Of a stretch of 64,000 nucleotides of DNA, positions 1 to 64,000 are shown piece by piece. The position numbers and the translations under genes are program-made. How positions within the stretch are numbered: position 1 is the stretch's first letter; the number at the start of each line of letters is the position of its first letter. A model generated the notes under the pieces. That model made no database searches. It was not told the DNA's origin and worked only from the letters and a program-made list of their open reading frames with translations. The stretch is taken from NCBI GenBank assembly GCA_017499595.2, contig CM038998.1:1178001-1242000 (forward strand). The letters run 5' to 3'. Source of the stretch: Psilocybe cubensis (lineage: Eukaryota).

Positions 1-904
1 TGAAATGTATTGAGAATGCATATTAAGAGTTTCTAGTGCCGTTTGTTAGTGTAGGCCAATGATCAGTACGTATTTGTCTCTAGATCTGGGATACTTCAAG
101 TTGAGCGGTCAATTGTCAATCAATGTCCCTTTGAATTTTATCCAGCCACGCCAGCAAGAAAATATAATCAGAGATCCTTCTGTTCAAAGTTTTATCAATT
201 GGTTTTCTTTGGGTTTTCAACTCTTTCTGTTCACTGCTCGAAAGTGTGCCTAAAAGGGGTCACGCGAAACCGTACACATCAAGTCCAGAAAGGGAAGGTC
301 GCTGAATGACCGCGATTCTTTCCTTTTTGTTTACAAACAGTCACGACCGCTCATTATAATGCTCATGCCTCTGGACCAAAATGTGTCACCAGTGGTCTTT
401 AACGTCTGGTTACTACTGTGCAACTCTCAAATGGCAACTTCCCCGTCAATTCTACTAACGGAGAACTTATACTATGTGAACCTCGATAAAACTGGCAAAG
501 ACGACAGCATGGAGTGCCCAAGGAGTGTCCAATATAATTGCCCCTGAGTCAACTCACAAACAGCAAATTTCGATCGCCGTAAATGAACCCGTTTTGACCT
601 CCTTCCTGCAGTAATAAATCACTTCTTTGCAATGGAGTAGCAGTCCGTGGACTTCTGCCGCATCTGTTCCAGCCATGCAATACGTTGGGTGGGGCAGCGG
701 AATAATCATTTTTACGGCTACAATGAATTATTCTTCGATTATGGTAATACCCTTGGTGCTGAACCGGATTTTAGGTCTTTTTTGCTTTACACATCTTTGG
801 AGCCTGGGGCTTGATGATGACGATGATAATACTTTTGCATCATTGGTGCAGCAAAGGAAGGCTGATGCGCGTCCCTCGACCTTGACCCTGCACGGAAAGT
901 CATG

Positions 905-912
905 TATAAAAA
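905..912 (+). promoter_or_regulatory. Putative TATA box of the Con-6-like gene
   Basis: TATAAAAA about 90 bp upstream of the ATG at 996. Confidence 0.5.
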
Positions 913-995
913 GAGTATTTTCTTGCACTGTCTGAGTCCTCAGCTCAACTTGTCACATCAACACATCGATCACACCAATAACTACTCTTTTGAAC

Positions 996-1693
996 ATGGC
1001 CGGAAGTGCGTGCTACATCGTTCCACTAGCTGGTTATTCGTTGTTGACTTGAAACTCTAAGCCAATGATAAGAACCAAGACTACGTCACTCGCGGGCTTA
1101 AAGCCGCTATTCACAACGACAACGTCTCCGATGAAGCGAAGAAAAATGCCGCACAGCGCCTCAAGAACATGGGCTCGGAAGTACCCTCTGATTTCAGCTC
1201 AGGTGGTGGCCGATCTGGAGGAACCAACTTTGACGATTCTAGAAGCCTGAATCCTAACCAGGAACGCGGTGCGTTCTTTTGCTCACTAGAAGTGCTGTAA
1301 GATTGAATTTACTAACTGTAACTTTGGGTTTCTGTCAGGTTACAAATCAGTTTTATCGAGTAAGTCACCATATGAATGCTGCGGAAATCCCATTACTGAC
1401 TAATTATATAGGAGACAATACGTCCAACGAAGCAAAGGACCATGCACGGGCGATGCTTGCGGGAGACGAGCCCGGTTACACTGATCACGATGCTGAAGGC
1501 GACGCAGTGGACGTGGAAACCAGCGGTAAAGAGACGAATCGCGTCTTAGGAGGCTACAAGGCAACCTTAAAGAGTATGTTATTTTCACTGCCAATTTCTG
1601 ACCAGTTTGACTAATGTATTTTTTTCAGACCCAAATGTATCTGATCAAGCCAAGCAACACGCCGAGGACGTCTTGCGTGAGGCGTGTGATTAA
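996..1693 (+). CDS. Conidiation protein 6 (Con-6)-like hydrophilic repeat protein, spliced
   Basis: Hand-spliced product has three Con-6-type repeats: RGLKAAIHNDNVSDEAKKNAAQRL, RGYKSVLSRDNTSNEAKDHARAML, GGYKATLKNPNVSDQAKQHAEDVL; four GT-AG introns; TAA at 1691-1693. Confidence 0.8.
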
Positions 1694-2151
1694 ACAACTG
1701 CATTTCTTTCTTGCAACTTTGACTCGTTGTCTGCAGCGCTCAACTAAGAACCCAATGTAACGATTACTACTTTCTTGTGCCATCTGTAGCCTTGTAATGG
1801 GTAATCAATCATCGTCAATGTATTTATAAAAGGTTAACTTCGTGTGATAGTCAGCTGCGACTTAAAATCGAGTAGCGGGGAGTTAAAAGGATGCTCGTAA
1901 CGCGTGCAATATGATGACGTGAAGAGCACAGAATCTATATATATAGTATTAGATTTATATGTAGTTCCAATTTCCAGTCTATAGAGAATCAGTCGTCCGT
2001 CCGTTACATTACAAACAAAAAATTTTATCTGCCAGAGATTAACTAAGTATACTTTGGTGCAAAATATTTACCATCCATCCAAACTTCCCAACACTATACT
2101 CACGCAGGTGTTCAAAATTACGCATACAGAGATAGTATTTGCTGTTGATTT

Positions 2152-5100
2152 CTAGTTACCGTTGCCCATCATCTGAGCACGTTTTGCTAACTGGTTTCAT
2201 ATATAATGTCAGATAACAGAGACGCGGGACTTGTAAAGAGCGCTTACGGCAGCAGCAAGGTCAACTTGCCCTGGTGCTGTCGATGGTTTCGTGACAGAAC
2301 CTTTGACTGGCCCTGAGGAAGCGGGCGGAGGTCGGGGCGCAGAAGGTACTGCTGGCTTAGCGCCAACCTTAGGGGCACCAGGCTTAGCACCGATGGGAGG
2401 AGGTGTTGGTTTAGGTTTTGTGGCGACGGGAGGCGGCGGTTTGGAACCTAAAGAGCTTGATGGGCGCGAGCTGGCTGGGGAGTTGTCATCACTGGTTGGC
2501 GCCTTTTTCCAGGGAGTTGCAGAGCCATTGGCAGCAGCCATTCCTGGGAAAACTGAGACAGGCTTTGCAGATGGATTAGCAGTAACCGCAGAAGGTGTAA
2601 TTTTGACTGCTGTAGGAGCTGGAACCTTGTTTCGTGGAGGTGGTGGTGGAGCTGCTGGTGCTGCAGGCTGTGGTGGGATAAGCTCAAGGTAATTATTAGG
2701 CGCCCACCCTTCCTGACCGTCTTTTTTCACTAGCCACCAGCCGTTGTCGTCCTTCTCTACCAGTTCAACCACGTCGTCTTTTTTCAAAGACATTTCGCCT
2801 TCCTGCCCTTCAAATGCAAATTTAGCTCGGTAAAGCGGTACTTCAGGTTGCTTGGGAGGAGGGGGAGGAGGGGGAGGAGCAACGTTACGAGGTGGTGCTG
2901 GAGGTGGTTTTGACTTAGCACCATTGCTTGCAACCGCAGGTGTCGATATCGGCATAGGGGTGGATTTGAGAGTACTTGATGTCGTTTGGCCCGGTAACGG
3001 TTGGGTGGCAGGTTTGGGTTTTGCCCTTGCGGGTTGGGATTTCTTCTGAAGACAAAATTATCAGTAAAAAATAAACAAAAAATGGCATGCGACTCACATC
3101 TGGGCCACCAGCCCTTAATAATTTTCCCTGAGTAATTGGACGAACAACTCCCGGCTTTCTCTTCGCTGGAGGGCGTGACACACTATTGGGAGGTTCTCCT
3201 GATGGGACGTGAACTGTATGGCTCTTGTATACATCATTTCGAGGGACAGTCTCGTCTTTGATAAATTTGATTTGCGCTCGTTTATCCTTCTTTTTGACGT
3301 AGTCAATCCTAGTAAAGGTAAATACACTCCTGCTCTACGATGTTTTGTCTAAACTCACATAGGGGAAATGACAACATTGATGTTTGATGAGGTCAGTTTA
3401 ACAAGCTGCGTTACAAATTCGGTCTTGAAAACGCAGCTAATAATGGGATCTCCTTCTTCAGAGGAACCAACATTTATCGCCTGATGAATAACACTCAATC
3501 ACTATCGATGAATTTCTAAGAATAAGGGGGGTCTTACCATCCAATCATCACGAAGGGTAGACATAGCCACGCTCTTTATGGTTACAAGAGGAATTTTTCT
3601 TTCCAATGTCGTTAGGTACTGGCCGTCTTTTGCCGTGGTAACAAGAATATGAATGGCTTTCGCTGTCTGTAACCTCACTTCAGGAATATTGTAAACACAT
3701 AGTTCGGTGAAACTCACCAGAACTAGATATCGCGGACTAGGCTTGCTCGAGCGCCCAAGCTTTGACACAAGCAGCTGTGCTCTCGAGCTGAAAGCCACAT
3801 TATCACCTATAGAGAAATCAATGATACGTTTATAATCAAGAATCAAAAGAAACTCACGCCCGATACCAGCTGCTTCTGACAATTCCTCACCCAAAGCACT
3901 CTTGCCGTTGATATCAAGATAATCTCCCATAAATCGTCGGTAGCTAAGCAGACTGAACCGCCTGCGTTCTTTACGTCCGGCGAGTAGCTGATGCCCATAA
4001 TCGCGAATTTGGGAATAAACAATCCCTTCCTTATTGTTCTTCCAAAAGCGTTGAATACGACGCGCGCATTCGTGCTTATAACGCATATAGTTTCGGAAGG
4101 CTCTTTGAATGCGGCCAGCCATGTTATGCCAGTAGCGATCTCTCATTGTCTCTAGAGCAAACAACTAGCAAGTAGGAAGGTAAGAGTCCATAGACGTTAA
4201 GTTTGAAAGTTACTTTACCGTCTCTGGGTTCTTGATGAAGGCTTTTGTGACACCCATTTGCCACTCCTCTGGCGCAATGCCTGTGTCTTTCAGGATTTGT
4301 TGACATCCAGATTTAGGATCACCAGACCAAGTATATTCTCCTGCGTATGATGTATTCGGTGACAGCAAGTAGAAACGTTCAACCATTTTCTCAAATGTAT
4401 TTCGGTATGCAAATCCTGCTCGGCGAACCCGTATGTTTTCCTGGAGACCAAGATACTTGATTTGGTGGAGAATAGCCTTTGAGTCATACTCCGACGGACT
4501 TCGATTTTGATTTGGCTTGATTGTACGAATGTATGATGGCTGGGCTTTCATTAGATTATCAACCAAAGCGCCTGCAGATTGCTAAGAGGACATAAGCTTT
4601 TTAACATGGCAATGTGAGGAATACAATTACGCACTTTGATCCTGTCACCTGCTGTTGGCGGACGTTTCTTGCTATTTGGATCCACCCGATCAGGGAACAA
4701 TGTCTGCAAGAAGGAATTTCCACTGCTCGCAATAAGATCCAGTAAATCTTTGATCAAAGAGTCCTTGTTCTTATCTGTCATTCCCGATACGTTGTACATG
4801 ACGTCTCCGGCATAATGGCGAACCAAAAATTGGGCACCGCGAGCCTCAAAGTGTGGATTGGAAGCTAGTCCCGAAGCACGTTGCATGAAGCTGTTATCGG
4901 CAGCTGCGGGATCGGCGTGAGCAGTCGCGCAAGCGTCGTTGAGGGCCGCAAATATTCCAGGGGGGCGGCGCTCTTCGATAAGGTCACAGACGATCTTGTT
5001 ATTAAAGTACTTGATTGGTGTCCACTTGATCTGTTCCCGGACGTATTCTTCTTGCTCCGTCTTCAGTGTAAGCTCGATAAAGATCTGTTGCAGTTTTTCG

Positions 5101-6752
5101 TTGACGTAATTAATGCAAAGCTGTTCAAACGAATTGTCCTCGAAAATTTCGAAACCGAAGATATCCTGCTTTACGTAAATACCCCGACTTCAAACATAAT
5201 GATCAGCTAACGTACCAAGATACCAATGACCTGTGCGTGTGCTGAACGCGTCTTCATGGATACGTTGACACGAGATACGATCCATTCGAACAAGTTGTTG
5301 TAAATGGCTTTTGCGAGGGCATCGCGTCCAGAAGATGCCTGAGCAGGATTCAATGGAACTTCATATACCGAGCCTCGCTTGCCACCTCTGCTAGTTTCCA
5401 TGATCCTTGAAGTAAGAACTTTTTGAACTTGCTCGCCGTCAACTTCCATGAGATATGCAATAAAGTCCGTGACCCCTGTATCAGCGATGGAAGAATTGCC
5501 ATCGTCATTTTCTTCGAATTGAACATTGCCAACCCACAAAATGGTAGCGAGCATTTTGAAGATCTCATGTTGCTCTTCTGGAGTTAAACCGATGACTTGC
5601 ATGGCTTGCTAAAGCCATCGTAAGCATACTGGAAATGGGAACCGACACTACAAAGACCTACCAATGTATCATGGAAGTCTTTCGTATCGTCGATATCGGA
5701 GACAGAAAGACAGTTGCTCATGCTGGTATATAAATACGCCTCTGGACCCTGTAATCCAAACGCCTCTGCGTCTGATTAACAACCGCGAGAACCCAAAGAA
5801 AATGCAACACACCTCGTTGTTCGTCGGATGCCGCTTTGGTGAATTGATAGAAAATGTGGAAGTTGCGCTCGTTCTCAACTTGCCCTACAACTCTGCCCTT
5901 CTCCAAAAGATAATTTGTGATCTGAGCACCCACAGGCTCTCCTCTACTATTGAACATGATTTCGAGATATTTCCCCTATCACAGAGTTAGTTTCGATCCC
6001 GGTCAAGATGATGAAGCATACATGTCGACTAGAGTTATTATTGCGCAACGTTTTGGCACACCCGAAACTTTCAAGCAAAGGATTGGTTGCCAGAACCATG
6101 TCCTTGATCTCCTGGATGCTGCTATCCTGTCCCCCAGAAACGGCGGCAATGTACTGCATGATTCTCTTAGCGGCCTCTGTCTTTCCTGCTCCTGATTCTC
6201 CAGTGATGATCACGCATTGATTTTCATGGTATGCGTTCATATTGTAATATGCACTTTCTGCAATGCTGAATACATGGGGAGGGACTTCTAGCCTGTTCTT
6301 GCCCTGGTATCTTTTCAAGATTTCATCCGTGTATATGCCGAGATCTTTAGAAGAATATGTCAATGAACGAATTAATAGCAGCTCCAGAACTGTCACGTAC
6401 CTCTGAAAGGATTGACTGATATCAGGACAGAGCCAATGTAAGTGTAAATTTCGGCATTGGTCCATCGTTTTTGAAGGTTGTCGTTGATGCTCTCGTTGCT
6501 GATAGTGGTCAGCAATGTCATGTCCGCTACCCCGACCTGCTTCTTCTTGAAGCCCTCCTTCCAATCTGCCTACTCTCGAGGTTGAATCAGGTCTTCCGAA
6601 TATGTTACAAGGCACACACCTTCGCAACCTTCGACTGGCCAGCTGACTTTTTAGCGGCTGGAGTCACCTTCTTTCCAGCCTTTTTCGATGGTGCCTGTAA
6701 TGAAGTATTGGACTGCGCACATGCACAGAGATTGAGCGTAGTGGCATACCAT
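2152..6752 (-). CDS. MYO1: Type I myosin (motor, IQ, TH1, Pro-rich, SH3), multi-exon
   Basis: P-loop [29 protein letters not shown] region [20 protein letters not shown] motifs, SH3 (YRAKFAF...GWWLV...WAPNNY); N-terminus [10 protein letters not shown] typical of fungal myosin I. Confidence 0.97.
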
Positions 6753-7071
6753 CTTGAGATCTACTCTTCCTGATTATGATTATAGGTATGCTGGTCCCAC
6801 AAGCCCAAAGAGAATGGCCAGTGGTCGATAGCTGGTAGCTGATCGGCGTTTCAAGAGAAAGAGGGTTGTATATAAGAAAGGAAAGGGTAGTTAAATTCCA
6901 ATGAGGCCTGTTCCTATTACCGTCATTGTGATCATCGGCTTCTTCCGCATATGTCGCACAAATATATCTCATCACATCGACCATACTACAGGTACTATAC
7001 TACTTTATATCATAAAACAATCATAAAACAAAACACATGAATGCTTGAATATAATGTCTGCAGCTAACATA

Positions 7072-9147
7072 TCATTTACTTCCTATCAGTGCCTGAAGTG
7101 CTTCCGCAGCCTGATGTAAAATCACTTGGTCTTTCACAACGCCTTGACCTTTTATTAGGTTACCAATTGCTTGCAATAAACCGCTGTCTGCCGCCTCTTT
7201 CTGAATTTTTTCTCGGGTCTGAGTGTCATTGATGCTCTTGAAAACATTGTGAATACAAACGATTCCACGGTGAACAAGGCCAGGATCGGTCGCTAAAGGC
7301 GCTTCGTCTTCTTCATTACCGTCTTTTTTGAGGACTGAAGGGTCAATTAGCTGCGTCATCAGGGACAAAAAGCGGTGCTTCTCAAATTGGAGAGCTAGTA
7401 GCGCGTTACATGCTGTAGGAGTCATAGTCACTGTCGCCAACGCTCCTGAGGCGGCCATCCGCGTAGGTAAGTCATTCTCGTCAGACAAAGCCAAAAGAAT
7501 ATGGATTTTGTTCACAGAGTTCGGGGAATCTCCGGTGTAGCGTTGAAATGCCTCGTCAGATCCGGCAATAAGATTGCATATGAGCTCAGTCGAGGCCCTC
7601 CGGATGAGTGTGTGTTCTTCGAGGAGTAATAACTCCACTTTATTCAAAAGACCATTGGCGGCAGCGATGCGGGATGCCACTTCGGGACTATGGGACGACA
7701 AATTGGTTAAAGCCATTATAGCTTCAAACTGCTGCAATAAATTCGATCCACTGTTTTGTAGCAAACAGGATAGTGGTCGAATGGCATCATATATCATACC
7801 GACATTGGGACCAAAAACTTGAACAGGCGAAGAAGTTATGGCGAGTTTGGCTAATGCCTGAATAGCTTCCAAATCCGCAGGAGTGAGATTCGGCTGGTTT
7901 TGTCTAGCGATATCCGGGTTTGACGACAAAACTTGCTTGATGATGCTATGTAACACTTTAGCACCTCCAGCCTGCAATACCTTCCCCCTATTTTCTTTTT
8001 CCTCCACGATACTCAATAGGCACTTTCCAACATTGAGCCGTACTCCTGCTGAGTCTGTTGCTGCAATAGCTGATGAGAAAACGGGGAGAACACCTGCTTC
8101 TATGAGCAAACGAATGCGCTTTTTGACATGATCATCATTGTCCAGCAATGAAGCGGTCTCTGCGGCCTCTGATAATTCTTTCCCCGCTTTTGTCATTCGC
8201 TTTAATTTCTCGACCTGTTTCTGTTCCTCACTGATTCGAGGTCGGAAGCTAATTATGTTGCAAATAATAAGGATAACCCCAAAGATCTGAGTGGCATTTT
8301 GTTCGCTGATGAGTTTTTGCTTGTTTTTTGATGAGGGAATAAGCGTAAACAGTTTCTTGAGGAAGGTGAAATTTTGAGAAAGACTCTCCTTTACGGCTGG
8401 GTCAGTGCTGACATATGCCAATCCTTCCACAGCGTCTGTACATGACGTAGCATCTTGCGTTACAACAACATCCACCAATTTCCTTGCCAAGTCATCGGTT
8501 TGACTATCTCGAACTTCGATAGCTCCGGCCTCTGAATTGTCGGTAGCCGACCCTTTTTTATACTTTATTAGAGCGACCGATGCGGCACTTTGTAGTACGG
8601 GATCTGAAGTTTGCTGTGATTTAAACTCCAACCAGCGGACAATTTGCGGTGTGATGATTGTTCGACATGATTTATGTCCGCACGCCTGGCCAAGGAGGTG
8701 AGCGACGTCCTGGCAAAGAAGAGCAGATGGAGACAAATCCACTGCATCCATCATGTTTTCTACCAGTCCATCTTCTGAGAAAAGGGAAGATGCAGCGAGT
8801 GGTTCTACTTGAAATAGAGCAGTCAGGAAACATATCCCTGTCATAAGCGAAGCTTCGTCTGTCTCTCCTAAATAATTCAGAACCGTGGGGGCGAAGATTT
8901 TGGTGAGCGTTTTGGTAGAAACATCATTCTCCTTTTCTTTTCCTTTCTCTTTTGTTTTCCTTGCTTCCTGACAAAGGGCCGATAGGACGACGTAGGCCTT
9001 CGGTCGTACGTTTGACGCATCAGATCTAGAGGAGAGAAATGCTGAGGTCAAGCATGCAATTTCTTGGGGTAGTAGTTTATAGTTCGAGCCAGCTTGAATT
9101 TTTCTGAGGATATCATTGAGCCTCTGGTCGTCAGTGTTTTCGGCCAT
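7072..9147 (-). CDS. SHE4: UCS-domain (She4/CRO1/UNC-45) myosin chaperone, ARM-like, intronless
   Basis: Long open frame with UCS motifs EGLAYVS, RGKVLQAGG, QALAKLAITSSP, LLQQFEAIMALTNLSS, RASTELICNL, AASGALA, GLVHRG. First ATG is MAENTDD at 9147. Confidence 0.9.
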   Translation of the reverse strand: MAENTDDQRLNDILRKIQAGSNYKLLPQEIACLTSAFLSSRSDASNVRPKAYVVLSALCQEARKTKEKGKEKENDVSTKTLTKIFAPTVLNYLGETDEASLMTGICFLTALFQVEPLAASSLFSEDGLVENMMDAVDLSPSALLCQDVAHLLGQACGHKSCRTIITPQIVRWLEFKSQQTSDPVLQSAASVALIKYKKGSATDNSEAGAIEVRDSQTDDLARKLVDVVVTQDATSCTDAVEGLAYVSTDPAVKESLSQNFTFLKKLFTLIPSSKNKQKLISEQNATQIFGVILIICNIISFRPRISEEQKQVEKLKRMTKAGKELSEAAETASLLDNDDHVKKRIRLLIEAGVLPVFSSAIAATDSAGVRLNVGKCLLSIVEEKENRGKVLQAGGAKVLHSIIKQVLSSNPDIARQNQPNLTPADLEAIQALAKLAITSSPVQVFGPNVGMIYDAIRPLSCLLQNSGSNLLQQFEAIMALTNLSSHSPEVASRIAAANGLLNKVELLLLEEHTLIRRASTELICNLIAGSDEAFQRYTGDSPNSVNKIHILLALSDENDLPTRMAASGALATVTMTPTACNALLALQFEKHRFLSLMTQLIDPSVLKKDGNEEDEAPLATDPGLVHRGIVCIHNVFKSINDTQTREKIQKEAADSGLLQAIGNLIKGQGVVKDQVILHQAAEALQALIGSK

Positions 9148-9317
9148 GGATGATGAGGATGAGAAAAAGGAATATCTAATCTGAAGGTGAGGCAGGAGTA
9201 GAGCATGACCGTGTAATGGCAAGAAAGGAAATTGATCGAGATCTTGTCTGTTCCTCTCGCGAAGCCTCTCGGATAATTTCAGGCTTTTCAGCTCAAACCC
9301 TTCAGTTGCTCCAACAC

Positions 9318-11174
9318 ATGAGTACTTTCAAAGTCCCAAAGTCAAAACAGAAGACCAAAAAGGAGCCTGGAATACAATCGGGGGATCTTGTTCTCGTTCG
9401 CTTGCCGAACGGAGAAGTCAAGTCGGTGAAGGTCGATAAAAATTTGTGCGTCCAATTAGATTTTGCTGCTATTCCTCTCTATCGACCCTGCTTCCAGGTC
9501 CGTTGTCATTGGAAAATTCGGTTCATTCCATGCCGATGAACTTATAGGTCAACCTTATGGTCTAAATTACGAAATCGTGGACAAAAAATTAAAGCTTTTA
9601 CCTCCGCGCACTCTGGAAGAATTTGGTACGTCAAGTACACCGTACAGTCCCCATACACACTTATCATTTTACATAGAGGATACCGACGCTACTAATGAGT
9701 TGATTAACGATGGAGTATTTGTCCAGCCCTTGACTGTGACCGAAATTCAAGCACTAAAACAGTCAGGCGTACATGCGTCTGTAAGTCGCAGCCTTCTTCC
9801 AACTTCCTTCTCTTTTTCACGTCAGTGACCAGATTTCTCATTGAATGTCAGGACATCATCAAAAAGCAAATCGAGCAGCATGCAAATTACTCTCTTAAGA
9901 CAGAATACAGTAAAGACAAGTACAAGAAACGCAAAGAGGCGAAGTATGTTATACCCCAATTTGCATTCTAGCGATTTCTAACTTTGCTTTGTGCTAGATA
10001 TTCCAAAACATTCAGTACAATTGAACCAACACTTTTCAATGTTTGTGAATACTGGTGGTTAAAGGATCAAGTACGCCTACGTGACTTGCGGATAGACTCA
10101 CTATCCCAAATGCTGAACATGGGCAACGTAAGACCTGGAGGAAGGCACCTTGCTGTTGATGACGCTTCAGGAGTGCTAGTAGCAGGAATACTTGAACGGA
10201 TGGGCGGTGTGTTTCCAATGTTTTCCAACCTATCTTTTTTATTGAAACCTTGAGGCAGGTGAAGGGAAGCTCATCACAATATGCCACACTGACTCCCCTC
10301 CTCCGTACCCCGTTGTCGAACAGATGAATTTTGACTCATCAATTACCGACGTCCTAATATCCCTCAATTGGGCTACGGCTGAGGAAGACTATACTCCCAG
10401 TACGCACAGAAATGCCTGAGGTGGATTGTTTATTGATTTTTTTCTGCCTTAGTCCTTCCTCCATCTGAGCTTCCAATGGAAGAAGTGAGGTCTGAACGCC
10501 AAAAAAATAGATTAAATAAAAGAAAAGCCATCTCCGATTTGTTGTCAAATACACGAGAGGAGCTGTTCGCTGGCGAATTTGACAGGTCCGTATCTTTCTT
10601 TGTAAAATCTATCAGGTTTCTGGCACTGACCCTGATGGAAAGTCTTCTTATATCGACCGAATACGATCCATTCTCTATCGTGGAAAGACTATCCCCTTAC
10701 CTCGCAGGTTCAGCATCGATCGTTGTGCACAGTCCTTATTCGCAAGTGGTCGTGGAACTACAAGCACAGATGCGCCATATTCCTCATTATCTGTGTCCAA
10801 CGGTAACAGAAGCATGGACAAGGAAATATCAGGTTGGTGTTGACTTGAACATCAATTGTAGTTATTAACATTTTTCTTTCAGGTTCTCCCTGGTAGAACC
10901 CATCCGATGATGGCCATGTCCGGTTCCGGAGGGTTCATCCTACAGGCGACCAAAATGTAAGTTTCGGCAGTAGGTTTTGAAAGGGACGCTTCTCAACCGG
11001 GCAACTTTGTACAGTTATGATGATCCCACCGCTGAAGCCGCCCTATTGCAGCGCAAACAGAAAAAGAGGCCAAAGCCCTCACCCGAAGCGCAAGATGCTT
11101 CAGTTGTTACTGAACTAGCGACAGTCATCAGTGAATCGGATAGCCATGCTGACATAGAAATGAGGGTCGACTAG
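9318..11174 (+). CDS. TRM6: tRNA (m1A58) methyltransferase non-catalytic subunit Trm6/Gcd10, multi-exon
   Basis: IGKFGSF, IGQPYG, KTEYSKDKYKKRKEAKY, RIDSLSQMLNMGNVRPGGR, YQVLPGRTHPMM...SGGF. Confidence 0.92.
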
Positions 11175-11335
11175 GATTATCTCTCGAGGAGTTTATTATA
11201 CAAAGATATATCAATACACAGGCGCATTAGAATGGGTCGTGGCGTAGCGTGTCATAATGGAGGACGGGGTCTCAAAGACCCCCTTTTACACTCTTCAAGT
11301 CGAAAGAGGGTCAACATATTGGCAAGGTCAAGCAA

Positions 11336-14300
11336 TCATGGATGCTGCTGTGCAACCTCAGGGAACAATGCTGCAAAGAGCTACACCAAAGATATGTCAG
11401 CAGTAAACATTAACCTGAACAAGGACTCTGCAAACCTCATCCATGATGGTGTAAGCAATATGCTGGTTTAGACGCCTGTTTTGGAGAACAGCAAAGATTC
11501 TGCGAGCACCGCGACGAGCGTTAGTCCTCCCAATCATATTGGCTGCAAGGTCTACGAAAAGTATAGAAGCAGGTGAGAAAATGAAAGATAGGTAGTGGTG
11601 TGAAGATATACCTGGTACCAATGAGGACAGTTTCCTATTGGCGTCATCTCTTGTCCGAATCTTCTCCTCTGTGGTACGTGGTGGACCCCAAGCTCGCAAT
11701 CTACCTCCAGGCCAGAGGCTATCCCGTAGCAAGTTAATATAGGACATTAATCGAGCTTCGCTAAGTAAGCCTTTGACAGTTTCACGAATTTTTCTAATAT
11801 CAATATCAGCTGAGCTGGGCTTGCTGATGAAGACTTGAAAACTATGCACCTTTCGATGGTCCCTCCAAGAACCTGCTGCAAAATAATCACGATAGCCTGC
11901 CTCCTCAACCAGTTATTCTTCTTATGCAATTCGAATACTGCCAAAATGAGATCACAAATAGGCGCCGAGAAGGTCGAGGTGCTCGTTTCTCCTTCCAAGG
12001 GCTTCAGATCGCCTGTCAACTTCAGCAAAGTCGCTTCAGATGCTGCTTTTCCCGAAGCATTTAACGCTTGTGCCACAAGATCCTCATCATTGATTCCCGA
12101 GCCGACAATCCCAGTGAATTCCGCAGCCTGGCGAGTAAGTCGCTGAATCATAACATCCAACATTGAAGGGCCAAAAAACATATCATCAATACTCTCGGCC
12201 ACTGAGCGGTACACATTGCGAACGAGATCAGTTCCGGAAAAGTGAGCGGAGCTTTTGGACGTCTGTTCTTGCAAAGGGACTGCCGCCGTCATGAAAGGAG
12301 AATCTCGCGACAGGAAAGCTCTGAGTTCGTGGCTTTCGCATACCACAGGTATAGCAATAACGCTCTGAATGGGTGAATAACCTATGAGCAACAATAACCA
12401 CGTAATTTCAATGGGCTTACCTGTAGATACTTTTCGAGTGCAACCCTACGAGTGTCCAAGAAACTGCCAGAGAGTGAAGTCACCAGTCGTTTTCCAGGAA
12501 AATCAAGGTTTTTCACCAGGATATATCTCTCCTTTAACTTGTTATGCATATTATGAAACTCATTATACCGCCTTGCGACGACCCACCCAGAAGCAAAACT
12601 TCCATCCAGGCCGAGCTGCTGCACCTCAACAAGATACCGCACAACCGATTTGCCGTCTTCCTCAGCAACAGTCGAATTAACAATGCTAACCCTAGTCCGA
12701 TCGGATATTAATCGGTTCGCAGACTCTTGTTGCTCGTACTGTTGTTTCTGGAAGTGAAGCTCCCGCAGCTCCCTGGTCATCGACGCCTTCGATTTCGTGA
12801 GCAACCTTAATTCTTGCGTATCGCCGGTGAGTTCAGCCTTCTTGATCAAAGTTTGTAGCATGGCATTTTGGGCTTCTAGGTTGGCGATATTTTCACCAAG
12901 TCTCGAAATCTCGTAAGAGAGTTGCAAATCGCCCGGTGCAGCCAACTGGAAAGATCCTGTTTCATCAAGTCCATCGTGCTCAACATCCTCCGGCTCCTCT
13001 TCAGGTTCGGGAGGGGCGTTATTCAAGATACTCGGTCTTTTAGGCCGGTCTGACTTTCTAACAGACTTGAACAGGGGCTCTGAATTCCGTTCGGCGAGCG
13101 AAGGTCGTTCAGAATTTTCTTGTTCCAGAGCCATGATATCCGTGAGAGCGGCATGAATCGCTTCCATCCTTTTCTCCTCTGCCCTCTGCATCTCATCTTC
13201 TGGGTCATCAAAAAGAGGAGCCCGTGATGGTTCATTAGAGGATTCGGCAACAGGAGACATCAAAACCTCAATATTTGAAGGTGTATGCGTGCTGGACACT
13301 TTTGACTGCCCTGACCGATTCGAAGTTGAGCTGATAGTCCTTTGCATACCAAATGGCGGTGATTCGCGCGTATGTGTTGCCTGTGAGATCGTATAGTGTT
13401 TAATCTGTGCAGATGGAATCGCAGGAGACCGATCTCCACGTGGAGTGTCCGATGGGGAGTCTTTCGCCTTAGCGAACGGATCTGGCTCTGATTTGTTGCT
13501 TAAAAAAGCCGAATCACCAATAGCTCTGAACCAGAGCTCGGACCTTTCAAAGTCTTCAAAGTCTTGTTCCATGTCCCGCTCTACTTGTCTTTGTGAAAGC
13601 AAAACGCTGCGGCGCACTCTCCTTTGTGACTGTACCGATGGATCAGGGTCAGAGACAAAATCGCGAATGATGTCGACGTGTTTCTTGGAGATAGATCCTA
13701 ATCCCGCCTGAGTTTTCCCGTCCAAAAAGTAAAGGTCGTTGATCATGGAAATATCCTCCTTTACAGTGGTGGAGGTAGATGGGTCCTGAATAATTTCTTC
13801 TTCCTCACCCGATGTATCAGAATCCACCGTCTCTAGCGGATTTTTGAAACTTTCGACTGTCAACCAAAACTGAACAGGTAATGAACGATGTCGGCGGTCC
13901 ATGAACTCCATGAAATATGAAAGAGAATTTGGATTTCGAAGGATGTCCCGCAAAGTAACGCTAGACTTTGTGCCATCATCTTGAATGGTATTTTGTCTCT
14001 ATTGGCCAATTTTAGAATACATTATACATATCATATAATTAACAGCACCAATTACTTACTGAGCTGTCCTCCCCACCAAGAACTACAATCCTTTCTTCCA
14101 CTTTGCGTTTTGCGGTATAAAGCCTGTCCAGGAAGGCCACTACATCTTCTGTCTTTTCCCCGTCAATCCAGTCATCCTTTTCGTGGTTTGCTACTGGTAG
14201 TGAGTGTAAAAGCCCTGCAGTGATATAATAAACACCTACCGAGTAGAACCCGTGTCCTTCTTATCTCCCCAACGATGTCGTTTTTGAGTCTACGAGCATC

Positions 14301-15501
14301 TAACAATGACGAACAATTGCTAATGCTGCGCAGAAATGATTCAAATTGTTTAGGGTTTGTCCGAATTGTTACTCGTTCGGTGTATCCCGACGCAGAAGCT
14401 GCAGGTGTTGATGTAGTTATTCTACTGCGTTGGCGGGGTAGTTGAGCTTCGAGGACGTTTCGAACCTTGGAGATAAGTTGCCTACAACTATCAGCGCCTG
14501 GTAAGAAAAAGCATGGAACAACATCTTACTGTTGGTGTATAGCAGCACCTGCCTAAAGAAGTTGTGAATAAAGACAGGGATGGATATATACATAAACGAG
14601 GATTACTTACCACTTGGTCAATCGTTCTATTCCAAAAGTCAGGATCTGATACCATTTCCATCACAGGAAATAAGACGGAGCATGTCACAATCTCTCGAAC
14701 GACAATTCTGAGACCCTTACTGCTGCGTTCTTTAGGTGGCAAGATATAAGGAAGAGCGCGGTCGACTAATTGTCTAATATGCATTTCCTCGGTTTGGCGA
14801 GTGAAGGTGGTGGAGAGATTTTCGACTGCTGGATGAAGTTTGATGCCTTTGCTAGCATACCGACTGGCTAAAAGAAGATCAAGTTCCTCTGACTGCGTGA
14901 GGCTTCGTTCAAGGCCAGCACCACGAAGAGCGACCTCGGACTGCCGGAACTGGTCAATGTGTGCAGTAACTTTGGGCAATATACGTTTGACGACTAGTGC
15001 AGATAAATCAATGTGGGATGCCCTACGATTGATTTGTTCTAAGGATGCATGTATCACAGAAGACACTGCTATTGGAAAGGCAGGCGAAGTGGACAGGTCC
15101 TTGTACCAGCTCGACACAAAATCTCTGATGACCTTGCTAACAATATCGTTCAGAGCGTCGGAAACTTCTAGTGAATCGGGATAGAGAGGTGATAGTGTCT
15201 TGGGTGTATTCTGGGACCACTGGGAGCGAGTAAGGACGGCCTCCCATGCTGCTGGCGTTGAGAAGGCGAATGGCCGAGCAGCCTTGTGTAGATGATTGTG
15301 GGAATGTGTGCGACGAGTATCTAGATACCACCCAAGATATACGTTGAGCAAGAGATAAACGATCGCTAGAGCAGAAAGCAAAAAAGGAGATATAAGCAAA
15401 AGAATAAATGGAGAGGATACGATGCGTGAAATAATGGGTAAAACTACGGCCAGTATGCCAACGAACACGACGATTCCGGTGCTCAGGAGGTTTTGTGGCA
15501 T
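11336..15501 (-). CDS. MDM1: PXA-RGS-PX-Nexin_C sorting nexin (Mdm1/SNX13-14 family) with N-terminal membrane anchor
   Basis: Hydrophobic N-terminus; PXA IRDFVSSWY...SDPDFWN; RGS YFMEFMD...FWLTVESFK; PX ARRYNEFHNMH...LEKYLQ; Nexin_C NWLRRQA, LQNRRLNQH. Confidence 0.9.
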
Positions 15502-15826
15502 GGCGCAGCGATGGTCGTTCAAAGCATTGGGGACAATGCTATGCTTTAGGACGCGGTCCTTTGAGCTCGTTGAGTAGTCTGACCACCAGAAGGTCTTAGC
15601 TGTTGTTCAGTACGTTGAACAGAACAGTGGGACCGCGTTCAAGCGTCGCGCCAGTTAGTGCCAAATCCGGCCCGATAACTCATCACGCGACTAACTCCGA
15701 GGCGTCCACATTTATCCTACCCCAAAAATACAACTTGCTCGTTGGAGTTCTACCAGGAGTACTACTCTTCTATCCTCTTTCTTCTCGGTCCTAGTCAGCG
15801 TCTAGGAGGACATACCGGTGGTGTGT

Positions 15827-17425
15827 ATGGCGGAGGCTCCTCCTAAGAAAGCCCGGTCTGTGTCGACAACTGAAGGTTTTATCTGCGGAGGCATTGCCGC
15901 ATGTTTGGCTGTAGGTCATTCCACAAGGCCAGAGTCTGTCTATGGTCTCGGCATTTAGTTTCAATGAAATTTGACCTCTTATCTCAAGGTTACTGTATCC
16001 AATCCGGCTGAGGTAGCCAAGACGCGTTTACAACTGCAGGGCGAGCTTTCTAAGGGAGGAGGAAAGAAGGTCTATAACAATGCTTTTGACGTCCTCGCGA
16101 AGACCTGGAAACACGAGGGCATTCGAGGTATTCAACGAGGCCTACCCCCTGCTGTGAGTTCTATTTGCCTTATTCTTTCTATTGTCCACGTTAACGTTCC
16201 TTGTTTGATTTTATACAGTATGCGTACCAAGTAAGATCGGTAATGCATTACCTTCCCTAAAACTAACGTCATACCTAGATTCTGCTAAATGGTTCACGGC
16301 TAGGTGAGCATATACAATTGTTCTTTTCCCTATGGCGATTCACATCATATTTTAGGATTCTATGAACCTTTCAGAAGAAGTCTGAACAGATTCATCGGAC
16401 GTCCAGCCGATGAACAAATTCCAATCACCTCCGTAATCGCAGGGGCCACGAGTGGTGCTGTGGGGGGTATGGAATATATCAATCTCGAGGTGTTCGCTTT
16501 GTCTAAATAATCTTATAGCTTCACTGGGTAATCCACTTTTCTTGATCAAGGCCCGCATGCAGGTAAGCATTAACTTCAATGTCTTGATTTCTTTCTTAAT
16601 TCTTAAAAGTTATTCGCTAGGCATATTCGCCTAGTTTACCTGTTGGTGCTCAACATAATTACAAGAATGCTTTTGATGCACTGGTTACCATATTCCGTGC
16701 GGAAGGTCCTAGAGGTTTGGTTCGAGGAATAGATGCTGCAATTTTACGGACATCAATGGGGTCATCTGTGTGTTCATATCTGTTTTGTAACGGATACAAT
16801 CATCTCATAAATACATGCTAGGTGCAACTTCCTAGTTATAATTTCACCAAGTCACAAATAGTGAAGCACAACATCCTGCCGGCGGATAGCACATGGACTT
16901 TTATACTTAGCAGCACCTTCTCAGGAGCGTGTGTTGTATGTACACAATTTTTTATAGAATTTGAAAATTCTCTAAATAGTTACTCTACAGTGCCTTGCTA
17001 TGCAACCCGCTGATACTGTAAGAATTTTTTTCTTAACCTTGTAAAGAACGCTCTAATGACGTTTTGCTATAGGCTTTGACTAGAATGTACAACCAACCCA
17101 CGGTGATTGGACCCGATGGAAAACTTAAAGGAACATTATATCGGAACCCTATAGACTGTCTATGGAAGACATTCAAAATAGAAGGCATCCGTGGGCTGTA
17201 TAAAGGTATTTAACATATACATACTGACACAACGACATCTAACCCCGATACTCTTAGGCTCGACAGCCCACTTTATGCGCATTGCTCCTCATACGTATGT
17301 CTTCCTTCTCTTGTTGTTGAATGTTTTCTGATACTTTATATTTCAGCATCATCACGCTGACGGCCAATGACATTATAGTTAATTTGTATACAGCCGCTAG
17401 AGACCGGGACTTAGAAGAGGGTTGA
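15827..17425 (+). CDS. OAC1: Mitochondrial carrier, oxaloacetate/sulfate carrier-like, many small exons
   Basis: Carrier signatures [52 protein letters not shown] and RIAPHT as in Oac1. Confidence 0.85.
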
Positions 17426-17742
17426 TGAAAATTATTGTAAATTCAGGATACAAAGTTAAATCCAATGATAGATAAAATATAACTTACATATCTTAGCCAA
17501 GTTTAAATCAACAACCTGCCATTGATACACCCTTGTTTGCTAATTGCTATTGGCATAACAAGTCATAACAGAATTTATTTAAACTTAAGGTTGTCGGTTA
17601 TGATTTGGAAAGTCTATGTTTACAAGCATTATGCATTACAACATGGCGACAGATCAGTAAAGATCAATGTAGATCAACACGAAATAAAGATACAGCACAT
17701 AGCAGACTGTTCGTCGGTTTCTCGTACCCCAATTACGTGACC

Positions 17743-20273
17743 CTAGATGTCTTTTGAGCTTCTCCTTTGCCTTTTCTTGGGCGAACTAGGTTTCTGCCCA
17801 TCTTCGTCATCCCTTTCCAGTGGTCGCTTGTTCTGAGGGGAGGGCCAGGTGATATCGCTCTCAAACCCATTTGACAGAGCTTCTTCAGTAATGGCTACTC
17901 CGGCAGAAACGTTCTCTAAATTCTTGAAAGCCCCGTCGACAAGCGATAACATGCATGAGTAGTCGCGGTCTGCGTTAATCAACGGGGAAGCTGCGACTAT
18001 GGGCAGACATTTGTAAGTCACATATGGCTTCAAGTGCAGGTAAATTTGCTTCAAAAGGTCCGCAAAAACTGGTCCGAAAAAAGGTGTGACTTCGCTGGCG
18101 TGCAAGAACTCGTCCTGGGTCCACATTTTTATCTTACTATAATATGATATAGAAGGATTCGACGCATCCCATTCCTGGAGGCAATTGGGGATGGGATAGA
18201 CTGCCTGGCTAAGATTTGAGTACCCGATGGTCACCCAGCACAGAGCATAAAACAATGATTCAATAGTGTCAAGGTGATCGTAGGATCCCTTCGGTGGCCT
18301 GGGCACTTGAAGATGGTCCTTCAGAGAGTTAAGAGGTAGGATCCCAAGACTTTCCTGAGAACCTTTGCTGTGGGTCACAGATCTTAAAAAATAATGCAAA
18401 AGAAAACATACCTGCTTATGGAACACACCTAAAATACTCGTCGAGCGGTTTAGCCAGTACGCAAGGTTCATTTCCACGGGCATGGGTAACCCAACTGGAC
18501 TTTTCTCAATTGGCAAAGAAATAGTAGATACTCGTCGCCAACGGTATTCAAATCCAAATCTCGAGACATTTTGATGCCCTGTTATAAAATTGACTATTAT
18601 TGAGCGTATGAAAATGGTAGATACAACTGATTACTCACATCTAAAGATATCACCGAGGTAAGATAGAAGTCCTTTTGGGGAACCAAAACCAGAGAGTTGG
18701 GCAGATGTGTCTTCGAAGGTTGTCCTAGTCAATACTCGGTCCCAAAACACATTTTCGTGAGGGCTTTCGATGGTCCCTTGTGTCTGCTCCAAATTTCTCA
18801 TCTTCGAAACCAATTCCTTTCGTTCGGTGGTGATACATGGTCCGAGAGGCACGAGCTGTTCTGCAGCTTCCAAGAACCCTTCCTCTGGAAAGCCACCCGT
18901 CGTGTACCAGGAGTCCCGAATAAAAATATGTTTTCCATTGGAATCCTTTGTTGACCATATGCTCGTTCCGCGACCTTGTAAACAGTGAGACCGAAATACT
19001 GGCCGAGTGTCCGTAAGCACATAACGCGTAGCTCTGCTTTCCGCGTCAACAGTTTTTAAATATCTTTTACCCTCCAAGCCCCAGTATACATTCTTATTAA
19101 ATCCAAGAGCACCAATATCGTAGCATGCGAGAGCTATGATCGTGCGGACAAACTCGACTGCATCCAAGGAGGTTTCTAAGACAGGACCGCAATGTACGCC
19201 ACTGCGGTCGAAGCTGTAGCACTGAAAATGTCCCGGGCCAAGCAAATGGAGACCATAAACGATTTCACGATTATCCTGAGCTAGAAAACATTGCCTAGTA
19301 TGAAGTTTATTAGCCGAGAAGCGTCGGTTAAGATTGGGCAAAGGGAGTACTACCAGGCAAAACGGTTCATCTGCCCTAGATGGTGGTTTTTGTCCACTGC
19401 TTTTTTGGAACGTAACGTTACCAGGATTGGGCTAATGCAATTGACATATGTCGACGATATTTGCCTTCCACTTCCTGCAGGCCGCAACGGGCTCAGACTA
19501 GGATCTAGTATAGCGATGTCAGGTATGAATTTGCATACTTGTTGAGCTGGAGTGGCATCTAAAGAGTTGCTATAAAAATCGCGATTGGTTTGAATCGTTC
19601 TTCGTTCAAATCCCCTGAAACGTTGCATGACCGCGGTAATCAAATTAATGAGAGGCGCATGGAGATCTTCCGCGGCCTTTGGGTGATTGGGCATTTCTAG
19701 CCATCTCTGGTTCCTATCGTCCCACAGTGGAGAACTAGACATAAAATCCCGAATTTCTGCACTAAATGCTGCAGAGTCACCAAAAGAATGCTTTGGGAAC
19801 CATTTGTTGTTTTGGAAAACATGATGTTCGATGTTTTTGTCCAGAATGGCCGATTCTTCCTGAAGCGCTCCAATGTCATAACTTGGTGTCCCACAGAAGC
19901 GAAAGTATCGGTTGGTCAAATCGCTGAAAGTTAGGAAGTGTTGTTGTTCGATGCTGTTCACATCACGTCCTCTAGACGTGTGTTTCTGAGGAGTTTTGCG
20001 GCGTCGCTTTTTCTTTACAGGAAGAGGTGCAATAACGATTCCGTTCAGCTCTAGCTTCAATACCGACTGGTCCCTTTCCTTGGAGGATTGACTACCACGA
20101 ACCATAGTCAATTCACGACACACCTGGATCTCCTCGTCCGAAAATCCTGTCTGTGATAGATAATAGTCTAGCCAACTTGACCTGGGCACTCTATCGTCTG
20201 GCTTGTTCTTGGCCTTTGAACGGGTCTTGGAAGACGATCCTGACTTGTTTTTAGACGGAGAGGTTTTATCCAT
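17743..20273 (-). CDS. FunK1 (fungal-type protein kinase) family member, probable pseudokinase, 3 introns
   Basis: FunK1 hallmarks QCFLAQDNR, FDRSG, LQGRGTSIW, DSW, R-rich 'RVLTR', DTIESLFYALCW; catalytic motifs degenerate (see findings). Confidence 0.75.
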
Positions 20274-21884
20274 GGTGGAGAGATACGCGAACGTGTTGTT
20301 GAAGTGAAAAGGAAGGCAGTCACCAAGGGTTTCAGGAATATAGAAACGTGAGTTCAAATCGAGTTCAGATAGAAGGGGTCATGTGAGCCATTGTGTTCAA
20401 AGCGAAGTGAACATCAATCGTATCATGGCACCGTATTCCAACGCGGTGTGCCCCTCGCCAATATATAAATCCACGTGACCGTGCTTGGTCGGCCTCCTTA
20501 AGTTCTTCGGTGTAGCCCAAAATCACAGGTACTCTCTCCGTACCTATGGTAAGGGTTGACTTGTATGAAGTATCTGAGACTTGTCCATCCCCATATTATT
20601 GGGTCTATTGAAAACTCAACTATTGGGGAAATAGTTGAATTGGGCACCAACAAAAAGTTAGTGGATCAAGATAAATAATTGAAGTGCATAACGGCGAACG
20701 AACCAGATATAGAACCTCATATTTAAGACAACTATCAGACTTGAGACTGCAATTAGAATAATTGGGCTCCGAAGACACGGTTGGCCTGGGAGCAGAAAGG
20801 TCCGTGGAAGTAGATTTCAGTTGCAATACTGCGTAGTCAATGCCAGCTGGATTTCACCTATGCCAGAGTACATGATTCAGGCTGGACTCAAGGCGCGGAA
20901 GGAATATTGCTATATTTTCCAAAGAGTCAGGAAACTGACATCACATTATCAGATTTTCCAAGTTGTTCGTCTGTTGACAATTCAGATTCCAGAATATATT
21001 GGCTTGCTCTATCCAGCTGAAAGTTCAGTGGAGGCAGAGAGGCTTCAGTCCTATTGATTTTATTTAGTCCCTTCAAGCTTTGTTGTAAATTATACTGAAA
21101 TGGGGATGAAGCGAAAACTCACTGAAAAAAGGCTCTTGAGGGCAGCAGAGTGTAATCAGAGTCTTCAAGGTCAACAATGGAAAAGATCGTGTTTTGAGGG
21201 ATATCCGGCACTTAAGGATGGTTTTGTTCTAAACGGGATTCGTCCACTCGGTGGTCGGGCATGCATAGTTCTCCTGCGCATTGACATTTAAGCAGAGTGG
21301 ACAGTGAGAGCCACTGGGGTGTGTGTAGATATTTCTTTGCGTGACAGAAAGAGGGTTTAGGTGTAAATGTTGTGTGTGACACTTGGTTCTTACACGAATG
21401 GCAATTAACGCCCTTCGAGCTTTTAAATTTCAGGTTCAAGCTAAGCCTATATAGTCTTTTCCTTCTGTTCTTGTCTTTTTTCTTTTTTTTTCTTCCTTAT
21501 TCTGCATGTTTTCTTACCTCCATAAACGCAAGCATCGGTTGACCAGAAGGCAGTAACTCTGATAAGACTATCAATCATACTATTCTCTCCAAACTGCGGC
21601 TACACTAGAAACGCGACCTTACGTATATCCACGATAGACCCGGGGAACAACTTTATCCATCAAATGGAATTCGCAAGATAGGACTGAAAATAACAGAGAT
21701 TTTCTCTTTCTACTCTGCCGCTTTCCGATAGTGTAGCGGCTTGATCAACCCTGGGTCAAACGCCCACGAAACAGTGATATGTTCAAGTTGAAGTGGAAAG
21801 GAAATAGTCAAATTTGATAAAGTAAGTGAGAATTAATGTAGGATTATAACGAATTAAATATGTCGGCCAGTGTAGGCCCTACTA

Positions 21885-23662
<1,778 letters not shown>

Positions 23663-24583
23663 AGTAGCAACAGAGTATGACACAAAACCAAGTGGGTATT
23701 CAACTCGTAAGAGTTTAGAGGATCGCCCAGAAACAATGAAATAGCATTTATATACCTAGGAAATGGCTTCTAGTCCAGTTCATGATACGATCGGGAGGTT
23801 GACGGTGACGGTAGGCATCCCGATCCATCCAAAATAAACATGGAACCGATTATCAGGCATGATATCCCAGAATAACGCGCCAGGAAGCTAGTATATTCTG
23901 TTAAACGGGTACGCGACGGACATCCGAAACGCCTACGCAGTAGGCAGACTTCTCGTTTGTTTGTCATATCAAAAGACCAGTCAAAGTTAATCTCTCGAAT
24001 ATATCACACCTTGTGGTGTTATAGTCATTTCAAGAGTTCAATAGATCCTGCTAACCCCCTTTCAGGAGCGTGGCATGCGGAAGGAACTAGTAGTATTGCC
24101 ACTGATCCATCACTGATCAACCATGGTTGACGTGACTTTGGTAAGCTAAGTTGCCAGTAAAGGTCGAGCTCAGGCCACTTTCCCGAATCTTTATTAAAGA
24201 TGTGCGCTGAATATGTCAGTTGGCTTGTAGAAGACAATGAAAGTGAGCAAAGCAATTGAAGTGAGTTGGATCTTGGTCGGATCCAAGATATCAGTTCAGA
24301 GCTGACGCTTGACCGACGCCTGACTGATTAAATTCCTTCTTTCTCACGAGTTTGATCTAGGTTGAATGCGTTCACTGAACGGGCGCTCAGGCGCTGAAAG
24401 GAAAGACAGAATCGAACGCTCAATTTAGGTTGTGAAATCCAATAGCGCGTCATGTTAAGTGTATTTCGTGTAATAAACATGGGTCAGGGTATTAAATATG
24501 GATCCAAGATTGAATGGGTTAAGAAATTCGTCACGGATAATCATAAAGCTAATCAAGAAAAAAATTAACAAGGAAGTTATACC

Positions 24584-26380
<1,797 letters not shown>

Positions 26381-27573
26381 AGGCTGAGTGAAGGGGCTGC
26401 AATATGGATCAGGTTGTTACCTACCACTTTTATACCAGCATCAGTTTACCCTACAGTTCCAGTAAGAAGCCAATGAGCTGATGCGAACAGAATGAAATCA
26501 AGAACTCCAAGAATAGCTTCCAAAGTCGCGTGGATGAGGGATGCATGGCGCGCCACTGTAGTCATTCTGCCTTTTGGCGTTAACGCTCGAGTGTTTGAGT
26601 ACTTCTGCCGAGGTTCATATCGGAGGATGCATCCCTTTGCGTACTGCATACGTGTCAATACACTCGTAGTACAAAGACCAGCAGTTTGCATTGTTCGAAG
26701 CATGATGTCCACGATACATGTAAGGAAGACATGTCCAATGAAGGGACAAACATGAACCTGGTATTGGCCGTAGTGACCACCAATAAGAGAAGCTGAGACA
26801 AAAGGCTGGCGGTTGTTGTAAGAGCAGACAAGACAGTTAGGTGCTGCATATGCTTCTAAAATGGTGTTCTGATATAGGCAAAGTGAATGGATCCAGTTAA
26901 CTTTGTAAGGGAAGAGTCTAACATCCGTCTAATGTCCTTTCTTTACACGTGGGTAGCCAGCCGAGCCGTTCGAAAAGTATTCATAGGAATACACATTACT
27001 GCAAGTATATAGTAATGATATAAGGTGGATGTCGAGTAAAGGTCGAGTGCTTGTTTTAGTATTTTTATCTCTTCGATCCGGTAACCAAGCGCGCTGAGAG
27101 AGGTAATCCTTTGTGGAAACATTGAGGTGTCGTCTGAGTCAGAGCTCACTCGGGCCATCCGCGTTGTATGGGAAGTATGGTCATTCGATAGGTCATAGGT
27201 GTCTGAACAAATGCCAATTCATATGAAGCTAGAAGTAAGTCCGGAACAAGATGCTTGCGATATTTTTGAAAGCTATGTTCCAAAAATGCGTGCGGACTGT
27301 CGATGGGTAGTCCCGCGAAAATCTCGGACTTATTAACTTGACAATAGGAATGTGACCGTGGTTCGTTCAGGCGTAACTTGTAAGTGTGCGTCGTCGCTGT
27401 GTTCATCAACGAACGGCGCTCGTTGTTCGCGTTGGACGGTAAGCAAGATATGGTTGAAGTTGCAACGAGCACAGGAATTTACACGGAAATAGACTGCACG
27501 GCAATGGCCGAGCCCAAAAGCCCACCACCCCACCTCGTTGCGACGGCTTTGCAACTCTCGACTACATACCACC

Positions 27574-29102
27574 ATGGCCATCGATACCCTTCGTCAACGT
27601 TATGACACCGCTGGCCAAGGCCACCTCTTCAAGTTCTGGTCAAAACTCTCTGCCGCTCAACAGGATGAATTAAAGGCCCAGTTGGAGTGCCTCAATATCG
27701 AGCGTGTTAACCGTATCTATTCCAAAGCGGTCACTTCTGAGGCGGAAGCCCTCAACCCAACCACAACTGTTGATCCTATTCAACCTTTACCCAAAGGCGC
27801 GTCCGAATCTGTTAGCGATCCTGCTAAAGTCAAGGAATGGCGAGAGCGCGGATTGAAGGCTATTTCTGAAGGGCAGGTCGGCGTGCTGCTCATGGCGGGC
27901 GGTCAGGGGACTAGACTGGGAAGCAGTGCCCCTAAAGGATGCTATGATATTGGCCTTCCTTCTCACAAATCGCTTTTCCAATACCAAGCAGAACGGATTG
28001 CCCGTTTACAGACTCTAGCAGAATCTGAATTCTCCAAACCTGCCGGATCGGTTATCATCCCATGGTACGTCATGACCAGCGGGCCGACGCGTCGCGACAC
28101 TGAGGACTTCTTCAAAACCAATGGCCACTTTGGTTTGGACCCTAAGAATGTGGTATTCTTCGAGCAAGGTGTGTTCCAAATTCACAAGTCAAAAGAAATA
28201 TAGCTAATATGCGGACAGGAACCCTTCCTTGCCTTACTATGGAGGGCAAAGTCATCCTTGAAACCCCTTCCAAAGTCGCTGTTGCACCAGACGGCAATGG
28301 CGGTCTTTACGCTGCCACGCGCTCCCCCCTGTCTCCCGGAAAGACCGACACTGTGCTTTCCGATCTTGCGAAGCGTAAAATTCTCTACGTGCATGCATAC
28401 TGCGTCGACAACTGCCTTGTTCGCGTGGCTGACCCTGTTTTCCTCGGGTACAGCATCAACAAGCAAGCCGATTGTGCCGCGAAAGTTGTTCCCAAAACCC
28501 ACCCTACAGAATCCGTCGGCGTCGTTGCATGCCGTGGCAATAAATTCAGCGTTGTGGAGTACTCCGAAATATCGAAGGAACAATCTGAGCGTCGCGATCC
28601 CGAAACGGGAGAGTTAACTTTCCGCGCTGGAAACATTGCGAATCACTTCTACACCACCGCATACCTGAACAAGGTGGAATCATTCGAAGAGGATTTGGCA
28701 TTCCACATTGCCCGCAAGAAGATCCCCTACGTGGATTTGGAGACAGGGGAAACTATTAAACCGAATAAGCCTAATGGCATGAAGCTCGAGATGTTTGTCT
28801 TCGACGTCTTTCCTTACACCGAGCGTTTCGCCGTGTTGGAAGTGGACAGGAAGGAGGAATTTAGCCCTCTAAAAAATGCACCTGGAACTGGTTCAGATGA
28901 CCCGGAAACCAGTCGTCGCGACCTTTTGGCCCAGCACAAGCGATTCCTGGAAAACGCTGGAGCCAAGGTTGCTGAAGGTGTTGAGATTGAAATTTCACCA
29001 CTGGTGAGCTACGCCGGCGAGGGACTGGAAAGTATCAAAGGCAAAACTTTTCAAAAATCAGGGCCAGTTGCAGCTGTCGAGGAACTGGAAGTGTTGGCAT
29101 AG
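27574..29102 (+). CDS. UAP1: UDP-N-acetylglucosamine pyrophosphorylase, one intron
   Basis: LMAGGQGTRLGSSAPKG, PWYVMTS, APDGNGGLY, KLEMFVFDVF, EFSPLKN. Confidence 0.96.
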
Positions 29103-29390
29103 GCTTTTATGGCTGCAATGCCAAAGGGACCCTCATAGGACTTTAAGGTTTCGGACAAGGACAGAACTGTATAGATAGTAATCGTGGACTTCTGCATTTT
29201 TACCTTAGTTACATACATCCCTCCGGACTTAATTCATTGGACGCTTGAAAGCCAGCAAAGAAAAACTTACGCCTTTTCTGATCATGGAACACTGAAATTC
29301 AAAGGGATGAGGCCATAGTCCAGGAATAGAGGATAGTAAATATCCATTTGTTGCTTTATGGTAAAGACAGCGACGGCAGTAGCCTAGTCC

Positions 29391-31645
29391 TCACCCACCC
29401 ACGGAACCATCAACAGGTTTCTTGGCACCCCGAGGGTTTTTCCTTTCCAATTCTTCCCGAAGAGAAGCAAATAAGCGCTGGGTGCGCTCCGCATTCGGTT
29501 TCTGGATGATCTGCAGAGACGGCCATTTGGCTCAGATGCATAACCGACCCTGAGGGGAAAGCAACAATTTCATACCTCTTTACAGCAGGTGATTAATTTG
29601 TCAATGAGCATCGTCTGTCCGTTCTGAGCGTCCTCCAGATCTTTCCTCAATTGTTGGTTCTGGTTGACGAGATGACATAATGAGAGAGGAGTGGGGGTGG
29701 GTTTGCAAAAAGGAGAGGAAAAAATTATCATCATTGCCTCAGAACGAAGGAATTATGACTGGTTGTGCAAATGATTGCATACCTCTTCCTCTTGTTTACT
29801 TGATCTAGCTTTCTCCCCCTCTGCTAACTGCTTTTGCTCGGCAGCTCGAGCCCGAGAGAGCAGAACTTCCAGCTCCTTCGAGCGAATGACACACTCGAAA
29901 TGGCGTTCCCGAAGCTCGTACTGACGTAGTACTTCTTTCAGACGCTCGCGGACGCTTTGAGGTATGATTAGTGAAAGATAATCAACGCGCAACTATATAT
30001 CCTTACACTCCATCGAAAATCTCTTCGATAGTCCGCCTCGCTCTATAAAGTTCAAGTCAGCCGAATTCTAAAGAGAAAGGAATGGTTTATTTTATTACTC
30101 CTGAGGGTTATCCGTCCAATTCTTCTTCAGTTTCTCGCGACGGGGTTCCACGTGTTCCTCCTAGAATGATTTGGTCTCTTGAAATTTAGAGGCGTAAAGT
30201 AAAGCTCACCCATTCCTCTGAACCACCCCCTCCCTCTGTCAAATCCATCATCTCCACAGCTACAATTTCATCCCCTTCATCAATCCCAATCTCCTCGGGA
30301 GTCTGTTCAGCTTCCAACATACGCCCATTATATGTGAAGATAAACTGCATGCCCGAGCTCGACCCCGTAGAGCCAGAATAATGAGTGCTTGCCGCGTCCG
30401 TCTTCGCCGACCCGTTCATTGACCCAAGGTCCTCCCCGCCTCCACTCCGTTCCATCCGTTCAGTCCACGAGTTGATCAGACGGGAAAGTTTGGTCTTGCG
30501 GGATATCTTGAAGAACAACTCGGCACGGTATCGGCAAACCACTTTCACAACGATGTCGGGCATTTCGCGGTACTTTACGTCCTGTTGCTTCGCTTTGTCT
30601 GCACGCTTGGCGAAGTCGCTTTTCATGCGGGCTAACTGGGATAACAAATGAATAGATAGCAGAGAGAAATGGGGATAGGAGGACGATGGTTTACCTCTTC
30701 TTGGGCTTCTTCTACGCTTTGTGCTAGGCGTTTCCCGTCCTCCTACAACGAAAATATTAAATCGTGGTCAATTGAGCTCGTTGAATGAGGCGCACTCGTA
30801 GACGTTTGTTGTCCTAAGATCAAAAACATGAGGCTTCATAAGAAATAGCTTGGATTTAAAGGTGTTAAGAGTTTATTGCCGCACTTTCTGGAGTTCACGA
30901 GCGAGGTTCTCCATTTTAGTTTTCGTCTGATTGGCTTTGGTTAACTGCCCTTTAGCTACAGTTGTCAAATGAATAGTCATTCAAAATTTGTTTAAAGAAG
31001 ATTTAAATGATAAAGACGCACCCGCATCCTTGTCCTTGACCAACTTCTGTTTCTCCTTAGAATGATCTCGTTCCATGCGCTTGAGCTCGGCGAACTGGAG
31101 TGACGAGAGTGAACATTCTGACCATCATGTATGGGTTCCGAGCATGACGTTACCAATTCGATGTATTTGCTATGAATGGCATTCTCTTCTAATCCTTTCA
31201 CTGATTTCTGTGCCTCCTCAGCTGGATAAATGAGCAAACGGGGTGGTCAACGCATGGTAGGACGCAGGCCTCATGGAAATTTGTACGCACCAAATCTCCT
31301 CTCCTCCTCTTCCTCCAGAACCTCCTCCTCCTCCAGCGCAGCTATTCGATTTTTCAGAGACTCGTACATAGTGGCAGGGTCGATAGGAACGTCGTTCCGC
31401 TTCTTCCCCTTGGAAGTCTGCGCGGGTGGAGGGTGGTGGCCATTGACATCTGACGAGCAGCAGCAACAGCGGTGAACAGAACTATTAAGCGTTTGAACAG
31501 AATGCACAGGCGCACTATTTGTCTGATTTGGCGGCGCGGGGGGTGCAGTGGCAGGTGCCGGAGGAGCTGGACCGGCTGGTGGTGGTTTGGGCTGTCTGGG
31601 AGGCGGCGCGGTGTGCTGGGGAGTGCTCGTGTCGTTGGTGTTCAT
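29391..31645 (-). CDS. Taxilin-family coiled-coil protein with an inserted SUMO/Rad60-like ubiquitin-fold domain, multi-exon
   Basis: KMENLARELQKDNKRLREDG and RERLKEVLRQYELRERHF...KELEV resemble taxilin blocks; between them IVVKVV..ELFFKISRKTKLSRLINSW...FIFTYNGRMLEAEQTPEEIGIDEGDEIVAV resembles SUMO. Last exon less certain. Confidence 0.75.
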
Positions 31646-32698
31646 TGGGAGCAAGACACCCTGACGACGAGAAGGGGAGTGAAATTGCGGGAGGAATAGT
31701 TATGAGGAAAACAAAAGTTTACAAACCAAGTGTGGGTGATGGCAATGTTCTTTGCTGGACAGAAAAGGGAATGCTTATGGGACCCTTGTTTGCACAAGTC
31801 CCGTCTCACTCTCTCATGCAAATCTCAACTTTGTTCTGCTACGATTGACATACATGGTCGCTCACGCTTAATTGGACTGCGTTTATGAGACCGAACAAGA
31901 AATTTGTATTTAATTACATGGAATGTACTGCGCGGAAGAAAATTGTCTTTTCGCTTTTTGGTCAAGTGCATGGCCACTGAACGTCACAAAATGGCATCGC
32001 CAGCGAGGCGGGAGACTCAAAAAGTCAAGAGAATAATCGGAAATCCTGCGCTAAGCTTGCGACTCACTATGAGCCGGACGCGTCCAAAATAGATCCACGA
32101 CAGGAAACGGGTCATTTGATATTAATGCGACAAACTTGGATACTCGCTCGCAATTTGAGAGGCCCAACGAAAGTCAGCAGGTAGGCTTGAGGTGGCTCTA
32201 GGATCTTGAGAATGACTTTCACGACAGTGAGAAGCCGAGAAATTTTGAGTGTCTAATCTCCACTACGCAGTAGCGACACGGAGCTTTTCGATTCAAATCT
32301 CTTCGAGAAAGTCGATATTGCTGGCGTCCCAAGAATAGATTACCGGAAAGACTGCTCTCCGAAAGTGTCCTGGGATAGTCGAGGAGAATGATGCAAGTCA
32401 TAACCATCTTTCTGATTGACGCACATAGATCCTAGGAAAGCGTAAAAGCATATCTGCTTTATCAGAGACAGGGAGAAAGGTGGCTGCAAGTTCCTCTGGG
32501 AGCACAAACAAGACGTTCACATAGGCGGTAACCACTTGGTGTCGTCCGACGATAAAAGAGGCATGTAGTGGGAGGAGTCAAGTACATTGCCAAGCCCTAA
32601 CCTAGAATAAGAAAATAACGTACACGTGATGGGTCGCGTTCACGAGCGTGGGACACTGAGCTCGATCGTTTGCTTTGACCCGTCCCCTAACCAGTGTA

Positions 32699-35600
32699 AT
32701 GTCCCGTTCATGTGAGTCTCCTGCTCACAATACACTTTTTCTTGTGCTCAATGACAAAGGAAGTGTCGGGATCACCTGAACGTAAAAGACAACGACTCTC
32801 TTCACCCACATACGATGATCAGGTCGAAGGCTTCACCCAGGAGGACTTGGCCGCATTTGATGAGATAGAGTTACGGTTATCACAGCCAACGAATAGTTCA
32901 CGTCCGCCTGTTGCGCATTTGAACTTTGACGAACATGAAAACTTTGAAACCCCCAGTGTGTCACGAATAAAGAGGAACCTTGACTGGCATAGTTCACAAC
33001 CAAATGAATCGACTTCGTTTCCAGGTTTCACCTCTGCAAATGCCATCGACTCCAACCTCCGAGATGACCCAGAAAATCCTTTCACCATAGGCTCTTCCAA
33101 AACCACGAAAGAACGGTCTATGTCTGCATTTACTCCACCTCTCTTGGGCTTTGCCTCTGCATCAAAGCTTTTAGAGGAATCCCGGCACTTCGAACGGTCA
33201 CCGTCACCTGAAGAACCACCTCCCGAACCAAATTACGATGGCTGGTTTAAACCAGCTCCTATAGGTGCACCTATGGGCTTCCAAACCGCAGCTTTTGCCT
33301 CTACCGCCTCGGCGATCCCAGCTTTCCGGAAAGCATCTACAATAGCGAATACCGTCGATGCTCCGAGCTCCCAGCCTCCTAGAGAAGATTCAGACATGGA
33401 TTCGTGGTTCAAGTCGGCACCAGCCAATATGCCTTTGCCTGGATTTACATCCGCATCTGGACTACCTGGCTTTAAGAAACCGTCTATCAATACCAAGGGT
33501 GGCGGTGTTATCCTCCCTTCAAAGGAGGCCTTGGCTAAAGCAAAAGCTTTACTCGAATCTTGGGACAATGAGGAGAACATGGAAATAAACATGCCCGTAA
33601 ATAATGAAAATGACCATGCTATTGAAAAGCCGCATATATTCCCTGGCCTTAAACCCGCTTCTGTCGACGAGTCTCTTCAGTCTCCTCAAAGAAAAGCCTT
33701 TTCCTCAGTGATAAATACTCCGAAGCCACCAGTAACACCTGGCTCTGGTTTTACACGGGCCTCGCTTTCAGCTGTACAACCAAAGAATACTTCATCACCG
33801 AGTCTGCAACATCGCCCAGGTGCATTTAAGCCGCCATCGTTCAACGCACCAAGGCCCAGCCCAATTGTTAATTCACCTCTAAATCCAAATCGCATGGCAC
33901 CATCACTAGGATTTACATCAGCTGCTGCTCAGCATGGCCACCCGTTGTCATTACCCCCCATTGTCGCTTCACGCGCTGTTAATGGAACACCATCTTCATT
34001 TACTACCCCATTACGAGACAAGGCACCTCCGAGAATCCGTACAACCCCTGCCCCTTTCAAGACTCCGTTCAAACCTGGTATGGGCCCAGGCAGACCTGCT
34101 CGTCCTGCTCCCGTTCAAACACCTAAACCCAGCACGCCTCAGCAGCGACATCTGGTTGGCAATATAGCGCCGGCGGCGAAAGAGCCTGTGAACCGCACCA
34201 TCAATGAACGACTTTCATCTAACCTTCCCAGAAAGACATTTTTTAACTTGAGTAAGTGTTGTGATTGAGTGATGGATATGTGGTATCTGATGGTTCCTAA
34301 AAAGCCGCTGGTTCAAATAGAAACAGTTTAGCAAATTCAGGGCTGTATCCACAAAGATACAATATCCAGGACCTGGAATACTTCGGAGTGTATGATTTTT
34401 TTTCACATTATCAAATCGCAACGTCTAACAATTCTACAGCAATCACACCACTCTTGCCCAAATCACGCCTGACACTGCGATATATTACACCTTCCACACC
34501 ACTGAGGCAACACCTCCGCCAAACACACCCTCCACGCCCAAAACTCTCCTCGACCCTGCGGCCGCGCTAAAGGAGCTACTGGATCGTGGATGTACGCTCG
34601 CGACGAAGCCATGGGTGGATAATCATTGGTGCTTGATTCTGTGGAAGCTCGCGGGTATGGTGATGCTTGACCCGGAGAAAGAGGCGCATCCAGATACGAC
34701 GAGATGGCGCTGGGCGGAGGTGATCAGGCAGCTGTTGTATCGGTACGTTTTTCCTGTCTTATTTGTATTATGTGCGTGCCATGTTGATTGTCGTATATGC
34801 GACATAGGTACGAACGTGAGCTAAATGGCGGGACTAGACCACCACTTCGAAAGATTGCGAACCAGGACGCTCCCCCTGCATTTCCGTTGGTGTTATGTGT
34901 TTCCAACATCTTTTGGTCACCGCCTGGTATGACGGAGGACGGGCTGCCTATCGAGCCACACCCGGAGCTGGAGGTGACGGACGGATGGTACAGACTACGA
35001 GCGCAAGTCGATGCACCGATGGCGCGCGCTGTAAGGAAAGGTGTGCTCTGTGTGGGGAGGAAGATTGGTGTTGCTGGAGCAAAAGTGCGTTTTGATCATC
35101 ATTTGCTTAATGATGGTTCGGTGAAGTTGATTATGTTCGCTATGTTTGCTTTGACCATATAGCTGGAGACAGAGAGGAAAGAGCCTATGGAAATTCTCGA
35201 CGCGTATAACTCGACGAAGCTTGTTTTTGCGGGCAACTCGTCACATCTAATGCCGTGGCATGCGAAGCTGGGGTTCATGCGCGGCCCGTGCATCTCGACG
35301 CTGCATAGTCTGACGCCGGACGGGGGTATAGTGACGGCGTTAGATTTCGTGATTACCCAGGTATGCATTTTGTCACCGTTGTTGTATAGCTTGTGGCAAT
35401 TTTTTTTTTACTTTTGTTCTGTGGTGTAGGTCCATGCTATTGCGTTTATTGAGATGTTTGAGGGCGAGGATGGGAAAAAGTATCAAGAGGGTCCATGGAA
35501 GGAGGCTGAGGAAAGCAGACTCAATGAGCAATGGAAAGTACGTCGTGGGTCACTATTTAATACAAGAGCACATAAACTCAATATACTGAAATGTAGAAAA

Positions 35601-36406
35601 AATACGAAATGGAGGCTGCGAAGCTGAGAGCGGTGTACGAGAAGAAGACAGTACGGTATCAAGGGTACATTGACCGTCTGGAGAGGAAGGCAGGGGGTGG
35701 CTTCAATCCAGGTGAAGATGGTGTGTAGTAGCCTATAATCAACATTCTCTGGTATCATTCAAGCTGAAAAATGGAGCAATAGACTATGCGCCGGACAACA
35801 TTGACTCGCTCTACGATGAACTTGAGTACCCAGACTCTGCTGTCGCCGTTATTGCACGTATTTCTTCCCGGGAGGCTGGCTGGCTGGCGCGATATATTCG
35901 CAAGCAGATAGAAGAGGGTCACGAACGGATAGCGGAGGAGATTGAAAAGGAGCTCATGGTCCGTTCATTTTGTTCTCCTCAATCTTGAAAAGTAATGTTC
36001 ACTCGTTATATCGATCGACCTACAGACGATATGCCCCCCTCGAGACGTTCGCTCATTCCGCGTGTTAATTGTACAAGACGCACGTACAATACGGCGACCA
36101 GCGAATAGGAAGGCAATGTTGACAGTGTGGAATATCCTTGGGATCACATTAGAAGAAGGGAGTCAGGCCGGTGACTTTCAGGTTGGACAGCGGTTCCTTG
36201 TAAGTTTTTTTTCTTTTTGGCTTTGTTGTCTATCTGTCAAGCAAGAACATGCAACTAACTACATGTAAATTTAACAGGCTACTAACTTGGTACCGACAAG
36301 CGCGAGCGCGTGGATGGACTGTGAGCCTGGCTCAGAGGTCTATCTGTGTACGACGCGCAATACACGGTGGACGAAGATCAAGGGTACAGGCGCTGTTCCG
36401 AGTTGA
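32699..36406 (+). CDS. BRH2: BRCA2/Brh2 homologous recombination mediator, multi-exon
   Basis: Helical domain WVDNHWCLILWKLAGM, LLYRYERELNGGTRPPLRKI, OB1 LEVTDGWYRL, GNSSHLMPWHAKLGF; BRC-like GFTSASG...SKEALAKAKALL. Start 32699 needs a short first intron; alternative ATG at 32751. Confidence 0.92.
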
Positions 36407-37076
36407 ATTATGGATTTATCACAAGCATGGGCTGAGCGCCTCGTAGTTGGCATCGTATTTATCATTCGGCTGCTTCCAATTCACAATGTACCATACTAGC
36501 ACATATCAACCGACAATGCAATAGCATCTATCGTGTACCTACAGTTTGTGTATTGGACCGCGTAATGCATTCACAATAACTAGTTACTGTAGGACCGCTG
36601 AAGCCAAATCTCGATCAAACAACGGCACACCGTTCATCATCCGGCTTGTTCTTGGATTTCAACATCTGGGCGTCGGCCTCAAACATTTCAACCACGAAAA
36701 CGTATTGCATGAAGCCTCTCAGTATTTTAGCTGATACCCAGCTCATATTTTCGACTTCCACGCCACTCCAGAATACAATTCTTCACGTCGTCATTCTATA
36801 TCGTCCAACACTGCACACTGCAAGCGATTCAAGATGGTTTCATAACTTCTTGAGTCACTTCTTGCCTCTCAAATCATTCACACATTCAGTGAGAACGAAT
36901 GATGTACTCGACGTGCATATTCCATCCGGACTCGGCCTGCTTTCCTCCATTGTTCAATAGAATCCACGGCCGTTCCGGGGTAGGCCTTGCCCACATGGCA
37001 AGCTACCAGGCCTTTCAACGACATATTTCTTGGGACATAATCCGCACAAAGCAATTTGAGGTTGCAACTCATCGCT

Positions 37077-38533
37077 ATGCACCGTTCGACACCTTCCAAT
37101 GACACGCTACTCAACTCGCCTCCCTGGCGTCGTGCTGACTATTGTATGCGTCGGTACATGGTCGAACAAGACAGAAATGTTCTAGAAGAAACTATTTCTC
37201 TATTCCGAGAAAGCTTGAACTACGAGCTTCCTGAAGCCCTTGAAGCCAATTGTCTATATATGTTGGCAAATACAATACTGATGAGACCTGAGGTGAGATA
37301 GGTAATCTAAAGCGAAAGAGTTCACTCTTTGGGCTCTGAGCTTGTGATTTGCACCTCGTGCTAATCACCCATATTTTTCTTCTATTTCTGTAGGTACAGC
37401 CAGCGCCGGTGATCGACGAATGCATCTTTCTTCTCAGGAAAGGCATGGATCTTCGACCCGTTGGTTTCCCTACATTGTTTCTAGAACTCAGCAAACTCGC
37501 AAACACATTGAAGATACGATATGATCAAAGAGGCGACATGAGAGACCTGGAAGAAGCCATGTACCTCCTCCGACAGGCTCTAGAGTTCGTCCCTGTCCCA
37601 CATCCTGATCGACCTCAATATCTCTTCTATCTGGCGGAAGCACTATATTCACATATACAGCCTAAAAGATATGAAGACTTTAAAGAAGAGGATGATGTCA
37701 TTGCCGATGAAATGGCGGCACTCTGCAGGGAAGCTCTCGAGTTACCTCCTCCTCCAAAGTTCCCGTTAAATAGGCTTCGCTTGTTCGACATTCTGAGAGC
37801 AGGGTTGCACGCTCGAATATTGCGATCGGGTGGATTGGCAAGCAGTGAGTTGGATGAACTCATTTCTATCTATAGGGAACGTGTAAAATTTGGACCGCCG
37901 TCAAGTTTCATGAAACTACACATTGAGCTCGCGGTTTTCTTATTCTTGCGATACGATAAAAGAGGTGAACTACGTGACAACGATGAATGCCTCCCCATCT
38001 GCCGTCGCGCTCTTGGAATACTGGATGAAGCTAATCCCATGCTGCACCCCATTTTGCATCACCTAATCAGTCTTTTTGCTCGTTCACTTCTTGTTCAATT
38101 TAAGAAGGAGGGCGATCCCAATGACCTTGAAGAAGGTATCTCTTTCTCAAGGAAAATGATTCAGATTGGACTCCCCCCTCATGTTGATCAAACTGAGTTT
38201 CTTACCGGACTTGCCGCCTTGTTATTTGCTCGTTACAAGCTAACGTGCAACACAAGTGACTTTGAAGAAAGTTTGTCTCTTTACAAACGAGCACTGGATC
38301 CAGATCTCAATTCATCATTCATCTCAGCGATCATGCTCAACAATTATGCGGACGTTTTGCTCGCTCGATTCGCAAAACATGGCCATAGAAAAGACCTAGA
38401 TCAAAGCATTTCCCTCTACAAGCGAGCTTCAAACAAAAGCCATCCCTCTGAACCCAGTCATTCAGTATCTCTTCGCAAGCTCAACGATGCATTGGGACTT
38501 CGATCTGTACTCGATCTTGATTTGGCAACTTAA
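37077..38533 (+). CDS. TPR-like helical repeat protein (repeats of the kind found in fungal CHAT/NLR-associated proteins), one intron
   Basis: Recurring unit DLEEA/DLDQS-I-x-L-x-R-x-AL...HPDR...LA; intron ~37292-37392 joins two ORF-track frames; start codon inferred. Confidence 0.7.
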
Positions 38534-38842
38534 TGACGATTCCACGAAACGATTCCCCTATGGACCTAAAATATTATCCAACACATCAGATATACCTATC
38601 GTCGATTCAATGGCGCCCACATTTTATTCATAATTCTTCGTGAAGTGTCCGTGCCGTTTCACATTCGATTTTTCTTTGCTTCTATAATCATCTTCGACTT
38701 TTTGATTCACTGCGCTACTGTGCTGGCTAGCTATGACCTTGCTTATCATATTGTTCGTGATTTCTGCAAGTGGTTGCCTTCTAAAATCTCTGATAGACTA
38801 CGCATCTATGAACTAACTCTAAATACAGCAGTTTAAGTACGT

Positions 38843-38860
38843 AGTCAAGTTAACTTGACT
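38843..38860. repeat. Perfect 18-bp palindrome AGTCAAGTTAACTTGACT
   Basis: Self-complementary by direct reading; an extra ACTTGACT half-site follows at 38862-38869. Confidence 0.85.
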
Positions 38861-39017
38861 CACTTGACTAGAACGAAGGCAAGTGTTCGTGTGTCCTGGG
38901 TACTTAAGATCACGTTCTTTTTGTTTGCGTCCATCTCCAATTTGGTCACCACTTCATCACAACCATAAACCTGCCCAGTTCCTCCTTTGAGTCCTCAGAG
39001 CGACAACACATCACGAG

Positions 39018-39323
39018 GCGCAGATGCGGACCGATATTGGAGGTTTGTAAGTGGCAATCCGAGTGTACATCATGGCCTCGGAGGAAGTACTACCGGTTAT
39101 TACTGACAACTTGGATCTGTTCCTTCTCAGGCCGTGTCTTCCATGAGCTGATTACTTAGAACACCACAAAGCGCAGATGCGGACCGATATTGGAGGTTTG
39201 TAAGTGGCAATCCGAGTGTACATCATGGCCTCGGAGGAAGTACTACCGGTTATTACTGACAACTTGAATCTGTTCCTTCTCAGGCCGTGTCTTCCATGAG
39301 CTGATTACTTAGAACACCACAAA
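39018..39323 (+). repeat. Tandem duplication, 2 x 153 bp, one mismatch
   Basis: 39018-39170 and 39171-39323 are identical except TTGGATC versus TTGAATC. Confidence 0.97.
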
Positions 39324-39330
39324 GGCTTCT

Positions 39331-40626
39331 ATGGAGCAATTACCCCAATTCCATGAACCCGAGCAATGGAAGTCAGCCAACGCCTTGTTTGTTAAATATC
39401 GACAAGGGGGTGATTTGACCAGTCGAGAGCGTGCTGTCTCCCTCTTCAGGAAACTTCTACAGTCCTTTCCTAAAGACCATCCCGAGCTATTCCCAACCAT
39501 CTGCAACTTGGGGAACGCCTTTCTTGCTGAATTCACCCTTGGAATCAGCAACATAAACGACATAGATGAATGCATCTTGCTTTACAGGACAGCTTTGGCA
39601 TGCCTGCCTCAGCCGGCGTCTTTCGAACGACCGAACAGGCTCCGGATCCTTGCGGATGCTTTGGTCACCCGATATCAGGAAGGAAAGGATCGTGTCGACT
39701 TGGATGAAAGTATAGCTCTGTACAAGGAAGCCATTGAGCTGCAATCTCTATCTCATCCTGATCGTCCCAATGCACTTCTTGCGCTCGGCTACGCCTTGAT
39801 GGCGCGATATCATCATAGAAAGCATTTGAAAGACTTGGAGGATAGTGCTGCTATCTACAAACTGTTTCCTCCCTCTGGACACCCGCTGGAGTTCCCGCCT
39901 GAATTTAGTGGGGACCGGTCAACGATATTCGACGAACTCGCGTACGGTCGTGCCATTCGACTCGTGAGAGGAGGGAATAAGAGGGATCTAGACGAGATTT
40001 TGTCAATCATGGAACGATTTGAAGAACCTCCGGCTGCACATCGTGACGTCAGTCGGTTCTGGTTGGAAAGCAGCATTGCGGCTATGATACATTCTGAAGT
40101 TAACCAGACCCCGGCCAATAAACGTTTGGAAAGACTCGAGGAGAGTGTCGCATGGTACAAACGAGCTCTGAAGAATCCAGTGTTGCCTCATGAGACCGAG
40201 CGTCGATGGAACGTACTGTTCGGTCTCGGCACTGCGCTCCGGATTCAATATTTCTGTCTCGGGCGTAAAGCGCAGCATTTAGACGAGGCCATTACAGTCA
40301 TTAAACAAGCCTTGCAACTTGAACCTCTGGTCACTGAACTTCGAAGTGTAACATTTATTACTCTTTGCGACTACCTCGCCATCCGATTTCAAGCCACACG
40401 TAGTATCGGAGATTTAGACGAGTCGATTTCTGCGTGCAAGGATTGGCTACGGCTCGGGCCTCCGACTGAATCTCATGCTTCTCGTGGTTTCCTCAGACTC
40501 TCACTTCTTTTGCAGTGGCGTCAAATGCTTACGCTTTGGCCGGGTCACAACAATGGGGACGAAGAGCGCTATCTGGAACATCTTGCACAGAAAATGACAA
40601 AGCTTAATATAGATATGGAACTTTGA
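39331..40626 (+). CDS. TPR-like helical repeat protein, diverged paralogue of the upstream gene, intronless CDS
   Basis: 431-aa ORF with DIDECILLYRTAL, DLDESIALYKEAIEL..HPDR, HLDEAITVIKQALQL, DLDESISACK units. Confidence 0.8.
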   Translation: MEQLPQFHEPEQWKSANALFVKYRQGGDLTSRERAVSLFRKLLQSFPKDHPELFPTICNLGNAFLAEFTLGISNINDIDECILLYRTALACLPQPASFERPNRLRILADALVTRYQEGKDRVDLDESIALYKEAIELQSLSHPDRPNALLALGYALMARYHHRKHLKDLEDSAAIYKLFPPSGHPLEFPPEFSGDRSTIFDELAYGRAIRLVRGGNKRDLDEILSIMERFEEPPAAHRDVSRFWLESSIAAMIHSEVNQTPANKRLERLEESVAWYKRALKNPVLPHETERRWNVLFGLGTALRIQYFCLGRKAQHLDEAITVIKQALQLEPLVTELRSVTFITLCDYLAIRFQATRSIGDLDESISACKDWLRLGPPTESHASRGFLRLSLLLQWRQMLTLWPGHNNGDEERYLEHLAQKMTKLNIDMEL

Positions 40627-41287
40627 TATGTTGGCCATGAACAGGACTATCTTTTATCGATTTTCCAAACATCTTACATCCATGCCAGTGGTGTATTATT
40701 GACATGCACATTGCTGTCCATTAATACCTGCACAATTTAGTGACTTTTCCAGTACTTTCAAAACTGCGATTTGTTCCCCATGTGTCTGTACTTCTTATTT
40801 GTACACTTGTACCACTTCCACACCATGTACGGCCCACATGAAAATGAGAGATCGAAATAAATTCGCTCAAGTAGGTTTCCATCCGTGAATAATCTTCAAT
40901 ATTTATATGAAAAACCTGCGCCTTGAAAGTGCTTTAAACACCTTAAAGTAATTCTCAGACTCATTCTGCATTGATGTTAATTCCCTCCAAGCTTTCGCAA
41001 AGTAGCAATTTCAGATGATCGTCCTTGCCTAAATAGGAGATTATTACCTGTTTTGGAGTATCTCCGAAATATCAAATCGCCAGTATTTTTTTGTGAGACG
41101 TTCAGTGCAATTAGGGTTTGAAAAGTTAGCAATGAGTGGTGTTACAGGCAGCCGCAGTGTCGCAAAACTGCCTCATATAATTAATGCTATGTAAATCGAC
41201 AACCGGGGTAACACACAAAACATGCAACAGTCGCAGCCCAGCAAATCAAGTCAGGAATCTACGTGATCACATCAGCGCACAGCAAAT

Positions 41288-42940
41288 CTAATCGGCAATG
41301 CGGTAAGTAGCAAAGTCCTTCCGCCAGGCCGAACCAAGGTCCTCATGGCCCATGCAGACGACGGTGGGCTTGCTACCCGAGTCAGGCCCAAATATGCGGT
41401 TCGCGACGCGCTTGATGTCGTTCTGCGTCACTTTGCTGATCTGCTCGGTCATCTCTGTCACTGGGACTTTGCGGTTATGCACGAGCATCTAGGTGCATTA
41501 TCAGTAAAAAAGAACTAACAAAAATATGCAAAGAATGACGAACCTGTCTGCCTAGATCCTCCACCTCGATCGCCCTGCTCTCGAGCGCCATCATCAAACT
41601 CGACGTCAGCTGGTTCTTCGCTCTCTGCAGCTCAACATCGGGCAGTGGCGAATACAACAGCATACTCAACTGGTTCACCAAATGAGGCAAAATCTGCGCA
41701 GGCGTATTACCGCCCGACAGGCCCGACGCCGCGGGGACAAAGGACGCAAACAAACCAAAGAGCGACGAGTCGTTGTAGATGTGGTGGAACGATGCGCAAT
41801 GCTCGATCTGGGTGTAATAGTTGAGGATGTGAGTGTAGAGGCGCGAGTACATGCCCTTGCCCGGGCCGCCCGCGGAGAAGGAGCCGCCGCCGCCAAGCAG
41901 AACTTGCATCGTCGCGAGCGCATACACGTCGTCGTCGTTGATACCCACGCCCTCATAGGCGATGTATAGGTGGTTCAGCTCCTGTGTAGGGTCGTGGATG
42001 AAGCGGTAGCCGCCGGTGTATGTTGACGTGGGCGATTTCGGAATTGCGGTGGAGGTTGAGGTGAGGGACTGCGGGAAGAGGTAGGATGCGGCACGGGTGA
42101 GGGATTTAGCGACCCCGGGGGTGGATGGGCCTAGCAGGTGCGGTGGGACAGGCGCACTGCCGCTAATACGGGACGTCTGTGCTTGAGGTGATGCGGTAGC
42201 GGAGGAAGGCTTGAGGGAGGAGAAGTATTTGTCGACAAGCTCGACGAGCTCTTGGTGGGGCATACCAGCGCCGGCGATGACCATACGCTCGGGGCGGTAC
42301 CATTCTGTTATTGAATGCCGAAGCAGGGCGTCGTTCATGGCCGGGATGCGGTCTTCGGGGCAGAGCAGGGGGTTGCCGAGTCCCTGGTTGTTGTAGGCGA
42401 CGGCGTGAAGGATCTCGGGGAGAATCATCTCGGGCTTTGCGTTGATCTCGCGGATTTCGTATGAGGCTGCATCGCGCTGAGCCTCGAGCTCTTCAGCGCG
42501 AAATGCGGGGTTGAGAACGGTGTCTGCTATGAGGGAGAGGGCGAGAGGTGTGCCCTTGTGTGCGTGCGAGGACTGGTACATGATCGACTCGCGCGAGGAC
42601 GAGCACATTATCTGGCCGCCGAGCGAGTGGATGTCGGACGCCATTTGCTCGTCTGACCTGGTCAGTGTGCTCTATACCGCATATAAGCATCTCCAGAGGT
42701 ATTATATGACACATTGCACACCTTGAACGCCATTCTATCCAAGAAATGGGAGACACCAGAGGTGACGGGAGTCTCATAGCGAGAGCCGGCGTCGACGTAG
42801 AGACCAACGGAGGAGAAGTGGCCTGGGGTGCTCTCTGTGGCGACGCGGATTTTGTTGGGGAGGGTTGTTATCTGGGTCGTTGGGGGCGGCGATGCATGGC
42901 TGAGTGAGCGACGCACGGTCTGCGTAAGCCCCTTCCTCAT
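41288..42940 (-). CDS. MAS2: Mitochondrial processing peptidase alpha subunit
   Basis: ITTLPNKIRVATE, GVSHFLDRMAFK, Gly-rich loop LLGGGGSFSAGGPGKGMYSRLY, LESRAIEVEDLGRQ; two introns. Confidence 0.97.
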
Positions 42941-43045
42941 AGTATCTGGCCAAAGAACCTCTCCTCCGCCACAGGAAAACTACAAGCTCACGTGACTCGC
43001 TGACATCACCGTCTGTCTATTTTGGGATGTTCTTCCGTCCACACC

Positions 43046-45335
43046 ATGCCCAAGGGCATCACTCAGGTATGCTCTCTCATTTTGTTAGCCTATCAGCTCA
43101 CCTCTGCAATAGATACTGCCTCGATCACACAGTCTCAAGCGATGGATATTGGCTGTTTCTGTTGCCCTCGTCTTTATTCACGTCCTTGGTCGATCGAGGG
43201 AAGAGGACCACTTTCCAGACCTATACGACGCATCAATCCCTGAGTTGCAAGATGGGTTGGACGCAGGTCATTTTTCCAGTGTAGACTTGGTCAATGTGAG
43301 TTATTTAATGTTAGAAATATCAAGGTTACTAACACTTTCAGGCTTATTTTGCGCGCATAGAAGAAGTTAATCTCAAAGGGCCTACTCTCCGTGCGGTCCT
43401 CGAGACAAACCCGTCTGCGTTGGAGCAAGCAGCAGCTCTAGACGAGGAGAGGAGAAAGACAGGAAAGAGGTCATTGATGCATGGCATCCCTATTCTGCTC
43501 AAGGTATGCCCGTCGAGCCTGTGGAATACAACGTGGAATAATGTATGGTTCAGGATACAATTGCTACTCTTGCCTCAGAAGGTCAGTTTAAATGTAGTAA
43601 CCTATATTTCACTCTGACCGGCAATTGTCAGGCATGAACACGACTGCAGGATCCTACGCGCTCCTTGGATCCATTGTCCCAGATGATGCGGAAGTCGTCA
43701 AGCGCCTACGCAAAGCCGGAGCCATCATCCTCGGTACAACCACCTCTCATCCCACCAAATACCTACCATCTAACCCTCCTGCTTTCTTGCTTTAGGAAAA
43801 ACCAACCTCTCAGAGTTTTCGCATGCTAGGGGTGCTCTCGCACTCGGCTGGTCCGGCCGCGGCGGCCAGTCAGTCAGCGCGTTCTACCCCAACGGCGACC
43901 CTTGCGGCTCGTCGTCTGGCTCCGCTATTGCTGTCTCCATTGGCCTCTCTGCAGCAGCGCTCGGCACAGAGACAGACGGGAGTATCGCCTGCCCTGCGAG
44001 TAACAATAACATTGTGGGTCTGAAACCGACAGTGGGGCTTATTTCGGGTGCGGGAGGTTTGTATTCGCTATCTTTTATAATCTTCCAGAATTAGGCGTCA
44101 CTCACTTAATGCAACGTATCTTGTATATTTCGTTTCTCCAGTTATCCCAATTTCTTCTACACAAGACAGTGTCGGCCCAATGACACGCACCGTCGCTGAT
44201 TCCGCCATCCTTCTCTCTCTTGCAGAGCCCTCTTCCTCCGCGTCCAACTACACTCGCGCGCTTTCCCCCTCCTTCCTGAGCGGCAAACGCATTGGTATCC
44301 CCCGCCGAGTCTTCATGGACCCAGCGATCAGCGGCGTCGATGCATACGTGTATGAGCGATTTGCATGGGCGCTGCGTGTGATGGAAAAGTTGGGCGCGGT
44401 GCTAGTGGACCCGGCGGACCTGCCAGACGCAGACGAAATACTAGTTGCGCATGGGAACGAGACGCTGGTGTGTGATACAGATTTGAAGGTGCGCTCTACA
44501 CGCGTCTGGCTGTGTATTTTCGGGCGTCTTAATTTGCGTGGTGTTTGGGACGTGTATAGATCGAACTGAACGCGTATTTGGAGGCGTTGGAAGCGAACCC
44601 GTCGGGTGTGCGTAGTCTTGCGGACCTCATCGCGTTTAACAACGCGCACCCCGAGCTCGAGAAGCCGCTTGGTTACGGATCGCAGAGCGAGTAAGTCTCG
44701 TTCTCTCTCTTTTTCTTCCTTTTCATTCATTTCCAAACTTTTCAATAGTCTTATCAGAGCACAAGCAACCACGGGCAGGAACGCGGCGTACTACGAGGCG
44801 CTGGCGCTGAACCGGGAGCTGGGCGCAACGCGTGGAATTGATGGTGCACTCAAGGCGTATAACCTCGACGCGCTGGTGCTGCCTGCTCCGGGATTTGTGT
44901 TTCCTGCGCCGGGGTTCGTCACTGGGCCACCAGGTTAGCTTCTGCCTCCTCCTCCTTGATTTTTTTCTGTTCTGTATGCGCCAATTTATTACACTGACGT
45001 CCTTCCTTATACTTTATTCGCGTCATCTAGCTATCGCAGGCTACCCAATTCTGACCCTCCCGCTCGGCTTCTACCCAGCACACACCCGCCCACGCGCGAC
45101 GGGCCCACGGACGGTGTATCCTGCCCCCGGTATGCCGTTTGGTATAAGCTTCTGGGGGACAAAAGGGAGCGAAGACGTGTTGCTTGGGATCGGGTATGCG
45201 TTTGAGCGTGCGACGAGGGTAAGGGAGGGTGGGAGAGGGAGTATCACTCCGGTGGTGCAGCTGCGACATGTTGTTGGGAGGAAGGTGCGAGTGCGGTGGT
45301 GGGATTGGAGGGGTGGGTTGGGGTGGGTTAGGTAG
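43046..45335 (+). CDS. Amidase-signature family enzyme with N-terminal hydrophobic segment, multi-exon
   Basis: [58 protein letters not shown]; Lys and both Ser catalytic positions present. Confidence 0.92.
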
Positions 45336-45468
45336 GTAGGATAGATGGATTTTTGATTGGATGGGTTTGTTAGGTGCGTGTGTAAAGTAAGATTTGTACA
45401 TGTATAATATTGTTACAGTTAACTGATCGAGTGTATCTGCTCGATCTGTAGTTCAGACGGAGTGGTCG

Positions 45469-45813
45469 CTAAATGTTGCCGTTCCGTAAATCAAGGACGG
45501 CTTGTTCTATATCTCGTCGTAACAGTTCCTCCCGTGAAAGCCCTCTCGCTAACTCTTCAGCCTCATACGAATCCCAAAATTCTGCCCATGAAAGTGATGT
45601 GTTAGGAGATGATGGGGGACTTTGAGTGGTTGATTTGTCCTCCGGAGACTGCGTGGGCGCTGTCGCTGATTCTTCGGCATCGTGGTCGGTGTATGTCGCG
45701 TTCGAGTTGGATCCAGCAGCATGATGATCGGCAGACCTTGATTTGAGCGCGTGCTCGGCGGCCATGGCATTGCATATAGCAATCAACCCACGAAGCTCCT
45801 CGGGCCACCGCAT
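45469..45813 (-). CDS. Hypothetical protein or gene fragment
   Basis: 114-aa ATG-initiated ORF with a helical acidic C-terminus (WAEFWDSYEAEEL...); no family recognised; may belong with the upstream 45960-46190 ORF. Confidence 0.3.
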   Translation of the reverse strand: MRWPEELRGLIAICNAMAAEHALKSRSADHHAAGSNSNATYTDHDAEESATAPTQSPEDKSTTQSPPSSPNTSLSWAEFWDSYEAEELARGLSREELLRRDIEQAVLDLRNGNI

Positions 45814-47157
45814 AACGTCGTACGCAGCATTACCAGAATGAGAATTTGCAGGCGTGCCCCCCCCCCCCCCCAGATGTATGCGCGTCCCGCCGCGCTGCTG
45901 GAGGAGGAGGAGAGGGAGAGGGAGGGGACAAGGGGGTGTCGTATACTTTCACGTTGTCTCTATGTTCCTAGTGGCTTCGTGTTCTTTGCAGTGGTAAGCT
46001 TCGCGCGGTTTTGTGTCGCGGCAGGGTTTGCAGAAGTAGAGCTTGCGACCGGAGTAACCGAAGGGGTCTGGTGCGGCGCGTTGGCACTTGAAGTCTGTGT
46101 GGGTGTTTTTGTTACAATGGTGTTTTTTTTTTTGCTTGGGATGTATATTGTAAACTCACATTTTCGGTTTGGTCTGTAAGGATTGGACATGTCTTTGTCT
46201 TTTTCAAGTTGAGGATCAGAAATTATAGAGGTTTGAGAGATCTTGGTGTTGGATGAGCGCTGGGTGGTTGATTCCAGGCGATTGCGTTGGGTAAAAAAAA
46301 GACGAGCATGGCTGGTCTTAAATATCACGAAGACTTTGGTGTTCTCAATTTTTTTTGAGATTTTGGATGTGTCCACCACAAGTCGAAGACTCAAACCTCC
46401 ACATCCAGTGAGGGTCACGGTTTCCATGAGATTAAGCGTAATTGGTTTTTGACGCACGAGCTATTTTTGGATGCGGAATTTGAGGCAGCGATCCGCAATA
46501 CAAGAACCGCTTTTCTTCCTTCTTCTCTCCTACGACTTTTTTTTGCACGATGAATGGCTTCTGATGTATACGCGTTCCAGTATTATATCCTAGCCATACT
46601 TACGAGTCCGAACGACTATCCCAAGTCCCACAAAATTTGCAGTTCTTTCCGAGTGCATAACGATCCGGTCCGAATCGGACACACCCAGCGGCCTAAACCG
46701 TCTTGCACGCGCAGAACCCGGGGTCCCACTACCTAAAGAAGCCTCATAGTTGCCTTATTGGTCTACCTGGGCGATCGTCCATCACCATCATGCATCACTG
46801 GTAAGTTGTGGTTTGTCAGCAACGACATCATCATCCACATCGTCATCATCATTTGAACCTCTTTTGAGTGAGCGGCAAGCCTGTGATTTTTCCCGTCTCT
46901 CCTCTGCCTCTTCTGACGTTTGGTTGCTCGCTCCTTCTCTGTTGTCGCCCGCTCGAGCAGCTGAACTGCCCGCCTAGGACTAGATACCCTAGTTTAATTG
47001 GTTTTGCTGTCTATACGTCTCGGCGGGGTTGAGTCTTGAGCTTGAATACTGCTTGGAACCTCGTCCGGCGTCTATACTTGGTTTATACCCAACCACACCG
47101 CATATACACCTTACATCGCCGTTTACACTTCGAGCATCGAACCTAGTCTTGCAAACA

Positions 47158-48336
47158 ATGCTGAACCTGACGACGGTAGCGCCCCTCCTGCAGAAGACGG
47201 GCGTGTACGGGCCTGTCACCGCCACACTTGACTGGTGCGAGGTGCGTGTTTTCTCTTGATAAAAAAATACGTAAAAATCGAACACGAACGTTAACATTTA
47301 ACAGCTCAACCACCAGTTCTCGCCGTATATCGCGGAAATGGCGAACACGTTCTCGAACTTGTTTACAGTGGGCATCGCGTTGTTGGGCTATGTCCAGGCG
47401 GCACGCGAGAAGCTGCCCGTGAGGTATAAACTTGGGTATGCGGTGCGTTTCAAATCCTTGTTTTGCACACCGAGCTTAGATGTACTGAACTGGGCTGTTG
47501 AACTTGGATAGGGCGTTGGGCTCGTAGGCATCGGCTCTTTCCTCTTCCATGCAACGCTCCTCTTCTCAGCGCAGCTTGCGGACGAGCTGCCTATGATTTA
47601 TGTTGGCTCGATGAGTCTGTTTTTGCTGTTCGATAGTAAACCGGGCTTCGGACTCGCGAATGCGCGGTCGCAGGGGCTGATAGCAGCGTTAGTCGTATTT
47701 GACGCCGTGTTCACGTTAAGCTAGTGCGTCTCTCACCTCCTCATTCCCTACATCAAAATCTGACAAGGCGCGGGAGCGGGATAGCATGCTATACCGAAAC
47801 CCAGTCTACCACCAACTCGTCTTCGCCACGCTCGTGATCAGCACGACACTGCGGATCACGTATATCCTGCAATACACATCCGCGGCGACGCGCATCCCGC
47901 CGAAGAAGAAGAGCGCGATTGGACACATTTTTAGTACGGGCGCGGGGCTCTTTGCGTTTGGTTTCTTTTTGTGGAATTTGGATAATATATTTTGTGGGCG
48001 GTTGACGGTGTGGAAGGTGGGTGTGGGCTGGCCGGGCGCGTTTTTGCTTGAGGGGCATTCGTGGTGGCATGTGTTGACGGGCTTGGGGTCGTATTATATG
48101 TTTATTGGGATTCAGTGTACGTGTTTGCGTTTTCTTTTTGTCGGTTTGAGGTTAGCTGACGCGTCTTTTTTTGGGTTTAGTTGTGTAAGTTTTTCATATT
48201 GGACGCGTGGTTTGTGGATGACTGATATTGGTATAGAACATTGTGCACGAAGGACGACCCGAAGAATTATCAGGTGCAGTACCGGTATGGGCTACCTCAC
48301 ATTGTACGAGAAGGCGGGAGTGTAAAGGCCGAGTAG
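47158..48336 (+). CDS. Alkaline (phyto)ceramidase, Ypc1/Ydc1/ACER family, multi-exon
   Basis: GPVTATLDWCE, IAEMANTFSN, GIGSFLFHATL, ADELPMIY, WNLDNIFC, EGHSWWHVLTG. Confidence 0.93.
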
Positions 48337-48530
48337 AGTGGACTGTAATCTCCAAAGAAGACGAATCAAAGCACAGACTAATTGTTGTATTTCGTAGAGC
48401 GGTGATGGATTGATTATAAAATGTACTAGCGACAAAGCATCTAATGAGTAATTTTGTGCGGGGACAGCGATTATATGGCATAGCATAAGTAGCGTAGTTA
48501 GATATGAATGAGCGTGAGGATAGAATAAAA

Positions 48531-49556
48531 TTACTGCTCGGGCAGCGGCTCGCCCACGGTCCACTTGGTGAAATCTAGCACGTCGACGACGCGCGGCGCG
48601 TCCTCGCTGGCCTCGAGCCCTTGTGCCGCAGCCCACTCTGCGAGAGCCTCGCCGACGGGTTTGCCGTTGAGCTCGCCTTGGATGGTGATAAATGGCTGAT
48701 TGAGCAGCGCCTGCTCCGGGTTATCCAAAGATTCATTGTGCTCTACCGCACGCGTGTCGAACGCGACGAGCTGGCGGGCAATGGAGCGCTCGAGGGCGCC
48801 GAGGGATTGGGTGAACGCGGGGTCGGTCCAGCGTTGTGGGAGAGACGGAGAGGAGATGCGCAGGCGCGCGAGAACGCTTGTCGGGCCGCATGGGAGGGAG
48901 TGTAAGGGGGAGTGGGTGTAGGATGCGAGGCGGAGGGCGGAGGTACGGAGGAGCTGGTCCTGCGCGACGGTGTGCGCGCGGCGCAGGGTGATGTTCTCGC
49001 CGACTTTGACGATGGTGGCGCGGATTGCGGCTGCGACTGTGTCTCCGGGCGCATGGAGCTGCTGTTCCCCTGCCCCGGCGCTGGTGCTGGTGCTGGGGCT
49101 TGGTACGAGTGGAAGCTCAGCGAGCGCGGCGGGGGACGGGGGCGGTGCGCCGGGCTCAGCGAGGAAGGCGGCTGTATGCGCGATATCCGCAGCGAGCCGC
49201 GCAAAGAGGGCGTTACGCGCCACAAAGTCCGTTTCGCAGTTAAGCTCGACGAGGGCGGCGCGGATGCCGCCGAGTGTCGGGTGCGGGGTGCCCTTGAGCG
49301 CGGAGCTGGGGGAGAGGAGGCTCTGTGCGATGAGGCCTTGGTTTGTTGCGCGGGACGAGACTTTCGCGGCTTTGGCGGCGCCGGTGGATGAGAGGTCGTG
49401 TTGGAGCCATTCGAGGGCGCGCGGGACGGAGAGGTTGGAGGCGGCGAGGGCTTCCCGGGCTTTGGGGAGGCTTACGGTCGTTTGCCGGCGTAGCTCGGCG
49501 ATGAGGCTAATAGGCACTTTGCTCGCTGTGCTGTAGAGCCGCCGTGTGAGTGTCAT
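48531..49556 (-). CDS. TSF1: Mitochondrial elongation factor Ts, intronless
   Basis: Arg/Ser-rich presequence, LIAELRRQT..LPKAREAL, VELNCETDFVARN, KVGENITLRRA. Confidence 0.9.
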   Translation of the reverse strand: MTLTRRLYSTASKVPISLIAELRRQTTVSLPKAREALAASNLSVPRALEWLQHDLSSTGAAKAAKVSSRATNQGLIAQSLLSPSSALKGTPHPTLGGIRAALVELNCETDFVARNALFARLAADIAHTAAFLAEPGAPPPSPAALAELPLVPSPSTSTSAGAGEQQLHAPGDTVAAAIRATIVKVGENITLRRAHTVAQDQLLRTSALRLASYTHSPLHSLPCGPTSVLARLRISSPSLPQRWTDPAFTQSLGALERSIARQLVAFDTRAVEHNESLDNPEQALLNQPFITIQGELNGKPVGEALAEWAAAQGLEASEDAPRVVDVLDFTKWTVGEPLPEQ

Positions 49557-49697
49557 CGTTGGCGGTTGGGTTGGGTGGACAACTTGGAAGAGGATTGAAT
49601 CCTGATTGGGTTACCCTCTCGCGCGTGGAAATTTTTTGCCGCGGTTATTTTTTCAGGGGCTTTTTTGGGCTTTTGCTTTGAACGTTCATCGACATCT

Positions 49698-51933
49698 ATG
49701 GCAGAGTTCAAAGTCCCAGAAAGCATCCCACAGGACTTGCTCCTCATTCAAGAATATGTCAGCGTCCCCGCTCCGCCTTCTCCCAAACCAAAAACCCAGC
49801 AACCCGCGAAGAGCATATCGGACCAAGACATAAGCAGCAGCAGCGACGACGACGACGACGATGATATCGCGAGCGAAGAAGAGATCGCGGCGGACCTTAT
49901 TACGGGCGCGGCTACGGACGAAGACGACTTTGTCAAGGTCCCGTCAATGTACGCTGCTTGACCCACCTACGCATCCATTTTTTTCTGTTCTTACAGACAC
50001 TTTCTAGTGCAGAGCCTACAGCGTCTACCTCTGAATCGGACCAGGACTCGGATTCATCCAGCTCTGATTCTTCTGACGACGAAGAGGAGGAGGATGCAAA
50101 GAAGACAAGCGGGAAAGACGGTCTGGACGCCGACCTGGTTGAAGACATCGACGACGACGAGGGCGGGGCCGTACCCGGCACATCCTCCACCACGTACTTC
50201 CAGACCAAACACGAGATTGCAGAGGCGGAGATTACCATCCCTGACGTGGACGAGGTCGGGCCTGACGAGGTGCTCGAGAAAGTGGGCGAGGTGATGAACA
50301 CGCTGGATAAAGTCGCGATTGTGCGCGGGCTGCCGTCGGAGCAGCTTAACCGCGCCTCGGAGCGCGCGTTGGACTCGGACACGTTGTTGGTGTTTGAAGA
50401 TCGTAAAGTCATGGGCTATGTACGTCGTCTCTCTTTCATTCTTTTCTTGCATTCGCGTGTTTTTCTTTTGTGTTGCTACTACATACATTTTAAAATCTCA
50501 CACACAATTAGTGCAGATCTACGAGACGTTCGGGCCTACGACGCAGCCGCTCTACCAAGTCCGATTCGACCCTACCAAATTCCCCTTGGACCCCGCGCGC
50601 GTGCGCCCCGGTCGAGAGGTGTTCCACGTTCCCGCACGCAGCCGCTTTGTCTTTGTTAGCCAGATAAAAGCGATCAAAGGCAGCGACGCGTCGAATGTAC
50701 ACGACGAAGAGCCCGCGGAGGACGAAGTGGAGTTTTCGGACGATGAGATGGAAGCTGCGTTTAGAAGCCGGATGAAGAGAAAGTGGGTTTTTCTTCTTTC
50801 TCTGTATATTTTTTGTGGATACCATTGAATGTGTTTGTAGACGCGGTGAATCGCGCGCGAACTCGGTCGCTGCGTCCTCGAGACAGTCGACGCCCAACCC
50901 CACGCTCATGCGCGACCAAGATCTGGCCGCGTCGTCCTCATTTGGATTTGCAGCTGCAGCGGACGAAGCGGCGTTTCTGAGCCGTAACGCGTATGACGAG
51001 CATGGGCCGTACGATGTGGATTATAGTGAAGTTGCGTCGGGGTCGAGGTCGGCGGCGGCTGATGCGTATGGTGTGCCGGGGAGACCGCCGCCGATACCGT
51101 ATGATGATCCGTATGGGGAGGAGTATACTGCGCCGGATTTGGTGGAGAGGGAGAGGGAGGCTAGTGCGGGAGGAGGAGCGGTGGGGACGGGGGGATATAG
51201 GTCAGATGAGAAGGCGAGAAGCGCGTACACGGATGAGAAGGCATGGACTACGAGGGGCGCATACCAGGGTCAGAGTCAGAGCCAGAATCAAGGGCGGGGT
51301 AGGGATGGTAGAGAGCGTGGAAGAGGAAGAGGACGGGACAGGGACAGGGACAGGGAGCGTGGGGGACAGAGGGGGCGGGGGCGAGGCCAGAACCACAATT
51401 ACAGTCAGAACGGCAGCCAGGGACAGGGACAAAGGCACGCGCAGGGACAAGGCGCGTATGCCGACCAGCAACAGTATCGGACAATGGCGTCATGGCAAGG
51501 CCAGGGGCAATCCCATAACCAGGAATATGGCCACACAGGAGGCGGGGAATATGGATATGGGAGGGCGTACGCGCCTTCTTCCGAGTGGGCGTATGGGGTC
51601 GGCGCGCAGGATCAGCAGCAGATGATGTATATGCTGCAACAGCAGCAGCAGGGGTACAATCCTGCGTTTAATGCTGCGTTTGGCATGGGGATGGGTGGCG
51701 GCTTTGGTTATGCAGGAGCGAGTGCGGGGTATCACGCGCAAGGACAGGGGTATGCTGCCGGGTACGCGACTAGCGGTGGCTCGGGCGGAGGGGGGAGTGC
51801 AGCGGCAGCCATTCCTGGTTTAGGTGCTGGCTTTGTCCAACCACATATCAACCCCCGCTTTGCATCTGCGTTTGGACTAGGGATGTCTGGTGGCGAGCGC
51901 ATGAATGAGGGATCTGGTAACAAAGAATCGTGA
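49698..51933 (+). CDS. NAF1: H/ACA RNP assembly factor Naf1 (acidic N-terminus, Gar1/Naf1 domain, RG/Q-rich tail)
   Basis: IYETFGPTTQPLYQVRF, KGSDASNVHDEEP..EVEFSDDEME; three introns. Confidence 0.92.
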
Positions 51934-52819
51934 AAATGTACAAGAAAAGTATTCTTATAGTATCTATGTATGTTAATGAGGCTAGACGCCCATCCATCTA
52001 ATTTGAGATGGTTCTATAAATATTAGACAGAGAGTGTTGCAGAGGTCTCTACGCGACTGTTGGCCTCGTCTATGACGTATCTGAGATGCTTGTTGTCAGG
52101 AGGTGCTGCCCGCCAAGCCATGCCCACCCGACCCCGACACACGACCAATCACTTCCTTTTCTCACGCCTCCTCACTCCCCTGTCTCTCTCCTCGTATACC
52201 CTGCTCTTCATCCGTATCGTGCGACTTGGTCTCATGCACTAGTAGCTGCCCCAGCAACATCCCATTACCTGCGACACAGCCGCGGTAATGCTACTACTTC
52301 AACCAAACATCTCTGTAGAAACGCGCGGCCGTGCGCAATTTGTTATATATTGAGCCCGCATTTCTATCTCGTTTGTATTTTTTTTACTTTGCAAATTACA
52401 ATTTGATCAGAAGCTGATTTGCTTTGCTCTGTGCAAATGGAAAGGTGCTAAGTATTGTTATGCGGCTTAAGCTTTCCATTGGGGGGGACTGATTTCAACT
52501 CGTTTTTTTTTCTTCTTTTATTTGTGTGTTTTACGACTGACGCTCTTTTCCCCCCGCTCTCTTACACTCTCTTAACGTTTCTTTTTGGACGTGTTCCGTT
52601 CCATTCCTTTGCTTGACCGCTGTGCGGGTCGCTATTTTGTTTCTATTTCTTCTTCGTTTTTCTTTTCATCCCATTATTTCATGTAAAGCTGGTCCCCTGT
52701 CTTCCAAGCTCAACGAATCTACTCTGTAAATCCCACATTCCCTCAGAAGCAACTAAAAACAAGCAAGGACCAACGATTTTCTTCATCTCCTCGTTTCATC
52801 AAAATAAAAACTTTCATAT

Positions 52820-55087
52820 ATGCAGTCTATTTCCCAGTCTCCATTGCACCATTACCACCAACACCCGAATCAGAATCCAAAACAACACCATTTATTCGCC
52901 AGCCCCGTCCGCGCCGACCCACACCCACGAAAATCTATTCTCCCAAGCTTTGACGAGGACAATGATCTCTCCTCCGAACCCCGCTCCAGTTATATTATCG
53001 ACTTGGATCTCCCCGACTTTGACTCCCGGCTGATTCCCTCCCCGCAGTTCCATGCCGTTGTGAATGGGCTCTCTTTAGGCGTCTCCAATAATGTCGATGC
53101 CGATGACAATAGCAAATCCAGCAACACCAACAACAACACCAAGGCCTCTACGAGCCCGCGGCCCAGCCTCGAATCACTCCTACCGCCCCAGGCTATACAT
53201 GCAACCCAGGACGCGGACGCGAAGCACCAGTCGTTCCTCGAGCTCGAGGCCGACTGCAGCGCGCTTCAGCTCGACTCGGAGGTGATCGTGCTCACGCGCC
53301 CGCGCACCATGTCCAAGATTCCCTCGGCGTACCTGCACTCGCCGTACCCGCTCTCGTCTCGCGCTCCGTCGCCTGCGCCCCCAGCTATGCGCGTCCAGGT
53401 CCAGATGCAGCAGCACCAGCAGTCTGTGCAGCTGAGTGATCCTGGGTTCTCCAGAGGAACAGGAGCGGCAGGGGGAACGGGACACAAGTACCAGCGCAAG
53501 GCGCCACCCCAGCTTCAGCTCAAAACATCCAATTACCGCCGCCGCTCGCGCCGCATCAGCGCGCAGTTACAGCTCGGCGAAAACACAGCGGCGTACTTTG
53601 TCCCGCACCCCGCTGCGAATCTGCGCGGCGTCGGCGGTGCTGTTGCAGGGGTAGGCACATCGTCCCTCGCACCCGCGCCGAGCCCACAGCACTCCGTCGT
53701 CTCGCACTCGCGCACGATGACGCCCATCTCCATCAAATCCTTCCGCTTCTCCTACACCTCCTCCGCGCGCTGCGTCGGCGGCGCGGCGCGGGTCCAGTTC
53801 TCGACGAAGGAACTGCACCGTCGCCGCATTCTCAAGCTCCAACGCACGTTCGGCGAGCGCGTGCCGCTGGAACTGGTCACTGTCAGCCCGCGCCGCCGCC
53901 GCTCGACGTCGCATCGCCTGTCGGTCGTGTCGTACCGTGCGCCGGCGGTGTTTTATCCGCCGTTTGATGTGAATGCGAATGGGACGCCGGTGTCGGGTGT
54001 TGCGAGGGATTGGGCGTTGGATCAGATTGGGCCGTCGGTGTCTGCGGGCGGTGCGGGTGGTGCGCTGCAGAGTGTGTTGAAGTTGGCGGTGGCGCCGCGC
54101 CAGACGGCGAAGGTGCCGCATAATACGTTGAGGAAGACGCAGATGGTGATTAAAAGGAAGGAGGAGGAGGAAGAGGTGGCGGGTGCGTCGTCGCCGTCTG
54201 TGTTGGAGGAGCACGATGAGGATCGGGGCGATAATAGTATTTGGCTGGACGAAGATGAGCCGGCGCGGCCCAAGAGGAAGAGGGCTAGCGCGCGGGCGTC
54301 GGGGTTGCTGGTGTTTGTGAATAAGAGCCAGGGAAGGAATTTGGATAGGGTCAGTCGGATTGCGGGGGTGCAGTATGAGGACGGGCAGGTTGTGCATCCT
54401 GTTCATGCGACGGCAATGTCGACGGTGTCGATGTCGAGGCCGGTGTCGACGCAGTATCATCATTTCCGACAGCGCTCGTCGATGCTACTCGGCCCGTCGC
54501 GTCTGGGTGCATCGCCATCGCCCGCCCCGGGTTCTGCGCACGCTACTGCCACTGCTACTGCGATTTCTACTCCCCCTGCCCAGCCTCAAGCTGGTCCTTC
54601 GCGCCTTGCCATCGCGTCCTCGGCGTCGGCTCCCTTTGATGTAGACGCTGCGTTCCCGGAGGGCAGCGAGCTGTCGTACTGCGATTCCCCTGCGTCGTCT
54701 CCGTCTATGCCTGCGTTTAGGAATATCTATGAGATCGAGGAGAGCGAGGAGAACGCGGAGCTGCATCGGCATCCGATTGACGTTGCGATTGATTTGTCGA
54801 GTGATAGCACGGGTTCGCCTGTGCCGCCACCGAAAGGGAGTGCTGGCGTAGGTGCTGCTTCTGCTGCTGCCAATAACGCGGCACAGCGCTCCGTCGGACA
54901 TACACCGTCAAACTCGTATACCTCCGAGGGACATGCGTCGGGGTTGCACCATGCGGGCGGAGGCTTGCTTGATGTGCCGGATAAGTTTGGATCGGGGACG
55001 CGCAGGAGGGAGAGGAGGCAGGGGTGGAGTGGGGAGTGGAATCAGCCGACGATTATGGATGTTATTCAGAAGTTGAGGGAAATATGA
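52820..55087 (+). CDS. Large, mostly disordered hypothetical protein (755 aa), intronless
   Basis: Uninterrupted ATG-to-stop ORF with strong third-position GC bias; short ordered-looking blocks KLQRTFGERVPLELV and RRERRQGWSGEWNQ..MDVIQKLR. Confidence 0.75.
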   Translation: MQSISQSPLHHYHQHPNQNPKQHHLFASPVRADPHPRKSILPSFDEDNDLSSEPRSSYIIDLDLPDFDSRLIPSPQFHAVVNGLSLGVSNNVDADDNSKSSNTNNNTKASTSPRPSLESLLPPQAIHATQDADAKHQSFLELEADCSALQLDSEVIVLTRPRTMSKIPSAYLHSPYPLSSRAPSPAPPAMRVQVQMQQHQQSVQLSDPGFSRGTGAAGGTGHKYQRKAPPQLQLKTSNYRRRSRRISAQLQLGENTAAYFVPHPAANLRGVGGAVAGVGTSSLAPAPSPQHSVVSHSRTMTPISIKSFRFSYTSSARCVGGAARVQFSTKELHRRRILKLQRTFGERVPLELVTVSPRRRRSTSHRLSVVSYRAPAVFYPPFDVNANGTPVSGVARDWALDQIGPSVSAGGAGGALQSVLKLAVAPRQTAKVPHNTLRKTQMVIKRKEEEEEVAGASSPSVLEEHDEDRGDNSIWLDEDEPARPKRKRASARASGLLVFVNKSQGRNLDRVSRIAGVQYEDGQVVHPVHATAMSTVSMSRPVSTQYHHFRQRSSMLLGPSRLGASPSPAPGSAHATATATAISTPPAQPQAGPSRLAIASSASAPFDVDAAFPEGSELSYCDSPASSPSMPAFRNIYEIEESEENAELHRHPIDVAIDLSSDSTGSPVPPPKGSAGVGAASAAANNAAQRSVGHTPSNSYTSEGHASGLHHAGGGLLDVPDKFGSGTRRRERRQGWSGEWNQPTIMDVIQKLREI

Positions 55088-57469
55088 TTTTTGGATGGAG
55101 GGATGGAGGGATGTGTTATACGACTGATGATGATGGAGATGATTATTTGGTTTGAGCCCCTTCTTTTGTTTTTTTAATTGCCGATAAGTTGGTGCTTTTT
55201 TAATTTATTAGTACTACTGGGACGAAGCTTTTACGATTTATGGGACTCTAAAAGAAAAGTTTTTTTTTGTTACTTATTACTTGGTATAATACACCTGCTC
55301 TCTTTTTTAGTTACTTCTCTAATAATTTATAGATATCTTATAGAACCACTGAGGGCTGTGGGGGAGAGGTTTTAAAATAATATCGTTATTGTTGAAGGTC
55401 TGACTCAGGGGTAATAAATGAGGGACGCGTATGTCACGTGATATGTCCTGCTTTCCCACGAGCGCGTGTGTGTGTGCCTCCATCACTGCGGGGCAATGGC
55501 TCATTCCTCGACATTGTCATCTGTGAACCGCATAAACATGCGATATCAACCCGAAGTCGTTCTTAAAAATTGTATCTGAATTCTTGACTACATACTTGAA
55601 TGTTGCGTATGGCCAGACAGAAGAATCTTCCGATATGTTCATTGTGTTTAATGTTAGTAACAACTTTCTGAAAAATAGCTCAAGTGAATGGGATGATGCA
55701 TATGAAGCTTGAGAACAATGGGTAACTACAAGGTGAGTATCACTTCCATTGACTAGACGGATATGTCTGACCTGTCAATTTTAAGCCTAGTACATCACCT
55801 TGAAATATCACGATTTTTCAGCGCTGAAGCGGAGAACCTCTGCGACACTGACATCTACGCAATTTAGCGATCTGCTCTCCCAGTCATCCTGGGTACAAAC
55901 ACTTCCGCGAACCACTTTGCTCTCCTCAACTAAGCGCAAAAACTATCGGATAAATTCATGCCGCCAATGTTGTCAATTCTAAAAATCAGTCGTTAACTGC
56001 ACCATGCGCTTTTACATGCTTCCAAGAATAGGCAGTAGGCAGCGCGTCTCGAGTGTGAAGGCGTCCTAATAATGGACCTCTTTCTCTGCGTGTAGTCTAT
56101 CAATCTCGGGGCTGATTTCGAGAGGCTGCCCTTCTATATTTTTAGTCTTTTTCCCCTCCTGTGAAGACCATCACCTTCCAAAGGAAAGAGTACATATGGA
56201 CCAAAGCGATTCTAATGATCATTGCGTATCTACGCACGTGGGTGAGGATACTTATATTATCTGGCTTCACTCCTTATCTTGACTTCGGTTTTTTCAGAAA
56301 ATTAGAGATCTGAATGGTTTGTTGGACGGATCAAGGCAGTACCGTTCAGTCGACACTTAGCAATGGTTCCTTGTAGGTTAATTATGTGTACCCAGTGTTT
56401 GCAATATCCTCTCACTTGAATCCGGACGGTGACGATACGAAAACCATCCCGGTTCTAAATTAAATTTGTTATCGTCTCAGTTGCCCGCGAAGCGTCTGGT
56501 TGCTGTGCGTTGCAACTATCTATTTTTTGGGATGACCGAACTCGTCTGACAGGTAGCTATTTTCGGTCAGTCTCGCGCGCATCCATACTCTCCTTCTTCA
56601 TCTGTAAGCACTTTCATCCCTTGTCGATATTCGGGGCACAATTTACGGAGCCGGGGTTGATTCGTCAGGTAAGCTCTCTGCTCCCTTTTCTAGTCCATGC
56701 AAGCTAATGCTCCACGCGGCGTTCAGATACAGGCGTAATTTCAATTTAATGGTTATCTCACTTCCCGGTTCCTCTCTTTTCTCGTGGTACTGTTATCTGT
56801 TTTTTTTTCGCACTAGCCGCAGTTTTGAAAGCTCAATTGATCAGCTCTATTTAGTCCTAGCGTATGTCGTCCATTCTTCTACCAGACATTCCTTCGCATG
56901 TGGGTTTTCTATATGCCTGACTTTAAAAAAGATTGGAAATAGAAACCGCATGGATGGGGTCGTATATCATTCAATTGCCCATCTGCCTGAGGAGTTTTAC
57001 GGCGACGTTGACGTGTTCTATGTGCATCAATTCGAGCAAAAAAAACGCACGCGAACGTTCGTTCGAAGCTTGCATGCCAGATCCGTGTTTATTGCAGGCG
57101 TTTTCAGCTACCCGTGTATCTTTCTATCTTGGTGTCCCATGCGCAACAGCAACGCCGAAAGATCATCGTTCGTACTCAAGTTCTTCCACAATCAGCGGCA
57201 AGAACACTGGTACTAATTATAAACCCTGCATCGTTTGTTCTTGCATACAGAGCAACGAACCGTCTGCCGAATCGTGATTGCGGTGGTCAAGTTCGTTAAT
57301 TGAATGACATCGTGCCTCTGATACATGAGCTACCTCAGTTGACCTTCTTTCCTATTGGACAGGGGCAGATCTGAGAGCTTCTATCTTCCCGTTCCTTCAA
57401 AATGGCCAATTCGGCGACCTGTAAAACGCCCTCTTTTCTCCCTCCAATCTTTGCGTGATTGTGGCAGAG

Positions 57470-59683
57470 ATGGTTCTCTCGACGCTCTTGTTCTCGTCTA
57501 CTCTCCTGGGCACTGCACTCGCGGCTGCTCTTAACAGCCACTTTGGCACGTCTGAGCTGTTCGATCGCTCGACGTTGTTGTCCTCTGGGTGTTCGACAAC
57601 AGGAACGGCGTCTTGCCATAACACCTCTTCCGTGTCGAATTTATGCTGCTTTGAAGCTCCTGGGGTATGTGGTCAACCATTTACACTGGCTTGTGAATGT
57701 TCATCTCACGATTTCTCTTGTATCCGTACAGGGATTGCTGCTGCAAACCCAGGTACGAAGCCACTCTTTTCTGTCTCGTCGTCTGTATTAAATCCATCGC
57801 TTCTGTTCTAGTTCTGGGACACTAACCCTTCCACGGGGCCAAGTGATAGCTGGACAATCCACGGTGAGAACCGTAATTAGCATCGTCTTCCTTCCGAGGT
57901 ACTTAGACAGTATTTCGTCACCAGGTCTTTGGCCGGACCAGTACGTCGAAATGTGATCTTATATTCGATTATATCATGTACTTAGCGTTGTGTCGCTGCT
58001 TTCTCCAGCTGCGATACCACCTTCAGCGAGAACTGTGATCCATCAAGGGCTTACACAGGAATTTCGACTGTGAGTTGCCATTTACTCATGAAGTTTGTAT
58101 GCACGCTTAACTGAACCTATTGCTACAGCTGTTATCGGACAATGGCGCAAGCAGCACATTGTCGTTCATGCAAACGGTACTGCTGCCTCTTCTTGAATTG
58201 TCCGTCGTCCTGAAACAGCATTTCGTAGCACTGGGTGGACATCAATGGTCAGAACGAACAGTTCTGGGAGGTGCGTTGTATTCAGCCTCCGCATTCAATC
58301 CTGGGGCCTCAACTACGGGCAAATAGCACGAATGGGCAACACATGGAACTTGCATGAGGCATGTACGATTTAATGCTCTGATCAAATTGTACAATAACTT
58401 GTAACTGTAGTACTCTTGTACCCAAATGCTTGCCAAGTGGTAGCGTTAAAGGCGCTGAGGTAGGCCGGGTTTTCACAACGCTATATTCCGTGGACTCATG
58501 CAGTGTTATAACAGGCCGTGGCTTTCTTTGAGACCGTTGTCAGACTCTTCCAAGTCAGTGTCCAATTCCGCTATTTTCAGCTCCGTGCCAAGCTGGACCT
58601 ACAGGTCTAAACATCCGTTCTGACCACGAACCCCCAGACACTCCCAACATTCACTTGGTTATCGAACGAAGGAATTACTCCTTCTACTAGCAAGACTTTT
58701 ACTCTCTCACAATTAACCTCAGCTTTGAAGGCACAATCAGTCAGTATACGCTTACCTTGGCTTTTCATCTATCCTCGCTAAAGCAGTCATCGCTTCGTAG
58801 GGATTTACTCCATCTCTCGATTGCGACTCGGGAGTGTTGAATCAGATCAGTTGGTACTTCAACCTTAAGGGTTCTGTTATCGATGGAACATTTGTTCCTA
58901 TCAGTTCGTGGTATACCTTTTGGAATCATGAGACATCAGCTCATGAACACGTTGAATAGATGCACCCCAGCAAGGATCTTGCCCAAGTTCTGGAATCAAG
59001 TATCCCCCAAAGAGCGGGTCGTCTTCTTCAGGAGGCGGTGGAACCCCCACAGTAAGCGATGTTGTTAATTTTTCAACAAACAAACGGCATGCTGATTCAT
59101 GTTTGACAGTCCACTTCCGGGAGTGTGAGTAAAAAGCTCGGTTATGCCGTTAGACGTTTTGAGCTGATATCCTATGTCATAATAGGGACCAACATCATCG
59201 CCTGTGAGTCGAGATTTTATCCTGAAAATGTCAATCATGATCACTGAGATACCACATCACAGGCACCTGGCAGTTTACCAGGTAAAGCGACGATCCATGC
59301 GTCTGTTGGTGGACTGTTGTCTCTCGGCACTTTGTCGACGCAAACGCTAGCAACATATACCCTCTCAGGAACAACTGACAGCTTTACAATGACGTCTTCC
59401 AAAGGAAACTGTGGTGTCAGCGGTGGAACATTTTCCTGTGGCAGCGGTGTCGCGTTAACAACCTTTTCAGCTGTAAGTTCTTTTACTTGTGGGCAATAGC
59501 GTCCTGTTACAATTGGGATTGACACGTCAAAACAAGGTATCATCCGGAGGCAATCTACTCCTAGCATCAGGTGGATCGACAGCTTTCAGCAGTGACGGTG
59601 TTCCGAGCGGTACCACTGTCTTCCCTGTTTTCACAGGATCCGGGCATTCCAACGACTACACCCTTTCCATCGTCAGCTCGTAG
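57470..59683 (+). CDS. Secreted ribonuclease T2 with Ser/Thr/Gly linker and extra C-terminal domain, many small exons
   Basis: Signal peptide, CCFEAPGGLLLQTQFWD, CAS-I WTIHGLWPD, CAS-II FWEHEWATHGTC, C-terminal domain after YPPKSG. Confidence 0.93.
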
Positions 59684-60121
59684 GAAGACAGAAAATGTCA
59701 ATTTTTTGGGTCTATACCATAAATGTGTAGTTCGATGTTACAATTCAAACTTTATCGAAATATTCTTTTGTCGAAGAAGCTAAAATCTGTTCCCACTCAT
59801 TCAGTCTGAACGTATGTTTTGGAGCAAAGTTAGACTGTGCCCATGACATTGATCGAACATTAGCGCCCTCTAACGCCGCTCTCTCGCCGTTTTCTCTGTG
59901 CCATTTTTAATATTCCAGGTGGAAACCTAGCTTCTCCCAAGTCAATGAAAACTGCTATATCATGTCTCGTTGGTTGAGGGCTTATAAGACCGAGGCCGCC
60001 ACCGAGATGTGCTTGCACACGCTTGGGGATACTTAGCCTGACTCGAATTTGTCGTAATCCGGCAACGTTTTAGCATTATTGCATTTCCTTGCATTCTTTC
60101 ATACCTGACCAGCAATACACA

Positions 60122-60692
60122 ATGCCACCGCCATCTAATAGCCCTGCTTTAAACCTGATAGTTCTTCCGGAGCCATTCTTTGTTGTAAAACTCCAGCCCG
60201 GAGAAGAGATCCCGCCGTGCATATTCAGGGATCTCACACATGGCAGAGGCGGGTTCTTTTCAGTGACTCGGACAACGGAGGAGGTGTCGTTGGTTGGAGA
60301 GGCCTACAAGTCAATGCCAGCGAGCTATAAAGAGCAGTCAACATGGATGTGCATCAAAGTACAGGGGCCGATGGAACACAGTGAGTACACACGATGGCCT
60401 CGTTTAAAAAGAATGAACTTGATCAACGTCCTCCCAGACCTGACAGGAATTCTAGCGTCTTTAACAGCACCACTGAAGGTGTCAAAGGTGCCCATATTTG
60501 CATTGTCAACATGGTATGTCAAAAATTGGGATGCCAGAAAGGAGCTACGTGCTTAAGTCAAGGTGTGACCACAGGAACACGGACTACCTCCTAGTACCGA
60601 AAGAAATGCTATCAGACGCAGTCAGAACACTTGAGAGGGATGGTTGGGTATTTGCTCAAGGTATTAAGGGTGTCCGAGTCGCGAGGTTGTGA
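60122..60692 (+). CDS. Small ACT-domain protein (ACT_7/CASTOR-like)
   Basis: FFSVTRTTEEVSLV, WMCIKVQGPM..LTGILASLTAPL..VPIFALSTWNTDYLLV; two introns. Confidence 0.85.
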
Positions 60693-60988
60693 GATTAGTA
60701 ATTATGTGGTTAGATAATTAACTTCGGAATCCATTTGAAGCTCTTCAGTAAAAAAAACCACGACACGAGAATAAAGGAGGTCATACAAAAATGGATAATT
60801 CCGAAGGGGTGTAGTCGTTGGTCAATTAGCATATGTTGGGAAGATCAGACGAAGTACAGTTTTGAGTAAATATCTTGTTGGATATACCATAAGTGAATAA
60901 GATAATGTATAAAGTTCTGCGAATAAAGAATGATAAGGTTCACTGGATCTGATGAGGATCGTTATAGTGGTTGACCGGGACCTTCTAT

Positions 60989-62566
60989 TTAATATACGTT
61001 TGGATCTTCTGCCGCATCCGTCATCGGGGAGACTTTGGGTGGTGCCTTTGCCGTGCTCGAAGCATATTTCTTTTTTTCTTTTTCAACATCTCCTGGATTT
61101 TGACTTTCCCAGACTTTAAGGGCGCCCTCATATTCTTCCCAAACCAAACGACCAGCCAGCTCTCCTCCGTACTCTCCATCATCAGCAATATCTAGGATTT
61201 CTTCAGTGGCTTTGCTTTTCCCTTTTCCTGTTTTTCTTTTTTCTCCAGCCTTGGCCTCTCGATCCCTTTCTACTAATTCTTCGGGTACTTTGACGTTGAG
61301 CTTCACCGCTGCACAATTGGCATACAGAGCACCAGGAAGAAGGACTTCTTCAGGCAAAGAGGTATCCAGGGGCCCTTGAGTAGCAACTTTGGAATTTGCA
61401 GTATTTGCAGCGACAGAGAGGATCTTGAACGGCGTTGGCAGGAATAGTACGTGTAGAATGCTTTGCATAGCTAATGTAGGCGATTTGGTAACAATTCGGA
61501 GTATAGGTTGCAATACAAGATATCTAAAGCAGTCTTTCAAAATGTAAGCATAGAGAAAAAATGAATAAAACTCACAGGAACAGCCCAAAGTAAGAACCCG
61601 TCGGTGAAAGAAGATCGGCGTTAAGGAAGTTTGAAACTGTATCGACTCTGCCAATCCCTGGAGATGCTGAAATAGCAACAATATTTGATTTCTGGATTTT
61701 AGGGCTGACAACAGGCACAGATGTACTGCCTTCTTCTGTTTTGGGTACTTGGGCCGCTGTCGGAAGGGCATCGAGAATCCGCTGAAGATGTCTAGTGAAG
61801 ACAACAGATCGCAGCGACCTTCGCCCCTCTTCAAGAAATATGGACTTGGAAGTCGACGGTTCCTCAGATCCTGGGATAACAAATGATGGAGAAAAGGGGA
61901 GTCCTGCAGCTGCGGCATAAAAGGGGTTTACAACATTGATTATTCGTATATCTCGTTCCGGAGGAGCTACCAGGAGAGCTGGAAGTAGCAGGGTGGTGAT
62001 CAAGAACGTAGCCAGAGAGTTGGCGTCCCTCGCTTTCTGATCCTGCTCCTTCGAACTTCGGGAGAAAATGCTGGGTACCCCAATATGTTTGTGTTCATGA
62101 GCAAATATGATTGCGTCTAGTCTCTGCTCCTTTTCGGTCAGGAACTTGGTACAAAATGCCCTTATGGAGGCGGGGGATGTTAGGTCGCATTCGTCCGCGT
62201 ATATCTCTTCGTTAGAGGTAGTAGTCCGTAAGAGATCAACCAAAATAGTGATATTTTCAGAATCTATAGGATCTGGAGAAAGTGCGATTATATGTGCGCC
62301 TCGTTGAGCCAATGATTGAATAAGTGTTAGTCCCAGCGGCGTGAAACCTCCCTAGAAGTTGTTGGTTGTCAGTCCTTCATGAAATAGAACCACAGACTTA
62401 CCGTCAATAAGATGGTTCTGTTGTGTAGATCTCGTTCTCGAGTCGTTCGTCGGCCCTGCGAGAAAACCCTGAGGGCGAGTATGCTGACAATGCCAATAGC
62501 AATGTGCACGGTATACTGTGTTGGGAAATAGGTGTATACCAATGCCTCTAAAACGCCTAATACCAT
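60989..62566 (-). CDS. Membrane-anchored short-chain dehydrogenase/reductase-like protein (yeast Pbr1/YNL181W-like)
   Basis: TM segment, then RERDLHNRTILLTGGFTPLG..LAQRGAHII, CDLTSPASIRAF, RLDAIIF, RDIRIINV; two introns. Confidence 0.75.
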
Positions 62567-63061
62567 GGTTATACTGCGTATCACTGGAGCATAGGTTCAC
62601 GTTGCGGTGCAAAGGAGCGTAGATGGTGACTGTTCGAGAATACGTGTTGTACCTCGGACTTCCCATTGATTGAGCCTCCGGTAGCCGTTCTCACCGTCTC
62701 ACTCATATATTTTGCTTCTTCACTAGTTGTTATAGGCATGTAAATGAATGAAGTTTATTTGAAGTACAAATTTGTTTGATAAATTTTTGAGCATTCTTGG
62801 GATGGTTGTAGTAAGTGAGAAATGGTCGCGAATGGCCCGCGGGCCAGGAACGCGCCTCTCTTTCGATCCCCGAAAATTTGTCCAACAAGCCGCGCCTTGG
62901 AGATTCGTTCCTCCTTCTTCCACCGCGCACTCACCCAGCAGACAACCCGTTGGCGGCCATATAGTCGCCCCTAGTGCCTACAAGGTTTCTTTTAGAACCT
63001 TAGGCGTACAAATACTCACGGACCGATTCTGAACTCTCTGCGTGTATCTGCTGCGTCACAT

Positions 63062-64000
63062 ATGGACACTCCTTCGTCATCAACCGTCAGCGCACCAGGG
63101 CGCCAGAAACGCGTCCTACCTTCAAGATCCAGGCGAGGAGGACCAGGTGTGGGGAACTGTGACTCAGACGTACTGATATTGGAGACTTACAAACGTCAAT
63201 GTGAGTTTCATCATCCTTTTGATTCTAGACAACCTTTTTATTTGGCTTGCACAGACGAAATCGAGCCCCTCATCCCACTGAGCACCCCATTCCTACTTTC
63301 TACCAAAGCCGACGCCGCTAAGAATACTGAATCTGCTAATGAGGCTGGGATCCACATCAATGTTGTCGCAAATGAACGGTATTTCGCGCGCCCGGAAGTC
63401 CTGAAAGCCTTCCGCGAGCAGCAACTCATACAAACCCCCGAATACGAGAGTATTGGAGAGTCTTCCTACGTTGGAACACGTACAAGACCGAGACCTGAAG
63501 ATGTATGGACTCGCAAATCTCAATCTGGCGTTTTCACTAATCAATGCTGCACCTCACTTTCCTCCTTGTAGGCCACAGTCGATACTTCTGATGCTGCCTA
63601 TGAAAAACGCCATAGGAAGTTTGAGACGCTTGAAAAGCGCCAGCGCTTACGCGAGAAGGAGAAACTCAAACATGAGCATTACAAATTGAAAGAAAGGATC
63701 GAGCAACTCAGGGCTATGGACAGCGCTGCTTTCATGACACTTCCGGCTTCTTCATTCTCACCGGCACCCCCACAAGCAACTGCCGAGTTGGACGATCTTA
63801 TTACCTCTGGCAGTCCATATGCGCAAATCAATGGCGTCGTATCCAACTCCGAAGGGGAAAGACGCAGAAAAGAAATGCTTGAAACTGCTTACAAGCTTGA
63901 AAAGCGATATGCTTATCTACTTCCTCCCGACCGTGTTCGAAAAACAGCTGATACACCAAACGAGTCTGGCGCAAAACTTCCTTCAGATATACGTGATGGG
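63062..64000 (+). CDS. Sas4/PEHE-like coiled-coil chromatin-complex subunit, 5' part (runs off window)
   Basis: Spliced DTSDAAYEKRHRKFETLEKRQRLREKEKLKHEHYKLKERIEQL resembles the PEHE/Sas4 HAT-binding motif; frame open to the window end. Confidence 0.55.

Follow-up and report, generated by a model that had tools for sequence, protein, structure and literature searches.

A SUMO-like domain set within the coiled coil of a taxilin in Psilocybe cubensis and other Agaricomycotina

A gene on the minus strand of a 64,000-nucleotide stretch of Psilocybe cubensis DNA (contig CM038998.1, positions 1,178,001 to 1,242,000; hereafter the window, whose numbering is used throughout) encodes a taxilin with a SUMO-type beta-grasp domain, which is a true domain insertion into the coiled coil and part of a single polypeptide. 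The SUMO-like domain (SLD) probably acts as an uncleaved SUMO mimic built into the taxilin, docking SIM-bearing partners and possibly binding itself, and we put the probability of this reading at roughly 55%. The architecture is apparently undescribed; supplementary lists aside, where passing mentions could be missed, we found no published description of a taxilin with a built-in SUMO-like domain, and the initial annotation also knew of none.

The gene model includes the following features.

29391..31645, minus strand: coding region of the SLD-taxilin gene, with 13 exons, 12 GT..AG introns and 488 codons plus stop
30796..30813, minus strand: micro-exon of 18 nt (D-N-K-R-L-R) in a conserved taxilin block, required to reproduce protein P0002

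The spliced coding sequence is 1467 nt long and its 488 aa product is identical to P0002, which NCBI lists as 'Small ubiquitin-related modifier 1 [Psilocybe cubensis]'. An earlier splice model agrees with this one except in the first coding exon, where it missed an intron (31450..31515). Two runs of the same study, presumed to be RNA, each have a single intron-free contig that covers the whole coding region (X1, 29331..31720; X2, 29362..31755), with all introns removed at GT..AG sites. Alignment of these contigs to the gene lists ten GT..AG joints and implies two more, and the contig numbering leaves exact room for the micro-exon and for a 48-nt exon at 30695..30742; unspliced DNA of the locus is present in a third run, from a different study. 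The SLD-taxilin is one chain from a single mRNA of one gene. The NCBI name points to a SUMO gene and could be taken as a sign that annotation had wrongly joined two separate genes, or a SUMO gene lying within a taxilin intron to its host, and one relative (P0081) is an evident fusion model with listerin. Such a merger is contradicted by exon 8, a single open frame that passes from coiled-coil helix into SLD, by the joining of all exons in the intron-free X1 and X2 contigs, and by the same order of parts in 118 of the 120 relatives listed, many of them annotated independently; we regard its probability as negligible. The database name is misleading, and is corrected by the present result.

The regions to either side of the domain are those of a taxilin.

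30630..31216, minus strand, introns included: N-terminal half of the taxilin domain (aa 99-191), encoded by exons 3-7 and the first two codons of exon 8; Pfam match
29579..30121, minus strand, introns included: C-terminal half of the taxilin domain (about aa 345-448), placed by Pfam and alignment, with approximate boundaries
29394..29402, minus strand: C-terminal V-G-G of the whole protein, a GG end being present in 71 of the 120 relatives listed

The Pfam Taxilin profile (PF09728) matches P0002 at 75.9 bits (cut-off 30.3) and places it in the family, but does so in two stretches, in agreement with the two taxilin blocks first reported around the SUMO-like segment. The first stretch (aa 99-191) corresponds to profile positions 5-105 and the second begins at about position 113; the translation of exon 11, which holds the second block (QYELRERHF), corresponds to positions 137-192, and aa 345-448 of the orthologue P0116 to positions 113-212. 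In canonical taxilins the match covers positions 1-274 or extends to 302, either whole or as two adjoining pieces. The Psilocybe protein departs from this uninterrupted domain of ~300 positions in two ways, since the SLD splits the match at about 105/113 and Pfam finds no match in P0002 to positions ~212-302, the distal block whose absence had been suspected. A Rhizophagus taxilin aligns with aa 3-191 (35% identity) and aa 365-472 (32%) of P0002, and the two aligned segments are 173 residues apart here and 30 apart in Rhizophagus, so that the blocks are indeed nearly contiguous in an ordinary taxilin. Long helices of ~100 residues each are seen in the AlphaFold2 model at aa 111-211 and 350-452, with the SLD between them and the C-terminal end ~15 residues beyond the last helix. 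With the full-length model as query, all Foldseek matches were SUMOs aligned to the domain.

The inserted segment lies in a single exon.

30210..30635, minus strand: exon 8, 426 nt, phase 0-0, aa 190-331, an open frame in the spliced model
30237..30560, minus strand: SUMO-like beta-grasp domain, aa 215-322, from the Rad60-SLD match, AlphaFold2, Foldseek and phmmer
30351..30446, minus strand: variable disordered loop between alpha1 and beta3, aa 253-284, from pLDDT and alignment

Because exon 8 carries the last part of the upstream helix together with the entire SLD, a SIM-like tail and a Gly run, we take it to be the inserted module. The Taxilin match stops two residues past its start, and the length added relative to the Rhizophagus taxilin is 143 aa, exon 8 having 142 codons. 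The initial annotation had also proposed a domain insertion, and the two Taxilin stretches around a Rad60-SLD match, together with the spacing of the blocks, bear this out. The likely course is that, once Ascomycota had branched off, a single symmetric exon brought a SUMO-derived beta-grasp between profile positions ~105 and ~113, and that the last quarter of the taxilin domain was lost. The single-exon, in-frame nature of the insert allows its clean deletion.

AlphaFold2, Foldseek and phmmer agree that the domain has both a beta-grasp fold and a SUMO-type sequence. The Rad60-SLD profile (PF11976) matches the translated exon 8 at 39.3 bits and the whole protein at 36.5 bits (cut-off 23.8), consistent with the SUMO/Rad60-SLD pattern first noted at ~30210-30560, and the beta-grasp that this pattern implied is predicted confidently by AlphaFold2 (core pLDDT 95-97), in the order beta-beta-alpha-beta-beta-alpha-beta. 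The best PDB matches in Foldseek are true SUMOs (TM 0.82-0.86 on the target), and the 50 ranked matches (43 rows listed) consist entirely of SUMO chains and SUMO fusions. Plant SUMOs (tomato SUMO and Arabidopsis SUMO2) are the best phmmer matches, with an E-value of 1.1e-8 and an alignment covering the beta2/alpha1 and beta3-beta5 segments. The loop has pLDDT values below 50 for aa 255-282, none of its 32 alignment columns is invariant, and it splits the Rad60-SLD match in two.

Position 292 aligns with the Asp of F-L-F-D-G-R-R in tomato SUMO, and we take it to be equivalent to Rad60 E380. Every one of the 56 rows of alignment A1 (P0002 included) has N, G, S or A there, and the 40 relatives of alignment A2 have N, G, S, A, M or R. 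This position bears on a possible role as an E2 cofactor similar to Rad60, Esc2 and NFATC2IP, with the SLD sitting on the backside of Ubc9 and bringing sumoylation to the taxilin site. The matching Pfam family is Rad60-SLD, SLD2 of the Rad60 family binds Ubc9, and charge reversal of Rad60 E380 abolishes Ubc9 binding (the latter two points from PMC11065178). However, the position is never acidic in either alignment and, given the presumed equivalence to E380, the acidic SLD2 residue at the Ubc9 backside is missing; moreover, there is one internal match (aa ~215-322) and not two tandem C-terminal SLDs, and no SLD of the RENi group (Rad60, Esc2, NFATC2IP/NIP45) is among the 50 ranked Foldseek matches. 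A role of this type appears improbable.

The SLD-taxilin is widespread in Agaricomycotina. A search with the SLD exon identified 249 database proteins at E <= 0.001, and the arrangement is therefore not due to chance. The insert proposed for survey in Agaricomycete orthologues is present in nearly all of those listed, with PF09728 and PF11976 occurring together in 118 of the 120 relatives listed, and the Rad60-SLD match extends to Clavulina, Rhizoctonia and two Serendipita proteins. Tremellomycetes have an insert at the same site, and the BLASTP alignments of Phaffia and a Tremellales sp. continue across the domain. An Atlas cluster of 57 members is composed entirely of Basidiomycota (Taxilin in 100%, Rad60-SLD in 93%), and PF11976 is absent from all 120 canonical fungal taxilins listed (ascomycete, chytrid and glomeromycete). 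With the Phaffia protein as query six proteins passed, the candidate list being crowded by coiled-coil words. Twenty of the 150 representatives listed were looked up and ten of these scanned with Pfam, and looking up ten low-identity fragments gave names for two; Pucciniomycotina, Ustilaginomycotina, Dacrymycetes and Wallemiomycetes lie outside the distribution survey. The SLD-taxilin is best explained as the Agaricomycotina form of taxilin, and the sequence comparisons indicate that the domain has been inside taxilin since before the divergence of Agaricomycetes and Tremellomycetes.

Immediately downstream of the domain is a run of glycines.

30222..30233, minus strand: GGGG run, aa 324-327, a lineage-specific variant of E-G-P-G

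The run does follow EMMDLTE, as initially described, and had raised the prospect of a protease-cleavable coiled coil whose N-terminal half ends in SUMO-GG. An Ulp/SENP-type protease would cut after the run and free this half with a SUMO-like Gly-Gly end, possibly in conjugatable form; the proximity of G-G-G-G to the last strand in the Psilocybe protein and its nearest relatives, and the SUMO-like fold and sequence of the domain, are as such a cut would need. However, the Gly-Gly that in SUMO is conserved for protease exposure and conjugation is found no more than six residues from the tail motif in 16 of the 120 relatives listed, all among the closest ones, and E-G-P-G-L (28) and E-G-P-G-T (21) are the commonest forms; the tails read from Botryobasidium, Clavulina, Rhizoctonia, Serendipita, Phaffia, Tremellales sp. 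and Mrakia, which include early branches and Tremellomycetes, have none. The alignment shows the extra Gly to be an insertion: 41 of the 56 sequences have a gap at column 324, and 33 of the 56 have Pro at column 326. The Gly pair also starts eight residues past Val316, and in SUMO tails the Gly-Gly is about two residues closer to the last strand. With Gly-Gly in so few relatives, cleavage fails as a conserved function, and conjugation as a modifier cannot be a general property of the SLD in this family. The glycine run is a recent local quirk, and cleavage after it is very unlikely.

The most strongly conserved parts of the domain are its first segment and the tail.

30234..30254, minus strand: tail E-M-M-D-L-T-E, aa 317-323, SIMb-like with acidic residues, five of seven columns invariant

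Twenty of the 38 columns in aa 215-252 are invariant, including the charged or polar K232, S234, R235, K236, K238 and R249, and the invariant residues of the beta2/alpha1 face resemble those of plant SUMO, making it a candidate SIM groove. In real SUMO this face is the SIM-binding groove, and since it is also the most constrained here, we infer that the SLD docks SIM-bearing partners. Part of the invariance belongs to the hydrophobic core and not to a binding face, which weakens the argument. The tail has two hydrophobic residues, D-L-T and an acidic flank, and is a putative SIMb; the motif E-[LMIV]-[MLIV]-D-L-[TAS] is present in all 120 relatives listed. VIDLT and its (I/V)DLT core are known as SIMs, VIDLT being that of PIAS1 (PMC3901395 and PMC4907222). 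Against SIM-type docking, the tail has Met/Leu in place of the Val/Ile of classic SIMb cores, it could merely pack on the domain, and in Mrakia it reads E-F-R-D-L-G, so that the paired hydrophobics are not universal.

The domain could instead be a passive hinge or spacer, with the beta-grasp forming a rigid break that separates the helices or folds them back and takes no part in SUMO-like recognition. Ubiquitin-like folds are frequently used as structural modules, and the helices on either side of the domain are similar in length. However, a spacer has no need of invariant charged and polar beta2/alpha1 residues, or of an invariant E-x-M-D-L-T tail, across Agaricomycetes. The sequence also still resembles true SUMOs at E 1.1e-8, and we consider this role unlikely.

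We favor the built-in SUMO mimic, in which the SLD would stand permanently between the two ~100-residue helices, neither cut nor conjugated, and SIM-bearing partners would dock on the taxilin scaffold without sumoylation. Of the two readings in the initial annotation, the SUMO-mimic scaffold is the better, although the likeness it drew to Rad60/Esc2 is loose, the SLD being nearer to SUMO. The SIMb-like tail, which has nearly no linker, seems on geometric grounds too close to reach the groove of its own domain, and its partner may therefore be the SLD of a different chain; contacts of this type may link taxilin molecules. A complex prediction with two copies of the exon-8 product (its aa 24-142), run with neither alignment nor controls, scored 0.05 and 0.08 where the mark is 0.32, values that speak neither for nor against self-pairing. 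A bolder proposal, and a doubtful one, is that SLD and tail are a self-complementary pair unable to close on itself, building a head-to-tail taxilin network akin to polySUMO/polySIM but independent of SUMO. If so, it would amount to a SUMO-SIM assembly that is hard-wired, needs no enzyme and is fixed throughout a fungal subphylum, and SIM proteins of the cell could also be caught by the network at membranes. SIM binding, self-association and a link to membrane traffic are all inferred. Animal taxilins are long coiled-coil proteins that bind free syntaxins, and we found no function for fungal taxilins in the literature searched; use of the SUMO-like face would provide a first handle on one, and would indicate that reversible sumoylation can be replaced by a genetically fused SUMO surface. 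To our knowledge, integral SUMO-like domains have so far been tied mainly to the genome-stability factors Rad60, Esc2 and NFATC2IP, and here a domain near to SUMO resides in a coiled-coil protein whose animal family members are associated with syntaxins and vesicle traffic.

The arrangement can be compared with four known systems. SUMO proper (Smt3, SUMO1-3 and the plant SUMOs) is closest in both fold and sequence but is a free precursor of ~100 aa, whereas the SLD is internal, lacks a conserved Gly-Gly at the domain end and carries a disordered loop of 30-60 residues inserted between alpha1 and beta3. The RENi proteins, after which the Pfam model is named, likewise contain a non-conjugated SUMO-like domain within a larger protein, but they are genome-stability factors with two C-terminal SLDs; the Psilocybe protein is a taxilin with one SLD in the middle of its coiled coil, and is nearer to real SUMO in PDB searches, and the presumed Ubc9-contact position is never acidic in it or in the aligned relatives. 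With the taxilin family (PF09728; alpha-, beta- and gamma-taxilin of animals and 'alpha-taxilin' of ascomycetes, chytrids and Glomeromycota) it shares the flank match, including the conserved N-terminal helix and the Y-E-L-R-E-x-H-F block, and it differs from canonical members in the ~143 extra residues with the SUMO-like domain and in the loss of positions ~212-302. The tail has the D-L-T core and two preceding hydrophobics of the PIAS-type SIMb (V-I-D-L-T with an acidic flank), but with Met/Leu where the latter has Val/Ile, and it adjoins a SUMO-like domain in the same chain.

The SLD-taxilin gene, which encodes a taxilin coiled coil interrupted by a SUMO-like domain (SLD), and its neighbors are as follows.

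29391..31645, minus strand: SLD-taxilin gene, one gene with 13 exons and 12 introns
30796..30813, minus strand: micro-exon of 18 nt, encoding D-N-K-R-L-R only
30695..30742, minus strand: micro-exon of 48 nt, within the most conserved taxilin block
28146..29099, plus strand: UDPGP-family gene (PF01704, E 3.3e-24; UTP-sugar-1-phosphate uridylyltransferase type), final large exon
32700..34265, plus strand: open frame of 522 codons upstream of the taxilin gene, with no Pfam match at E <= 0.001

The gene model was built from three-frame translation and the exon joints reported for public assemblies. All 12 introns are GT..AG, and the coding sequence of 1467 nt specifies 488 residues identical to the deposited protein P0002, whose NCBI name is 'Small ubiquitin-related modifier 1 [Psilocybe cubensis]'. 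The splice model of the initial annotation agrees with this one apart from a single intron that it lacked, 31450..31515, within the first coding exon. Both micro-exons sit in the most conserved taxilin block and are required to reproduce the deposited protein. Runs X1 and X2, from one study and labeled 'RNA' only as a guess, each have a single contig over the gene (1602 or 1606 nt; spans 29331..31720 and 29362..31755). The 10 contig joints listed are all CT..AC on the plus strand (GT..AG in the gene sense), and the record numbering leaves exact room for micro-exons of 48 and 18 nt. These contigs join both taxilin halves and the SUMO-like segment between them in one processed message, and exon 8 is a single open frame in which the coiled-coil helix continues into the SLD; the locus is thus not two separate genes, the outcome that had been named as counting against the proposal, and the probability of an artefact is negligible. 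Run X3, from another study, has the unspliced stretch as one piece; its single difference (C for the window's G at 29255) falls in intergenic or 3' sequence, at a distance of 56 letters from the end of the contig. The UDPGP-family gene and the taxilin gene converge: ~230 nt separate the stop of the former from the 3' end of the latter's transcript contig.

The flanks match the Pfam Taxilin profile in two stretches (75.9 bits against a cut-off of 30.3), as the initial annotation had proposed. The printed stretch aligns residues 99–191 with profile positions 5–105, the Y-E-L-R-E-R-H-F exon corresponds to positions 137–192, and residues 345–448 of the orthologue P0116, its second stretch, correspond to positions 113–212. 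The suspected loss of the distal block is real, because positions ~212–302 have no match anywhere in the protein. Rad60-SLD lies between the Taxilin stretches (39.3 bits for the exon-8 translation and 36.5 for the full protein; cut-off 23.8). The gap between the two taxilin blocks is 173 residues here versus 30 in a Rhizophagus taxilin, and this surplus of 143 together with exon 8 (30210..30635, 142 codons, phase 0-0, starting two residues ahead of the end of the Taxilin match) indicates that the insert is essentially one symmetric exon. Exon insertion would leave such a pattern, and may be how the insert arose.

With the exon-8 product as query, 249 longer proteins were found at E <= 0.001; among the 120 listed, 118 have PF09728 and PF11976 together and two are short fragments with PF11976 only, and many agaricomycete orders are represented among their source names. 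Searched with phmmer, the whole library gave 549 proteins at E <= 0.001, and the SLD is present in Clavulina, Rhizoctonia and two Serendipita proteins among 20 looked up from the 150 listed, as well as in Botryobasidium and Tulasnella. Pfam did not detect the SLD in Phaffia (Tremellomycetes) or a Tremellales species; BLASTP alignments pass straight through it at the same location in both, and the Mrakia copy is more diverged. Of 534 proteins matched by a profile of four canonical fungal taxilins, the 120 listed all carry PF09728 and lack PF11976. By their names, 105 of these come from chytrids, Glomeromycota, Mortierellomycota, Zoopagomycota, a nucleariid and many Ascomycota, and none is from a basidiomycete; a taxonomy look-up covered the lineage of Saitoella. 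From the presence of the SLD in members of the Agaricomycetes and Tremellomycetes, and its absence from the canonical taxilins listed, we infer that the insertion arose within the Basidiomycota, no later than in the ancestor of the Agaricomycotina.

Many short proteins (134–258 aa) from metagenome or run assemblies contain only the exon-8 equivalent, often from the Met of M-K-S-D-F; in 25 short representatives of the 150 listed, counted by hand, the match starts at query residues 187–202 and ends at 322–333. This suggests that the SLD is within a single uninterrupted exon in many other fungi too. P0081, a 919 aa Mycena citricolor relative, has a listerin-like C-terminal part (PF22999, PF23009) ahead of a complete SLD-taxilin, and more likely reflects neighbors merged into one gene model than a real fusion.

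The tail motif E-[LMIV]-[MLIV]-D-L-[TAS] follows the last strand in all 120 relatives listed, and the commonest sequence after it is E-G-P-G-x. The initial annotation had raised cleavage after a SUMO-type Gly-Gly in the internal Gly run, and had held that a non-conserved Gly-Gly would count against it. Gly-Gly within six residues of the motif occurs in only 16 of these relatives, those nearest to Psilocybe, and is absent from the Cantharellales, Sebacinales and Tremellomycetes members inspected; within the run, one Gly is inserted relative to 41 of 56 aligned sequences, which have a gap there, and another replaces a Pro present in 33 of the 56. Cleavage as a family trait is therefore refuted, and protease cleavage at this run is very improbable, although it may be an oddity of the Psilocybe lineage. 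Separately, the whole protein ends in D-G-P-V-G-G (V-G-G at 29394..29402, minus strand), ~165 residues beyond the SLD. A C-terminal Gly-Gly is found in 71 of the 120 listed relatives, Botryobasidium (Cantharellales) included, and is thus old and conserved; it may serve as a recognition or degron-type terminus, while ordinary Ubl activation seems unlikely at such a distance from the beta-grasp.

AlphaFold2, run on the exon-8 product with a 41-sequence alignment, bears out a beta-grasp: a helix is followed by a beta-beta-alpha-beta-beta-alpha-beta domain with core pLDDT of 95–97 and a disordered loop (exon-8 product residues 67–92). The full-length model has helices at 68–103, 111–211, 328–344, 350–452 and 456–473, the domain at 217–318 and a disordered N-terminus. 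Over 56 aligned Agaricomycete proteins, invariant columns number 20 of 38 in beta1-beta2-alpha1 (residues 215–252), none of 32 in the loop (253–284), 5 of 32 in beta3–beta5 and 5 of 7 in the tail (317–323), and charged or polar invariant residues include K232, S234, R235, K236, K238 and R249. The beta2/alpha1 segment, which in SUMO forms the groove that binds SUMO-interaction motifs (SIMs), is also the part that aligns best with plant SUMO by phmmer. The disordered loop (30351..30446, minus strand) varies in length and sequence and has a semi-conserved N-G-[ST]-A-K-x-[DE]-A-A-S-T stretch, with N263 at least 90% conserved; this stretch is a candidate site of regulation or modification.

We favor, with a probability of roughly 0.55, an uncleaved, built-in SUMO mimic: SIM-bearing partners would dock on the SLD carried within the taxilin coiled coil. 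A domain acting as a passive hinge is a weaker candidate. The position aligned with the Asp of tomato SUMO F-L-F-D-G-R-R, which we take to be that of Rad60 E380, is never acidic in the 56 rows of one alignment or the 40 relatives of another. Charge reversal at E380 abolishes Ubc9 binding, according to PMC11065178, and the SLD as a Rad60-like Ubc9 cofactor is thus improbable. With its insert confined to a single in-frame exon, the architecture lends itself to clean tests. A bolder version, which we consider doubtful, has the SLD of one chain binding in trans to the SIM-like tail of another. That tail, [LMI]-M-D-L-T-E followed by acidic residues, has its core in common with the PIAS1 SIMb 'VIDLT' and '(I/V)DLT' described in PMC3901395 and PMC4907222. 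E317, D320 and L321 are still invariant with Tremellomycetes included; the F-R-D-L-G of Mrakia is a blemish on the SIM reading.

No description of a taxilin with a SUMO-like domain was found in the main texts of the papers searched, which agrees with the earlier impression; the databases have it under automatic names including 'Ubiquitin-like domain-containing protein' and 'Rad60/SUMO-like domain-containing protein'. It combines known kinds, taxilin and integral SUMO-like domains, and is not a new category. Against the PDB, all 50 ranked Foldseek matches (43 rows listed, similar chains omitted) are SUMO or SUMO-fusion chains, the highest target TM-score being 0.86 and the lowest E 3e-7, and phmmer places tomato SUMO and Arabidopsis SUMO2 at the top (E 1.1e-8) with Smt3 next. 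Rad60, Esc2 and NFATC2IP domains are absent from the top matches, and the SLD is derived from, or still nearest to, true SUMO.
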